Shown piece by piece: positions 1-64,000 of a DNA stretch of 64,000 nt (position 1 is its first letter; every line of letters starts with the position of its first letter). This DNA comes from Prochlorococcus sp. scB243_498I20. GTDB lineage: Bacteria; Cyanobacteriota; Cyanobacteriia; PCC-6307; Cyanobiaceae. The notes under the pieces are model-generated. The model was not told the DNA's origin, ran no database searches, and worked only from the letters and a program-made list of their open reading frames with translations. Location: the NCBI GenBank assembly GCA_000635015.1, contig JFMR01000114.1, forward strand, positions 10,164 through 74,163. Direction: 5' to 3'. Both the position numbers and the translations under genes were made by a program.

Positions 1-84
1 TTTTTTTAGTATTCTTTTTATTATTTCCGATGCGATTACATCTTCTCCATGACCATTGCATATAAATAATAGAGAATGAGACAG
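1..84 (-). CDS. 5' part of cyanobacterial lipid-A-disaccharide synthase-related protein (runs off window)
   Basis: Manual translation of the minus strand gives SHSLLFICNGHGEDVIASEIIKRILKK, the N-terminal NGHGED motif of this family; start codon uncertain (CTG at 84). Confidence 0.55.
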   Translation of the reverse strand, partial: MSHSLLFICNGHGEDVIASEIIKRILKK

Positions 85-126
85 CTTACTGTTAAGATCA
101 TTAAAAGACTCAATCGAATCTTTTTC

Positions 127-197
127 GGCGGCATGGCCAAGTGGTAAGGCAGAGGATTGCAAATCCTTTATCCCCAGTTCGAATCTGGGTGCCGCCT
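127..197 (+). tRNA. trnC: tRNA-Cys(GCA)
   Basis: GGCGGCA acceptor pairs with TGCCGCC; anticodon arm GAGGA-TTGCAAA-TCCTT; T-loop GTTCGAAT. Confidence 0.97.
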
Positions 198-285
198 TTT
201 TTAATTTTGAAACCAATTTTACTGTAATCCTTTCCAGAACAGTAAGTTTGGAGAATCGATTATACATCAATAAGCAAATTTCTTT

Positions 286-307
286 GACAGCAAGTAGACA
301 GCAAGTT
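286..307 (+). repeat. Tandem 11-bp repeat GACAGCAAGTA/GACAGCAAGTT (putative integrase arm sites)
   Basis: Seen directly; ~90 bp downstream of tRNA-Cys. Confidence 0.6.
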
Positions 308-392
308 TACTAGATTTTAAATAACTTAATATTAGTATCATATTTCTTTCTAATAAATCAAAATAATCAGATTTAAAAGATAATTTTTTTAA

Positions 393-1550
393 CTAGTCAT
401 TAAAGCCTTTGATTAATTGTCGGGTTGAATAAATTCCAACAAATGGAGCTGTTACTTCTTTTAGTACTCCAGTAGTTTTTCCAAAAAAACTATTTTTTAC
501 TGATATTAAATCGTCTTCTTTTAAATAAGGATTGCTTTTGGATCCTCTTTTTGCCCTTGCTGAGTAAGAAATATTTTTCTTCATTACTGTTCCACCTTTC
601 TCATACCTTATAAGAACAATTTTTCCAGAGAGAGGTTTTACCGGTCCAGTCAAATCGATAGCATCTGACAGTACAGCCTCAAGAGGAAGTTTCACAACTC
701 CAGGAGTTTCAACTCTACCAAAAATATTTACCGAGATAAATTTTGGAGAAATTCCCGATATAATCGATTTCGAGATTTGACTTTTATCGGCTTTACTTAA
801 CTTAGGAAAAAACAAACTATCTCCATCAAATATACGTATATCGTTAGTAACATCTGAATTATTCACATAAGCATTAAAATCAATAATTGCTCTTTTTTTA
901 CCTCCACCTTTTCCAAGAGGTATATCTCTTATGATTTCAATTCGAGATAAATCAGTTGAAGAAGTTATACCACCAGCTTTTCTAATAACATCAGAAATAG
1001 TAGTTAGATTTTCACTGAATCTTTTGACGACTAGATCGTTTGAAGATTTGTCATTTGATTTCAAATTTTGACCTATTTCTAATTGTTCATTATTAGTTCC
1101 TATGAATTCATCTAGTTCAGAATTATCAGATTCAACTTCACTAATAAAAGATCCTGATTGATAGGCGGGAAATTTAAGAAAACCAGGATTTCGTAACTCT
1201 CCTCTTGCTAGTACTCTAATGCTTTTAAATACTGCGATCCTTACTTTTATATCTGGATCAATAAGAAATTCGGAATATCTTTTTTCTAATAAACTTTTTA
1301 ATTCAGAAGTAGTCAGTCCTCTTACATAAGTTTCATCCAACCTTGGTAAAAATAATTCTCCTTCTTCATTAACTGGAAAAACTCCGCTTAGTTCATCCGC
1401 AGGAAAAAATCCTAGAAAAATCGAGTCTCCAGTATCAATTATGTAATCCTCTAATTCATTTCTTGACTCTAAGTACTCAATTTCTATTTGATTATTTTTG
1501 TTATTAGGCAAACTGGTATCAGCTTTAGCTATATCAAATATAAATAACAA
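393..1550 (-). CDS. Polysaccharide export protein with SLBB domains (Wza/KpsD-like)
   Basis: YIIDTGDSI...LFLPRLDETYVRGLT Poly_export motif; repeated GEL/GRV-xPG and AGG SLBB motifs. Confidence 0.85.
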   Translation of the reverse strand: MLFIFDIAKADTSLPNNKNNQIEIEYLESRNELEDYIIDTGDSIFLGFFPADELSGVFPVNEEGELFLPRLDETYVRGLTTSELKSLLEKRYSEFLIDPDIKVRIAVFKSIRVLARGELRNPGFLKFPAYQSGSFISEVESDNSELDEFIGTNNEQLEIGQNLKSNDKSSNDLVVKRFSENLTTISDVIRKAGGITSSTDLSRIEIIRDIPLGKGGGKKRAIIDFNAYVNNSDVTNDIRIFDGDSLFFPKLSKADKSQISKSIISGISPKFISVNIFGRVETPGVVKLPLEAVLSDAIDLTGPVKPLSGKIVLIRYEKGGTVMKKNISYSARAKRGSKSNPYLKEDDLISVKNSFFGKTTGVLKEVTAPFVGIYSTRQLIKGFND

Positions 1551-1889
1551 TAAAAAACATTAAATATTAAAAAAGGTTTAAATTTCTTTTTAAAAGAGGT
1601 AAATCCTATAAATGTATTTTTAGAGACTTTTTGTAAAATCAACTTTTTTAAAAACCCTATTTAAGACTAAATCATATTACTATTTTTCCAAATAAATAGA
1701 AATAGTTTTATCTTTTTCTCATTTTACTTATCTCTAGTTGAGACTTTAAACGTTTTGAACTTTTAAAAGTTAATCAGGACTAAACTTAACTCATTAATGG
1801 TTGTATATTTTCTACTTAATCTCTTGCTTTCTACAAGATAATTTTGTATGCAAGAATTATTTAACAAAGTAATAAATGTAAAATTTATG

Positions 1890-1911
1890 GTCAGCAACTA
1901 GGCAGCAAATT
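1890..1911 (+). repeat. Tandem 11-bp repeat GTCAGCAACTA/GGCAGCAAATT (putative arm sites)
   Basis: Same core, period and orientation as 286-307; ~50 bp before the degenerate tRNA-Cys copy. Confidence 0.55.
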
Positions 1912-1960
1912 GGAGATATAACTATTGTAAAGCCAGTAATAACATTCTTCACAAAAAATA

Positions 1961-1986
1961 CCCAGTTCAAGTTTAGTTACTGCCTT
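1961..1986 (+). repeat. Degenerate copy of tRNA-Cys 3' end (attR relic)
   Basis: CCCAGTTCAAGTTTAGTTACTGCCTT vs CCCAGTTCGAATCTGGGTGCCGCCTT; 7 mismatches, 6 transitions. Confidence 0.6.
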
Positions 1987-2183
1987 ATTTAATTTTTTTA
2001 CGGACTTAATTATTAAGTTTTAGAAGAACTTCAATTTCAAATAAAGTGTATAAAATTCCAATTATTGATATATATAAAATAATTTTTTTTGGAAAAATAA
2101 TATCTAAATTTAATTAATAAATAAAATTAAATGGATTTATTAATTATTTTCATCAGATTATTCATATATAAATTTGAATTATT

Positions 2184-2351
2184 TTAGTAATCATTATCTG
2201 CTACGCACATTCCTAAGCATCTAACACCATTTGATGCAGTTCTTTTGCAATGATTACATAAAATGGAATCTTTCTCTGAAGTAAGGTTAATTTTTGAATT
2301 ATTTTGGTCTTTAAAACTTGATAAATCTTGTGTTGAATCAAATAGGGTCAT
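2184..2351 (-). CDS. Small Cys-rich hypothetical protein
   Basis: CNHC...CLGMC motif at C-terminus; internal ATG at 2351 chosen as likely start. Confidence 0.65.
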   Translation of the reverse strand: MTLFDSTQDLSSFKDQNNSKINLTSEKDSILCNHCKRTASNGVRCLGMCVADNDY

Positions 2352-2982
2352 TCTTGGAATCATCACTTGAGTCGATACTAACAACAAGAGAAGCATTTGT
2401 GTTGGAAGAGGGTATATCCATAATTTTTACAGTTTCTTTAGGCTCATTAATCACTTGATTTTCTTGAGTACTCTCATCAACTGCACAAGCTTCAAGAGCC
2501 TCTCGAAGTAGTGAATCAAATGTTGCTCCAGGCAATCTATGTCTAGCAACCTCAAGAAAAGTCCTCGGTAATGATTCAGATGCAGCATCTCGTAAAGCAG
2601 GATTATTCTTTCTATGTTCTTGTTCTTCTTCGATTGATTTAATAAACCTAAGAGTGACATCTCTTTTGGTAGAGGCTTTTATCAGCGTATCGTTTTCAGG
2701 ATTACTAACGTTAGGTTCATTTTCAAGATCAAATAGTCTTTTTTCCAAACTATTTAAAACTTCATTAGCTTCTTTACTAATATGCGCTAATTGACCATCA
2801 GACAAATTAGGTAAATCAGCGACAAAAATTTTGCCATGATCCCTTAGCGTCAAAAAAGTTGGTCTTGGGCCTTGAGCCTGTCTGCCAATTGATTCAGAAT
2901 TATTACCTATTGGTCTTTTTGGAGGTGTAGGGCCAGCTGAACTACGTCTACGTGTAATTCTTTGATTATTTGCGAAGGGCAT
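2338..2982 (-). CDS. Conserved hypothetical protein (picocyanobacterial)
   Basis: 214-aa ORF with normal composition, low-complexity N-terminus and helical core, in core synteny next to purM. Confidence 0.75.
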   Translation of the reverse strand: MPFANNQRITRRRSSAGPTPPKRPIGNNSESIGRQAQGPRPTFLTLRDHGKIFVADLPNLSDGQLAHISKEANEVLNSLEKRLFDLENEPNVSNPENDTLIKASTKRDVTLRFIKSIEEEQEHRKNNPALRDAASESLPRTFLEVARHRLPGATFDSLLREALEACAVDESTQENQVINEPKETVKIMDIPSSNTNASLVVSIDSSDDSKNDPI

Positions 2983-3113
2983 TGAATAGAGGTTAAATCT
3001 TAATACTTAAACTTCCGATATAATTCGGCGGTAATTTTATTATATTACATCTAACTTTTTCATTTGGGTATAAAAAATAATTTTTAAAACTCATTTAAAA
3101 AAGATAAAAAATT

Positions 3114-4157
3114 TTAAGTTAAAATTTCTGGCAAAAATTTACTAATTATTGAATCATTTTTTCGAACTATCTTTCCAATTTCCCAACTATCTATATCATG
3201 ATCTTTACAGATACTTAATATCGCCTCCTTAAATTGTTTATCAATAATTAAACAAAAGCCCACTCCAAGATTGAAAGTATTCCAACAATCTTTTTCAGGA
3301 ATAGATCCTTTCTCTTTTAGGAATTTAAATAAAGTAGGTATTTCCCAAGAACTGGTATCTATATAAGGAATAAAATCAGGAGGTATACATCTTGGTAAAT
3401 TTTCTGGAATTCCTCCTCCAGTAATATGAGACATTGCTTTAATTTCAATATTTTCAGATAACATTTGGTTAATCACATTATTGTAAATTTTTGTAGGTTT
3501 CAATAACTCATCATAAAAATTTAAGTGAGAAACTTTTTTAAATTCTTTATCTATTTGATTATTGTTTTGAATTATTTTTCTTACTAAACTAAATCCATTA
3601 CTATGCACTCCATTACTTTTTAAAGCAATTATTAAGTCATTTTCAGATACTTTTTTACCATTAATAAGTTTATCCTCATCAACTATTCCAACACAAAATC
3701 CTGCAAGATCATACTTATTTTTTGAATAAAATCCAGGCATTTCAGCAGTTTCTCCACCGAGTAATGAACAATTATTTTCTCCGCAGCCATGTGAAATTCC
3801 CTGAACAACTTTCAATAATTGCTTTTTATCAAGTTTACCAGTAGCAATATAATCCAGAAAAAATAAAGGTCTTGCCCCACAAGTAATGATATCGTTCATA
3901 CACATAGCAACTAAATCAATACCAACCTCAAAGTGAAAGTTTTTACTTTGGGCTAATTCTAATTTTGTTCCAACACCATCAGTTCCTGAAACAAGAACTG
4001 GTTTTTTAAAACTATCGATAGGTATTCTAAACAAGCCTCCGAAACCACCAATACCCTCAATCACACTAGATGTATGAGTTCCTTCAACTGCTTGTTTAAT
4101 TTCGGAAACAAATTCTCGTCCAGCTTCGATATCAACACCTGATGTTTTGTAATCCAT
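3114..4157 (-). CDS. purM: Phosphoribosylformylglycinamidine cyclo-ligase
   Basis: MDYKTSGVDIEAG, TDGVGTK, GGETAEMPG, HSNGFSL motifs. Confidence 0.97.
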   Translation of the reverse strand: MDYKTSGVDIEAGREFVSEIKQAVEGTHTSSVIEGIGGFGGLFRIPIDSFKKPVLVSGTDGVGTKLELAQSKNFHFEVGIDLVAMCMNDIITCGARPLFFLDYIATGKLDKKQLLKVVQGISHGCGENNCSLLGGETAEMPGFYSKNKYDLAGFCVGIVDEDKLINGKKVSENDLIIALKSNGVHSNGFSLVRKIIQNNNQIDKEFKKVSHLNFYDELLKPTKIYNNVINQMLSENIEIKAMSHITGGGIPENLPRCIPPDFIPYIDTSSWEIPTLFKFLKEKGSIPEKDCWNTFNLGVGFCLIIDKQFKEAILSICKDHDIDSWEIGKIVRKNDSIISKFLPEILT

Positions 4158-4254
4158 TAAATAAAAATGATAGACTTTCCCTATATAGATATTCCTCCGA
4201 AGATTACTTTTGTCCAGTAATTATTTATCAAATAGATTTATTTTTTAAAACAAA

Positions 4255-5787
4255 GTGAAGAAAGTAATTTTAAGGAAAACTGAAGAAATAGAAAACTGGA
4301 GGAGAAATATAAAAAATGATATTAACTTCATTCCAACAATGGGTAATCTTCATAGTGGACATATAAAACTAATATCAACAGCAAAAAATGACAATTCTAA
4401 TGTTAATTTAGTAAGTATTTTTATTAATCCACTTCAATTTGATAACAATTTAGATTTAGAAAATTACCCTAAAACAATTGATAATGATATAAAAATCTCT
4501 TTTTCAAATGGCGCAGATGCCATCTTCATACCATGTAACGAAGATATATATCCACCGAATAATAAAAAAATTAAATTCCTAAAAGCTCCAATAGAGTTAT
4601 CTTCTGCATTATGTGGATTAAATCGAATTGGACATTTTGATGGCGTTTGTACAGTGGTTTATAGATTACTTAATCTCATCAAGCCAAAGAATCTTTACTT
4701 AGGAGAAAAAGATTGGCAACAACTTTTAATTTTAAAGAATCTTGTCCAAATAAAGAAATTAAATGTTGCTATTAAATCTATTCCTACACAAAGAGATTTT
4801 GATGGAGTTCCTTTAAGTTCACGTAATGTACATCTATCAAAAAACGAAAGAAAATTGATTAGGTTTTTTTCAAATGAGTTATTAGAAGCAAAAAGAAATT
4901 TTCAACAAGAAAAAAAAATCAATTTAAACGAAATAATTAAAAAGATATCAGCAAAAAAAATTTCAATTGAATATTTAGAACATTTACACCCTCATACACT
5001 CCAACAAGCAAGACTTGAGGATAATATTTCGTTACTGGCTGGTGCGATAAGATGTGGAAAGACAAGATTAATTGATCACGTTTTTCTTATGAAAAGAAGT
5101 CCGATTATTGCAATTGATGGTCCTGCAGGTTCAGGTAAAAGTACTGTAACAAAGTTAATAGCGGAGAAACTTAAACTTTTATACTTAGATACCGGAGCAA
5201 TGTATAGGGCATTGAGTTGGCTTCTTATAAAAGAAAGTATTGATTATAAAAAAGAAAAGAAATTACAGAATATTCTCAAAGATATATCTATTGTTTTTAA
5301 ATCGAATACAAATTCACATCAGGATGTTTACGTTAATAACTACTGTGTTACTGAAGAAATTAGGTCTCAAAAGATAAGTTCTATCGTTTCTAAAATTTCC
5401 TCAATAAAAGAAGTAAGAAATTTCTTAGTAAAAGAACAAAGAAAAATTGGAGAATCAGGCGGACTTGTAGCTGAGGGAAGAGATATAGGAACTACTGTTT
5501 TTCCTAATGCAGAACTTAAAATATTTTTAACTGCTAGCATCGATGAAAGAGCAAAAAGAAGAAAATCCGATAAAAATAGTAAAGACTCACAAGAAATAGA
5601 CCTTCATACCTTAAAAGAACTTATAAAGAAAAGAGATTTTGAAGATTCCAATAGGGAAATTTCACCTTTAATAAAAGCGAATGACGCAATAGAAATTATT
5701 ACGGATGGATATTCAATTAATGAGGTAGTGGATAAAATTATTGATCTTTATAATGACAAGATTCCTAAAGACACTGAGATCAAATAA
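4255..5787 (+). CDS. panC/cmk: Bifunctional pantoate-beta-alanine ligase / cytidylate kinase
   Basis: PTMGNLHSGH and LSSRN (PanC) fused to IAIDGPAGSGKST, EGRDIGT (Cmk). Confidence 0.96.
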   Translation: MKKVILRKTEEIENWRRNIKNDINFIPTMGNLHSGHIKLISTAKNDNSNVNLVSIFINPLQFDNNLDLENYPKTIDNDIKISFSNGADAIFIPCNEDIYPPNNKKIKFLKAPIELSSALCGLNRIGHFDGVCTVVYRLLNLIKPKNLYLGEKDWQQLLILKNLVQIKKLNVAIKSIPTQRDFDGVPLSSRNVHLSKNERKLIRFFSNELLEAKRNFQQEKKINLNEIIKKISAKKISIEYLEHLHPHTLQQARLEDNISLLAGAIRCGKTRLIDHVFLMKRSPIIAIDGPAGSGKSTVTKLIAEKLKLLYLDTGAMYRALSWLLIKESIDYKKEKKLQNILKDISIVFKSNTNSHQDVYVNNYCVTEEIRSQKISSIVSKISSIKEVRNFLVKEQRKIGESGGLVAEGRDIGTTVFPNAELKIFLTASIDERAKRRKSDKNSKDSQEIDLHTLKELIKKRDFEDSNREISPLIKANDAIEIITDGYSINEVVDKIIDLYNDKIPKDTEIK

Positions 5788-5789
5788 AT

Positions 5790-6263
5790 TCAAGAAATAC
5801 TTTCCAAAAAACCGTTTACAGAGTCTTCTAAAATATCAAGGACATAATCAAAGCCCTCATCACCTCCAAAATATGGGTCAGGAACTTCTGGCTCATTAAA
5901 AACTGATCTAAAATCTTGTATTTTTTTAATTGATGCTAAATCATTAGAAACTGTTCTATTTTTAAGATCTTGAATATTTCTAAAATTCGAATCGTCCATC
6001 GCAAGAATATAGTTAAATTCGTCAAAATCTTTGCTAGTTATTTGACGAGCCCTGCTTGAGATATTTATATCTCTTCTTTCTGCCGCAATTCTCATCCTAG
6101 AGTCAGCTTTTTTTCCAATATGCCAACTCCCAGTTCCAGCAGAATCTACAGTAAAGCCATCAGTTAATCCTTTCTTTTCAATTAGACTTATAAAGATAGC
6201 TTCTGCTGCAGGAGACCTGCAAATATTTCCCAAACATACAAAAAGAACAGAAATTTTTTTCAT
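5790..6263 (-). CDS. Low molecular weight protein-tyrosine phosphatase
   Basis: VCLGNICRSP P-loop and DPY motif. Confidence 0.95.
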   Translation of the reverse strand: MKKISVLFVCLGNICRSPAAEAIFISLIEKKGLTDGFTVDSAGTGSWHIGKKADSRMRIAAERRDINISSRARQITSKDFDEFNYILAMDDSNFRNIQDLKNRTVSNDLASIKKIQDFRSVFNEPEVPDPYFGGDEGFDYVLDILEDSVNGFLESIS

Positions 6264-6295
6264 ATGATTTTGAATTCCGTTAAATTATAAGACTT

Positions 6296-7057
6296 TTAAG
6301 TAGTAAATAAAACTTCTTTAATTAAAGATTCAGTAAATTCTTTACCAAACAAACTCCACAACATTGGCCTTGCTGGATCGTTATCTCTTCTATATTTCAA
6401 ATAATGATTTTGACCATTTATTAATTCTTTTTGCATTTCCATATTGGCTTCTTTGCTTTCAAAAAGAATTTCCAAATACAAATCAAGATATTCCTTAAAT
6501 GAGGTATAAAGTTGATTAGCAATTAAAAAATCACTTCTTTCTTCTTTTGGTAATTTTGACCAGATTACTCCTGGAGAAAAAAATCTAGCTACATCTGCAG
6601 ACATTTTTTCAGCTAATGGGAGTGATGAATGACAATTATTTTTGAGTTTTATAAGTTTTTTTAATAACTCATTACTGTATTGTTTTTGTATTTTTAATGA
6701 AGGCTGAAAATCTAATACTAATAAATGACTATTAGGTAGAGAAACAAAATCTACTCCAAAAAATGGGACGTTATAAAAAGTATTAGGAATAATTAAAAAA
6801 TTTAAAACAGAATAATTTGAGCTATTTATGCACACTGCTCTTGCGAAGTGAATTCTTTTTTTATGAGTTACACCCCAAGTAGAGAGACTAACCTTTTTTG
6901 TTGATTTTTTTGAACCATAAGTTGAATCTCTATAAGCATATTCTGAGGGTATTGTTTTTTCTAAACAGTTATATTTACTTAAATTATTTGTTAAATATTT
7001 TAAAAAATTATGCCATCTCCAATCTGGCCTGAAAAAAATAGAATCTTGTATTAACAT
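6296..7057 (-). CDS. pebB: Phycoerythrobilin:ferredoxin oxidoreductase
   Basis: Ferredoxin-dependent bilin reductase motifs ([17 protein letters not shown]); third gene of ho1-pebA-pebB. Confidence 0.9.
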
Positions 7058-7768
7058 TCAATGAATAATCTCATTATTTAATGTAAATAGAAATTTATCG
7101 ACAAATTTTTTTGTCCATTTTTCTCCAAAAAAAGATTTAAACAATTTATCTGCAGGGTCTTTTTCATAACTGTATTTATCATATTTAATTTGATTAATCT
7201 TTATTTCATCTTCATTTAAAAATTGATTAACAGGATTCGATTTATAAATGTTCAAATAATTATTTACAAATGAATGGAATATATTATTTAAATCTCTATC
7301 AAGATTTAATTTATTTCCTCTACATATAATCACCCATGGGGAAAAATACTTTTTTGAATCATATATATTCTTCATTTTATTATTATCAAATGCAGAATAT
7401 TTTTTCTTAATAATACCTAAACTTGAACAATATTTTTCAAGATATTTGCTTTCTTGAATTAAAGGTTGATAATCAAGAATTGCTAATAACTTTTGAGAAG
7501 TTCCAAACCATAAAATATCAGCTCCTAATATAGGCACCTCACTATCAAAATTAGGATATGCGACCGTATTTAACACTTGCAGTTTTTTGCCACCATCTAA
7601 TCTTGTTATCCGCCACTTTCTATATTCGGGAGATGCAAAAAGCCAATTTTTTATAATATATTTTGAATCTTCATTATGATGTTCTTTGAATTCACTAGAT
7701 ATTTGTACTTCATGTCCATTTAATTCATCAATATTTGTTTTAAGGAAAGCAACTAATGAATCAAACAT
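7058..7768 (-). CDS. pebA: 15,16-dihydrobiliverdin:ferredoxin oxidoreductase
   Basis: [32 protein letters not shown] motifs; between ho1 and pebB. Confidence 0.9.
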
Positions 7769-7773
7769 AAATA

Positions 7774-8484
7774 TTAGGTCTCGGTGCTTCCTTTCCTAAC
7801 TTTTTTTGTAATGTAATTGAATACAATCTTGCCTAAAACAGCAATCAAGTTACCTTCAAGCTCCTTAAACATTTTCATATTGTAAGTAAAAGCTTGATTA
7901 GCTTCATCAATAATTTGATCAGCAGTCTTTTGATTTATTGGAAGTTGATTCAAAGTAAGGGAATATTCTTCCTTAAATTTCTTTTCGTCAGCAATAAATT
8001 CAAACTCATAAAAATTTAAACCATCATTTCCCTCCAAGTTTAATGCTTTTTTTGCGATCCTTTTCAAGATTTGCCCCCCAGATAAATCTCCTATATAGCG
8101 AGTGTAATGGTGACCAACTAAGAGCTCTGGTGAATTTTTTGCGACATCTCGGATTCTTTCAACATATTCTTTTGCTGAGTGAGAAATATTAATTTCATTC
8201 TTCCAGTTTTCACCAAAATAAAATTTAAGATCATTTACAAGAGATTCTTTCCTAAATAATGATTTAAAACCTATAGGTTTTATAACGGGATGTTCCTCAT
8301 TGACCAGTCTTTCAATTTCTTCTTCCATAGCTTCATAAACAAAATATAAATCACTAATTAATTTTCTATAAGATTTTTTTTCAACAACTCCTTTTAAAAA
8401 ACAAGCCACAAAGCCAGTATTTTCTGCCATAGTATGGGATTTTTTTGTCCCTTCTCTTAATTGTCCTGCAAGAGCAACTGCCAT
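7774..8484 (-). CDS. ho1: Heme oxygenase (biliverdin-producing)
   Basis: [29 protein letters not shown]. Confidence 0.97.
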
Positions 8485-8541
8485 ATATTTTGTATAATTT
8501 TTGTAAGTGTATTTAATCTACAAGGAAAATACATAAAACAG

Positions 8542-8973
8542 CTAATTTTTGTTACCAGCGGATGTTGTAGAGAATAGCTTATAAAGTTCTTTACAAACCA
8601 AAAAAAGGTTATCTTTTTGTTCCTTTTGCGGTAGATGAGTACCAGTCATTTCCCAATCACCGATGGTAGCCACTCTCCATCTCTCGGAGGGAACAATCAT
8701 ACCTCTCATTATTATTCCCAACAATTTCGGAACTCTGCGATTATTGTCATTGTCAATTCTTAATTGTAGAAGTATTGCTCTACATTCAATAAGAGGACTC
8801 CAACCAGGGAAATGGAAGGCAAAATCAATAGTATCTTGCATGGATTCATTATTTGAATTGTCCCAGGGACTAAAGTTTACGCTTGCATCTGGAAAATATT
8901 TCCGAAACAAAGCTGCAGTGGAAGCAATCTTATTAGCTATTTCAACATTACTTACATTTGAACTCGCATTCAT
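8542..8973 (-). CDS. Conserved hypothetical protein
   Basis: Protein-like ORF filling the ho1-icd gap; start at internal ATG (MNASS). Confidence 0.7.
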   Translation of the reverse strand: MNASSNVSNVEIANKIASTAALFRKYFPDASVNFSPWDNSNNESMQDTIDFAFHFPGWSPLIECRAILLQLRIDNDNNRRVPKLLGIIMRGMIVPSERWRVATIGDWEMTGTHLPQKEQKDNLFLVCKELYKLFSTTSAGNKN

Positions 8974-9183
8974 AAGTAGCTGAGTATTTTTTTGAAAATG
9001 ACACAATTTGCTTTAACTTGCTTATTAACTACTTTTTCTTTTAATAAAGATGTTGAAATGCTGATTAATAAACTATTCTCTGTTCACATTTGAATAATAA
9101 ATTTCTAGGTTTTAAAGAAAATAACTCATCGCAAATTACAATACGAGGAACTTCAATGAGTTATCTTTTATTAATTCAATGCT

Positions 9184-10608
9184 ATGCCAAAATTTGAAAA
9201 ATTAACTTTACCTAATGAAGGCGAGATAATAACTTTTAGTAAAGGCAAACCTAATGTTCCTAATAATCCAATTGTCCCATTTATTAGGGGTGATGGTACT
9301 GGAGTTGATATTTGGCCTGCAACTCAAATCGTTCTTGATTCAGCTATTAAAAAAAGCTATGGAGATGAAAGAAAAATTAATTGGTTTAAAGTCTATGCAG
9401 GCGATGAAGCTTGTGAACTTTATGGAACATATAACTATCTCCCTCAAGATACTATTGAAGCAATCAAACACTTTGGTGTAGCCATCAAAGGTCCCTTAAC
9501 GACTCCCATCGGTGGAGGTATTAGATCTCTTAATGTTGCACTAAGGCAAATATTTGATTTATATAGCTGTGTTAGACCATGCAAATATTATTCAGGGACT
9601 CCAAGCCCTCACAAAAACCCCCAAAATTTAGACGTTATTGTTTATAGAGAAAATACTGAGGATATCTACATGGGAATTGAATGGGAATCTGAGGATAATA
9701 ATTGTCTTGCATTAATTAATCACTTAAATAACGTTGTCATACCAAAAAGTAAAAATTTAAAAAATAGATCTATACCAGACGGGTCAGGTATTGGTATAAA
9801 ACCTGTAAGTAAGTCTGGTAGCCAAAGGCATATTAGAAAAGCTATTGAACATGCCAAAAGATTATCAGGAGATAAAAGGCATGTGACTCTTGTACATAAA
9901 GGGAATATTATGAAATATACAGAAGGTGCATTTAGAGATTGGGGATATGAATTAGCAGTAAATGAATTTAGAGAAGATTGCATTACAGAAAGAGAAAGCT
10001 GGATTTTAGAGAATATTCAGAAAAATTCAGAAATTACAATTGAAAATAATGCTCGAAAAATTGAACCAGGTTTTGACAAGCTTACAAATAACAAAAAAGC
10101 ATTCATTTGCGAAGAAATTAAAGAAGTTATTGCATCAATATCAAATTCTCACGGAGATGGAAAATGGAGAGAACTTATTCTTGTTGATGATCGGATTGCT
10201 GATAGTATATTTCAACAAATTCAAACTAGACCTCAAGAATATTCAATTCTTGCAACCTTAAATCTCAATGGAGACTATGTTTCTGATGCAGCTGCAGCAA
10301 TTGTTGGTGGCCTAGGTATGGCTCCTGGTGCAAATATTGGAGATAATGCAGCAATTTTCGAAGCTACGCACGGTACTGCGCCAAAACATGCGGGCTTAAA
10401 TAAAATTAATCCAGGCTCAGTAATTCTTAGTGGTGTAATGATGCTTGAATATTTTGGTTGGGATGAGGCCGCTAACTTAATTACTAATGGTTTAAGTAAG
10501 GCAATAGAGCAAAAAAAAGTCACCTATGATCTAGCACGCTTAATGGAACCAAAAGTAGAGCCCCTATCCTGCAGCAGTTTTGCTGAAGAAATTATCTCAA
10601 ATTTCTAA
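9184..10608 (+). CDS. icd: NADP-dependent isocitrate dehydrogenase
   Basis: GDGTGVDIW, KGPLTTPIGGGIRSLN, NLNGDYVSD, FEATHGTAPK. Confidence 0.97.
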   Translation: MPKFEKLTLPNEGEIITFSKGKPNVPNNPIVPFIRGDGTGVDIWPATQIVLDSAIKKSYGDERKINWFKVYAGDEACELYGTYNYLPQDTIEAIKHFGVAIKGPLTTPIGGGIRSLNVALRQIFDLYSCVRPCKYYSGTPSPHKNPQNLDVIVYRENTEDIYMGIEWESEDNNCLALINHLNNVVIPKSKNLKNRSIPDGSGIGIKPVSKSGSQRHIRKAIEHAKRLSGDKRHVTLVHKGNIMKYTEGAFRDWGYELAVNEFREDCITERESWILENIQKNSEITIENNARKIEPGFDKLTNNKKAFICEEIKEVIASISNSHGDGKWRELILVDDRIADSIFQQIQTRPQEYSILATLNLNGDYVSDAAAAIVGGLGMAPGANIGDNAAIFEATHGTAPKHAGLNKINPGSVILSGVMMLEYFGWDEAANLITNGLSKAIEQKKVTYDLARLMEPKVEPLSCSSFAEEIISNF

Positions 10609-10610
10609 TT

Positions 10611-11960
10611 TTAAAAATTATTTTTATTTTCAAAAACTTTCCAAATATTAACCAGTGAATCTTTAGTGCCAATGTTTCCAGGATGAGTAACAATAGGAAG
10701 TTTTTCGCCATTATTTAGGTTGTACGTCACCACTGAAATGCCAGTTAAAATCTGACCTTTAAGATAAACATAATCTGCATTAAGTCCTTTACTAAGAATC
10801 AAATTTGTTGTTATTCCACCTTTTGAAATCAAATATCCTATTTCATACTTCAAATCTGCGACTAATTCAGCGATAAAACAAGCAAGTAAATTATAAAAAT
10901 TAAATAGTTCAGAAGAATCTAAAGACATAAATTTTCTTGAAGTAAACAAAACGGGAGTTTTTCCTTTCTCAAAAGAAAATCTAATTTCTCTTAAAAATTT
11001 ATTTTTAAACAAATTCCTTCGCTTCTGATTATTGCGTGATGAAATAATTTTAAAGAATTCAAAAACATCTAATTCAACTGGGTTGCAATTACTTATCTCT
11101 AATAAATCATTCAATTGTATTGTTGAAAGTTCTACATAAGATCCCACAATTATTAGTCCTGGAAGAAAACTTTTTTCTTTATTTCTTATTCTTAAATTAG
11201 AAAAAAATATTTCACTCTGAGAGACACTTTTTTTCTCAGAAATTGAACTTATAAAACTTGCTGCAGTTCGAAAAAGGAATTTTTTTTGTTTAATTAACTT
11301 TTTAATTACTAAAGAAAATTTTTTTAGTTGAGAATAATTTTCTACATCTACAACTACATGTTTATTATTCTTCAAGTGCTTTAATCTTTTAAAAACAATA
11401 TTATTTTCTTCATCATTTAGCATTTTGATATCTGACAATAAAAGATTTTGAATATCTTCAAAATTTATTTGCGATTTACTCTGCTGAAATAAAAGATTCT
11501 TGACATTACTTGTCTCATATCCAAAAATTTTATCTGTTGCAAAAATTGTTTGACTAATAGGAGTTTTATCAACAAAATGAGATCCATTAATTGTTAATCT
11601 TTTACCCTCTAGGAAAGCTGGAATATGAAAAGTAGCATCAAAAGGACCTAAGCAACTATTTAGAGCAATTGGCTCTAAAAAGTTATGTCCTCGAAGAGTA
11701 GAGTCTCCTCTACTTATAAAAATAATTTCTTCTTCATAAGCTTGAGAATTAATTACAGTCTTAAGATTTTTGCAAATTGCCTCTATTGTTAATTTCGCAT
11801 CATTTTCAGATAGTGACCTTGTATTAGCCAAAATAAAAAATAAATTAGATCTAGATTCAAAACCTTTGGCTAATGTTGAGCAGTCCCACTTAAGAAGTAA
11901 TAAGCAATCCTGAACAGTTTGAGAGCCTGTGGGATCATCATCTATTACGACAAATTTCAT
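10611..11960 (-). CDS. Four-carbon acid sugar kinase family protein (DUF1537/YgbK-like)
   Basis: VIDDDPTG, SRGDSTLRGH, SKGGITT, PGNIG motifs. Confidence 0.88.
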   Translation of the reverse strand: MKFVVIDDDPTGSQTVQDCLLLLKWDCSTLAKGFESRSNLFFILANTRSLSENDAKLTIEAICKNLKTVINSQAYEEEIIFISRGDSTLRGHNFLEPIALNSCLGPFDATFHIPAFLEGKRLTINGSHFVDKTPISQTIFATDKIFGYETSNVKNLLFQQSKSQINFEDIQNLLLSDIKMLNDEENNIVFKRLKHLKNNKHVVVDVENYSQLKKFSLVIKKLIKQKKFLFRTAASFISSISEKKSVSQSEIFFSNLRIRNKEKSFLPGLIIVGSYVELSTIQLNDLLEISNCNPVELDVFEFFKIISSRNNQKRRNLFKNKFLREIRFSFEKGKTPVLFTSRKFMSLDSSELFNFYNLLACFIAELVADLKYEIGYLISKGGITTNLILSKGLNADYVYLKGQILTGISVVTYNLNNGEKLPIVTHPGNIGTKDSLVNIWKVFENKNNF

Positions 11961-11973
11961 AAGTATTACAAAA

Positions 11974-12822
11974 TTACTTAAGAGATTTTATTTGTATTGA
12001 GGCATTTAACCTTTTACTATCATTTGAAGGAATCATAATGTTTCTAAATCCATCAACAAAAGAATTTCGGGGACTAGTCCAAGGTTCGAGACATATCATT
12101 CTTCTTGGAGGATCACTCCAAATAACGCCTAAATCAAAAGGATATGGATGATTTAAAGTTACCTCTCTTTTAAAAATTTTGTCTCTAAAAGAGCTTATAC
12201 CGGAAGTATACATAAGTAGATCAACTCCAAAATTAATTTTGTTTAATTCATCCAAAGTATTACTTAAAGTATTTCTTTCTTGATCCTGACAATTAAGTGG
12301 ATTATCAACAAACTCTAAATTTTTGAAATCTGAAACATTAAAATAAGGATGCAAACCAAAATTTATAGGCATAGCAAAGTCTGATTTGTTATGGATTGTA
12401 ACTTCAAATTCTAAAGAATTAATTTTTAAGGTAACTTCTATTTTTAGTTCGAAATCGAAAGGATAATATTTTTTGGTTTTTTTAGATGCATTTAAGAACA
12501 AACATAAAGATTTTTCATTAAAGGAATATTGCCATCGCAAATCCCTAGCGAAACCATGTTGTGGTAATTGCAAATAACCATTTCCAAATACTGAACTTGA
12601 GGTATTGAGATTTCCACAAATTGGAAACAAGATTGGAATGCCTCCCCTAATACTTTTTGTCTTGTCCATAAATCTTGTTTCATCGAGATAAAGTATTTCA
12701 TTACCATCCGAAACCCAATTTGTAATAATGCCTCCTCTTTCAGGACAAAATTTAATGTAATTGTTTTTATCTAATTGTAAGACAAACATTCCTTGGTCCT
12801 TATTAGATGATTCAAGTTTCAC
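11974..12822 (-). CDS. Aldose 1-epimerase / galactose mutarotase family protein
   Basis: IRGGIPILFP, HGFAR, GLHPYF, CLEPW. Confidence 0.9.
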   Translation of the reverse strand: MKLESSNKDQGMFVLQLDKNNYIKFCPERGGIITNWVSDGNEILYLDETRFMDKTKSIRGGIPILFPICGNLNTSSSVFGNGYLQLPQHGFARDLRWQYSFNEKSLCLFLNASKKTKKYYPFDFELKIEVTLKINSLEFEVTIHNKSDFAMPINFGLHPYFNVSDFKNLEFVDNPLNCQDQERNTLSNTLDELNKINFGVDLLMYTSGISSFRDKIFKREVTLNHPYPFDLGVIWSDPPRRMICLEPWTSPRNSFVDGFRNIMIPSNDSKRLNASIQIKSLK

Positions 12823-12831
12823 AATTATTAC

Positions 12832-13731
12832 TTAAAGAGAATCAACCCAATCCAAAATATGCTGATTAACTAATTCAGGTATCTCATCATGAGGACAATG
12901 TCCTGCATCAAGAATAATTTCTTTAGTATTCTTTGGTGTAAATTTTTTATATAGATTTCTTTTTTTTGGAGTGTTCATCCATGGATCTTTCCCTCCCCAA
13001 AGGAGTAACAATGGTGCATTTAGTTTTGCGAATAGCTTATCCAACGGCAATCCTTGAGGACCTGATGGGTTAAATACACTTCTAAAGACATTAAAAGCTC
13101 CAAAATCTAGAGAAGGCTTCCTTATTGACTCAACTAAGAAATCATCAACATTTTTTTTATCAACATAAACTTGATTCAAAGTTTTTTTAATATTTTTTGG
13201 ATTTCTCATATTCTCAAAAATCAAACGTTGAAGAACAATATTTTTTAAAAATATGCCGGCAACTGTTTCAATTGAAGTTTGCAACATATTCTTTTTGATA
13301 GTTTTTTCTTCACTAAAATATCCAGCAGCATTAAGTAAGATCACTCCTGCGTTTAGTTCATTTAATTCTGCACCAGCTGCTAATGCGGCATAACCACCTA
13401 ATGAATTTCCAACAACAATTGTAGGTTTTTTTATTTTCTCTTTAACATATGCGACAACCTGATCTTTCCATAAAGAACCTGAGTATTCGACGTCTTGAGG
13501 CTTAGGACTTTTTCCAAAACCGAGTAAATCCATAGCATGAACCTCGTATTTTGTACTCAAAACAGGGATATTAAATCTCCAATGATCTGTAGAAGCGCCG
13601 AAACCATGAATTAATAAAATTGCACATTCTTTTGATGTTTGCTCGGGCTTAGCGGAAACAGTATGAATTGGGTAATTTAAAAAATTCCAGTTATAATTTC
13701 CATTACTATCTATCAAAGCTGTCTTTTCCAT
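12832..13731 (-). CDS. Alpha/beta fold hydrolase
   Basis: HGFGAS, GNSLGG nucleophile elbow, AGHCPHDE. Confidence 0.92.
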   Translation of the reverse strand: MEKTALIDSNGNYNWNFLNYPIHTVSAKPEQTSKECAILLIHGFGASTDHWRFNIPVLSTKYEVHAMDLLGFGKSPKPQDVEYSGSLWKDQVVAYVKEKIKKPTIVVGNSLGGYAALAAGAELNELNAGVILLNAAGYFSEEKTIKKNMLQTSIETVAGIFLKNIVLQRLIFENMRNPKNIKKTLNQVYVDKKNVDDFLVESIRKPSLDFGAFNVFRSVFNPSGPQGLPLDKLFAKLNAPLLLLWGGKDPWMNTPKKRNLYKKFTPKNTKEIILDAGHCPHDEIPELVNQHILDWVDSL

Positions 13732-13772
13732 TCATTGAAATCTATCTTTATTGATTCTAATAAACTTATTTC

Positions 13773-15140
13773 CTAAAGAAGACCCACAGGATCGGCTGCA
13801 ACATCATCTGAAATTTTATTGCCATCATTTGGGGGCTTATCTTTTAGAACAATTCTTAAGAGTACAGGTGCAAGGAATGTAGTTCCTATAACCATTAATA
13901 AAATAGCTGCTTCAAGAGAAGGAGTTAATAACTTAGCACTTGTTCCTAGCCCAAGAAAAATTAAACCAACCTCTCCTCTAGGCATCATACCCAAGCCTAC
14001 AACTAATCTATTTGTAGGTTTATCACTTGAAAATACCCATCCGGCTGCAATTTTTCCAATAATCGCGACAACTAATAAAAATCCTGCAACTACAAGAGCT
14101 GATCTGCTTGTTGGATCAAGTGGATTTATAACAGATAAATCCATTCCAGCTCCAACTAATACAAAGAAAATAGTTGCGAATAAAGATACTAAAGGTAAAA
14201 CAGATTGTTGTATTGCATGATTATTTTTAGAACTACTAAGAATCAATCCTGCTGCAAAAGCCCCTAAAGCTGCTTCCAATCCTATGGCTGTTGCCACGAA
14301 ACAACACAATACAAGTATTACAAAAGAAGCTACAACCACGGCTCCTGGAGCCTTTAATCTATCTAGTAACCAATCAAAACCTGGAGCAGCTGTTCTACTT
14401 AATGCAATAGCAGCAATAACAAACACTACAGCTGCTGCAACTAATTTGATAATGGGTGCAATTTCTAAAGTACCTCCGGCTGCAAGGGCGACTACAACTG
14501 CCAGAATAACAATTCCCAAAATATCGTCTAAAACTGCTGCACCAATAACAATCTGTCCTTCTCTAGTTTTCAAATATCCCAATTCACCGAAAACACTTGC
14601 GGTAATTCCTATACTTGTGGCTGTCATAGATGCTCCAGCAAAAACTGCTGGAATTAGATCTACTTGGAAAATAAACATTAATCCAAAAGTTCCAAACGCA
14701 AACGGTAAAATTACGCCAGCCATAGCAACAGTAAAAGCCTGAGCACCGACAGCTACCAACTCTTCTAACTCACTTTCTAAGCCTGTTAAAAATAAAAGTG
14801 CATATAAACCAAGTGTTGCTACTGCTTGCAGCGAGGGAAAGCTTTCGAAGTAAACATCAGGTACTGCTTCTGGGGGGATTGACGCTAATGAACTAATAAC
14901 ATTTATAAGTCCCTCATTTAGTTCTGTTCCAGCTGAGGGCGGTATCAATAAATGGAATCCTGATGCTCCTATTACAACCCCTGCAAGAAGCTCACCTACA
15001 ATCGTTGGCAAACTAAGTCTTACTAATACTTCTGCTAATGCTCTTGCCGCTAAAAAGATCAATAAAAATCTTATAACTCCGATCAACGTTTCAGCAACCT
15101 CTAAATCATGTGCACTTAATTCAGCAAGTAAAGAATACAT
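13773..15140 (-). CDS. Na+/H+ antiporter (CPA2 family)
   Basis: Many TM helices; ATSIGI, AAVLDD, MMPRGEVGL. Confidence 0.92.
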   Translation of the reverse strand: MYSLLAELSAHDLEVAETLIGVIRFLLIFLAARALAEVLVRLSLPTIVGELLAGVVIGASGFHLLIPPSAGTELNEGLINVISSLASIPPEAVPDVYFESFPSLQAVATLGLYALLFLTGLESELEELVAVGAQAFTVAMAGVILPFAFGTFGLMFIFQVDLIPAVFAGASMTATSIGITASVFGELGYLKTREGQIVIGAAVLDDILGIVILAVVVALAAGGTLEIAPIIKLVAAAVVFVIAAIALSRTAAPGFDWLLDRLKAPGAVVVASFVILVLCCFVATAIGLEAALGAFAAGLILSSSKNNHAIQQSVLPLVSLFATIFFVLVGAGMDLSVINPLDPTSRSALVVAGFLLVVAIIGKIAAGWVFSSDKPTNRLVVGLGMMPRGEVGLIFLGLGTSAKLLTPSLEAAILLMVIGTTFLAPVLLRIVLKDKPPNDGNKISDDVAADPVGLL

Positions 15141-15271
15141 TTAAGTGTAAAAATAAACTACCTATTTGGAAGATAGTTTATTGAGGGCCCACTTTAAGAA
15201 ATATGTAAGAAAAAAGCAAAAATACTCAACAAGTGTGGATCTGAAGTTACAACAAAGAAATTTTCTTAAAA

Positions 15272-17836
15272 ATGGCTATTGTCTGTTATATGGCTAATCC
15301 AATGAATTCCAACAAACCCTTTGATCTGCGCTTGCCTACACCAGGCTGCTATTTAGATCCTGAAAAAGCTGGGATGGATTCAGATGCTGTTTTTCAAGGA
15401 ATGACAGCTCATCTTTTCTACACACTTGGAAAATTAGCAACCTCTGCAAGTCCTCACGACTTATATATGGCTTTGAGTTATGCAGTTAAAGATAGGCTAA
15501 TGACAAGATACTTGGCCAGCCAAGAAGTCATAAGAAAAAAACCACAAAAAACAGTAGCGTACTTATCGGCAGAATTTTTAATAGGTCCTCAATTAAGTAA
15601 TAACCTCCTCAATCTTGGCATAACTCAAGAAGCGGAAGATGCATTAAAAAGATTTGGTATTGAATCTTTATCAACAATACTCGAAGTGGAGGAAGAGCCT
15701 GGATTAGGTAATGGTGGTCTTGGTAGACTTGCTGCATGTTACATGGAATCATTAGCATCTCTACAAGTTCCAGCAGTTGGTTATGGTATTCGCTACGAAT
15801 TTGGCATATTCAATCAATTAATCAGAGATGGTTGGCAAGTTGAAGTTACTGACAAATGGCTAAAAGGTGGATGGCCTTGGGAACTTCCACAACCTGATGA
15901 ATCATGTTTTGTTGGCTTTGGAGGAAGAACTGAAAGTTATAGAGACGATAAAGGAAACTACAGATCAAGATGGATACCCTCTGAACATGCAATAGGTGTA
16001 CCTCATGATGTTCCAGTCTTAGGATACAGAGTAAATACATGTGACAGATTAAGATTATGGAGAGCTGATGCAACAGAAAGTTTTGACTTTTATGCTTTCA
16101 ATATTGGTGATTACTATGGAGCAGTAGAAGAAAAAGTTGCCTCTGAAACTCTTTCAAAAGTTCTATATCCAAATGATGGAACTGACGAAGGTAGGAGATT
16201 AAGACTCAAACAACAACACTTTTTTGTAAGCTGTTCTCTTCAGGATATGTTGAGAAGCCTTGAGAAAAGATCAATACCAATAACAGAATTCCCTAAACAT
16301 TGGACAGTACAATTGAATGATACCCATCCTGCCATAGCAGTTGCAGAATTAATGCGACTTCTTATTGACCAATATCAAATTGGCTGGGATAAAGCGTGGA
16401 ATATAACAACCTCCTCAGTTGCTTATACCAACCACACATTACTACCAGAAGCTTTAGAGAAATGGGATTTAGGTTTATTTAATGATCTTCTTCCCCGTCA
16501 TTTAGAAATAATTTATGAAATTAACTGGAGATTTCTTCAACAATTACGATTACGTTATCCTGGTGATGACAAGATCCTTCAAAAGCTATCAATAATTGAT
16601 GAAGAAGGCTCCAAATCAGTACGTATGGCTCACTTGGCTACAATTGGAGCACATCATATAAATGGAGTTGCTGCTCTTCATTCAGACTTAATAAAAAGAC
16701 AACTTCTTCCTGAATTCGCAGATCTATGGCCTGAAAAGTTTACGAATGTAACTAATGGGGTTACTCCAAGAAGATGGGTTGCCCTATCTAATCCATCATT
16801 ATCTAACCTTTTAGAAGAAGAAGTTGGTCCAGATTGGATAACAAATATGGACCTTCTTAAGAAGCTAGAAGAAAGAAAAGATGATAATAATTTTCTACAA
16901 AAATTTGAAGAAACTAAGCTAAATGGCAAAAGAAAATTAGCTAGTTTTATTCATTCAAAAACTGGAATCCTAGTAGATCCATCAAGTTTATTCGACGTTC
17001 AAGTAAAAAGAATTCATCAATATAAAAGGCAACATTTAAACGCGCTACAAATTATTGCTCAATATTTAAGAATCAAAAATGGTACAAACAAGTATGAAGT
17101 CCCAAGAACAATAATATTCGGAGGGAAGGCTGCACCAGGTTATTTTATGGCAAAGCTAATGATTAGATTTATTAATGGAATTGCTGATGTGGTTAATTCC
17201 GATCCAGATATGGATGGTTTGTTAAGAGTTGTTTTTCTTCCTGACTATAACGTCAAACTTGGTGAAATAGTTTATCCTGCCACAGATCTTTCAGAACAAA
17301 TATCAACTGCTGGAAAAGAAGCATCTGGAACTGGAAATATGAAGTTTGCGATGAATGGAGCGTTAACGATTGGAACCTTAGATGGAGCTAATGTGGAATT
17401 AAGAGATCTTGTGAAAAAAGAGAATTTCTTTCTTTTTGGTAAAACTGAAAGCGAAATTATGCATTTAAAAAATAATAATTACTCTCCCAAAACTTTTATT
17501 AATCAATCTCCAGAGCTTAAAGAAGTTATACGTCTTATTGAAATTGGCCACTTTAGCAATGGGGATAAAGAATTATTTAAACCGTTATTAAATAGCTTGA
17601 CTGGACATGACCCATTTTTCGTTATGGCTGACTTTGAAGACTACTTAAATAAACAGGATGTGGTGAGTGAATGCTGGAATAATAAAAAATCTTGGAATAA
17701 AATGGCATTATTAAATACTGCTAGATCAGGATATTTTTCTTCAGATAGATCTATTAGAGAGTACTGTAACTCTATTTGGAAAGTATCTCCAATGCCAGTT
17801 GAAATTACTTGCGACGTCGAAGAATTAACTAATTAA
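15272..17836 (+). CDS. glgP: Glycogen/alpha-glucan phosphorylase
   Basis: GLGNGGLGRLAAC, LNDTHP, KRIHQYKRQ, EASGTGNMK (PLP lysine). Confidence 0.97.
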   Translation: MAIVCYMANPMNSNKPFDLRLPTPGCYLDPEKAGMDSDAVFQGMTAHLFYTLGKLATSASPHDLYMALSYAVKDRLMTRYLASQEVIRKKPQKTVAYLSAEFLIGPQLSNNLLNLGITQEAEDALKRFGIESLSTILEVEEEPGLGNGGLGRLAACYMESLASLQVPAVGYGIRYEFGIFNQLIRDGWQVEVTDKWLKGGWPWELPQPDESCFVGFGGRTESYRDDKGNYRSRWIPSEHAIGVPHDVPVLGYRVNTCDRLRLWRADATESFDFYAFNIGDYYGAVEEKVASETLSKVLYPNDGTDEGRRLRLKQQHFFVSCSLQDMLRSLEKRSIPITEFPKHWTVQLNDTHPAIAVAELMRLLIDQYQIGWDKAWNITTSSVAYTNHTLLPEALEKWDLGLFNDLLPRHLEIIYEINWRFLQQLRLRYPGDDKILQKLSIIDEEGSKSVRMAHLATIGAHHINGVAALHSDLIKRQLLPEFADLWPEKFTNVTNGVTPRRWVALSNPSLSNLLEEEVGPDWITNMDLLKKLEERKDDNNFLQKFEETKLNGKRKLASFIHSKTGILVDPSSLFDVQVKRIHQYKRQHLNALQIIAQYLRIKNGTNKYEVPRTIIFGGKAAPGYFMAKLMIRFINGIADVVNSDPDMDGLLRVVFLPDYNVKLGEIVYPATDLSEQISTAGKEASGTGNMKFAMNGALTIGTLDGANVELRDLVKKENFFLFGKTESEIMHLKNNNYSPKTFINQSPELKEVIRLIEIGHFSNGDKELFKPLLNSLTGHDPFFVMADFEDYLNKQDVVSECWNNKKSWNKMALLNTARSGYFSSDRSIREYCNSIWKVSPMPVEITCDVEELTN

Positions 17837-18284
17837 TATTTTTCTTATCAGGTGAATCTGGGGTTTGATGAAATAATCTATTCAAAATTAATCGATCCAT
17901 ATTTAAAGGATCTGGGGCTAATTCATTTGCAATTTCTTTAAATTTTGATTCAATGTTGTTTGAAAATTTTGTATCAAATATTCTTTCCATTAATGCTTCA
18001 ATTGAATATAAATAAGCATTAACACTTTCAAGTTCATCTAAAGCTTCAGCAATTTCATTATCAGAAATATGTTTTTCTTCTGGACTAACATCTTTATTTA
18101 TTTCTCTCTCAGATAACTCACTCTGCAACTCGTCAGTAATCTTAGTACAAAGAGTTCTGAAAGATTGAAGAGATGCCCAATTCAATTCTTGTTGCTGTTT
18201 AAAAGTAGGAAATTCTCTAATAAGACGATCATGCTCTCTATAAAATCTCTGACAATCAGAGCATTGACATGGTTCTTCAGCCAA
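17829..18284 (-). CDS. Conserved hypothetical protein
   Basis: 151-aa helical ORF with CxCxxC near N-terminus. Confidence 0.7.
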   Translation of the reverse strand: MAEEPCQCSDCQRFYREHDRLIREFPTFKQQQELNWASLQSFRTLCTKITDELQSELSEREINKDVSPEEKHISDNEIAEALDELESVNAYLYSIEALMERIFDTKFSNNIESKFKEIANELAPDPLNMDRLILNRLFHQTPDSPDKKNIN

Positions 18285-18315
18285 AAGAAAATATAACTCT
18301 TTCTATATCATCTCA

Positions 18316-18648
18316 CTATTTGGGGAAAATTGTAGGACCATCTAATAATTCGTCATTTTCATCAAGTGAATCTGGACTATCTGGCAATGGTATCTCAATA
18401 CTAGTAACTAAATTAATAACATCTCTTAATCTCATAGAATCGGCAAACCATCCCATTGCTTGCTCGGCATCGCCTCTTTTTTCAGCATCATTTGCTTGAT
18501 CTTCGTGAGCTTCTGCCAATAAAGCAAGCCAGCACAGGCATCTTGCTTGAACTATTGAAAGATCTAAATCATTAGGTTGGGATTTAGAAATGCGCTCATG
18601 CTCTTGTTGTATTAGTAGCTTTAAACGCATATCATGCAACTTAGCCAT
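18316..18648 (-). CDS. Conserved hypothetical protein
   Basis: 110-aa helical ORF co-oriented with neighbour. Confidence 0.7.
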   Translation of the reverse strand: MAKLHDMRLKLLIQQEHERISKSQPNDLDLSIVQARCLCWLALLAEAHEDQANDAEKRGDAEQAMGWFADSMRLRDVINLVTSIEIPLPDSPDSLDENDELLDGPTIFPK

Positions 18649-18726
18649 AAAAGATTTACTACTAACTATACGCTAGCTAGAGAGTAGCAAATTTGCACAC
18701 ATACTACATATAGTTTTTTATTTTTA

Positions 18727-18800
<74 letters not shown>

Positions 18801-18838
18801 AATAGATGCTTTTTGTAGTACTTAGGACTATGCTAAAT

Positions 18839-19214
18839 GAAAGCAGGAGAGGCAATCGCGAGAAAGTTTTATTTTGGAAACAAAATAAAACTTTCTTGAG
18901 GAAAGTCCGGGCTCCCAAATGGTCAAGCTTGCTGGGTAATTCCCAGTGCGGGCAACCGTGAGGATAGTGCCACAGAAACATACCGCCTAATACTTTATGT
19001 ATGGCAAGGGTGCAAGGGTGCGGTAAGAGCGCACCAGCAACATTGAGAAGTGTTGGCTAGGTAAACCCCGGCCGGGAGCAAGGCTTAGTAGATTTATGAC
19101 CATTACAAAATCTACTTTTAAGAGCCGCTCGAGACTGTGAAGTAATTCCAGTCCTAGATAGATGATTGCCCATCTTAATACAGATGAACAGAACCCGGCT
19201 TATGACCTGCTTTC
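18839..19214 (+). ncRNA. rnpB: RNase P RNA
   Basis: GAGGAAAGTCCGGGC, AGTGCCACAGAAA, GGGTGCAAGGGTGCGGTAAGAGCGCACC, ACAGAACCCGGCTTAT; ends GAAAGCAGG/CCTGCTTTC pair. Confidence 0.95.
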
Positions 19215-19239
19215 TAATTTTTGTAATTATTTAAATCAG

Positions 19240-19989
19240 ATGACAAATATAATTAATGCAAAAAGAATTAATCAAATAACTGCTTTTTTAAAGTCTTTAA
19301 ATATTAACTCAAAAAGATTTTCTGAAATAATTAGAAATCAAAATATTTCAATCATTCATGATTTTAATGAAGCATTTATCCATTCCTCAAAGGACAAAAT
19401 AATAAATTATGAAAAACTAGAATTTTTTGGAGATGCAGTACTCAGATTAGCTGCGTCTAATTTTATTGAAAAAAAATATCCTCAAATGAGTGTAGGAGAA
19501 AGATCAGAGCTAAGAGCACAAATTGTAAGTGATGAATGGTTAACTAAATTAGGAAAAAAAATTGATATAGAGAAATTAATCATTAAAGGACCTAAAGCTC
19601 TTGGTGATGAAAATTCAAAAAATACGATTATTGGTGAGGCTACAGAAGCTTTAATCGGTGCTGTTTACAAGTGTTTTAATTCCATTCAAGAAGTAAATCT
19701 TTGGTTAGATGAAATTTGGGAGAAAGATTCAGAAATATTTTTAAAAGCTCCATATAAATTCAAATCTAAGACAGTTTTGCAAGAGTGGTGTCAAAGTAAA
19801 GGTTTTGATTTACCAGTTTATAAAATAATTGAAGTCTCAAAGAAAAATGGAGACCCTAAAAGATTTTCTTGCGATATATTTATCGAAGGATTAAGAGAAT
19901 CATCTTCATTCGGCAAGTCCCATAAACAAGCAGAAACGAATGCAGCAAAACTTTTAATAGAAAAATTTATAACTAAAGGTGAAATTTGA
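19240..19989 (+). CDS. rnc: Ribonuclease III
   Basis: EKLEFFGDAVL signature and C-terminal dsRBD; start moved to ATG 19240 because ORF-track start lies inside rnpB. Confidence 0.95.
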   Translation: MTNIINAKRINQITAFLKSLNINSKRFSEIIRNQNISIIHDFNEAFIHSSKDKIINYEKLEFFGDAVLRLAASNFIEKKYPQMSVGERSELRAQIVSDEWLTKLGKKIDIEKLIIKGPKALGDENSKNTIIGEATEALIGAVYKCFNSIQEVNLWLDEIWEKDSEIFLKAPYKFKSKTVLQEWCQSKGFDLPVYKIIEVSKKNGDPKRFSCDIFIEGLRESSSFGKSHKQAETNAAKLLIEKFITKGEI

Positions 19990-19992
19990 TTT

Positions 19993-20178
19993 TTATACTA
20001 TTTCTAAATTCGTTAGCTGAAAAGTAATGAGTTTATCCCAATTACCTCCTTCAAACAGAACCGCTGCTCTTTTTTTTGTAACTCTTTGTACAAACCCTTT
20101 ATATCCTCTGTATATAGAGTTGTCGTCTTTTACAATCACAAAAGAACCAGGGAGTATGGGTTTATTAGATAATTCCAT
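19993..20178 (-). CDS. ndhS: NAD(P)H dehydrogenase subunit NdhS
   Basis: ILPG...Y.G.VQRV...[15 protein letters not shown]. Confidence 0.92.
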
Positions 20179-20202
20179 AAAAAACTCTTTCTAATACAAT
20201 AT

Positions 20203-20742
20203 ATGATAAATAAAAATGAATGGTTAACTGTTGGATTAATTACATCATGTCATGGAATTAATGGACAGGTAAAGGTTAAATCTCTTAGTGATTTTGAAGA
20301 AAGATTTTTAAAACCTGGAATGAGATGGTTACAAAAAGAAAATGAACCTCCTTCAAAAATAGAACTTATATCAGGTTTCAAACAGCCTGGTAAAGAAACC
20401 TTTATAGTAAAGCTTCAAGGAATAAATACAAGAAATCATGCAGAGCAACTGAAAAAATTCAAAATTCTTGTAAAAACCGATACACTACCCATGTTAAATA
20501 AGGGAGAATTCCACTTATTGGAACTTGTAAATTTAGAGGTCAAGAGTTTAAAAAATGATGAATTAAAAACAATTGGAAAAGTTATCAATTTAGAAAATGA
20601 GAAAAATAATTTACTAGTTATTGAACTATTTAAAAATCAAAAAAAAGTTCTCATACCATTTGTTAAGGAAATAGTTCCATTAGTAGATATAAAAAATAAT
20701 TTTCTAATAATCAATCCTCCAAAAGGACTTTTAGAGCTATAA
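20203..20742 (+). CDS. rimM: Ribosome maturation factor RimM
   Basis: [31 protein letters not shown]. Confidence 0.93.
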
Positions 20743-20773
20743 ATTTAAAAAATAAAAATTTTCAAGAAAATCA

Positions 20774-22669
20774 TCATTCTACAGTTACACTTTTAGCTAA
20801 ATTTCTTGGTTGATCCACGTCAAGACCTCTATGAGCTGCAATGTGGTAACTCAATAATTGTAAAGGCACTATATTAAGTAAAGGTGAAATCCATACATTA
20901 GATGTCGGAACTTCCATTAAATAATCAAAAATTTCAGTACCATTACATTTGGGAGCAATTCCAATCAAATATGAATCTCTGGCTTTTGCTTCTTGAGCAT
21001 TACTGATCACTTTATCAAAAACTTCACTAGGAGAGGCAATAGAAATTACAGGTACTTTTTTGTCTAATAAAGCTATTGGTCCATGTTTCATCTCACCAGC
21101 TGGATATCCAGCCGCATGAATGTAACTAATTTCTTTGAGTTTTAAAGCTCCTTCAAGAGCAATAGGATAGTTTATTCCTCTTCCTAAAAATATGACATCT
21201 TTAATATTAAAAAAATCATGTGCAAGCTTTTCTGAAGATTTATTATGTTGTTCTAAAAGATCTTCTATTAATGGAGGCAGTTTTATAAGTTCAGTTGTTA
21301 AATTTCTTATCTCATCTGAGCTTTGACTACCTTTAATTTCCGCAAATTTTATAGCTAATCCGTAAAAAGAAAGTAATTGAGCAAAAAAAGTTTTTGTTGC
21401 TGCAACTCCTACTTCTATTCCTGCGCAGAGATCAATAATATTTGAAACCTGCCTTCCTATCGAGCTCTCTTTTCTGTTTGTAATTGCAATAAGGTTAGGT
21501 TTAAAACTTTTATCTTCAATCGAAGAACGTCTTTTTATTTCCATATCAATAGCTGCAATTGTATCAGCTGTTTCTCCAGATTGAGTGACTCCAATAGTTA
21601 ATGTGTTTGGAAGCAAAGGAGGTGGTGAATATCGAAATTCACTTGCATAAAAGACATTAGTGGGGAGACCCGAAAATTGTTCTAACAAAAAGCTGCCCAC
21701 CATTGCAGCATGTTTACTGGTACCACACGCAATAATTTCGATTCTTTCTATTGATTCAAAAAACTTAGTATCAAAAGTGTAATTAATTCGATACTGACCA
21801 TCTTCTAAGTTTTGAATTAAATAATTATCCAACCAGTTTTTTACGGTCTGTGGCTGATCAAATATCTCTTTTAACATGTAATGTTTAAAATTCATCTTAT
21901 CCATTATTTGCTCTGAGACTTTTAATGAAACTGGATTTCGATATTGCCTCTCATTGTTTATGTCATAGATTTCTATGCCAAGAGGAGTCAATAAAGCTAT
22001 TTCTTCATCTTCCATAGGCAAAATAATATTTGTAAAATTCGCAATAGCTGGTGTATCACTTGCGCAGATAAATTCGCCTTCACCCAAACCAATAATCAAA
22101 GGTGCTTGTCTTCTTGCAACTACCAAAGAGGTTGGAGCATCGGCACATAAAACTGCTAAGGCATAAGATCCTTCCAGATCAGAAATTACATTTCTTACTG
22201 CAACTAATAATGTTGAGCCATTATTCTCAAGATTCAGTTTACTTAACGTATTTAATTCCCTTTTAATCAGATGAGGAATTACCTCGGTATCTGTATCAGA
22301 ATTAAAAATGATACCCTCTTCCTCTAATTTATTTTTTAAGTCTTGGAAATTTTCAATAATGCCATTTTGTACAACTGCTATAGTTCCTGAACCATCAATA
22401 TGAGGATGAGCATTTTTTAACTCGGGTTTTCCATGTGTTGCCCATCTTGTATGACCTATTCCCACAGTTCCTGGAATATTCTCATCGTTTAGATTATTAA
22501 TTAAATTGTGAAGCTTTCCCTCTGCTTTATTACAAGTAATAGAATTTGTTTCAGGATTGATTACTGCAATGCCCGCGGAATCATATCCTCTATATTCAAG
22601 TTTTTCTAAGCCATTTATCAATAATGGTAACGCCTTTTTATAACCTGTTACAGCAACTATTCCACACAT
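20774..22669 (-). CDS. glmS: Glutamine-fructose-6-phosphate aminotransferase
   Basis: MCGIV, LEYRGYDSAG, GHTRWATHG, QSGETAD, PRNLAKSVTVE. Confidence 0.98.
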   Translation of the reverse strand: MCGIVAVTGYKKALPLLINGLEKLEYRGYDSAGIAVINPETNSITCNKAEGKLHNLINNLNDENIPGTVGIGHTRWATHGKPELKNAHPHIDGSGTIAVVQNGIIENFQDLKNKLEEEGIIFNSDTDTEVIPHLIKRELNTLSKLNLENNGSTLLVAVRNVISDLEGSYALAVLCADAPTSLVVARRQAPLIIGLGEGEFICASDTPAIANFTNIILPMEDEEIALLTPLGIEIYDINNERQYRNPVSLKVSEQIMDKMNFKHYMLKEIFDQPQTVKNWLDNYLIQNLEDGQYRINYTFDTKFFESIERIEIIACGTSKHAAMVGSFLLEQFSGLPTNVFYASEFRYSPPPLLPNTLTIGVTQSGETADTIAAIDMEIKRRSSIEDKSFKPNLIAITNRKESSIGRQVSNIIDLCAGIEVGVAATKTFFAQLLSFYGLAIKFAEIKGSQSSDEIRNLTTELIKLPPLIEDLLEQHNKSSEKLAHDFFNIKDVIFLGRGINYPIALEGALKLKEISYIHAAGYPAGEMKHGPIALLDKKVPVISIASPSEVFDKVISNAQEAKARDSYLIGIAPKCNGTEIFDYLMEVPTSNVWISPLLNIVPLQLLSYHIAAHRGLDVDQPRNLAKSVTVE

Positions 22670-22751
22670 GCGAAAATTTTTTTTTCAATTATATTTGAAA
22701 AAAAATAAATATTATAAAAACATGGACTCTCTTAAAACTGCACTATGCAAG

Positions 22752-23030
<279 letters not shown>

Positions 23031-23129
23031 CTATTGTCTTACAAAGAAATTAAAAAAATTAAGATATGCTTCACTCTTGTTAACTCTAGGGCATAAAATC
23101 ATATAGATAATTAGTAATTTCCATAAACT

Positions 23130-23369
23130 ATGTCACAAGAAATCCTCGAAAAAGTCTGTTCAATTGTTTCAGAACAATTAAGCGTTGAAGCAGGAGAAGT
23201 AAAATCAGATTCAAATTTCCAAAATGATTTAGGTGCAGATTCTCTAGATACCGTTGAACTCGTGATGGCTTTAGAAGAAGCATTTGATATTGAAATTCCC
23301 GATGAGGCAGCTGAAGGAATAGCAACTGTTGGTGATGCAGTAAAATTCATCGAAGAAAAAAAAGGTTGA
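23130..23369 (+). CDS. acpP: Acyl carrier protein
   Basis: [20 protein letters not shown]. Confidence 0.98.
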
Positions 23370-23375
23370 TAAAGA

Positions 23376-24620
23376 ATGCCAAATTTCCATCGAGTAGTTA
23401 TTACTGGTATTGGAGCAGTAACTCCAATTGGTAATAACATTGATGAATATTTAGTTGGTCTTCAAACCGGTACTAATGGGGTCTCAGATATTACTCTCTT
23501 TGATCCTGAACAACATCCCTGCAAATTCGCTGCAGAAGTAAAAAATCTTCAATCTGAGAATTTTATTGAAGCTAAAGAATCCAAAAGATGGGATCGTTTT
23601 TCCCAGTTTGGAGTTATTGCTGCAAAGCAAGCTTTTAATGATTCTGGACTTGAAATTACTGAAGCTAATGCATCAAGAATTGGAGTGATTATTGGATCTG
23701 GTGTTGGAGGCTTACTAACTATGGAAAGTCAAGCTCAAATATTGAGTCATAAAGGACCTAAAAGAGTAAGTCCATTTACAGTCCCAATGATGATTCCAAA
23801 CATGGCGACTGGATTAGCTGCCATCGCTTTAGGCGCAAAAGGACCAAGTTCATCTGTTTCAACTGCTTGCGCTGCTGGTTCAAATGCAATTGGTGATTCT
23901 TTTAGATTACTCCAACTCGGAAAGGCAGATGCAATGATCTGTGGAGGAGCAGAAGCAAGTATTACCCCTCTTGGAGTAGCTGGTTTTGCCAGTGCCAAAG
24001 CTCTTTCTTTCAGAAATGACAGTCCTCAAACTGCTAGCAGACCTTTTGATGCAGAAAGAGATGGATTTGTTATTGGAGAGGGATCTGGAATTCTTGTTTT
24101 AGAGACTCTAGAAAATGCACAAAAAAGGAATGCGAGAATTTATGCAGAAATAATTGGATATGGAACGACATGTGATGCTCATCATATTACTGCTCCATCT
24201 CCAGGGGGGGTTGGTGGCGCCGAAGCCATCAAATTAGCAATTGAAGATGCTTGTCTTAGCCTTGAAAAAGTTAATTACATAAATGCTCATGGGACAAGTA
24301 CATCAGCTAATGACAAAAATGAAACATCTGCAATTAAATCTATTTTTAGAGACAGATCTTACCTCATTCCTGTAAGCTCTACTAAGTCGATGACTGGTCA
24401 TCTCCTAGGAGGCTCAGGAGGTATAGAAGCTGTAGCTTGTATACTTTCTTTGACACATAATTTTATCCCTCCTACAATTAACTACATCAATCCAGATCCT
24501 GAATGTGATCTTGATTATGTACCAAATAATGCGAGAGAAGCTCAAGTAGGAGTTGCTCTTTCTAATTCTTTCGGATTTGGTGGTCACAATGTTTGCCTTG
24601 CTTTCAGCAAAATGAATTAA
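23376..24620 (+). CDS. fabF: 3-oxoacyl-ACP synthase II
   Basis: STACAAG, YINAHGTST, GHLLGGSG, SNSFGFGGHN. Confidence 0.97.
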   Translation: MPNFHRVVITGIGAVTPIGNNIDEYLVGLQTGTNGVSDITLFDPEQHPCKFAAEVKNLQSENFIEAKESKRWDRFSQFGVIAAKQAFNDSGLEITEANASRIGVIIGSGVGGLLTMESQAQILSHKGPKRVSPFTVPMMIPNMATGLAAIALGAKGPSSSVSTACAAGSNAIGDSFRLLQLGKADAMICGGAEASITPLGVAGFASAKALSFRNDSPQTASRPFDAERDGFVIGEGSGILVLETLENAQKRNARIYAEIIGYGTTCDAHHITAPSPGGVGGAEAIKLAIEDACLSLEKVNYINAHGTSTSANDKNETSAIKSIFRDRSYLIPVSSTKSMTGHLLGGSGGIEAVACILSLTHNFIPPTINYINPDPECDLDYVPNNAREAQVGVALSNSFGFGGHNVCLAFSKMN

Positions 24621-24664
24621 AGACTACCAATTCTGTATTTCCAACTTAACTTAATTTTAAAACA

Positions 24665-26671
24665 ATGGTCGCTGCATCTGTTTCATTAGAATCACTTTGT
24701 GTAAATAGTATAAGAATGCTTGCTGTAGATGCAGTAAATAAATCTAATAGTGGACATCCTGGATTGCCAATGGGGTGTGCTCCAATGGGTTATGCATTAT
24801 GGCAAAACATTCTTAATCACAACCCCAATAACCCAAAATGGTTTAATAGAGACCGTTTTGTATTGTCAGCTGGTCATGGCTGTATGCTCTTATATTCTTT
24901 GCTTCATCTGACAGGATACAAATCAGTCTCTATAGAAGATATTAAAGAATTTAGACAATGGGGGTCCAAAACCCCTGGGCATCCTGAAACATTCGAAACT
25001 GAAGGTGTTGAAGTTACAGCTGGTCCTCTTGGAGCTGGAATTTCAAATGCGGTTGGTTTAGCAATAGCTGAAACTCACTTAGCAGCTAAATTTAATAAAC
25101 CTGATTTCAATATAGTTGATCACTATACTTATGTAATAATGGGTGACGGCTGCAATCAAGAGGGTATCGCATCAGAGGCCTGCTCATTAGCTGGTCACCT
25201 TAAGCTTGGAAAATTAATTGCACTTTATGATGATAATCAAATTACAATAGATGGGCGAACAGACGTTTCTTTCACCGAAGATGTTTTAAAAAGATACGAA
25301 GCTTATGGATGGCATGTACAACATGTTGAAGATGGAAATCATGACGTTAAAGGAATAACTGAAGCTATCGAAAAAGCAAAATTAATTACAGACAAACCTT
25401 CAATCATAAAAATTTCTACGACCATAGGTTATGGTTCTCCAAATAAATCAGATACTGCTGGAATTCATGGAGCAGCTGTTGGAGAGGAAGAAGCTGCACT
25501 AACTAGAGAGTTTCTCAATTGGGAATATCCTCCATTTGAAATACCAGATGAAGTATATGCGCATTTTCGACAATCAATAAACAAAGGCGAAAACTTAGAG
25601 AAAGAATGGGATTCTAAATTTAAAGAGTATCAAAAAAATTATCCCTCTGAAGGAGCCGAGTTAAACAGAATGTTAAAAGGCAAATTACCTGAGAATTGGG
25701 ACTCAGATCTCCCTTCCTATACACCTGATGACAAAGGATTAGCCACAAGAAAGCATTCACAAATATGTTTAGGTGCTTTAGGACCTAACCTGCCTGAATT
25801 AATTGGTGGATCCGCAGATTTAACTCACTCAAACTACACAGATATTAAGGGGGAAACAGGGTCATTCCAGCCTCATAGTCCTGAAAAAAGATATTTACAC
25901 TTTGGTGTACGAGAGCATGCAATGGCAGCCGTACTTAATGGGATTGCCTATCACAATAGTGGTCTTATTCCTTATGGTGGGACCTTCCTTGTTTTCGCAG
26001 ATTATATGAGAGGTTCAATGAGGCTTTCGGCACTCAGCGAACTAGGAGTGATCTATGTATTAACTCATGATTCAATTGGTGTAGGAGAAGACGGCCCAAC
26101 ACATCAACCTATTGAAACTATCCCTTCTCTTCGTGCCATGCCCAACATGTTAGTTTTCAGACCGGGAGATGGAAATGAGACAAGTGGAGCTTATAAGCTT
26201 GCTATTCAAAATCGAAAAAGACCTTCAGCCCTTTGTTTAAGTAGACAAGGTATGCCAAATCAAGAAAATACTTCGATAGACAAAGTTGCCTTAGGTGGAT
26301 ATGTGGTTTCCGATTGCGAAGGAAAACCAGATCTAATATTTATTGGTACTGGAAGCGAACTGAATCTTTGCATTGAAGCAAGCAAAGAAATTTCAAGCTT
26401 AGGTAAAAAAATCAGAGTTGTTTCTATGCCTTGTGTAGAACTTTTCGAAGAACAAGAAGAATCTTACAAAGAAAGTGTTTTACCTAGTAGTGTGAAAAAG
26501 CGAGTTGTAGTTGAGGCTGCCCATTCATTTGGTTGGCATAAATATACAGGTTTTGATGGGATTTGTATTACTATGGATAGGTTTGGTGCTTCAGCACCAG
26601 GTGGAGAATGTATGAAAAATTTTGGATTTACGGTCGAAAACGTTGTTAATAAAACGAAGGAAATTCTATAA
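24665..26671 (+). CDS. tktA: Transketolase
   Basis: [43 protein letters not shown]. Confidence 0.97.
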
Positions 26672-26685
26672 CTAATGATTGATAA

Positions 26686-28056
26686 CTAAACTGAAGTATT
26701 ACATTCTTCAAGTTTATCTTTTAACAGATCAAGAGATTCATCTGAAATCTTTGAATTCATTGGACAATGTTTTGGGCCACACATTGAACAAAACTCGGCT
26801 TTTTTAAAGATTTCTTCAGGTAATGTCTCATCATGGTACTGTTTTGCCCTTTCGGGATCTAATGAAAGTTGGAATTGTTTATTCCAATCAAAGTTATATC
26901 TGGCATGACTAAGTTCATCATCTCGATCACGAGCTCCAGCCCTATGTCTTGCTATATCAGCAGCGTGAGCAGCTATTTTATAAGCAATTAATCCTTCTCG
27001 TACATCTTCTGCATTTGGAAGACCTAGATGTTCTTTTGGGGTTACATAACATAACATAGAAGTTCCATACCACCCTGCCATCGCTGCCCCAATAGCACTT
27101 GATATATGGTCATAACCAGGGGAAATATCTGTTACTAATGGACCAAGTACATAGAAAGGAGCTTCTGAACATTCTTCCATTTGCTTTCTCACATTGAACT
27201 CAATTTGGTCCATAGGTACATGACCAGGGCCCTCAACCATAACTTGAACATTATGTTCCCATGCTCTTCGAGTAAGCTCGCCTAAGGTCTTCAATTCAGC
27301 CAGCTGAGCATCATCAGAAGCATCATGTAAACATCCAGGCCTTAGCGAATCTCCAAGAGAAAAAGTGCAATCATATTTCTTAAAAATCTCACAGATATCA
27401 TCAAACCTTGTATAGAGCGGATTTTGCTTAAAATGATGTAACATCCATTGGGCTAAAATACCTCCCCCTCTACTTACAATTCCAGTAATTCTTCCTTTAA
27501 CTTTTGGCAAATGCTCTATTAATAGGCCAGCATGAATAGTTTGATAATCTACGCCCTGCTGACAATGTTTTTCAATAATATGAAGAAAATCGTCTTCTGT
27601 TAGCCTATCTATTGAACCATGTACACTTTCTAAAGCTTGATAAACAGGAACAGTTCCTATAGGAACAGGAGATTCTTGAATAATTGCTTGCCGAACTTCA
27701 TCTAAATTTACTCCTCCAGTAGAAAGATCCATAACCGTATCAGCACCATATTTAACAGCTAGTTTGAGCTTTTCTACCTCTTCATTGATATCACTTGCAT
27801 TAGGAGAAGCACCAATATTGGCATTGACCTTGCATCTAGAAGCAATACCTATAGACATTGGCTCAAGATTCAAATGATTAATATTTGCTGGAATAATTAA
27901 TCTTCCTCTTGCCACCTCCTCCATTATTAAAGAAGGAGGTAAATTCTCTTTTTTAGCAACAAAATCCATTTCTTCAGTGATATGTCCGTTTCTCGCAAAG
28001 TTCATCTGTGTAACATTTTTTTCCCCAAGACGAGGCTTAATCCAAGAACTTCTCAT
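26686..28056 (-). CDS. thiC: Phosphomethylpyrimidine synthase
   Basis: [37 protein letters not shown]. Confidence 0.98.
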
Positions 28057-28102
28057 AATTTCCTTATTTTTAAAAGTGTTATTACTAAAGTTTGATCAAA
28101 TC

Positions 28103-28186
28103 TCCACTTCCCTACATCAAAATTAATGATTTAGGTTCAAAGGGTATGATCTCAGCTAAGTTAAATTTCTTAGCACCCCTAGTATT
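28103..28186 (-). promoter_or_regulatory. TPP riboswitch
   Basis: Minus strand CTAGGGGTGC...GCTGAGATCATACCCTTTGAACCT...GTAGGGAAG directly upstream of thiC. Confidence 0.9.
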
Positions 28187-28253
28187 AATCTTATTAATAG
28201 CTCTTTTCTAAAAAATAGTCATCTCATATTGTGTGAAAATAAATAAAGTATTT

Positions 28254-28469
28254 TTATTTAACTTTTTGATAAGACTGTATTTTTTTTGTAATTTTTTTTC
28301 TATCCAATTTTCTGCTAATACCCCCCTCCAAAATAATTACAATCCCCATTAAGCCAATAGGTAAATAAAAAATCTTCTTAGAATTTTCCCTAAATATCAA
28401 TCCGATAGCAGATATGAGGATCATGAAAGGAGCCACAAAAGATAAAATAAATCTTTTATTAATTTTCAT
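28254..28469 (-). CDS. Small membrane protein (DUF3188-like)
   Basis: Two hydrophobic helices, basic tail; overlaps upstream stop by 4 nt. Confidence 0.7.
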   Translation of the reverse strand: MKINKRFILSFVAPFMILISAIGLIFRENSKKIFYLPIGLMGIVIILEGGISRKLDRKKITKKIQSYQKVK

Positions 28470-29650
28470 TCGCCAATTGTATTAATTTCTTTATTGTTTA
28501 ATTTTACAATGGATTCTGTTATCACTTTAATTCCAACTGCAATAGCTTTTTCATCTGGATCAAATTTAGAACTATGAAGAGGCGCACACCCATTTGAACT
28601 AGAAACTCCAAGTCTAAACATAGCTCCTGGAATATCATTTAAGAATTCAGCAAAATCCTCAGCTCCTAATGATGGTTTTTGTAATTCGATAACATTTTCT
28701 TGACCCAAAACCTTAACTCCCGAATCTCTGAGGACTTTATTAATTTCAGAATTATTATTAACAGCCGGAGTGATTTCTCTAAATATTACTTTTGCTTCAG
28801 CTCCGCAACTATTAGCTAAAGAAGTAATATTTTCATTGAGCCAATTACCTATAGTCGTAAATACTTTACGATTCGTGCATCTAACAGTACCAATTAAATT
28901 GACTTTTTCTGCAAGAACATTGAATGCATTGCCACCATTTATTTTCCCAAAAGTTATTACTACAGGATCTAAAGGGTCTAACTTACGTGTTATTGATTCT
29001 TGAATTCCTGAGATAACTTTTGAGGCCGCCCAAATAGCATCAACGCCTTCATGAGGTCGAGCACCATGGCCTGATTTTCCTTTAATCTCAATCTTAAGTT
29101 CTCCAGCAGCTGCAGTTAAGCTTCCCTCTTTAATGCCAATAGTCCCTACGGATAAATCAGGGTATACGTGAACTCCCAAAATATGAGTTAAACCATTAGT
29201 TGCACCATCCTTAATCATCCATCTAGCTCCACTCGCAATTTCTTCAGCGGGCTGAAAAATTATCCGAGTCCCAAAATTTAGTTTCAAATCCTTAATAATT
29301 TTAGCCACGCCCAGTCCAATCGAGATATGCAAATCGTGACCACAGGCATGCATAACACCATCTACTTTTGAAGAAAAACTTAATTTAGTTTCCTCAAATA
29401 TTGGCAAAGCATCCATATCCACTCTTAAGCCTATAATACCTTTATCCACGGGGCCGAAATCAGCTATTAATCCAGTCCTGCCTATAGATTCCCTAACATT
29501 CCAACCAATATTCTTTAAAAAACCACTGATCAAGATCGCTGTTTGATTTTCAAGTCCACTTAATTCTGGATGTGCATGGATATGTCTTCTTAAGTTAATT
29601 AATTCATCATTAAACGAATCAATTTTTTTATAAAATTGCTCTCTATTCAT
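28466..29650 (-). CDS. M20 family amidohydrolase
   Basis: HAHPELSG, RVDMDALP, MHACGHD, FQPAEE, GAEDF. Confidence 0.93.
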   Translation of the reverse strand: MNREQFYKKIDSFNDELINLRRHIHAHPELSGLENQTAILISGFLKNIGWNVRESIGRTGLIADFGPVDKGIIGLRVDMDALPIFEETKLSFSSKVDGVMHACGHDLHISIGLGVAKIIKDLKLNFGTRIIFQPAEEIASGARWMIKDGATNGLTHILGVHVYPDLSVGTIGIKEGSLTAAAGELKIEIKGKSGHGARPHEGVDAIWAASKVISGIQESITRKLDPLDPVVITFGKINGGNAFNVLAEKVNLIGTVRCTNRKVFTTIGNWLNENITSLANSCGAEAKVIFREITPAVNNNSEINKVLRDSGVKVLGQENVIELQKPSLGAEDFAEFLNDIPGAMFRLGVSSSNGCAPLHSSKFDPDEKAIAVGIKVITESIVKLNNKEINTIGE

Positions 29651-29653
29651 TAT

Positions 29654-30454
29654 TTATTTTAAATCGATAAAGTTCATTAAATCTTTAATTGGTTGTGGAG
29701 GCCATCTTCTTATTTTTTTTAACCATTCTTCATCACTATATCTAGGATCTAATTCAGTTACCGCTATCCAATTACTCTCTGCATTCCCAGATTCACCCTT
29801 AGACCAATTCAAAGCTGTTAAAGCTGCCCTCGCATCTGCAAAATTTGGATAACGTCTAATTAATTTTTTTAATTCTTTTTCAGATTCATCAATATTCCCC
29901 AACTGGAAATCTGCTAACGCCAAACTTGACCTAGCCATGGCAAATCCAGGATTATATAAAGCAGCTTTTGAAAATAAATCTCTTGCTTTATCCCAATGTG
30001 ATGTTGATCCTTCTACATTAGCCAAATTATATAATGCAGAGAAATTTTTACTATCTTGCGAAATAACGAACATATAATCTTTTTTCGCTTGTGACCATAA
30101 ACCCAATGCTTCCTCTGCTATCCCCCTGTTGATGTAAGGATCTATTTCACTAGGATTCAAACTTATTGCTTTATTTTGGTCATCTATTGATCCCTTCGCA
30201 TCTCCTATAACAAGTCTTATATTTCCTCTATTGCTAAAACCTGCAGCATCATTAGGATAAGAATCGAGATATTGATTCCATTCTTGTAAAGCGAGATTAA
30301 ATTTTCCGCCTGAACTTAAATTTAATGCATTTTTAAACAAATCCTCTCTCAAAGAAGATGAATAACATGGCGCAATATAAAAAATATTTAAAAAAATAAA
30401 AATAAATATAAAACAAACCTTAACTTTTTTAAAAGTTATCATTTTTTGCATCAA
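29654..30454 (-). CDS. TPR-repeat protein
   Basis: Repeated TPR helices (FSNRG, YINRG, LYNLA); start may be a few codons downstream. Confidence 0.88.
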
Positions 30455-31487
30455 TGTACTTTTTTCCTAAAGCAGTAAGCAATCTTCCACGAGGAGTTCT
30501 GGTGAGAAAACCAATTTTGATGAGATATGGCTCAACTACAAATTCTAACATTGAGGAATCATCACCCAAGCCCGCTGCAATTGAATCAAGGCCAATTGGA
30601 ATATTATTGTTTTGGTTAAGAAAAGATAAATAGTGTCTATCTAAAGAATCCAATCCTTTTTCGTCTATTTGGTAAGAATTTAAAGCTTTTTTTATTAAAT
30701 TCACTGAGATCCTATTAGTTTTCATGACAACTTGAGCGTAATCTCTAACTCGTCTTAATAATCTCAAAGCAATTCTTGGAGTCCCTCGAGATATTTTTGC
30801 TAAATCATAAGATGCTTCATCATCTAAATTGAGGTTTATGAAGTGAGAGAAATTAACAATAATTTGTTTTAATTCATCATATGTATAAAATTCAATTTTC
30901 TGAGATATACCAAATCTATCTCTTAGAGGTGCGCTTATTGAGGCTAATTTCGTTGTGGCGCCAATCAGAGTAAACCTAGGAAGATTAATTGTTCTGCAAC
31001 GTGCTCCTCTATTAGCTCCCATAGTTAAGTCGAGTCTAAAATCTTCCATTGCAGAATATAACAACTCTTCAGTTAACCTATTTAAGCGATGTATTTCATC
31101 TATAAATAAAACTTCACCTTCTTTTAATCCAAGAAGCAAGCCTACAATATCCCTTGGTCTTTCAATTGCTGGTGCAGTCGCTATTCTACATTTTGTGTTC
31201 AATTCATGGGCAATCAAAAAGGCAAGAGTAGTCTTACCTAGACCAGGCTGTCCATATAAAAGGGTATGCTCCAAAGGTTCTTTTCTAAAAATTGAAGCAT
31301 TTATAGCTATTCTTAAAGAAGATTTAAGTTGTTCTTGACCAATAAATTCATTAAAACTAAGAGGCCTTGCTAAGTTCAGATTATTATTTCTCTTTTCTTC
31401 TGGAATGATTTTTGAATCAACTAGCCTAAGCTCTTTTTTACGAAAAGAAAAGTCATTATCGCCTATATTGGATGAAATAATTGCCAT
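30429..31487 (-). CDS. ruvB: Holliday junction helicase RuvB
   Basis: LRP-like [40 protein letters not shown]. Confidence 0.97.
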
Positions 31488-31539
31488 AATAAAAGGTTAA
31501 TTGCAATTGTTCTGAGTAGAAAGATTTTTTACAACTAAA

Positions 31540-32034
31540 ATGGCAAAAAATTCAAACAAAGTTAAGAGAAATACTAATAAAGCAAATAATTTTAAACTTC
31601 TAGCTGAGAATAGATATGCAAAATTTCAATATGCAATATCTGAAACAATCGAAGCTGGAATTGAGCTTTTAGGTACTGAAGTAAAGTCCATTAGAAACGG
31701 AAAAGCAAATTTAAGAGATGGGTACTGTTCATTCAGGGATGGTGAGATCTTATTATTAAATGTTCACATTTCACCACATAAAAATGTGGGTTCTTTCTTT
31801 AATCATGATCCATTAAGAAATAGGAAGTTGCTACTGCATAAAAAAGAAATAATAAAAATGAAATCTAATACTGAAAAAAAAGGAATGACTATTGTTCCAT
31901 TATCTCTTTATTTAAAAGGCTCATGGATAAAACTAACTATTGGAGTTGGTAAAGGAAAAAAATTACATGACAAACGACAAGATGAAAAACAAAAAAGTAT
32001 CAAAAAAGAAATCAACGCAGCACTAAAAAGATAA
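31540..32034 (+). CDS. smpB: SsrA-binding protein
   Basis: EAGIELLGTEVKSIR, RKLLLHKKEI, GKGKKLHDKR. Confidence 0.97.
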   Translation: MAKNSNKVKRNTNKANNFKLLAENRYAKFQYAISETIEAGIELLGTEVKSIRNGKANLRDGYCSFRDGEILLLNVHISPHKNVGSFFNHDPLRNRKLLLHKKEIIKMKSNTEKKGMTIVPLSLYLKGSWIKLTIGVGKGKKLHDKRQDEKQKSIKKEINAALKR

Positions 32035-32058
32035 AATATATCAAGATTTCTTATACTA

Positions 32059-32304
32059 TCAATCTAAAGTTACAGAACTTGGAGGTGGAGAAGGATCTGG
32101 ATCTGCTATTAACATATGCTGTAATACTGTTTCAGGCCTCTCACTATCTCTCCAGCGAATTTTATATGCAGGCATTTTTGTACCTCTACTTGTAGTTTGC
32201 TCTACTGGTTCAATAACCCATCCTCTTCTTGATCGGCCTTGAGGATTTCTTTTTACTACTGCATCCGCGTGTTTGAAACGGAAACCAACACGTTCACCAC
32301 TCAT
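32059..32304 (-). CDS. Conserved hypothetical protein (SH3-like fold possible)
   Basis: 81-aa ORF co-oriented behind lysS. Confidence 0.7.
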   Translation of the reverse strand: MSGERVGFRFKHADAVVKRNPQGRSRRGWVIEPVEQTTSRGTKMPAYKIRWRDSERPETVLQHMLIADPDPSPPPSSVTLD

Positions 32305-32333
32305 TTAAAAAATTTCGTATTGGAATAATTTTT

Positions 32334-33872
32334 CTATTTTACTTCATTCAAGGGTAGTTTTTCACTTTTTTTGGAAGTTATTTCTGGTTTTAACAATGGA
32401 AAAGGTATTACATCTCTAATTGATGCGCTATTAGTAATTAACATAATTAGCCTATCAATGCCTATACCTAATCCTCCAGTAGGCGGCATCCCAATTTCTA
32501 AAGCATTCAAAAAATCTTCATCTATACAATGGGCCTCAAGATCTCCTTCATCTCTAAGAGATTGCTGTAATTGCATTCTTTCTCTTTGATCTACTGGATC
32601 AATCAACTCACTAAACGCATTAGCCAGTTCTCGACCAACAATGAATAATTCAAATCTTTGAACTATTTCTTTATTATCTTGATGAGGCCTAGCTAAAGGA
32701 GAAATTTCAACAGGATAATCAATAATAAAAGTGGGTTCTATCAGTTTTGATTCCACTTTCTGTTCGAACACCTCATTTAAAAGTCTTCCCATGGTATTGA
32801 CTTTATTAGAGAAATCAACATTTATATTTTTAACGGCTTGTTTTGCCGCTAGAAAGTCTCCATTGAAAGAATCAAAATCAATCCCTGTAAATTGTTTGAC
32901 AATATCTTTCATGGATATTCTTGACCAAGGTTTAGAAAAATCTATTTCTTTATTTTGATAATTTATAATTAAAGAACCACATGCATCAGCTACAATATCT
33001 TTAATTAATTCTTCAGTTAAATTCATCATATCGACATAATCAGAATAAGCTTCATAAATTTCAACTGATGTGAATTCTGGATTATGTCTTGTACTTATTC
33101 CCTCATTACGGAAGATTCTTCCCAATTCATACACTTTCTCAAATCCTCCAACAACCATTCTTTTTAAATGTAATTCTGTAGCTATTCTTAAATACAACGG
33201 AATATCTAATGTATTGTGATGAGTTATAAATGGTCTTGCTTCAGCACCACCTGCTTCGGATTGCAGAATTGGAGTCTCTATCTCTAAAAAATTTCTATTA
33301 TCTAGCCATTTTCTTATAAAACTTATGCACTTTGCTCTTGTTTTAAATACATTTTTAGAATGCGGATTAACTATTAAATCTAGATAACGTTGTCTATACC
33401 TTTTTTCAATATCAGTCAAACCATGCCATTTATCTGGTAAAGGTTGTAATGACTTAGATAACATTTCCCATTTTTCTACTTTAATTGAAAGCTCACCTTT
33501 ATTAGTTTTTTTAATTGTTCCATAGACGCCTATCCAATCACCAATATCTACTATTTCCTTGATATCTTCAAAAGAAAGTAATTTTTGTTTTTCTAAATTT
33601 AAATTAATAACCCTTTTATCTAGATAAAGCTGAATCTGACCTTCTTGATCGCTTATTGTGAAAAAGGCAATTTTACCCATTACCCTTTTTGCCATAACTC
33701 TACCAGCAAGAGAAACACTGAAGTCTTCCTCTTGACCATTTTCTAGATAATCAAATTCTTGGGTAAGAAAACTGGTAGTATGTGATACCTTGAAACTCTG
33801 CGCGTAAGAAGCAAATCCTTTACCAACGAGTGAATTAGCCTTTTGCAAGCGAGCTTCTTTTATTTCAGACAA
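32334..33872 (-). CDS. lysS: Lysine--tRNA ligase
   Basis: [38 protein letters not shown]. Confidence 0.98.
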
Positions 33873-33922
33873 AATTTATTTTAATATGTTTGTTTTATTT
33901 AATAAAATTATCAAACTATTGC

Positions 33923-34669
33923 TCAACTTGCCAAAGATGTTGCTGTTTCGCCAACTCTCTGAGATGCATAACCAATCCCTCTCACAGTTAATATTAATTC
34001 TGGATTTCTTGGGTCTGGTTCCAATTTACCTCTTAATCTTGCAACATATACATCTACAACTCTTAAATCTGCAGCCCTTCGAGGAGGATAACCCCATAGC
34101 TGTTCTAAAATTTCTGCTCGCGGAACAACCTTACCAGGCTCGTCAAATAATAACTCTAGGAGGCTAAATTCAGTATAAGTAAGACTAATTCTATCTCCAG
34201 CTCTAGAAACTTGTCTGCGATTAGTATCAACAACTAAACTCCCAAATTTCATAACTCCTTTACCTGAAGGAACTTCTTTGGTTTCAGTAACGGATACAGT
34301 TGGTCCCATTCTTCTCAAAATAGTAGCTATTCTAGCCTCTAACTCTTTAGGGCTAAATGGTTTAGATAAGTAATCATCAGCCCCTAAATCCAAACCTGCA
34401 ACTCTCTCTGAAATAGCCTCTAAAGCAGTTAAAAATATTATTGGTACGACTGATTCAGCTCTAATTCTTCTACAAACAGCAAATCCATCCATTTTTGGAA
34501 GCATAACATCAAGAACTATTAAGTCTGGTGAATCCCTGTGGAAAGATTCAAGAGCTTCTTCGCCGTTAGTAGCTGAATAAACTTGATAACCAGCTAGTTG
34601 AAGCCTCGTAACTAATACCTTCAAGACAGCTGGTTCATCATCAACAACTAAAATTCTTGCTTTTGACAT
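33923..34669 (-). CDS. srrA: OmpR-family response regulator, RpaB paralog SrrA
   Basis: Receiver + wHTH; WGYPPRRAADLRVVDVYVARLR is the SrrA-type variant of the RpaB recognition helix. Confidence 0.8.
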   Translation of the reverse strand: MSKARILVVDDEPAVLKVLVTRLQLAGYQVYSATNGEEALESFHRDSPDLIVLDVMLPKMDGFAVCRRIRAESVVPIIFLTALEAISERVAGLDLGADDYLSKPFSPKELEARIATILRRMGPTVSVTETKEVPSGKGVMKFGSLVVDTNRRQVSRAGDRISLTYTEFSLLELLFDEPGKVVPRAEILEQLWGYPPRRAADLRVVDVYVARLRGKLEPDPRNPELILTVRGIGYASQRVGETATSLAS

Positions 34670-34848
34670 AGTTAAAAAAGATTTATAGATATTTCAAAGC
34701 AAAAAAACTATTGCATTGAATATTTATACTAACAATTAAAAATATAACATTACGAACCCTCAAAGAGATATTCAGTAGGTTTAAAAAAATTTAAATAAGT
34801 TTAAGATATAAATTTTTTAAAACACTTTTTACTTCTTTACGAAATTCA

Positions 34849-35367
34849 TTAATGCAATTTTCTTCTTGAAAATTTAAACACTCTTAAAAGTTGGGAGCAA
34901 ATAAGGGGAGCAAAAAAACCTGTCAAAAAAACCTGCGCTAAAATATTTTTAGCAATAGGCATAAAAATTGTAAAATTAATATCTGAAAAATTTCTAAACA
35001 AAATTTGTAAAAAATAAAAAGTACCACATAAAAAACTTCCAAAAGAACATATCAAACCATACCTAAAATGTCCCACCAAAATATCACTATGTAATTTAAT
35101 TCTCCCAAACAAAAATCCACAAAAAATTAAGCCTGGTATTTGAGAAAAATTATTATCTAAAGTTATAGAATCTAAAATTAGACCTAAAAACAAACCAAAT
35201 ATTAATCCATTTATTGATCCATTCATCATTGACCAAGGCAATAACCAAAATAACGGCCAATATGGCTGAACACCTAACAATCCAAGCCAATTAGGGTGCC
35301 ACAAAAAAATAATTGGGATAAAAATAAAGCTTATTATGGATAATCTTTTTGTGAAAAATTTATTCAT
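34849..35367 (-). CDS. mreD: Rod shape-determining protein MreD
   Basis: Hydrophobic protein after mreC; ATG overlaps mreC TAA (TAATG). Confidence 0.8.
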   Translation of the reverse strand: MNKFFTKRLSIISFIFIPIIFLWHPNWLGLLGVQPYWPLFWLLPWSMMNGSINGLIFGLFLGLILDSITLDNNFSQIPGLIFCGFLFGRIKLHSDILVGHFRYGLICSFGSFLCGTFYFLQILFRNFSDINFTIFMPIAKNILAQVFLTGFFAPLICSQLLRVFKFSRRKLH

Positions 35368-36116
35368 TAAATATTTACTTTTAAAATTTGCACCCAATCA
35401 ATTAAGTGAGGTTTTGCCAAAAGTGAAATTTTTGCCGTTTTTTTTGATTGCAACGTCTCATCTATAGATTGGACAATCCCAATAGGGATATTTGGAGGTA
35501 ATAGCGTACTGGCTGGAGATGATGATACAAAATCTCCTACTTTAATATCAGCATCTTTTGAATACAGTATTAGGCTAGGATTATCATCTCCTGAACCAAC
35601 CAGTAGTCCATTAATTTGACTTCTGTCAACCCAAACCCCTAATTTACTTTCTGGAGAAGTTAATAATGTTACCGAAGAAGTAAAATAAGAAGTATTACTT
35701 ACTCTTCCTAATAATCCACCGGGGCCAGTAACAGTACTCCCAATTTCCACTCCATCTTTTGAACCTTTGTTTAAGATAATTTGTCTCCACCAACCGCCTG
35801 TTTTTCTCGAAATAACTGCTGCTGAAATATTATTATTATTGGATAATTGTTTAAGAGATAAAATCTCCCGTAACCTTAAATTATCCTTTTTAAGAAGATT
35901 TAATTTTATGAAAGATTCTTGATCTATGCTCTGAAGGATAACTTCTTTTTGAAATTGACCAGGCCAAAAAGGCCTTGAAATAAAGTAAAAAAAATCTTTA
36001 TACAAAGATCCTTTTGAAATCCTTACAAAGAAAAAAAATAAAAAAATTCCAAAGAATATCCAAGTTTTCTTTTTATGCCACCAACGACTAGAAGAAATTC
36101 GTCGGATGTCTAACAT
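35367..36116 (-). CDS. mreC: Rod shape-determining protein MreC
   Basis: LNKGSKDGV, GLLGRV, SSPASTLLPPNIPIG. Confidence 0.92.
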   Translation of the reverse strand: MLDIRRISSSRWWHKKKTWIFFGIFLFFFFVRISKGSLYKDFFYFISRPFWPGQFQKEVILQSIDQESFIKLNLLKKDNLRLREILSLKQLSNNNNISAAVISRKTGGWWRQIILNKGSKDGVEIGSTVTGPGGLLGRVSNTSYFTSSVTLLTSPESKLGVWVDRSQINGLLVGSGDDNPSLILYSKDADIKVGDFVSSSPASTLLPPNIPIGIVQSIDETLQSKKTAKISLLAKPHLIDWVQILKVNI

Positions 36117-36120
36117 ATTA

Positions 36121-37173
36121 TTAATCTCTTATCGCGTTCCTTATAAAGTCTGGCGTATCAACAACTCTTTTAAGTTTTTTAAAATCATCCAAAACTTCCC
36201 CACAGCCATTAACTACACAAAGCAGTGGATTTTCTGCTATGTGGGTAAAAATTCCAGTTTCATCGCTTAATAAGTCATTAATTCCTCTAACTAAAGCACC
36301 ACCTCCTGCAAGCATAATCCCCCTATCAACAATATCTGCAGCAAGTTCAGGAGGAGTTCGCTCTAAAGTTCTTTTTACAGCTTCAACTATTTTGCTCAGT
36401 GTTTCAGCCATAGCTTCTCTAATTTCTCCTGAGGTCAAAGTTACTGACCTTGGGAGACCAGATAAAAGATGTAAACCTCTAACCTCCAAGGTAGTCTTAT
36501 CAAAATCTTCATCTGGGAATGCAGACCCAATCTTGATCTTAATATCTTCTGCAGTTCTCTCTCCAACAACTAAATTATGAACTTTTTTAAGGTACAAGGC
36601 AATTGATTCGTTTATTTCGTCGCCAGCTATTCGAACAGATTCGCTTAATACAGTTCCACCCAAACTTAATACTGCAACCTCAGTAGTACCACCACCAATA
36701 TCAACAATCATAGTTCCAATTGGCTCAGTTACCGGTAATGATGCACCTATTGCTGCTGCAACAGGTTCATCTATTAAATGGACTTCTCTAGCTCCCGCTA
36801 ATCCAGCTTCTCTTACTGCTCTTCGCTCGACACTAGTCACTCCGCTTGGAATACCAATAACTATTCTTGGAGCGACTATACCCTTGCCTTCGTTACATTT
36901 TTGAATAAATGTTTTAATCATTTGTTCCGCAGCATCAAAATCTGCAATAACACCATCTCTAAGTGGTCTTACAGCCCTAATATTGCCAGGTGTTCTTCCA
37001 AGCATTAGCTTTGCTTCTTTACCAACAGCTAATGGAATCCCTTCCTCTAAATCCATAGCTACTACAGAAGGCTCTTGTAAAACAACTCCCTTACCTGATA
37101 CGTGTATAAGAGTGTTGGCTGTCCCTAAATCTATGCCAATGTCTCTAGAAAATTTAAATCTGTTAAAAATCAC
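36121..37173 (-). CDS. mreB: Rod shape-determining protein MreB
   Basis: [31 protein letters not shown]. Confidence 0.98.
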
Positions 37174-37305
37174 AATAGGAATTCTTTTTTATAAATAATA
37201 TATCTATTTTTTATTAAGCTTTCACAATTCTCTCATTTGGTTATGAATAGCACGCAAAACTTTGAGCAGAATCTAAAAATATGAGTAGTATAAAAAGAAA
37301 AAACC

Positions 37306-37677
37306 ATGGAAATTAACACTATTAACCTGGTTGGCAGAGCCGGTAGAGAACCTGATGTCAGATATTTTGAATCTGGAAGTATCGTAGCTAATTTTACTCT
37401 TGCAGTGAATAGAAGAAATAGAGATGAGGAGCCTGACTGGTTTAATTTAGAAATATGGGGCAAACAGGCGCAAATCGCAGCAGATTACGTTAAAAAAGGA
37501 TCTTTAATTGGAATCACAGGAAGCTTTAAAATTGATAGTTGGAAAGATAAAAATACTGGGGAAGATAGATATAAACCAGTTATTAGGGTAGACAGTTTAA
37601 ATTTACTGGGCTCCAGAAAAGATTCTAATAATAACCAATACGCTAATAGTAGTAACTCTAGTGAAATTCCTTTTTAA
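37306..37677 (+). CDS. ssb: Single-stranded DNA-binding protein
   Basis: LVGRAGREPD, DWFNLEIWGKQA, C-terminal EIPF. Confidence 0.95.
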   Translation: MEINTINLVGRAGREPDVRYFESGSIVANFTLAVNRRNRDEEPDWFNLEIWGKQAQIAADYVKKGSLIGITGSFKIDSWKDKNTGEDRYKPVIRVDSLNLLGSRKDSNNNQYANSSNSSEIPF

Positions 37678-38333
37678 GCTCTATTTTTTTTTAAAATTCT
37701 AATAAGTGTTTTAATAAAAAAATATAAGAAAATTAAAATTAAAATTGGCTTTATAACATATTTAATTTGCTCTAGGTAATTTTCAATAACTAGATATTTT
37801 TCACCAAATAAATAACCTGCATAAGTGAGAAGTGCTACCCATATCAAGCTCCCAAATGTTGTCCAAATTAAAAATTTTCTTAATGGCATAAGTTCTATGC
37901 CAGCGGGAACTGAAATTAAAGTTCTTATCCCTGGTACTAATCTACCCCAAAAAACTAAAGAAACCCCGTATTTATCAAACCACCTTTTACTTTTACTTAA
38001 ATCATTAGAAGAAATACCCAGATATTTTCCTTTTTTATCAAGAAAATTTGATAGTCTTTTTTCATTTACTAATCTACCCAAATAATACCAAGGCAATGAT
38101 CCTAAAATAGTTCCAAGTAATCCCCAAAAAACTAAAATATAGAAGTTTAATTTTTGTTGATAAACGAAAAATCCTCCCAATGGCATTATTATTTCTGAAG
38201 GAATTGGAGGAATTATATTTTCTAAAAACATAGCCAAACAAATAGTGAGGTATGCAATTATTGAATTTTTTTCAACAGCCAAACTTATGTAGTCGGGAAT
38301 TGAAGTAAAAAAATTTACAAAAATTAAACTCAA
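37674..38333 (-). CDS. DedA family membrane protein
   Basis: ENIIPPIPSE, GRLVPGIRTLISVPAG. Confidence 0.93.
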   Translation of the reverse strand: MSLIFVNFFTSIPDYISLAVEKNSIIAYLTICLAMFLENIIPPIPSEIIMPLGGFFVYQQKLNFYILVFWGLLGTILGSLPWYYLGRLVNEKRLSNFLDKKGKYLGISSNDLSKSKRWFDKYGVSLVFWGRLVPGIRTLISVPAGIELMPLRKFLIWTTFGSLIWVALLTYAGYLFGEKYLVIENYLEQIKYVIKPILILIFLYFFIKTLIRILKKNRA

Positions 38334-38335
38334 AC

Positions 38336-39754
38336 TTAGTATCTATAAAGTTCTGGTTTATAAGGTCCTTCAACAGAGACATTAATATAATCAGCTTGTT
38401 CATTAGTTAATTTTGTTAATTTTGCACCAATTTTATCAAGATGTAATCTAGCCACCATTTCATCCAAATGCTTTGGTAAAACATAAACCTTCTTAGCATA
38501 TTTTTCTGAATTATTGAAAAGTTCAATTTGAGCAAGTACTTGATTTGTAAAAGAATTACTCATAACAAAACTTGGATGTCCAGTGGCACAACCTAAGTTC
38601 ACCAATCTACCTTCAGCTAAAAGAATTATTTTATTGCCACTCGGTAAAGTTATGTGATCAACTTGAGGCTTAATATTTTCCCATGGATAATCTTTCAATG
38701 AAGCCACATCAATTTCATTATCAAAGTGGCCGATATTACAAACTATGGCTTCATCTTTCATCTTGATAAGATTTTCGTTTGTTATTACCTTATAGTTCCC
38801 AGTTGCGGTAACAAATATGTCTATTTCTTCCACAACATCATCTAATGTAACAACACTAAAACCTTCCATAGCCGCTTGGAGAGCACAAATTGGATCAACT
38901 TCAGCAACTTTTACAATTGCGCCAAGTCCCCTTAGAGACTGTGCCGAACCTTTACCTACATCTCCAAAGCCCATTACTAAAGCAACCTTTCCAGCAATCA
39001 TCACATCAGTGGCGCGCTTTATACTATCAACTAGAGATTCTCGGCAGCCATATAAATTATCAAATTTGCTCTTAGTTACTGAATCATTGACGTTGATAGC
39101 AGGGAAGGGTAAAGCATTTTGCTTTTGCAATTGATAAAGTCTTGCAACGCCTGTTGTAGTTTCTTCAGTAACGCCGATGATATTACTTTTGATTCTTGAA
39201 TAAAAATCGCTGTCATTTTTCAACTTAGACTTAATAGAATTGAATAAAGCAATTTCCTCTTCATTACTAGGATTATCTAAAACAGATAAATCTTTTTCTG
39301 CTTTACTACCAAGGATCAATAAGCCAGTTGCATCTCCCCCATCATCAAGAATCATATTTGGAGAGTCTGAACCCCAATCAAGGATATAGTGGGTATATTT
39401 CCAATATTCATCAAGAGTCTCCCCTTTTTTTGCATATACAGGAATTCCTTGATCTGCGATGGCTGCTGCTGCATGATCTTGAGTTGAAAAAATATTGCAT
39501 GAAGCCCATTTCACTTCGGCGCCAAGACTAACAAGAGTTTCTATTAAGACTGCAGTCTGAATAGTCATATGAAGACTTCCAGCTATTTTTGCACCTTTTA
39601 ATGGTATTTCAGAATGATATTTATCTCTAAGTGCCATTAATCCTGGCATTTCCGTTTCGGCAATTTTAATTTCTTTACGACCAAAATCTGACAAGGAGAT
39701 ATCAGCAATTACGTAATTAGGGAGGGAGGTCTTGATAGAATTTGCTATAACCAT
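38336..39754 (-). CDS. ahcY: Adenosylhomocysteinase
   Basis: [41 protein letters not shown]. Confidence 0.98.
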
Positions 39755-39791
39755 ATCTAGTAAATAATTTATTATTTACTATAAGCGATTT

Positions 39792-40241
39792 TTGTTTAAT
39801 TTAGTGTTTATTGAAAATTTAAAAGATACTTTAAATTTAGGGGAAAAACTCTCACACAAATTAAATCCCCAATCAATTGTTTTATTACAGGGCCCAATTG
39901 GGGCTGGGAAAACTTCATTTGTTCAAGGGATTGCTAATGGCTTATCAATCTCTGAAGACATTACAAGCCCTACATTTGCTTTATCGCATCACTATAACTC
40001 AGGAAAAATTCCACTAATTCACCTTGATTTGTACAGATTAGGAAATGTTTCTTCAGCAAAAGAAGTTTTTTTTTCAGAAGAAGAAGAAGCAATACAAAGA
40101 CAAGCTATTTTAGTTATTGAGTGGCCAGAATTAATAGAACCTTTTATTGATAATTTCTGGAAAATAGAAATTAGTTACGCAAAAAAATATGGAAGAAACT
40201 ACGAAGTAAGAGATCCCAAAAATTTATTAACCTTCTCGTAA
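39792..40241 (+). CDS. tsaE: tRNA threonylcarbamoyladenosine biosynthesis ATPase
   Basis: GPIGAGKTSF, TSPTF, HLDLYR, VIEW. Confidence 0.95.
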   Translation: MFNLVFIENLKDTLNLGEKLSHKLNPQSIVLLQGPIGAGKTSFVQGIANGLSISEDITSPTFALSHHYNSGKIPLIHLDLYRLGNVSSAKEVFFSEEEEAIQRQAILVIEWPELIEPFIDNFWKIEISYAKKYGRNYEVRDPKNLLTFS

Positions 40242-41197
40242 GATGGCTGTTGCTCGATGGCGCCTTCACCAAGACAAGTTAATAATCCACAAACACTTGC
40301 GAACTTAATGCAATCTTCTATCTCTAGTTTATTTGAAGGATATCCAGAAGAAATTAATTTTGAAATAAAGCCCGCTAGAAAAGCATCTCCTGCGCCAGTT
40401 GTATCAACAATTTTTAGTAAAGATGGAGTTTCTGTAATTCCCTGCAATCCGTTGATATACCATGTAATAGGATTTTTCCCATCAGTTATTATTACATCTG
40501 GTCTATTAGACAATTGTTGAGATATTAGTAAAGGGTTTTCATCCTCAAAAAACAAAGTTGCTTCTTCCTTAGCAAGCTTTAAAACATGTGCATGATTTAA
40601 AAAACTCTTGATTAAATTAACTCTTGCGGCTTGACTTATTTCTGAAGAAAAACTTGAATTATCCCAAAATACCTCCCTCCAATTCAAATCAATAACTATT
40701 TTGACTTCAAATTTTTTAGCCTGTTCAAGAAGAAAAAAAATAGTCTCTGCTGATTTTGGAGATGATAATAAGATCGTTCCTGTAACCAAATATTTTATTT
40801 CTAAAAAAGATTTCTCTAAATTTAAAATTTTTTTTTCAATTAATTGCTTTCTAAGAACTTCGTCCGCAAAGCATGAATGAGAACTTTCTTCAAAGCCTAA
40901 AAAAAAACGATCCCCAAATTGATCTCTATCTACATTAACCACACGAGTAGATGAATCATTATTTAATTGCAAAAAATCTAAATTAACACCTAATTCATTA
41001 AATTTCGTAATGAATTGTTTTCCATAATCGTCATTACCCAAACTTCCTATAAATATTGAATCTATTTTTAATTTTCTTAATGCACAGGCAACGTTAGCTG
41101 GCGCACCACCCAAAAAATCTGTAAATTCTTGATTTGACTTATTTCTGATTTTGTCTATTAAAGCCTCTCCAATACACATGACCCTTTTCTTTTTCAT
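40199..41197 (-). CDS. PfkB family carbohydrate kinase
   Basis: GGAPANVA, DLNWR, DTTGAGDAF. Confidence 0.93.
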   Translation of the reverse strand: MKKKRVMCIGEALIDKIRNKSNQEFTDFLGGAPANVACALRKLKIDSIFIGSLGNDDYGKQFITKFNELGVNLDFLQLNNDSSTRVVNVDRDQFGDRFFLGFEESSHSCFADEVLRKQLIEKKILNLEKSFLEIKYLVTGTILLSSPKSAETIFFLLEQAKKFEVKIVIDLNWREVFWDNSSFSSEISQAARVNLIKSFLNHAHVLKLAKEEATLFFEDENPLLISQQLSNRPDVIITDGKNPITWYINGLQGITETPSLLKIVDTTGAGDAFLAGFISKLISSGYPSNKLEIEDCIKFASVCGLLTCLGEGAIEQQPSYEKVNKFLGSLTS

Positions 41198-41286
41198 AAA
41201 TGAACACTTTTTTCTTTAATAAGAATAATTTATTTAAAACGAATAATATTTTTTTTAATTAAAGTTTAATTAAAAGTATATTCATA

Positions 41287-42201
41287 GTGTCTTTAAATAA
41301 ATCTAAAACTTGGAATTGGAAAAATTGGGAAATTTCTTGGTCTTTATCAAAAGAGTCTACTTCTGAAAAAAGTATTAAAATTCTATTAGTTCATGGATTT
41401 GGGGCATCAAAAAACCACTGGAGACATAATCAAGATTTTCTTGGTAAATTTTCTAATTGCTACGCAATTGACTTATTAGGATTTGGGAAAAGCAGTCAAC
41501 CTAGTGCTTTATTAAATTACGAACCCGATAAAGAAAACTCAATTAAATATTCATTTGATTTGTGGGGTAATCAAATATCAACATTTTGTGAAGAGGTAAT
41601 AAAATCTCCTGTTTACTTGGTAGGAAATTCAATTGGTGGTGTTATTGCATTGAAAGCTGCTGAAATCCTTAAAGATAATTGCAAAGGTATCATTTTGATT
41701 GATTGTGCACAAAGAACTATGGATGATAAACGTTTAAAAAAAAGCGATATCTTAATGAATCTACTGAGACCCGTCCTTAAAACGATTGTCAGACAAAGAG
41801 TGATTAGTAATACACTTTTTTCAAGAGCTGCTAATCCAAAAGTTATAAAGAAAATACTTGAACAAGCTTACCCTTCAGGAAAAAATATCGATAAAGAATT
41901 GATTGAAATCCTTTATGTACCCACTCAAAGGAAAAATTCTAAAGAAGCATTTCGCGGGTTTATTAACTTATTTGATGACTATCTTGCTACTGACCTTTTC
42001 GATAAAATTGATGCTCCAATTCAATTGATTTGGGGTGAGAAAGATCCTTGGGAATCTTTAAATGAAGCAAGAGAATGGAAGAAACAATTCAGGAATATTA
42101 AAAGATTAGATATTGTTGATGGTGCTGGACATTGTCCTCATGATGAAGAACCTGAAAAAACAAATAAGTTTATTAATGAATTTATTCAAGAGACAAAATA
42201 A
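41287..42201 (+). CDS. Alpha/beta fold hydrolase
   Basis: HGFGAS, GNSIGG, AGHCPHDE; paralog of 12832-13731. Confidence 0.92.
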   Translation: MSLNKSKTWNWKNWEISWSLSKESTSEKSIKILLVHGFGASKNHWRHNQDFLGKFSNCYAIDLLGFGKSSQPSALLNYEPDKENSIKYSFDLWGNQISTFCEEVIKSPVYLVGNSIGGVIALKAAEILKDNCKGIILIDCAQRTMDDKRLKKSDILMNLLRPVLKTIVRQRVISNTLFSRAANPKVIKKILEQAYPSGKNIDKELIEILYVPTQRKNSKEAFRGFINLFDDYLATDLFDKIDAPIQLIWGEKDPWESLNEAREWKKQFRNIKRLDIVDGAGHCPHDEEPEKTNKFINEFIQETK

Positions 42202-43187
42202 GCTTCTACATTATCACTTAGTCTCCTTAAACCTCTTAATCCATCTCTTTCTAAATTTCTTACTCGATCTCTACTGATCCCCAGCACCCTTCCTATACCT
42301 GTAAGAGACATTGGCTCGTCACCATCCATTCCGTATCTCATTCTTAAAACTCTACATTGCAGATCAGGTAATTGATGTAAAAGAGAATGCAGATCACCTC
42401 TCATACAATCCATCTCTATTTGTTCGTCAGGTAAATCTTCGCCTCCTGCCAGTAAATCTAATAAAACAGTATCTTCTCCATCACCAACTTTGGTTTCAAG
42501 ACTAACTGGCTGGCCAGCTTTACACATCAAATCTTTAACGTCATCTTCGGGAAGATCTACGTATTTAGCAAGTTCGCTTACAGTTGGGGTTCTAGACATT
42601 TCTTGACTGAGCTCTCTCTGTCCTTTTTTTAACTTATTTAACATTTCGGTTATGTGAATTGGAAGTCTTATTGCACGACTCTTTTCAGCAATTGCTCGTG
42701 TAATACCTTGTCTGATCCACCAGTATGCATATGTTGAAAACTTGTAACCTCTGGCTGGATCAAATTTTTCAACCCCTCTGACCAATCCTATAGTTCCCTC
42801 CTGAATTAAATCTAAAAGTTCCATATTTCTTTTAGTATATTTTTTTGCAACGCTTACAACCAATCTTAAGTTCGCTGCAACCATTCTTTCCTTAGCTCTC
42901 TGTCCAGCTCTCAATCTTTTTTTTATTATGGAAGTAGATAAATTTAATTTAGTAGATAGTTCATCAATACTGGGCTTATCTCCAGTTAATTCAATAATTT
43001 CCAATTCTGCTCTTTCAACTTGCATGTACTCTTGTACTTGTCGACCTAAAGTAATTTCTTGCTCATGAGATAGTAATGGGACTCTCCCAATATCCCTCAA
43101 GTATGATCGAACAAGATCTACATCATTACTAGCTTTAATACTTGCTATTGAGGTCAGTTTATTTTCGCTTATTGTTTCAGAAGACAT
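42186..43187 (-). CDS. Group 2 sigma-70 factor (RpoD-like)
   Basis: DLVRSYLRDIGR, ANLRLVVSVAKKY, DLIQEG, KFSTYAYWWIRQ, region 4 RDRVRNLE; start at internal ATG. Confidence 0.93.
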   Translation of the reverse strand: MSSETISENKLTSIASIKASNDVDLVRSYLRDIGRVPLLSHEQEITLGRQVQEYMQVERAELEIIELTGDKPSIDELSTKLNLSTSIIKKRLRAGQRAKERMVAANLRLVVSVAKKYTKRNMELLDLIQEGTIGLVRGVEKFDPARGYKFSTYAYWWIRQGITRAIAEKSRAIRLPIHITEMLNKLKKGQRELSQEMSRTPTVSELAKYVDLPEDDVKDLMCKAGQPVSLETKVGDGEDTVLLDLLAGGEDLPDEQIEMDCMRGDLHSLLHQLPDLQCRVLRMRYGMDGDEPMSLTGIGRVLGISRDRVRNLERDGLRGLRRLSDNVEAYFVS

Positions 43188-43287
43188 GAAAGTTGAATGA
43201 TGTTTTGTAAACAATACCATTAAGAAATGTAAAGTTAAACAAAAAAATCCACATTTTTACAAAAATGAGAATAAATACCTAGTCAAT

Positions 43288-44694
43288 TTAAGTCAATGCT
43301 GAGTTTAATAGCCATTTTGCTGTACTGAGATAAATAAATACACCAGCAATATCAGTTACGGTTGTAATGAAGGGGGAAGACATTAAGGCTGGATCCAATT
43401 TCATTCTGTCAAACAACAAAGGAAGAATCGCTCCAGTTGTAGCAGCTAAAGTTGTTATGAATATCAAACTTATTCCAACTGCAGAGGCGATTAAAGGTCC
43501 TTCTCCTTGCCACCAAGCAAAGGGAAATACTACAAGCATCATGAAAACACCTAAAAGAGCGCCCGTTATTGCCTCCTTAAATACTGCCTTAATAGCACCA
43601 AGAGACTTCAATTTTTGAGTACTTAATCCTCTAATGACAACAGTTGAGCTTTGGGCACCAACGTTTCCCCCAGTACCTATAAGTAGTGGAATAAATGCAG
43701 CTAATAAAACTATTTCTTTTAATATTTGATCATTCATGGCTATAACTTTTGTCGTTAAACCATTTGCTAAAACCAAGATTAATAACCATAAAATTCTTCT
43801 TCGGGCAATCGTAAATAAGCTACTTTGGAAATAATCATCTTCATCACCTGGTTGCACTGCCCCCGCTGCATAAATATCTCTTGTTGCTTCTTGTTCTATG
43901 ACATCTATTAAATCATCAACAGTTACTATCCCGACCAGTCTTTTTTCTTTATCAACGACAGGCAAAGCTAAAAAATCATATCTTTGTATTGCTCTAGCAA
44001 CCTCTTCTTGATTCGTATTAGTAGAAATATTAACTACATCTCTTGTCATAACGTCACCAATTGGCTTAGAAGGATCAGCAGTTACAAGGTCTCTTAAAGA
44101 GAGGATACCAGTTAAATGTCTTTCTTTATCTGTAACATATAAGCTATAGATAGTTTCAGTAAATGGGGCTCTTTTTCTAACTAAAGAAAGAGCCTCAGCT
44201 GCTGTTTGCATCTCTTTAAGGTCTATAAATTCAGTTGTCATTAATCTTCCGGCGGTTTCAGGCTCATATCCAAGTAATTCAGCTGTTACTTTCCTTTCTC
44301 CAGGACTAAGAGCAGACAAAAATTTTCGTACAACCTTTGCAGGTAATTCATCAAAAAGTTGAACTCTATCATCAGGAGACATTTTTTCAACGATTTCTAA
44401 AACCTCTCCTGAGCGAAGTCTTTCTAATAAAGTTTGCTGAACTACTGGATCTAAATATTCATAAACCTCAATTGCCTCATTTTTCTTTAATAATCGAAAT
44501 GCTAATGCCTGCAATATTAGAGGAAGGCTTCCAATAGCATCTGCAATATCAACGGGTTGGGAAGGCTCTAAAAGTAACTTTGCCTCATCATAATTTCCCG
44601 CGATGAGCAATTCCTCAAGTTGAATAGTAATATTTTCTCTTGTACTTAAATCTGAAGATAACGATGTAACTGTTTCAAGATTATTTTCTTTCAT
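43288..44694 (-). CDS. mgtE: Magnesium transporter MgtE
   Basis: CBS pair plus TM domain with GNVGAQ and DPAL.S.P.ITT..D. Confidence 0.96.
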   Translation of the reverse strand: MKENNLETVTSLSSDLSTRENITIQLEELLIAGNYDEAKLLLEPSQPVDIADAIGSLPLILQALAFRLLKKNEAIEVYEYLDPVVQQTLLERLRSGEVLEIVEKMSPDDRVQLFDELPAKVVRKFLSALSPGERKVTAELLGYEPETAGRLMTTEFIDLKEMQTAAEALSLVRKRAPFTETIYSLYVTDKERHLTGILSLRDLVTADPSKPIGDVMTRDVVNISTNTNQEEVARAIQRYDFLALPVVDKEKRLVGIVTVDDLIDVIEQEATRDIYAAGAVQPGDEDDYFQSSLFTIARRRILWLLILVLANGLTTKVIAMNDQILKEIVLLAAFIPLLIGTGGNVGAQSSTVVIRGLSTQKLKSLGAIKAVFKEAITGALLGVFMMLVVFPFAWWQGEGPLIASAVGISLIFITTLAATTGAILPLLFDRMKLDPALMSSPFITTVTDIAGVFIYLSTAKWLLNSALT

Positions 44695-44737
44695 AAATAT
44701 AATCCCTTATCAAAGTAACAACACCATTATATGAAAT

Positions 44738-45067
44738 CTAAGTAATTTTTCTACTTATCCAGAACCCGAAAAGCATTGTGAATAAATTTACGATAATGAT
44801 TAAATTAAAAAAAATTAAAAATTTTATCCAGTCCCCTTGATTTAAAATTTTGTACAAAAAATATATAAATCCGCTGAAGGATGTAAAGCAGGAAAAAAAA
44901 CCACTCAATAAAATTTTTTCAGTTGAATAACTTAATCTTTTACTGACAAAAAAACCCACTAAAAATGATCCAATTATTGAAATAAAAAAATTATTATTTA
45001 TTGTTAATCTTAAAAAAGTAGCTAGATAAGCCGCTAAAAAAATATAAATAAAATTATTTATTTTCAC
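44738..45067 (-). CDS. crcB: Fluoride channel CrcB/Fluc paralog
   Basis: N..GSF..G and GFFSCFTSFS motifs. Confidence 0.75.
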   Translation of the reverse strand: MKINNFIYIFLAAYLATFLRLTINNNFFISIIGSFLVGFFVSKRLSYSTEKILLSGFFSCFTSFSGFIYFLYKILNQGDWIKFLIFFNLIIIVNLFTMLFGFWISRKIT

Positions 45068-45068
45068 T

Positions 45069-45434
45069 TTAAAAAAACTGAATAAAAAAATAACCCAAAT
45101 AAAAGAAAAGAAATGAAAAAATTATCACTTCAATATAGTGGAAAAATAATCTTAGGTATTTTCTCTTTTTAAATAAGATAAATAATTGATATATAAATGA
45201 AGAAAATGTACTAAAACATCCTAAAAAACCACTGTAAAATAAAACTAAAATTTCGTTATTCAAGAAATTTAAAGCTACTAAAATTCCTAAAAAAAAAGAT
45301 GATAAAAAATTTACTATTGAAGTATTCTGAATATCAAAACCAATACTTTTTTTAAAATTATTTTGTATAAATATTCTCAGTATTGTTCCAAAAGTACTGC
45401 CGATTAAAATTATACTTATTGAACTAAAATCCAA
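45069..45434 (-). CDS. crcB: Fluoride channel CrcB/Fluc
   Basis: G.ILR, VNFLSSFFLG, GFLGCFSTFSSF. Confidence 0.85.
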   Translation of the reverse strand: MDFSSISIILIGSTFGTILRIFIQNNFKKSIGFDIQNTSIVNFLSSFFLGILVALNFLNNEILVLFYSGFLGCFSTFSSFIYQLFILFKKRKYLRLFFHYIEVIIFSFLFFYLGYFFIQFF

Positions 45435-45437
45435 AAT

Positions 45438-47731
<2,294 letters not shown>

Positions 47732-47881
47732 TTAATATAAAAAAAATACTAAACTTTTAAAATGTTATGTTTAAAAGGTCTTTCATTAAACTTACCACCA
47801 CAATAAAGTAAAGGCTCGAAGTCAATGAAAAAATTAATCACTTTAATTATATAGCTAATATTTTTTTCTTCAGAAATTCAT

Positions 47882-48781
47882 ATGTCTTCAAATCCACCTC
47901 ATGTAATAATTTTAATTGGGCCAACTGCAAGTGGCAAAACAGAATTAGCTCTTGAAATTGCAGAATACTTTAAAACTAATATACACAATATCGATTCAAG
48001 GCAAATATATAAGTCCATGGATATTGGAACAGCCAAGCCATCTAAAATTCAACAAGAAAAAATAAAACATTTTTTAATAGATATTGAAGAACCAATCAAT
48101 CCAATTAATGTCAAACAATTTCAAGAAATTGCTCAAATATCTATTAGCAGAGAAATTAAACAAGATAATTTACCTTTTCTTGTTGGAGGAAGTGGGTTGT
48201 ATATGAACTCAATAACAAAAGGGTTTTTTGTACCAGATGTCCCTCCTCAAAATAATTTAAGAAAACAATTAGAAGAACTTGGTCAGGAAAAATGTTGGGA
48301 ACTGTTAAAAAATTGTGATCCATTATCAACAAAAACAATCAATTGTGCTGACCACATTCGAACAATAAGAGCTTTAGAAGTCTTCTATGTAAAAGGTAAG
48401 CCTTTGTCAACTCTGAAAGTTCAGAAACCACCTAATTGGAAAATATTAGAGCTCGGATTAGACAGAAATAATTTAAAGGAGAGAATTTTTCAAAGAACAA
48501 AAAATATGTTTTTATCTGGAATTATTGAGGAGACGAAGCACCTTATCTCTAAATACGGATTTGATTTGCCAATATTAGAAACAATTGGTTATCGAGAAGC
48601 TAAGGATGTTTTAAATAACCGTTCAACAATTGAAAAAGCGATTGAGTTAACTACGACAAAAACGATTCAATTCGCAAAAAGACAAAAAACTTGGTTTCGT
48701 AATAAAAATAATCCTATTTGGCTTAATAACAAAAACCTTCTAAAAGATGCAATAATTAAGATAGAGTCTTTTTTAAGCTAA
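47882..48781 (+). CDS. miaA: tRNA dimethylallyltransferase
   Basis: [39 protein letters not shown]. Confidence 0.97.
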
Positions 48782-48834
48782 CTTTATCAAAATAGATTTT
48801 ATTCATCATCCCATCAAATTATTAAATTAACTGA

Positions 48835-49407
48835 ATGCCTCCACGCCCACGTTTTGATCGCCGAGCTCCCGTTAGAGAGCTACCAAATATAAATGAAAGA
48901 ATAAAATACCCTCAATTAAGAGTTGTCGATTCAGATGGAAAACAATTAGGTGTTATAGATAGAATAAAAGCATTAGAAATAGCATCTCAAAGAGAACTTG
49001 ATTTAGTATTGGTGAGCGAAAAAGCAAATCCTCCCGTTTGCAGAATAATGGACTACGGAAAATATAAATTTGAACAAGAAAAGAAAGCTAAAGAAGCAAG
49101 GAAAAAATCCCATCAAACAGAAGTCAAAGAAGTAAAAATGAGGTATAAAATTGACAAGCATGATTATGATGTTCGCATAGGTCAAGCTACTAAATTTCTA
49201 AAATCGGGAGACAAAGTAAAATGTACTGTGATTTTTAGAGGTAGAGAAATTCAACACTCAAATTTAGCTGAAACACTTCTTTTGAAAATGGCTAATGATT
49301 TAGAAGAGCAATCAGAAGTTCAACAAAAACCAAAAAGAGAAGGGAGAAACATGATTATGTTTTTAAGCCCTCGAAAAACTCCTCTCGTTAAAAAAGATGA
49401 TGGGTGA
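48835..49407 (+). CDS. infC: Translation initiation factor IF-3
   Basis: [21 protein letters not shown]. Confidence 0.97.
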
Positions 49408-49484
49408 TAAATTGTTATCTAAAAACTATGACAAATGTTAAAGTGTCACTATGAACAAAATAAATTAGTAAAGGTTTTTAGAAA

Positions 49485-50471
49485 GTGAGATTCCATATTC
49501 AACAAGAAAGTGATATCCCAGCATCTACTCAACTATATAATCAAATTTGTTTTGCAATTGCAGCAAGACATTATCCTCCAGGCCACAGGCTTCCAAGCAC
49601 TAGGCAACTTGCAATGCAGACTGGACTCCATCGAAATACTATAAGCAAAGTATACAGACAATTAGAAATAGATGGAGTTGTTGAAGCAATAGCTGGTTCG
49701 GGTATCTATGTAAGAGATAATCTTTCTAAAAGAGAATTTAAAAAATCAGATTACTCAAAAAATAAGATAAGTAAACAACCAGATCAAGAAGCAAAGAAGA
49801 TTATTGACAGCTTAATAAATCTCGGATGCTCTTTACAAGAAACAAGAGAAATATTGACCAATGAAATTGATTGGCGTATTAAGTGCGGATCAAGAATCAT
49901 AGTCAGTACTCCAAGAGAAGATATAGGCGCTTCAATGTTAATAGCAGAAGACCTTTCTAAAACAATTAATGTTCCAGTAGAAGTTGTTCCTATGGAAGAA
50001 TTAGAAAAAGTTTTGAGTAATTCTAATAATGGTACAATTGTCACAAGCAGATATTTTATTCAGCCTCTAGAAAAAGTTGCTAAGCAACATGAAGTGCGTG
50101 CTATTGCTGTTGACCTGAGCGATTTCCAAAAGGAATTAAAAATACTCAAGGAATTAAATGCTGGAAGTTGTGTAGGTATTGTTAGCATAAGTCCTGGTTT
50201 ATTGAGAGCAGCAGAAGTCATAATCCACAGCATGCGAGGAGATGAATTAATTCTTATGACGGCAGTATCAGACAATAACAGTAGATTGCTATCACTTTTA
50301 AAGGCTTCGAACCATATAGTGTGTGATGGACCTAGTTTGTCAGTTGTAGAAAACACATTATTAAAAAATCGTTCTCAGTTGATGAGATTACCTCAAATAA
50401 TATGTGCTAAAAATTATTTAAGTATCGAAACAATAAATCAATTAAAAAAAGAAATAGGTGTTATTTGTTAG
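49485..50471 (+). CDS. GntR-family regulator (cyanobacterial PlmA-type)
   Basis: N-terminal wHTH LPSTRQLA...HRNTISKVYRQLE; long C-terminal domain; GTG start. Confidence 0.85.
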   Translation: MRFHIQQESDIPASTQLYNQICFAIAARHYPPGHRLPSTRQLAMQTGLHRNTISKVYRQLEIDGVVEAIAGSGIYVRDNLSKREFKKSDYSKNKISKQPDQEAKKIIDSLINLGCSLQETREILTNEIDWRIKCGSRIIVSTPREDIGASMLIAEDLSKTINVPVEVVPMEELEKVLSNSNNGTIVTSRYFIQPLEKVAKQHEVRAIAVDLSDFQKELKILKELNAGSCVGIVSISPGLLRAAEVIIHSMRGDELILMTAVSDNNSRLLSLLKASNHIVCDGPSLSVVENTLLKNRSQLMRLPQIICAKNYLSIETINQLKKEIGVIC

Positions 50472-50477
50472 ACCAAA

Positions 50478-51212
50478 ATGCTAAGAACTTTTAAATCAGA
50501 TATAGAAATTATCAAAGAGAGAGATCCTGCTGCTAGAGGAATAATAGAGATATTTCTTTGCTACCCAGGCTTTCAATCCATAGTTATCCATAGGTTTACA
50601 CATAGATTATGGAAATTAAAGATTCCTTTGATCCCCCGCTTGTTAAGTCATACCAATAGACTCTTAACAGGCATTGAAATACATCCTGGAGCCAAAATTG
50701 GTAAACGTGTTTTCATAGATCACGGAATGGGAGTTGTAATTGGAGAAACTGCGGAGATAGGAAATAATTGTCTGCTATATCAGGGAGTCACACTAGGAGG
50801 AACTGGTAAAAGTCATGGGAAAAGACACCCCACCTTAATGGAAAATGTTGTAGTTGGAGCGGGTGCGAAAGTACTTGGATCCATCACGGTAGGATCTAAT
50901 ACCCGTATTGGAGCTGGTTCAGTAGTTGTTCGAAATGTAGAGGGAAATAGTACTGTGGTTGGAGTTCCTGGCAGAGTAGTGCATCAAAGTGGTGTTAAAG
51001 TAAACCCTTTAGCTCACTCTGCCTTACCAGATGCAGAAGCTAATGTGATAAAAAATTTAATGGATAGGATAGATTCTCTTGAAAATGAAATTCTTAAATT
51101 ACAAAAAACAATACAATGTATAGCTAGCTCTGAATCTATTGATATTTCTAAACTCGGTGATTCTCAAAATCTCAAAGATAAAGAGATTTTTGAATTTCTT
51201 GGAGATGATTAA
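50478..51212 (+). CDS. cysE: Serine O-acetyltransferase
   Basis: RDPAA, TGIEIHPGA, QGVTLGGTG, RHPT, VVGVPG. Confidence 0.96.
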   Translation: MLRTFKSDIEIIKERDPAARGIIEIFLCYPGFQSIVIHRFTHRLWKLKIPLIPRLLSHTNRLLTGIEIHPGAKIGKRVFIDHGMGVVIGETAEIGNNCLLYQGVTLGGTGKSHGKRHPTLMENVVVGAGAKVLGSITVGSNTRIGAGSVVVRNVEGNSTVVGVPGRVVHQSGVKVNPLAHSALPDAEANVIKNLMDRIDSLENEILKLQKTIQCIASSESIDISKLGDSQNLKDKEIFEFLGDD

Positions 51213-51220
51213 ATATTGAT

Positions 51221-54052
51221 TTAATTTTTTTCATTAATGTCAGTTTTAGGTTGAAACATAAACATTGAATAAATAACATTTCGTCTCATATTAGTCATCA
51301 TTTCGAGAAACATGTCATATCCTTCGTTTTTATATTCGATTAATGGATCTTTTTGACCATAACCTCTCAATCCGACTGATTCTCTCAAGGAATCCATGGA
51401 TTGAAGATGTTCTCGCCATAAATTATCTATTTGCTGCAAAATGAAAAATCTTTCAGCTTCTCTCATTAATCCTGGTCGAATCTTTTCTATTTGTGATTCC
51501 TTTAAATCATAAGCTATGCGCAACTGCTCTTGAAGGTAATTTTTTAATTCTTCTATTGACAGTAAATTAATATCATCAGATTTAAGATCATCTAATAAGT
51601 ATATAAATTCTTTGACTTTAGAAATTAATTGATCAATATTCCATTCTTCAGGGGGAAGATCAGGATTAATATAAGCATCTACAATTTCAATCATTGTCCT
51701 TTCTCCATATCCTATTACTTGTCTCTTTAAATCAATTCCTTTCAATACTCTTAGTCTTTCTCCATAAACTGCTTTTCTTTGATTATTCATTACCTCGTCG
51801 TATTCAAAAACTTGTTTTCTAATATCGTAATAGTAGGTTTCAACTTTCTTTTGAGCACTTTCTAGAGACCTAGTAAGCATTCCTGACTCAATAGGCATAT
51901 CTTCATCAACTCTAAAGGCGTTCATTAGGTTTGCTACTCTATCTCCTCCAAAAATCCTTAATAAATTATCATCTAAAGATAAAAAGAATCTTGTACTTCC
52001 AAGATCACCTTGTCTTCCTGCTCTACCTCTAAGTTGATTATCTACTCTTCTTGATTCATGTCGCTCAGTACCAATGACATGTAAACCGCCAGCTTCTCTT
52101 ACTTTTTCTTCCTCATGAATCAAAACTTCTTCATATTCTTTTTTTACGTCAGACAAAGATTCTCTCAAAAGCTTTATCAAGTTATCATCAGTTGGTGCTT
52201 TTTCTGCAGCTGTAGCTATCCTGTCATCAAGCTCCAAGACAGAAAGTTGTCTTTCGCCCCAATTTTTAACAAGTTCATCAGACAAAAGAGAGAGTTTCTT
52301 TTCAATTGCTTCATCTAATTTGCAAGGGAAAAGGCTTGTTGAAGAATTTGAAATGTTCTTTTTAAGATTTGAACCAGCTTTTGTAGAAAAACCACCCTTA
52401 GATTTTGAATTTCTTTGTTTAGGTATTGGTGGCTTATGCTCATTATCAGGTTTGACTAACAAAGGAATTAAAATTTCTTTCAATTTAAGCCTTGCCATAT
52501 AGTCACTATTACCGCCAAGTATTATATCTGTTCCCCTTCCAGCCATATTAGTTGCAATAGTAACAGCACCTGCTCTTCCTGCCTGAGCAACAATTTCTGC
52601 CTCACGTTCAACGTTCTCTGGCTTAGCGTTTAACAAATTATGTGGGATTTTTTCTTCTGATAAAAGTGAACTTAATAATTCACTTTTTTCAACACTTGTT
52701 GTACCAACTAAAACAGGTCTGCCCTCTCTATGAATTTGCGCAGTTTCTTTAGCAACGGCTTTCCATTTACCAATCTCTGTCTTAAATACTTGATCAGACC
52801 AATCTTGTCTCTTTCTTATTTGATTTGTCGGTATAACTGTTGATTCTAATTTATAAGTTTTTTCAAATTCAACCTCCTCAGTTTTTGCAGTTCCCGTCAT
52901 TCCTGCTAAACCAGGATATAAAAGGAAAAAATTCTGATAAGTTATGGATGCTAATGTTTGAGTCTCAGGCTGAATTGGAAGACTCTCTTTCGCTTCTATT
53001 GCCTGATGTTGTCCATCACTCCAACGTCTTCCTGGCATTACCCTACCAGTAAATTCGTCCACTATGACAGCCTCATCGTTCTTAATAATATAATTAACAT
53101 CTTTAATAAATAATTCTTTGGCTTTTAAAGCATTAGTTATGTAGTGCGCCCAAGGATCTTGAGGATTATATAAATCATTAACACCCAAATACTCTTCACA
53201 TTTTGCAAAACCCTGATCAGTTAATATACAACTTCTCTGTTTTTCATCAACTTCATAATCGCCTTCTGGATCAATACCATCTTTACTTAATTCTTTTGCT
53301 TTGACTAATGCAAGAGATAATTCTGCAGCCTTTTGATATTTTTCTTGTGGTCTTTCAACTTGGCCAGAAATGATTAGAGGCGTTCTTGCTTCATCAATTA
53401 ATATTGAATCAACCTCATCAATGACACAATAATTAAATTTTCTTTGAACTACCTCACTAATATCAGTAGCCATATTATCTCTTAAATAATCAAATCCTAA
53501 TTCTGAATTTGTTGCATAAGTTATATCACAATCATAATTTTTCTTTCTATCAACTGGATTCATATCTTGCTGAATCAAACCAACGGATAAACCTAAAAAA
53601 CGATGAACTTGTCCCATCCACTCTGCATCCCTTCTAGCTAAATAATCATTGACAGTAACAACGTGAACCCCTTTCCCAGTTAGAGCATTTAAAAAACATG
53701 GTAATGTTGCGACAAGAGTTTTTCCCTCTCCAGTCTTCATCTCAGCAATTTGATTCTCATTTAAAACCATCCCACCTATTAACTGAACATCAAAGTGTCT
53801 CATATCAAGAACACGTTTACTTGCTTCTCTTACTATTGCAAAGGCTTTAGGAAGAAATTCTTTTAGGAGTTCTTTTTGTTTTTTAAAATCTAATTCTGCT
53901 GAAATATTTGATTTAAGATTTTGAGTTTCTTTTCTAAGCTCATCATCAGTCAATTGAGAAATTTCTTCTTCTAAAAAATTTATCTCGTCAACTATTGGTT
54001 GATAGCGCTTTAACTTTCGTGTATTCGGATCTCCCAACAAAAGTTTTAGCAT
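51221..54052 (-). CDS. secA: Preprotein translocase subunit SecA
   Basis: [47 protein letters not shown]. Confidence 0.98.
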
Positions 54053-54225
54053 AAGTCAAAGTCCTTAAAAAATTTATCTAATAACAAACATTATAAATTA
54101 GTGCGTTACAACAGAATGAAGAAAACTATTATCTCTTTATTTTATAGAAACGATCGATTAATGTATTTAGATTGAAGTCAAAAAAATACCTTGCTGACAT
54201 CACTTTTCAAAAATCTTATTCATAA

Positions 54226-54681
54226 ATGAAAGAAATATCTCTAATCAAACATGCTAAAGGAGCTTTAGGATTAAGGTTTTTTGGATTAGGTCCTAATCTT
54301 AAACCAACAAACGGATTAATTAAGCTACAAAAATTACTAGATACCAATGCTTTTTGGGCAAAAAATAGAACAATTAATGATCTAAAAATATGTCTTGCTA
54401 ACAGTGATGTCGTAATAAGTCTTTGGGTTGGCAAGGAAATAGTTGGTTTTGGTAGAGCTTTAACCGATGGTATTTACCGCGGAGTGCTTTGGGATATTGT
54501 TATAGATCAAAATCACCAAGGCAAAGGTTTCGGTACATTAATTCTAAACAATCTTTTATCTTCCAAAAAAATTAAAAACACAAAAAAATTGTATTTAATG
54601 ACAACAAATAAAAAATTATTTTATTCTCAATTTGATTTTAAAGAAGTAACTTCTCAAAATTTATTGATTCGTGAAATATAA
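54226..54681 (+). CDS. GNAT family N-acetyltransferase
   Basis: GFGRALTDG...WDIVID..HQGKGFG motif A. Confidence 0.9.
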   Translation: MKEISLIKHAKGALGLRFFGLGPNLKPTNGLIKLQKLLDTNAFWAKNRTINDLKICLANSDVVISLWVGKEIVGFGRALTDGIYRGVLWDIVIDQNHQGKGFGTLILNNLLSSKKIKNTKKLYLMTTNKKLFYSQFDFKEVTSQNLLIREI

Positions 54682-54708
54682 AGCACTCTGTTTATGAAGA
54701 AAACAAAA

Positions 54709-55140
54709 TCAAGATACAAATTTAGTATAAAGCCATCTTATAAAAGGTCCTAAAATAGGAACTGGTCCAAAAGTTGGGCCGCAAAAATCAAAGTAATCTC
54801 TGTGCTCTTTTATTAATCCATTTTCACCAAATAATAAACGTGTAGTTCCTGGATAAATAAATTCTTTACCCATAATTTTTAAACCCATTGTCCATTCAAC
54901 AAATCCACAATCACCAGTTATGGAAATTGCATGAGTTTCTAAAAAAACATCATCACATCTCTTAACTAGTTTTTCTTGAGCTTTAATATAAGAATCTAAC
55001 CCCTTTGTTTCTTGAGTTGGGTCTGTAAAAATAACATTCTCATTATAAAATTCAGCCCATTTTTGTTTTGTTGGTGCATCTGTACCATAAGGTTTAGTAA
55101 ATAATCCTTTTAAATCCTCAATAGAAATTACTCTTGTCAT
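54709..55140 (-). CDS. NTF2/SnoaL-like family protein
   Basis: FY.ENV.FTDP, HRDYFD motifs; start at internal ATG. Confidence 0.88.
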   Translation of the reverse strand: MTRVISIEDLKGLFTKPYGTDAPTKQKWAEFYNENVIFTDPTQETKGLDSYIKAQEKLVKRCDDVFLETHAISITGDCGFVEWTMGLKIMGKEFIYPGTTRLLFGENGLIKEHRDYFDFCGPTFGPVPILGPFIRWLYTKFVS

Positions 55141-55184
55141 TACTAAATTGAATTGGAGATATCCTAAAGGATACAAACATGAAA

Positions 55185-55228
55185 AGCGGATGAAGAGATT
55201 CGAACTCTCGACATTCTCCTTGGCAAGG
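55185..55228 (-). repeat. 3' half of tRNA-Gly(GCC) (att junction)
   Basis: Reverse complement CCTTGCCAAGGAGAATGTCGAGAGTTCGAATCTCTTCATCCGCT; no D-arm or 5' acceptor strand upstream. Confidence 0.9.
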
Positions 55229-55299
55229 GGCTACACTTACCCTAAAAAGAAAGTCATACCAACTACTTTACACTATATTATTACTATATATTAACGAAG

Positions 55300-55320
55300 T
55301 AGTGCAGATATTAGTGCAGA
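55300..55320 (+). repeat. Direct repeat TAGTGCAGA x2 (12-bp period), putative arm sites
   Basis: Seen directly, ~70 bp inside the tRNA-Gly junction. Confidence 0.6.
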
Positions 55321-55407
55321 AGCCCAATTTTCGTCTTTATATACTTATCGTAGCTATACCAATCTAACTGGCTAATTTTTTAAGTATATTTAGCGCTACT
55401 AATTAAT

Positions 55408-55433
55408 AAAAAAGGGGGAAGCTCCACACCCCC
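55408..55433 (-). terminator. Putative intrinsic terminator
   Basis: Minus strand GGGGG-tgtggagctt-CCCCC followed by TTTTTT; short stem, long loop. Confidence 0.45.
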
Positions 55434-55546
55434 TATAAGTTAGCAGATTGCAGTAATAGCAACAGTTTTATTATATACTCTATTTATAAATAAGGTTATA
55501 TTAAAAGTGTATAATTTATATTCTTTCCTCTAGCTTAATTTTCTAG

Positions 55547-55888
55547 ATGCGTAAAAGAGCAACTAAACAAGAAATTGAATTAAGAGTTGCACATGCTGCT
55601 GAATTAGTTGCTGAAGGGCAGGCATATTCATCTATTACTTCCCATATTGCCGCAAAATATGGCATCTCAAGAAGAAGAGCCAGGCAGATCACTTCTAATG
55701 CTTATCTTTTGCTGAAAGATGATATTGAAAAAGGGGACTTAAATCGTCCTGAAATGACAGCAAAATTAGTATGTACTTTAGAAAATGCAATGTATAAAGC
55801 AATGCGAGAAAAACAATATTCTGCAGTTGCAAGTAATGCAAAAGTTCTTATGAAATTAATAGGGTTGGAAGCAAAAATAAAAAGTTAG
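55547..55888 (+). CDS. Mobile-element hypothetical protein with HTH (terminase small subunit-like, tentative)
   Basis: Predicted HTH (SHIAAKYGISRRRARQI) and C-terminal YKAM...A.VL.KLIGL helices; stop abuts tRNA-Pro fragment. Confidence 0.7.
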   Translation: MRKRATKQEIELRVAHAAELVAEGQAYSSITSHIAAKYGISRRRARQITSNAYLLLKDDIEKGDLNRPEMTAKLVCTLENAMYKAMREKQYSAVASNAKVLMKLIGLEAKIKS

Positions 55889-55889
55889 A

Positions 55890-55939
55890 GCGGGTGCTTT
55901 GGGAGCACTAGGTCGCAGGTTCGAATCCTGTCGCCCCGA
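55890..55939 (+). repeat. 3' two-thirds of tRNA-Pro(TGG) (att fragment)
   Basis: GCG-GGTGC-TTTGGGA-GCACT-AGGTC-GCAGG-TTCGAAT-CCTGT-CGCCCCGA; 5' acceptor/D-arm absent. Confidence 0.9.
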
Positions 55940-55987
55940 TCAGTTATAGCAATGGATTACAAATATTCGAGTTAGTCTTATATTGAG

Positions 55988-56011
55988 AAAGGAGCGCTAA
56001 AAGGAGCGCTA
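55988..56011 (+). repeat. Perfect 12-bp tandem repeat AAAGGAGCGCTA x2, putative arm sites
   Basis: Seen directly, ~50 bp downstream of tRNA-Pro fragment. Confidence 0.7.
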
Positions 56012-56056
56012 GGGTTATGTACTTTGTATATACTTGTGCCTTACATTTACAGGAAA

Positions 56057-57184
56057 TTATTTATCCCATAGATGAATTGTCAAATCTTTGTTATGAGTCA
56101 ATTCATTAAATTTATCAATTTCAAGATTAGTGTTGTACATAATCATTGGCAATTCCATTTCATGTAATGAGCCATGGGCTCGATAACCTTCATCTAAGGT
56201 TTCATATTCTTCATCTGCTTCTCCAAACATAGTATTTTTATCACCTTCGACAACCAAATCCCCAATATGATGAATACTAGTTTTATATTTATCAGCAATA
56301 TACTTACTATCATAAACTTCATCAACTCCCTCAAGAGATTTTATGATATCTCTAACAGGCTCTTTATCTTCAGGATCCTTTAGCCATATCCAAGAGCACC
56401 CAGTATAGTTTTTGTGATGTTTTATATAGTAATCTCGCTCTGGAGACAATGCGAATAACAAAGGTATACCTCTGTTTTCACAGACTTTGGCTAAATTCCA
56501 ACATCTAGTTTTTTTGTTCATACTATGGTCAGCTGTTAGAAGAATGGCTGCATCTGGAGCACATTCAGTTATCTCTCCAAGTCTTGCATCCATTTTTTGA
56601 AGATGTAACTGTGAGCCTATTTCCTCAGGAGCCCATCTATGCATCGGATAATCAGTTATGTGCACATAAATTAAGTCGATAGATTTATCCTTTTTTAATA
56701 AATAAATTGCTGCATGCCAAAGCCAATCATTAACTTCAGAAGAATAAATATGAGCAGGTTCACCAATAGCTTCAACTAAATCTTTCGGTGGATTTTCTGC
56801 AGTTATTGCGATATCAGCAGAATCTCCAAAAAGCTCAGTTGATTTCTTTTTGGAGCTTAAAACTGCTACCTTTTTGTTACGCTTTTTTCCTTTAATAAAA
56901 ACCGAATCAACCTTTATTAGGTTTTTGTCATTCATGTACTCAGGAGTACCACTTTCGCGATTAAAATAAGAATTTGCAATGATTCCATGATCTTTAGGCC
57001 ATGAACCGGTTGCGATGCCTACATTATTTACGTTCGTGACACTTGGATAACATCCTGATACTTTTTTAAATAACCCTTCTTTAATTAATTTATTCTTTAT
57101 TACGGGTAAATTAGTTCCTTCAAGATATGTTAGACCAAAACCATCTAACATCCCAATGACACATCTTTGATTTTCAACTAGCAT
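56057..57184 (-). CDS. phnA: Phosphonoacetate hydrolase-like enzyme (alkaline phosphatase superfamily)
   Basis: MLDG, PSVTNVNN (Thr nucleophile; PhnA PSFTNPNN), TDYPMH, TADHSM, RAHGSLHE match PhnA ligand motifs; last gene of phn ABC operon. Confidence 0.7.
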   Translation of the reverse strand: MLVENQRCVIGMLDGFGLTYLEGTNLPVIKNKLIKEGLFKKVSGCYPSVTNVNNVGIATGSWPKDHGIIANSYFNRESGTPEYMNDKNLIKVDSVFIKGKKRNKKVAVLSSKKKSTELFGDSADIAITAENPPKDLVEAIGEPAHIYSSEVNDWLWHAAIYLLKKDKSIDLIYVHITDYPMHRWAPEEIGSQLHLQKMDARLGEITECAPDAAILLTADHSMNKKTRCWNLAKVCENRGIPLLFALSPERDYYIKHHKNYTGCSWIWLKDPEDKEPVRDIIKSLEGVDEVYDSKYIADKYKTSIHHIGDLVVEGDKNTMFGEADEEYETLDEGYRAHGSLHEMELPMIMYNTNLEIDKFNELTHNKDLTIHLWDK

Positions 57185-57248
57185 TTAAATTCTGTTTTTT
57201 TTAAGTTATTTTCCTTAGGTTAAATATCATTTAAGTAGAAATTAAGCT

Positions 57249-58049
57249 CTAATTATTAATATATTTGTTCCGAATATTCACACTTAATTGTTCAACAATA
57301 ATTACAAGTATAAAAATTAAAATTAATATTGTGGATGCTTGATCATAATTAAACATTTCCATTGCAACTTTTAATTCAATACCAATTCCTCCTGCTCCAA
57401 CTAATCCTAAAACTACAGATGAACGTACTGCTTTTTCAAGACTAAATAATGAAGTATTAATAAATGAAGGTAAGACTTCAGGGAGTACTGCACAAAAAAT
57501 TATTGCTATTTTTGAAATACCTATTGCCTCCAATGCTTTTTGAGGTTTTTTTTCAATCTCTTCCATGGCTTCTGCAAAGAAACGCCCAGAGAATCCAATA
57601 GTATCAACAATTATGGTGAGGGTCCCAGCTGAGGTACCAAGTCCAATAGTCGCAACAAAGAAAATTGCCCAGATAAGATCTGGAATCGTTCTTAAAAATG
57701 CAATTAAGCCTCTAGAAATTTTATACAATTTTGGAATTGGACTTAGTTCTTTAGCCGCAAATATTGCCAAAGAAAATCCTCCCAATATTCCTACAAATGT
57801 CCCTACAAATGCTATCTGTAAAGTCTCAAGAATCGATTTCAAAAGAGGGAAAATCCTTGAAAAATTTGGAGGTAGCATTTCACTAAGAAGACGAATCATA
57901 TATGGCACACCTTTTAAGAACTCAAGAGGTGATAAACCAACTTGCTTACTAGACCAAATGAAAAACAATAGAACTAAAAGGTATGAGAAATAAACTAAAT
58001 TATTTGTTTTATCCCATCTTGGAGGTAAATCTCTATAATTATTTTTCAT
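57249..58049 (-). CDS. phnE: Phosphonate ABC transporter permease
   Basis: ETLQIA..GT, RTIPDLIWAIFFV..IGLG, EKAVRSSVVLGLVGAGGIG. Confidence 0.93.
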   Translation of the reverse strand: MKNNYRDLPPRWDKTNNLVYFSYLLVLLFFIWSSKQVGLSPLEFLKGVPYMIRLLSEMLPPNFSRIFPLLKSILETLQIAFVGTFVGILGGFSLAIFAAKELSPIPKLYKISRGLIAFLRTIPDLIWAIFFVATIGLGTSAGTLTIIVDTIGFSGRFFAEAMEEIEKKPQKALEAIGISKIAIIFCAVLPEVLPSFINTSLFSLEKAVRSSVVLGLVGAGGIGIELKVAMEMFNYDQASTILILIFILVIIVEQLSVNIRNKYINN

Positions 58050-58051
58050 TT

Positions 58052-58831
58052 TTATGCAGCATAAAATTCATTAACATCAAGTTCATTAAGTTCTTTAGAT
58101 TTAATATTTATTTTGATTACTCCATCTTTCAAACCAATTACTCTATTTGCATAATGTTCAGCATGCTTTAAGTCGTGAGTTGTAAAAAATAGCGTAATTC
58201 CTTGCTTTAAAGTGAGATCTTTTAGAAGGTTCATAACTTCAATTCCAACCTTTGGATCTAGACTTGCGACAGGTTCATCAGCGATCATTAACTTGGGTTT
58301 TTGCATTAGAGCACGCGCTATTGCTACCCTTTGAGATTCCCCTCCAGAAAGTGTATTAACGTTATTCTTTGCAAAATTTTTTAATCCAACTTGATCTAAA
58401 CAATTCAGAGCCCTAGATCTAATTTCAGAGGGAGCAAATGCCTGATACCATAATCTAGGATTTGGGTGGGAATTTAAAGATCCATGAATAACATTACTTA
58501 AAACGCTCAACCTTGGTACTAAATTATGAGTCTGCCAAATAAAAGCAATATCTCGTCTATAAAACTTTAGTAAATTATTATTTTTCATATTCAAGCGTAT
58601 CTGATTAGTATAAATTTCTCCTTTTTCAATATTTGTTAAACCTAAAAGACATTTGATTAAAGTAGATTTTCCACTACCATTTGATCCAATTAGTGCAACT
58701 GATTCTCCATAACTTACATTTAAATTTATTTCTCTTAAAACTTTTTTATTTTTAAAAGATTTACTTAAATTTGTTACTTTTAATATTTCATGAGAATCTC
58801 TTAGAATAGATGATTTTGTAAACTTTTCCAT
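58052..58831 (-). CDS. phnC: Phosphonate ABC transporter ATP-binding protein
   Basis: GSNGSGKST, LSGGESQRVAIARAL, ADEPVASLDP, HNLVPRLSVLSNV. Confidence 0.93.
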   Translation of the reverse strand: MEKFTKSSILRDSHEILKVTNLSKSFKNKKVLREINLNVSYGESVALIGSNGSGKSTLIKCLLGLTNIEKGEIYTNQIRLNMKNNNLLKFYRRDIAFIWQTHNLVPRLSVLSNVIHGSLNSHPNPRLWYQAFAPSEIRSRALNCLDQVGLKNFAKNNVNTLSGGESQRVAIARALMQKPKLMIADEPVASLDPKVGIEVMNLLKDLTLKQGITLFFTTHDLKHAEHYANRVIGLKDGVIKINIKSKELNELDVNEFYAA

Positions 58832-58869
58832 GAGATTCTCTTGAAAAAAATAATAAAGAAATTTCTAAT

Positions 58870-59757
58870 CTACAAAAATTTATTAAATTTATTTACTCCA
58901 ATGGTTTTATACATTGATCGCACGTAATCATAATCGCTATCTTTTGTATTAGGTAAAAATTGCATTCCAGTAAATTTCTTATTATCTTCTCCAAGAAGTA
59001 TTGCACTTATCATTTCATCAGAATTCTTAGACAGAACACTTTTTATTTTATTCACGGATTTTTTATCTAAACCTTTTCTATAAAGCAAAATATCATTAGG
59101 CAAATCTCGACTTCTAGCAATAACTTTAAATGCACCTGGTTGATACTGTTTATCAATTGATCTTAATTTCAAAAACTTATCATTGGTTGTAGCAAATGCA
59201 GCGACATCTCCTCTTTTGAGTGCTTCCCAACCAACTTTAACGCTTGTATGAAAAGGCTTTATATCTCTTAAAGGATCTAGCCCTGCATCTTTCATAACTT
59301 GAAAAGGAGCCAAGTGCTTTGAGGTGGAGCCAACTGATCCCATTGCAACTTTTTTATTCTTAAGATCTTTTACATCTTGTATTGGACCATCAGCCATTAC
59401 GACAATAGAATTAAAATAATCTGGTCTTGAAAACCCTACGAGAGTTTGGGCATCTGTCTTATTTTTAAAAATTACGTATTCTGCAGGGCCTGTTAAAACT
59501 AAATCAATCTTTTTATTTCTCATAGCTTCAACTGCAGCTGTTCTATTCGGAACAGGGTAAAACTTAATATTCAATCCAGTTTTTTCAATCAATTTATCTC
59601 TGAAGGGACCAAACTCAGTTTGCAATTGTTCCATTCCTTCTAGGTCAGTAATTGCGAAATTAATAATTTCTTGTGCAATTGCAGAGACTGACATTGCTGA
59701 AGACGCTAGAATCCCTATAGCAAGGACTTTTGTTTTAGAAAAAAAACTCTTTAACAT
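58870..59757 (-). CDS. phnD: Phosphonate/phosphite-type ABC substrate-binding protein
   Basis: Signal peptide (AIA-QE), GPAEY, DLKNKKVAMGSVGSTS.H, LPND motifs. Confidence 0.88.
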   Translation of the reverse strand: MLKSFFSKTKVLAIGILASSAMSVSAIAQEIINFAITDLEGMEQLQTEFGPFRDKLIEKTGLNIKFYPVPNRTAAVEAMRNKKIDLVLTGPAEYVIFKNKTDAQTLVGFSRPDYFNSIVVMADGPIQDVKDLKNKKVAMGSVGSTSKHLAPFQVMKDAGLDPLRDIKPFHTSVKVGWEALKRGDVAAFATTNDKFLKLRSIDKQYQPGAFKVIARSRDLPNDILLYRKGLDKKSVNKIKSVLSKNSDEMISAILLGEDNKKFTGMQFLPNTKDSDYDYVRSMYKTIGVNKFNKFL

Positions 59758-59825
59758 TTTTTGAGTAGTTGATATCCAAAGAATAAAGAATATTCATCTT
59801 TTAAAGTTATGTTTTTTTTAGAGGG

Positions 59826-59855
59826 AATTTAAAAAAAGTTTAAGTTCAGATTAAT
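59826..59855 (-). promoter_or_regulatory. Putative Pho box (3 repeats) upstream of phnD
   Basis: Minus strand ATTAATCT-gaa-CTTAAACT-ttt-TTTAAATT: TTAA cores at exact 11-bp period. Confidence 0.55.
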
Positions 59856-59887
59856 TTTTAAAAATACAAAAACTTTTTTTTTCATTT

Positions 59888-59906
59888 CTTAATTACTTCT
59901 TAATTC
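59888..59906 (+). promoter_or_regulatory. Putative Pho box (2 repeats) upstream of phnZ
   Basis: CTTAATTA-ctt-CTTAATTC, 11-bp period, ~40 bp before GTG start. Confidence 0.5.
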
Positions 59907-59943
59907 AAATCAATTAATATCACTTCGTTTTTAATGATTTTAA

Positions 59944-60540
59944 GTGAAATACAAAACTATAAAAAATTTCAAAAACAAATTACAAGATTCTGATAACGAT
60001 GAATTTGCTGATTTATTATTTGATTTTATTAAGGAGGAAGGAAAAACTGCTTATGATGAATCTGTCTCTCAATTACAACATGCTCTCCAAACAGCATCAC
60101 TCGCTCGCACTGAAGATGGCAGAAGGCATATAGTAATTGCTTCTTTATTGCATGATATAGGTCATCTTTTTATTGAAGAGAATGACGCAAAAAAAATAAA
60201 AGATCTTAACCATGAAATTATTGCTTCAAATTTTTTAAAAGATTTTTTCTCTGAAAAAATCACGGAAAGTATCCGCTTACACGTTGTCGCAAAAAGATAT
60301 TTATGCTCAATCGATAATTCTTATTATGAGAGATTAGCTAAATCATCTAAAAAAAGCTTTGTGGTTCAAGGTGGAGCTTTAGAAAAAAAAGAGATTATTG
60401 AACTGGAAAATAATATCTACTTTAAAGACGCAATTCAATTAAGGAAATGGGACGATAGAGCCAAGGTTTCTCTAAAAGAAGTTGAAGAATTAGATACTTA
60501 TAAAGAAATGATTGTTGCCGAAAGATTTGCTAATTATTAA
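59944..60540 (+). CDS. phnZ: HD-domain phosphonate oxygenase PhnZ-like
   Basis: Y.E.VSQLQHALQ, LLHDIGH, HE, LHVVAKRYLC, S...QGG, LR.WDD.AK. Confidence 0.88.
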   Translation: MKYKTIKNFKNKLQDSDNDEFADLLFDFIKEEGKTAYDESVSQLQHALQTASLARTEDGRRHIVIASLLHDIGHLFIEENDAKKIKDLNHEIIASNFLKDFFSEKITESIRLHVVAKRYLCSIDNSYYERLAKSSKKSFVVQGGALEKKEIIELENNIYFKDAIQLRKWDDRAKVSLKEVEELDTYKEMIVAERFANY

Positions 60541-60822
60541 AAATATTGTTAATTGCACATTTTATAGATCGAATTTTCCAAAAAACTGTCAAACCTAAGA
60601 CCTAATTAACAGAGAGCACTATGTCGTAGAGAAGAGAGTCAACCGAGACACCCAAAATTCTATTAAAGATATTTTCTATTTCGATCAGAAACACAAATCA
60701 AAAAGGCATCGATTCATGCAGGCGAACCTTGGCTTACTACATCCAAGGCCAGCTTTATTCATTAGTAAAAGTATATATATTTTGAGAGCGTTTGCAACAA
60801 GTATTTCTAAGTCTTTTCTATT

Positions 60823-60842
60823 ACTTACCAACACTTACCAAC
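60823..60842 (+). repeat. Tandem 10-bp repeat ACTTACCAAC x2
   Basis: Seen directly, 12 bp left of site A copy 1. Confidence 0.65.
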
Positions 60843-60854
60843 ACTCATAAAAAA

Positions 60855-60876
60855 GGTGCAAGTAGCAAGCGTTTCA
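60855..60876 (-). repeat. Cassette site A copy 1
   Basis: + strand GGTGCAAGTAGCAAGCGTTTCA; TCA is the TGA stop of ORF 60874-61290. Confidence 0.85.
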
Positions 60877-61290
60877 TCTAGGAAGTATTCTATTTAATTC
60901 GGGATATTCAATTCTTAATTCTTCTATAAATGCATCAACGGTCTTTGATATCTCGTCAGTAGTATTCAAAATAGAATTTTTATATTTTAGATATTCGGAA
61001 ACTTGAAATAATTTCATAGTTGATTTTGTTAAAAGTAATGTTGCAAGAGGAGATTTATCTGCCAATTTAGTTGAAGGAAAATATTTTATAGTTTCAGGAT
61101 AAGTTTTTTCCATATCCTCAATATAGTCTTCTATCTTTTCATTTAATTCATCATATTTTGATGATAAAAACTTTTTGGTATTTAAATATTCAAAACCTGC
61201 GAATAAAAAACCAATAGGAAAACTTAAAAATAATATTGAAAGAGAAAGCCTAAGAAGATTTTGGGAAAATTTTTCCATAGAAATAATCAA
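60874..61290 (-). CDS. Hypothetical membrane-anchored protein (cassette ORF)
   Basis: One N-terminal TM helix, acidic helical domain. Confidence 0.7.
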   Translation of the reverse strand: MIISMEKFSQNLLRLSLSILFLSFPIGFLFAGFEYLNTKKFLSSKYDELNEKIEDYIEDMEKTYPETIKYFPSTKLADKSPLATLLLTKSTMKLFQVSEYLKYKNSILNTTDEISKTVDAFIEELRIEYPELNRILPR

Positions 61291-61394
61291 TTAAATTTAT
61301 TTAAAACATATCAAGGTTAAAAGTAAGTAAAGCATGTAATATTTTTGCTTTCTTCTTCCGATCTACTGAAATATTTAATTTTTATAATTTCTAT

Positions 61395-61408
61395 ATCGAC
61401 TGTCAATC
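61395..61408 (-). repeat. Cassette site B partial copy
   Basis: ATCGACTGTCAATC identical to part of 63048-63091. Confidence 0.75.
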
Positions 61409-61418
61409 GTATTTAATA

Positions 61419-61444
61419 TAGCGGTGCAATTAGTAAGCGTTTCA
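61419..61444 (-). repeat. Cassette site A copy 2
   Basis: + strand TAGCGGTGCAATTAGTAAGCGTTTCA; TCA is the TGA stop of ORF 61442-61837. Confidence 0.85.
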
Positions 61445-61837
61445 ATTTTTATTGTTAACTAATCCATAGATACATAAAAGAGGATTCACTATCAAAACAA
61501 TCCAGAAAGGAGGAGGGGGTCCTCCATCAACAATTGTCCCAGCGTTAAAAGTATTAAATAGAGCTACTGCCAAAAAACAAAACATCAAAGCTAATTCACC
61601 TGATAAAACTTTTCTTAAGGAGGCTTTATCTTTAATGGAACTACAAATAATCAATAAAAAACCTATTCCTAAATTACTAGCAGCTACAACATCTGCAGTA
61701 CCTCTAACAAGAAGCAATGTTTCACTTGAAGCGTTGCCTGCAATAGTTTCCACTGAAAAAATTAGTAGAGAAATAATTAACAACCCCAACAGGATATGAA
61801 GCGCTCCAGTAGTTTTTAAAATATTTTTTAACTTCAT
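61442..61837 (-). CDS. Hypothetical integral membrane protein, ~4 TM (cassette ORF)
   Basis: Four hydrophobic segments; GGPPPPFW motif. Confidence 0.8.
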   Translation of the reverse strand: MKLKNILKTTGALHILLGLLIISLLIFSVETIAGNASSETLLLVRGTADVVAASNLGIGFLLIICSSIKDKASLRKVLSGELALMFCFLAVALFNTFNAGTIVDGGPPPPFWIVLIVNPLLCIYGLVNNKN

Positions 61838-61882
61838 AAAAAAAGGAGCTTATTTCCCCCTTATTGTAGATCGACTGTCAAT
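61838..61882 (-). repeat. Cassette site B full copy
   Basis: AAAAAAAGGAGCTTATTTCCCCCTTATTGTAGATCGACTGTCAAT directly abutting the ATG. Confidence 0.88.
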
Positions 61883-61886
61883 TTAG

Positions 61887-61901
61887 AGTAGTAAGCGTTT
61901 C
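61887..61901 (-). repeat. Cassette site A copy 3 (truncated)
   Basis: AGTAGTAAGCGTTTC, 4 bp from site B. Confidence 0.8.
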
Positions 61902-62111
61902 GTTTAAAACAAAGTTCTAGTTTTTTCGTTTTTTTTCATTAACCTTCCACATTTTCTTGAACATATAATTTTTATGTTCATTGCAATACATTTAGCAGAA
62001 GTAATAATGCGTAAGTGTATATTAACTATACAGAATCCGTTCCAAAATTCTGTAGGTTTAAGGTCTTCCCTATCTTTCAACTCCTATTAATAGTTGAAAA
62101 TAAAAACCTAT

Positions 62112-62294
62112 TTACCACCACATACCGAGATTCAATTTTTTTGCATCTCTATTACATGCAAGCTCACACTCGTTTAACTCTTTGACTGAGAGAGCCTCAA
62201 GTATTCTTGCCATATCAATAGAAGATAGTTCTCCATTAACGTTCCACTTAAGTGTAGTTTTACGTTGAGGTGTGTTTTTTGTTTTTTTCATCAT
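62112..62294 (-). CDS. Small hypothetical protein
   Basis: 60-aa ORF, TLKWN..GELS.IDM.RIL...C.L.C pattern looks protein-like. Confidence 0.6.
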   Translation of the reverse strand: MMKKTKNTPQRKTTLKWNVNGELSSIDMARILEALSVKELNECELACNRDAKKLNLGMWW

Positions 62295-62442
62295 GACTTT
62301 TTAAGGTCGGGATAATTAAATAGCATGATTATTTAAAATTCTCAAATATTTATTGAGTAAAAGAGTATAAATTACCAAAAAAATGTGAAGTTTTTATAAG
62401 TTAAAGAATTAAATTTATTTATCAAGAATCTAGAAATTCAAT

Positions 62443-62468
62443 TAGCCGTGCAAGTAGTAAGCGTTTCA
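62443..62468 (-). repeat. Cassette site A copy 4
   Basis: TAGCCGTGCAAGTAGTAAGCGTTTCA immediately after the TAA at 62469-62471. Confidence 0.85.
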
Positions 62469-63047
62469 TTAAGGAAGATACTTATTCCTATTTATTGGTT
62501 CATTTTGGAGGATTCTCATGGCTTCTGGTGAGTTAGTAACTCCTATTATTGCGACCAAAATAACACCTAGTGCTAACAAGGCATATGCTCTCTGTTTATT
62601 TGCTTTTACCTTTCTAATACTTTCTTCTTCATAAACTTTCTTAAAATGAGCTTCCCATTTTTCAACAAAAGTAGGTTCAACTAACTTTTCATCAATTTCT
62701 TTATTTTTTGCCTCCGCTTCGCCATTAAATTTATTTTTAAATTCTGGGAAATCATTATGGCTTAAAGCCCATTATTTCCACGATGTCCATTCTTGTAATT
62801 GTGTTTGTTTTGCTTGACCTTGAATTAAAAAAGCGTCTCCGCCAACATCAGCACCTGCCATACCCGTAATTGCTCCAGCTATGGCTCCATCACGCCTGCT
62901 TGTATTTTTAGGAGGCCTTGCTTCTACATCATGTAATTTTAAAAATTCAACAACTATTACATCTAAACCAACTAAGGGAACTTTTTTTAATTCAGGATTA
63001 TCTCTGTAAATTCTGGTTAATTCAGATTGTTTCCATTCTTTAGTCAT
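62469..63047 (-). pseudogene. Hypothetical protein with in-frame premature stop (cassette ORF)
   Basis: Frame reads ...EWTSWK-TAA(62772-62774)-WALSHNDFPEF... and stays open for 100 more codons incl. a TM helix to TAA 62469. Confidence 0.75.
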
Positions 63048-63090
63048 AAAAAAGAAGCTAATTGCCCCTTATTGTAGATCGACTGTCAAT
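63048..63090 (-). repeat. Cassette site B full copy
   Basis: AAAAAAGAAGCTAATTGCCCCTTATTGTAGATCGACTGTCAAT; 26-bp core identical to 61857-61882; 6 bp from integrase stop, abuts ATG. Confidence 0.88.
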
Positions 63091-63096
63091 CTTAAA

Positions 63097-64000
63097 TTAG
63101 ACACCTACTTCAAAGGCATTTTTTTGATGTCTAGCAACAGCAGCTTCGATAGATGCTTCACTAGTCCAACGGCCGTAAAAATTTAAATGTGTTGCGGGTG
63201 TATGACCCATTGCTTCGGCGGCATCTCGAATTGAGATTGGATTATCACTAGCTTTGTGAGCTATCCAAGCCCATCTATGACGAAGGGAATATGGCGTTAA
63301 TCCTTTAGTCTTTTTAGCTATCTGTTTCCAAATAATTGTTCTATTTAATTGTTGGGTTAATGTTGCACCAACATCAGCAAATCTTCTCTTTTTCTGAACC
63401 ATCTTAATTTGATTTTCGATCGCTTCTGGAAGTCCAACTAAACCGCTTTTATATTGTGCTACAAGCTCATTTCCTAGCCCTTCTCTGCCCAATATATCTA
63501 GTGCAAATACTCTACGAGGTGGATTCTTTTTGCCCTTATTCTGGACGTTTTTCTTGATACTTCCGACAAATAATTTATTACCATCTCTTACTTCAAGAGT
63601 GGCTAATTCTGAAAGTCTTAATCCATGCAATGCGATCAATCCGACCGCTAAATATAACTTAGGATTTGTCGCTTTTAGTGTGTCTAATAATATTGCTAAA
63701 TCAGCGTCAGATATTGGTGGAGTTACTGTATCTTCTGTAGTTCTAGTATTATCTCCGACCAGTTCTTTAGCTAAGTCTTTATGGGGTGGAAACCATCTTT
63801 CACTCATACCGTGGCGGTTGACTCCATATTCAAGAATTTTATAAACGGAATCTAAATATCTTTTTCTAGAATCTGAACCCGATGGAATATCATCAAAGAA
63901 ATTTTTAGCGTATTTTTTGACAAAATCTTCTCCCGAAGTTGGTGTAGGTTTTTTATTCATTACTTCTCTAAATCGATCAACTCTTCTAGTCCACTCCATA
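63097..64000 (-). CDS. Tyrosine recombinase/integrase (5' end outside window)
   Basis: HGLRLSEL (Arg), PYSLRH, AMGH, FY catalytic tyrosine near C-terminus. Confidence 0.92.
   Translation of the reverse strand, partial: MEWTRRVDRFREVMNKKPTPTSGEDFVKKYAKNFFDDIPSGSDSRKRYLDSVYKILEYGVNRHGMSERWFPPHKDLAKELVGDNTRTTEDTVTPPISDADLAILLDTLKATNPKLYLAVGLIALHGLRLSELATLEVRDGNKLFVGSIKKNVQNKGKKNPPRRVFALDILGREGLGNELVAQYKSGLVGLPEAIENQIKMVQKKRRFADVGATLTQQLNRTIIWKQIAKKTKGLTPYSLRHRWAWIAHKASDNPISIRDAAEAMGHTPATHLNFYGRWTSEASIEAAVARHQKNAFEVGV

Follow-up and report, generated by a model that had tools for sequence, protein, structure and literature searches.

The window (the whole 64,000-nt stretch of Prochlorococcus DNA analyzed here) ends within the gene of a tyrosine recombinase of 428 aa, the 3' two thirds of which lies at 63097-64000 on the minus strand. 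The stop codon of this gene, TAA, is followed by TTTAAG and then by the first copy of a repeated element, Site B (TAA-TTTAAG-ATTGACAG), so that the distance of 6 bp given in an earlier, sequence-only reading of this DNA was correct. Copy 1 precedes a first cassette ORF of 91 aa (62772-63047, minus strand), which matched no Pfam family and stays in frame past a single TAA on to 62468; copy 2 precedes a second, membrane-like ORF of 131 aa (61442-61837, minus strand), with which it forms a discrete cassette (61442-61882). The two copies share an identical 26-mer, ATTGACAGTCGATCTACAATAAGGGG, at 63065-63090 and 61857-61882 (both minus strand). The same reading had singled out this core, and it is real, since the 26-mer occurs exactly twice in the window and had no match in 100 dinucleotide-preserving shuffles. 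The likeness of the copies extends over 43 nt at 86% identity and reaches the ATG of each downstream ORF.

All parts of the element read along the minus strand. Copy 1 comprises an operator-like 15-mer read from the sequence, the near-palindrome GATTGAC-A-GTCGATC (63077-63091), a putative -10 hexamer, TACAAT (63071-63076), assigned from the family pattern TAnnnT and from transcription start sites (TSSs) in MED4, and a hairpin, AAGGGGC-AATTA-GCTTCTT, followed by a T-run (63052-63070), which was terminator-like in a scan; homology to MED4 places the predicted TSS in the hairpin loop at about 63062-63064. The sequence of copy 2 has the corresponding operator-like 15-mer AATTGAC-A-GTCGATC (61869-61883), hexamer TACAAT (61863-61868), and hairpin AAGGGGG-AAATAA-GCTCCTTT plus T-run (61842-61862), again terminator-like in the scan, with a predicted TSS at about 61854-61856. 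A third copy, TTGACAGTCGATATAGAAA (61388-61406, minus strand), is a decayed module that has neither the TAnnnT box nor the hairpin, and a comparable MED4 copy, ending in TAAAAA, showed no TSS at the expected position. Rfam returned nothing at the module, the sole match with E≤1 in 40000-64000 being a weak tRNA-like one at 55868-55932. TTGACA and TACAAT had been described as lying 7 bp apart and thus as no normal -35/-10 pair; the spacing is as claimed, and no -35 hexamer precedes the -10 box at a spacing of 16-18 bp. Dyad symmetry was also present, but the form in which it had been proposed, ATTG-N4-TCGA-N4-CAAT, requires TACAAT, a minority variant of the TAAAAT consensus of the family, and the stronger and better conserved dyad is GATTGAC-A-GTCGATC (63077-63091 in copy 1), directly 5' of the -10 hexamer.

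A tRNA-Gly(GCC) lies just past the integrase gene, outside the window. At 55184-55228, a 45-bp 3' fragment of tRNA-Gly constitutes the far att repeat of an element that contains both copies of Site B; it is an exact direct repeat of the tRNA-Gly beside the integrase (contig C114, 74675-74719). The att site of the integrase is this 45-bp tRNA-Gly repeat and not Site B, copies of which occur inside the element and genome-wide but not at the element ends. The neighbouring integrase would move the whole 9.4-kb element through the tRNA-Gly att, and Site B would not be needed for it. Integrase homologues were found at only about 7 of 120 module-bearing loci, and the genome itself has 2 full-length integrase copies as against about 25 modules. 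The proposal that Site B is a recombinase core site was therefore unsupported. Nor is the neighbouring protein an integron integrase: it scored 36 bits against the NCBIfam XerA/integron-integrase model (cut-off 220), and 22.8 bits against Pfam Phage_integrase (cut-off 27.1). In having tRNA-Gly, an integrase, cargo, and a partial tRNA repeat, the element resembles the tycheposons (Hackl et al., bioRxiv 10.1101/2020.12.28.424599), as it does in its location in a genomic island and its phosphonate-related cargo. The text of that preprint mentions neither a promoter nor the module motif, and modules are not tycheposon-specific, being spread through all islands plus a few core sites.

A genome-wide search returned 22 copies at ≤3 mismatches in the 1.59-Mb genome, compared with 0 for the reversed control, and TAnnnT follows 18 of the 22 copies of the 13-mer. 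The family consensus is [G]A-TTGACAGTCGATC-TAnnnT, then a short purine/pyrimidine hairpin, a T-run, and ATG, and this unit of about 47 bp is present in 5 to 25 copies in every sampled high-light Prochlorococcus genome. Every one of the 61 genomes sampled from the genus contains the module, with 0 in all controls; in a family-wide sample it was present in all 8 genomes of the genus, and among 41 other genera only 2 gave matches, which were single ones. When the exact 19-mer was searched against 185,579 species genomes, every match listed was a single-cell or isolate record of Prochlorococcus or Synechococcaceae. The HLI and HLII clades have retained copies in syntenic positions. Both the orientation of the module and its distance to start codons are fixed; of 212 unique instances, about 64% have the start codon 21-27 nt past the motif. 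BLAST grouped the downstream ORFs (median length 94 aa) into 54 clusters, among them DUF3764, DUF3804, DUF3303, and many orphans; as a count of unrelated small-protein families this is a lower bound (at least 54). Upstream, a co-directional ORF of ≥50 codons ending ≤45 nt away was found at only 43% of modules.

The diversity of these ORFs (at least 54 non-homologous families) and the mapped starts in MED4 lend good support to the earlier suggestion that Site B is a portable promoter(-operator) for any ORF placed behind it. Across the family, positions 1, 2, and 6 of the hexamer are fixed and positions 3-5 are variable, giving TAnnnT. Four TSSs published for MED4 lie near orthologous modules, at 358183(-), 359627(-), 359991(-), and 1347115(+) (TSSAR; Read et al. 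2017, PMC5607370, Tables S8-S11); counting on from the last T of the module, they are the 9th, 9th, 7th, and 9th nucleotides, and they precede PMM0377, PMM0379, and PMM1401 by 16-20 nt. The coordinates were checked with a published 159-nt MED4 sequence, which matched 100% at its published position. As dRNA-seq starts lie 7-9 nt past TAAAAT at four modules, TAnnnT is a working -10 box, and in MED4 the module has the hexamer and the transcript 5' end of a sigma-70-type (-10 only) promoter; MED4 is a strain of the HLI clade, from which the evidence is carried to the window by the sequence identity of the module. A TSS is listed in the N-starvation data set of Read et al. at only 4 of 15 MED4 copies (3 of the 6 perfect ones), suggesting that activity varies from copy to copy. 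Were TTGACA, 7 bp from the hexamer, paired at N17, its partner would be GGCAAT or GGGATA and the start would be predicted about 8 nt 3' of that observed; the TSS positions rule out a -35 role for TTGACA across a spacer of 17-20 bp (a MerR-like geometry). A phage promoter (a T7-like 19-mer, then GGG) was likewise ruled out, as the TSSs are from uninfected MED4. The Steglich 2008 tables contain no 5'- or 3'-RACE ends at modules.

The hairpin had a median ΔG of -5.75 kcal/mol, compared with -1.7 for shuffles, and a ΔG of -6 or lower was reached by 48% of instances and 3% of shuffles. By a structure-anchored count, 93% of stem positions were paired, as against 64% (maximum 67.5%) when the 3' arms were dealt among the sequences, and 121 distinct stems were found, such as GGGGC/GCCCC, GGGGC/GCUCC, GGAGC/GCUCC, AGAGC/GCUCU, and GAGGG/CCCUC. 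In the stems G:T pairs were far commoner than A:C pairs, which indicates the sense strand. RNAalifold gave no consensus structure on a MAFFT alignment of 87 sequences, owing to a one-column offset between the two hairpin types. The architecture is that of an intrinsic terminator (G+C-rich stem of ≥5 bp, short loop, U-tract), since both window copies passed the terminator scan, and the module hairpins look like the free-standing terminators of their own genome. Copy 1 folded at -10.2 kcal/mol in read-through RNA and at 0.0 in RNA from the predicted TSS, and copy 2 at -7.1 kcal/mol in read-through RNA and at 0.0 in its own RNA; RNAs beginning at the mapped TSS position generally had a ΔG of 0. 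Because the MED4 starts fall in the hairpin loop, the module's own mRNA has no 5' arm. These predicted folds suggest that the hairpin and T-run are probably a terminator or attenuator of transcription arriving from upstream, with the promoter nested within it. In the Rockhopper operon table (Read et al.), the operons PMM0376-0378 and PMM0379-0380 run across two MED4 modules, arguing that read-through is at least appreciable and that "attenuator" may be the better word.

In the 15-mer it is the sequence that is invariant, rather than just its pairing, and it has dyad symmetry. Its halves are conserved together: in the genome, 18 of 21 sites anchored on the right half had the left half as well, and 15 of 17 anchored on the left half had the right. 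An A is found at -1 in 94% of the 212 instances. We regard this invariant near-palindrome, GATTGAC-A-GTCGATC, as a candidate operator, probably one bound by a protein, and its centre at about -20 to -22 suits a repressor better than an activator. We also note that the position of the 15-mer is repressor-like, whereas the module promoters are active in ordinary culture. The site of CGRE1/PMM1637 (PMC6191309) was considered and did not match the 15-mer; CGRE1 is a different motif, at -55.

Comparison of related loci located the cassette junctions. At one locus with a 99% identical integrase (L096), the upstream flank of copy 1 is followed by the 26-bp core and then directly by the sequence downstream of copy 2; exactly the 1208 bp between the two copies are thus missing. 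At another (L095), a third, different first cassette stands behind the same integrase. The 131-aa cassette occurs in at least 12 other genomes and at least 5 different upstream contexts, its homology beginning exactly at 61882/61883 and ending within about 12 nt of the stop codon. Cassette indel junctions fall inside the module, and the aligned junctions showed no target-site duplications. The outcome that the sequence-only reading would have counted against itself, a mere promoter for paralogous genes with no association with breakpoints, does not hold: the downstream genes are not paralogues, and modules and cassette breakpoints coincide.

We consider it likely that Site B is an intergenic expression module of about 47 bp, common to the island gene cassettes of high-light-adapted Prochlorococcus, that unites a promoter, a nested terminator, and a recombination target. 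In the mechanism we propose, the 15-mer GATTGAC-A-GTCGATC would bind a dimeric protein or otherwise replace the missing -35 box, and the -10 hexamer TAnnnT would be used by the host RNA polymerase, as has been shown for the orthologous MED4 modules. Transcription starting in the hairpin loop would give the module its own mRNA with a U-rich leader of only 15-20 nt and no Shine-Dalgarno sequence, the start codon forming the last part of the module in the 5' to 3' direction of the minus strand; RNA from an upstream gene would hold the full hairpin and U-tract and may be terminated or attenuated there. Since each module has its own promoter and hairpin, each cassette (module plus small ORF) would be self-expressed and partly insulated, and since all modules share 20-45 bp of near-identical sequence, cassettes could be added, deleted, or swapped by module-module recombination. 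The junctions themselves were observed, and the recombination that produced them would be homologous rather than site-specific.

Several other explanations were weighed against this one. If the adjacent tyrosine recombinase used Site B as its core (crossover) site to insert or excise cassettes, one could account for the position of copy 1 only 6 nt past the integrase stop codon, for the three different first cassettes behind the same integrase in three genomes with the junction within the module, and for the dyad. However, classical 45-bp tRNA-Gly att repeats lie at both element ends, every one of the 61 sampled genomes has modules, most of them nowhere near an integrase, the dyad centre is a single base and not an asymmetric overlap region of 6-8 bp, and the 3' part of the module acts as a -10 box with mapped TSSs, all of which makes a core site scarcely credible. 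Hardly more tenable is a selfish MITE- or REP-like miniature repeat that propagates on its own account and is promoter-like only incidentally; the copy number, island clustering, and palindromic content would fit, yet the orientation and the 21-27 nt spacing before start codons are fixed, no terminal inverted repeats span the unit, the aligned junctions are free of target-site duplications, syntenic copies persist between the HLI and HLII clades, and promoter activity has been measured as MED4 TSSs. Compensatory changes maintain a hairpin and U-run between the -10 box and the ATG, as would be expected of a plain regulon promoter whose hairpin lies in the mRNA leader and serves as a 5' stabilizer, riboregulator, or early attenuator of its own transcript; but transcription at all 4 mapped MED4 sites begins in the loop, past the 5' arm, and RNAs from those starts have no predicted structure (ΔG 0.0), so that we judge a leader hairpin very improbable.

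It is also unlikely, in our estimation, that a dedicated recombinase or DNA-binding protein recognizes the 15-mer and moves the module and ORF site-specifically, as in an integron and perhaps as circles, with the promoter a passenger. At least 12 loci show cassette homology from the 5' edge of the 15-mer to about the stop codon, variants of the -10 box and of the hairpin stay linked to the downstream ORF, placing crossovers in or 5' of the 15-mer, the invariance of the 15-mer sequence goes beyond what a hairpin needs, and the promoter/stem-loop cassettes of T4-type phages form mini-circles (PMC2839356). Against this, no candidate recombinase co-occurs with modules, the integrase falls outside the integron-integrase family (36 bits, cut-off 220), identity over 26-45 bp suffices for occasional RecA-type exchange in huge populations, and one ORF family was found with three different hairpin types, which argues that exchanges also occur 3' of the hairpin. 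A variant that we hold to be rather unlikely, if conceivable, is that a conserved host protein binding the 15-mer both controls the promoters and synapses the modules, so that units of module and ORF are cut out, perhaps in the form of small circles, and inserted again at other modules. If true, a protein-synapsed, PeSL- or integron-like cellular cassette system would be the missing mechanism of cassette-level variation in Prochlorococcus islands.

The closest known analogue of the expression module proposed here appears to be the promoter-early stem-loop (PeSL) cassette of T4-type phages (Arbiol et al. 2010, PMC2839356; Comeau et al. 2014, PMC4122927), a likeness that claims no sequence homology. 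Both are promoter and stem-loop composites between a stop codon and an ATG, occur in many near-identical copies before small ORFans in hyperplastic regions, and sit at indel and replacement boundaries. The PeSL stem-loop, too, has been interpreted as terminating or attenuating transcription from upstream, one PeSL subclass has the stem-loop between the -10 box and the start site, and stem types such as A3-4G3-loop-C3T3-4 resemble the module stem. Unlike the PeSL, which belongs to phage genomes and has a near-consensus -35/N17/-10 early promoter and a Shine-Dalgarno sequence, the module resides in a cellular chromosome, both in islands and in a tycheposon-like element; in place of a -35 box at 17 bp it has an invariant 15-bp near-palindrome abutting the -10 box, and its U-rich leader lacks a Shine-Dalgarno sequence. 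In an integron array, too, a tyrosine recombinase gene heads a series of small single-ORF cassettes that are unrelated to one another and have a repeated element between them, with a content that varies between close relatives. Integron cassettes, however, are promoterless and share a common Pc, whereas here each cassette has its own promoter (starts being mapped in MED4); the attC architecture and GTTRRRY core are absent from the module, the recombinase is not IntI and has tRNA-Gly as its att site, and module arrays also occur with no recombinase nearby. Matus-Garcia, Nijveen and van Passel reportedly described in 2012 "putative mobile promoters", identical upstream regions before non-homologous genes. 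These, too, are one promoter sequence propagated before unrelated genes within a genome, but the module adds a nested terminator-like hairpin, an operator-like palindrome, and a translation leader, is conserved genus-wide, and marks cassette junctions.

The Prochlorococcus genome is very poor in regulators and has few mobile elements, and populations differ by small gene cassettes in genomic islands. A single 47-bp unit containing promoter, probable terminator, leader, and recombination target would explain how new small ORFs are expressed and insulated, and the shared recombination target would explain why indels occur at ORF boundaries. Having the module in common, dozens of unknown small proteins (DUF3764, DUF3804, DUF3303, and orphans) make up a genus-specific regulon, and the 15-mer provides a concrete bait for finding its regulator.

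Literature searches with the exact sequences returned only unrelated papers, the MED4 primary transcriptome of Voigt et al. 2014 being outside their scope; the MED4 ncRNA paper and its supplements do not describe the module, and the Red Sea mdRNA-seq paper does not treat Prochlorococcus promoters. The full module was absent from the cultured cyanophages searched and present in only 3 viral-fraction contigs, and the 34 matches of the 15-mer in viral contigs were mostly coding-sequence coincidences in unrelated phages. The only matches in cultured phages were terminator-like hairpins of KVP40-like vibriophages (E 0.02-0.07), one of which, on inspection, lies between convergent genes.

Two intact copies of Site B, a module of about 47 bp that ends at an ATG, are present on the minus strand of the window. 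Copy 1 with its flanks (63099 down to 63045; core, 63065-63090) reads TAA-TTTAAG-ATTGACAGTCGATCTACAATAAGGGGCAATTAGCTTCTTTTTT-ATG and directly follows the stop codon of a tyrosine recombinase gene (the integrase), and copy 2 (...CTCTAA-ATTGACAGTCGATCTACAATAAGGGGGAAATAAGCTCCTTTTTTT-ATG, 61882 down to 61835; core, 61857-61882) lies 1208 bp beyond it. Upon re-reading of both sites, all features listed for Site B in the sequence-only reading were found, and that observation as a whole was confirmed: the 26-mer is exact in both copies, which are similar across 43 nt, and is absent from all shuffles of the window sequence. A third, decayed copy is located at 61388-61406 (minus strand). The 91-aa ORF behind copy 1 ends at a single TAA (62772-62774) that is followed by 100 further in-frame codons (62468-63047, minus strand), and the stop of the extended frame abuts a stub of Site A (see below). 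Judging from this frame, the ORF is probably a 192-aa gene carrying a nonsense mutation.

Site B belongs to a family that spans the genus and is more than a local two-copy pair. The 19-mer consensus TTGACAGTCGATCTAAAAT had 22 matches at ≤3 mismatches in the 1.59-Mb assembly containing the window, grouped at a small number of places on contigs C45, C49, C108, C40 and C114, and the reversed control had none. With ≤2 mismatches allowed, all 61 genomes sampled from the genus contained the 19-mer, in roughly 1-22 copies, and none of the controls gave a match; in a family-wide sample the motif was present in 8/8 genomes of the genus and, as single matches only, in 2 of 41 other genera. The exact matches listed (one genome per prokaryotic species) were all Prochlorococcus or "Synechococcaceae" single-cell records, and the module-bearing genus is therefore high-light-adapted Prochlorococcus, MED4 (HLI clade) included. 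None of the cultured cyanophages searched carries a module. When a 15-mer from the motif was compared with viral contigs, 34 matches were obtained, and all but three contigs were coding-sequence coincidences in unrelated phages. Complete modules occur in three IMG/VR viral-fraction contigs (L026, L043 with two modules, and L046; G+C 31-33%), which may stem from particles that packaged island or tycheposon DNA, or from a phage with acquired host cassettes.

The anatomy of the module was derived from 212 unique instances. TTGACAGTCGATC is close to invariant; in 94% of the instances the base directly before the motif is A, and in 55% this A has a G before it. The six bases after the invariant stretch conform to TAnnnT (TAAAAT, TACAAT, TAACAT, TAAACT, TAGAAT and TATAAT were seen), and 0-3 nt further on there is a hairpin, its 5' arm made of purines and its 3' arm of pyrimidines, followed by 5-9 T; the start codon lies 21-27 nt past the motif in about 64% of the instances. 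Together, [G]A and the 13-mer form the near-perfect palindrome GATTGAC-A-GTCGATC, the halves of which are co-conserved even where copies were found from one half alone; the symmetry is complete in the commonest variant, G10 to A. The ATTG..TCGA..CAAT dyad proposed earlier does exist, but it depends on the minority TACAAT variant. The 15-mer is a candidate protein operator, an assignment we consider possible but somewhat doubtful. In Prochlorococcus MIT 9107 (about 5538-5600 of the locus), two opposed modules share one hairpin, TTGACACTCGATCTAAAAT-AAGGGGCATTTGCTCCTT-ATTGTAGATCGACTGTCAA; this arrangement is hard to square with promoter function alone, and is the outcome of a rearrangement or else a terminator that works in both directions between convergent genes.

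Promoter activity was assessed from the TSSAR tables of Read et al. 2017 (PMC5607370, Tables S8-S11), which cover MED4 dRNA-seq under N-replete and N-starved conditions. The MED4 sequence used matches, at 100% and at the published coordinates, a 159-nt stretch from Steglich et al. 2008 (PMC2518516, Table S2). MED4 has 15 modules at ≤2 mismatches, and primary 5' ends are tabulated at four (PMC5607370): 358183(-), 16 nt upstream of PMM0377; 359991(-), 20 nt upstream of PMM0379; 359627(-), an orphan before the small ORF PMED4_04151; and 1347115(+), 16 nt upstream of PMM1401. The start at 359991 is the 7th nucleotide past the last T of the hexamer and the other three are the 9th; all four fall in the hairpin loop, 3' of the purine arm, and the hexamers are TAAAAT or TAAAGT. 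Because the starts lie 7-9 nt past it, TAnnnT is the −10 box. TTGACA was rejected as a −35 box, being only 7 bp from the hexamer, and a partner at TTGACA-N17 predicts a start about 8 nt too far downstream; the start positions agree with the earlier remark that TTGACA and TACAAT at 7 bp are no normal −35/−10 pair. By homology to MED4, transcription in the window should start at about 63062-63064 (copy 1) and 61854-61856 (copy 2), giving predicted leaders of 15-19 nt that are U-rich and lack a Shine-Dalgarno sequence. We are highly confident that Site B is a promoter module, and its description as a portable promoter is borne out by the four mapped starts and by the 54 ORF clusters found behind modules.

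For the other eleven MED4 modules, the N-replete and N-starved tables (PMC5607370) list no TSS. Some have a damaged hexamer (TAAAAA, TAAATT) and three have a perfect 19-mer, so promoter activity differs among copies. Those without a TSS include 1354308, 1361463, 1362118 and eight more, several of them in the island holding P-starvation genes, which suggests condition-dependent control. One syntenic copy is kept between clades (C49 69983-70001(-); MED4 123166-123184(+)) and has no ORF directly behind it, only an ATG whose frame closes after 7 codons; the copy may serve as the promoter of a small RNA.

The hairpin is kept by selection. The median folding dG of read-through RNA is −5.75 kcal/mol versus −1.7 for shuffles, and 93% of stem positions are paired versus 64% with 3' arms exchanged among sequences. 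The 121 distinct stems include the compensatory types GGGGC/GCCCC, GGAGC/GCUCC, AGAGC/GCUCU and GAGGG/CCCUC, and G:T pairs are far more numerous than A:C pairs, which assigns the structure to the sense strand. RNA initiated by the module itself, starting in the loop, has no predicted structure. A scan for terminators flags the hairpin and T-run of each window copy, and module hairpins look like free-standing terminators of the same genome. Whether the hairpin, a candidate terminator, terminates or attenuates transcription from the upstream gene we judge to be evenly balanced: a sizeable co-directional ORF ends just upstream in only 43% of modules, which limits this reading, and the Rockhopper table of Read et al. 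(PMC5607370) joins MED4 genes across two modules, which speaks for incomplete termination. Most simply, a promoter nested in the hairpin would let the module's own transcripts escape the terminator or attenuator. The place of a module right behind the integrase gene would be understandable if the module stopped the integrase transcript and started the first cargo gene.

The position of copy 1 had also raised the possibility of a recombinase core site. The integrase (428 aa, 300 of them visible in the window) is preceded, about 130 bp upstream of its start, by an intact tRNA-Gly(GCC), the 3' 45 bp of which are repeated exactly at 55184-55228; gene and tRNA lie within C114 73260-74747 (window 63097 to beyond 64000). 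The whole stretch of about 9.4 kb from 55184 to about 64556 is thus an integrative element that targets a tRNA, has ordinary att repeats and is of the tycheposon type. Since att is this tRNA-Gly repeat and just about 7 of the 120 8-kb loci with modules contain an integrase homologue, the core-site reading is not supported; the module is still a recombination junction, and its association with cassette breakpoints is real. In L096, a locus with a 99% identical integrase, the upstream flank of copy 1 leads through the shared 26-bp core into the downstream sequence of copy 2; therefore the 1208 bp between the window copies are absent and the crossover lay within the identical core. The same locus contains an additional 1.9 kb bounded by repeats of 61395-61447, and in L095 the same integrase is followed by a further, different first cassette. 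At least 12 further genomes contain the cassette of copy 2 and its 131-aa ORF, preceded by five or more different upstream sequences; the homology begins exactly at 61882/61883 and stops no more than about 12 nt from the stop codon. The 54 BLAST clusters of ORFs behind modules (37 singletons in the sample; median 94 aa) include DUF3764, DUF3804 and DUF3303, and most have no family. One family (MTAQNFMNVV...) occurs with three hairpin types, so exchange takes place 3' of the hairpin as well. Exchange at modules is probably mainly homologous. A second integrase paralogue, 34% identical, adjoins the first in L096 (5850-7199), which suggests tandem integrative elements.

The module was also rejected as an integron, because the integrase, a divergent tyrosine recombinase, fails the integron-integrase model, and as a MITE. 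Its closest described analogues are the PeSLs of T4-type phages, conserved composite promoter/stem-loop cassettes between stop codon and ATG. PeSLs crowd in hyperplastic regions, next to ORFans and at the borders of indels, and have been shown to form mini-circles (PMC2839356, PMC4122927). The Prochlorococcus module works alike; unlike PeSLs, it is cellular, lacks a −35 box, carries an invariant palindrome directly adjoining the −10 box, and has a U-rich leader. No description of it was found in the literature searched, which did not cover Voigt et al. 2014. The results support the view that Site B is an experimentally anchored −10 promoter in a terminator-like hairpin, with an operator-like palindrome 5' of the −10 box.

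Site A, (T)GAAACGCTTACTACTTGCAC, is found on the minus strand at 62448-62467, 61424-61443, 60856-60875 and about 61892-61911, where it begins at or overlaps the stop codon of the preceding ORF. Its usual reading, ATG-AAA-CGC-TTA-CTA-CTT-GCA-CCG-CTA (MKRLLLAPL, with a stop after 1-4 more codons), resembles a mini-ORF or the stub of a gene for a signal peptide. The same genome holds eight copies, Site A lies ≤60 nt upstream of 22 of the 212 modules, and it occurs in MED4 too.
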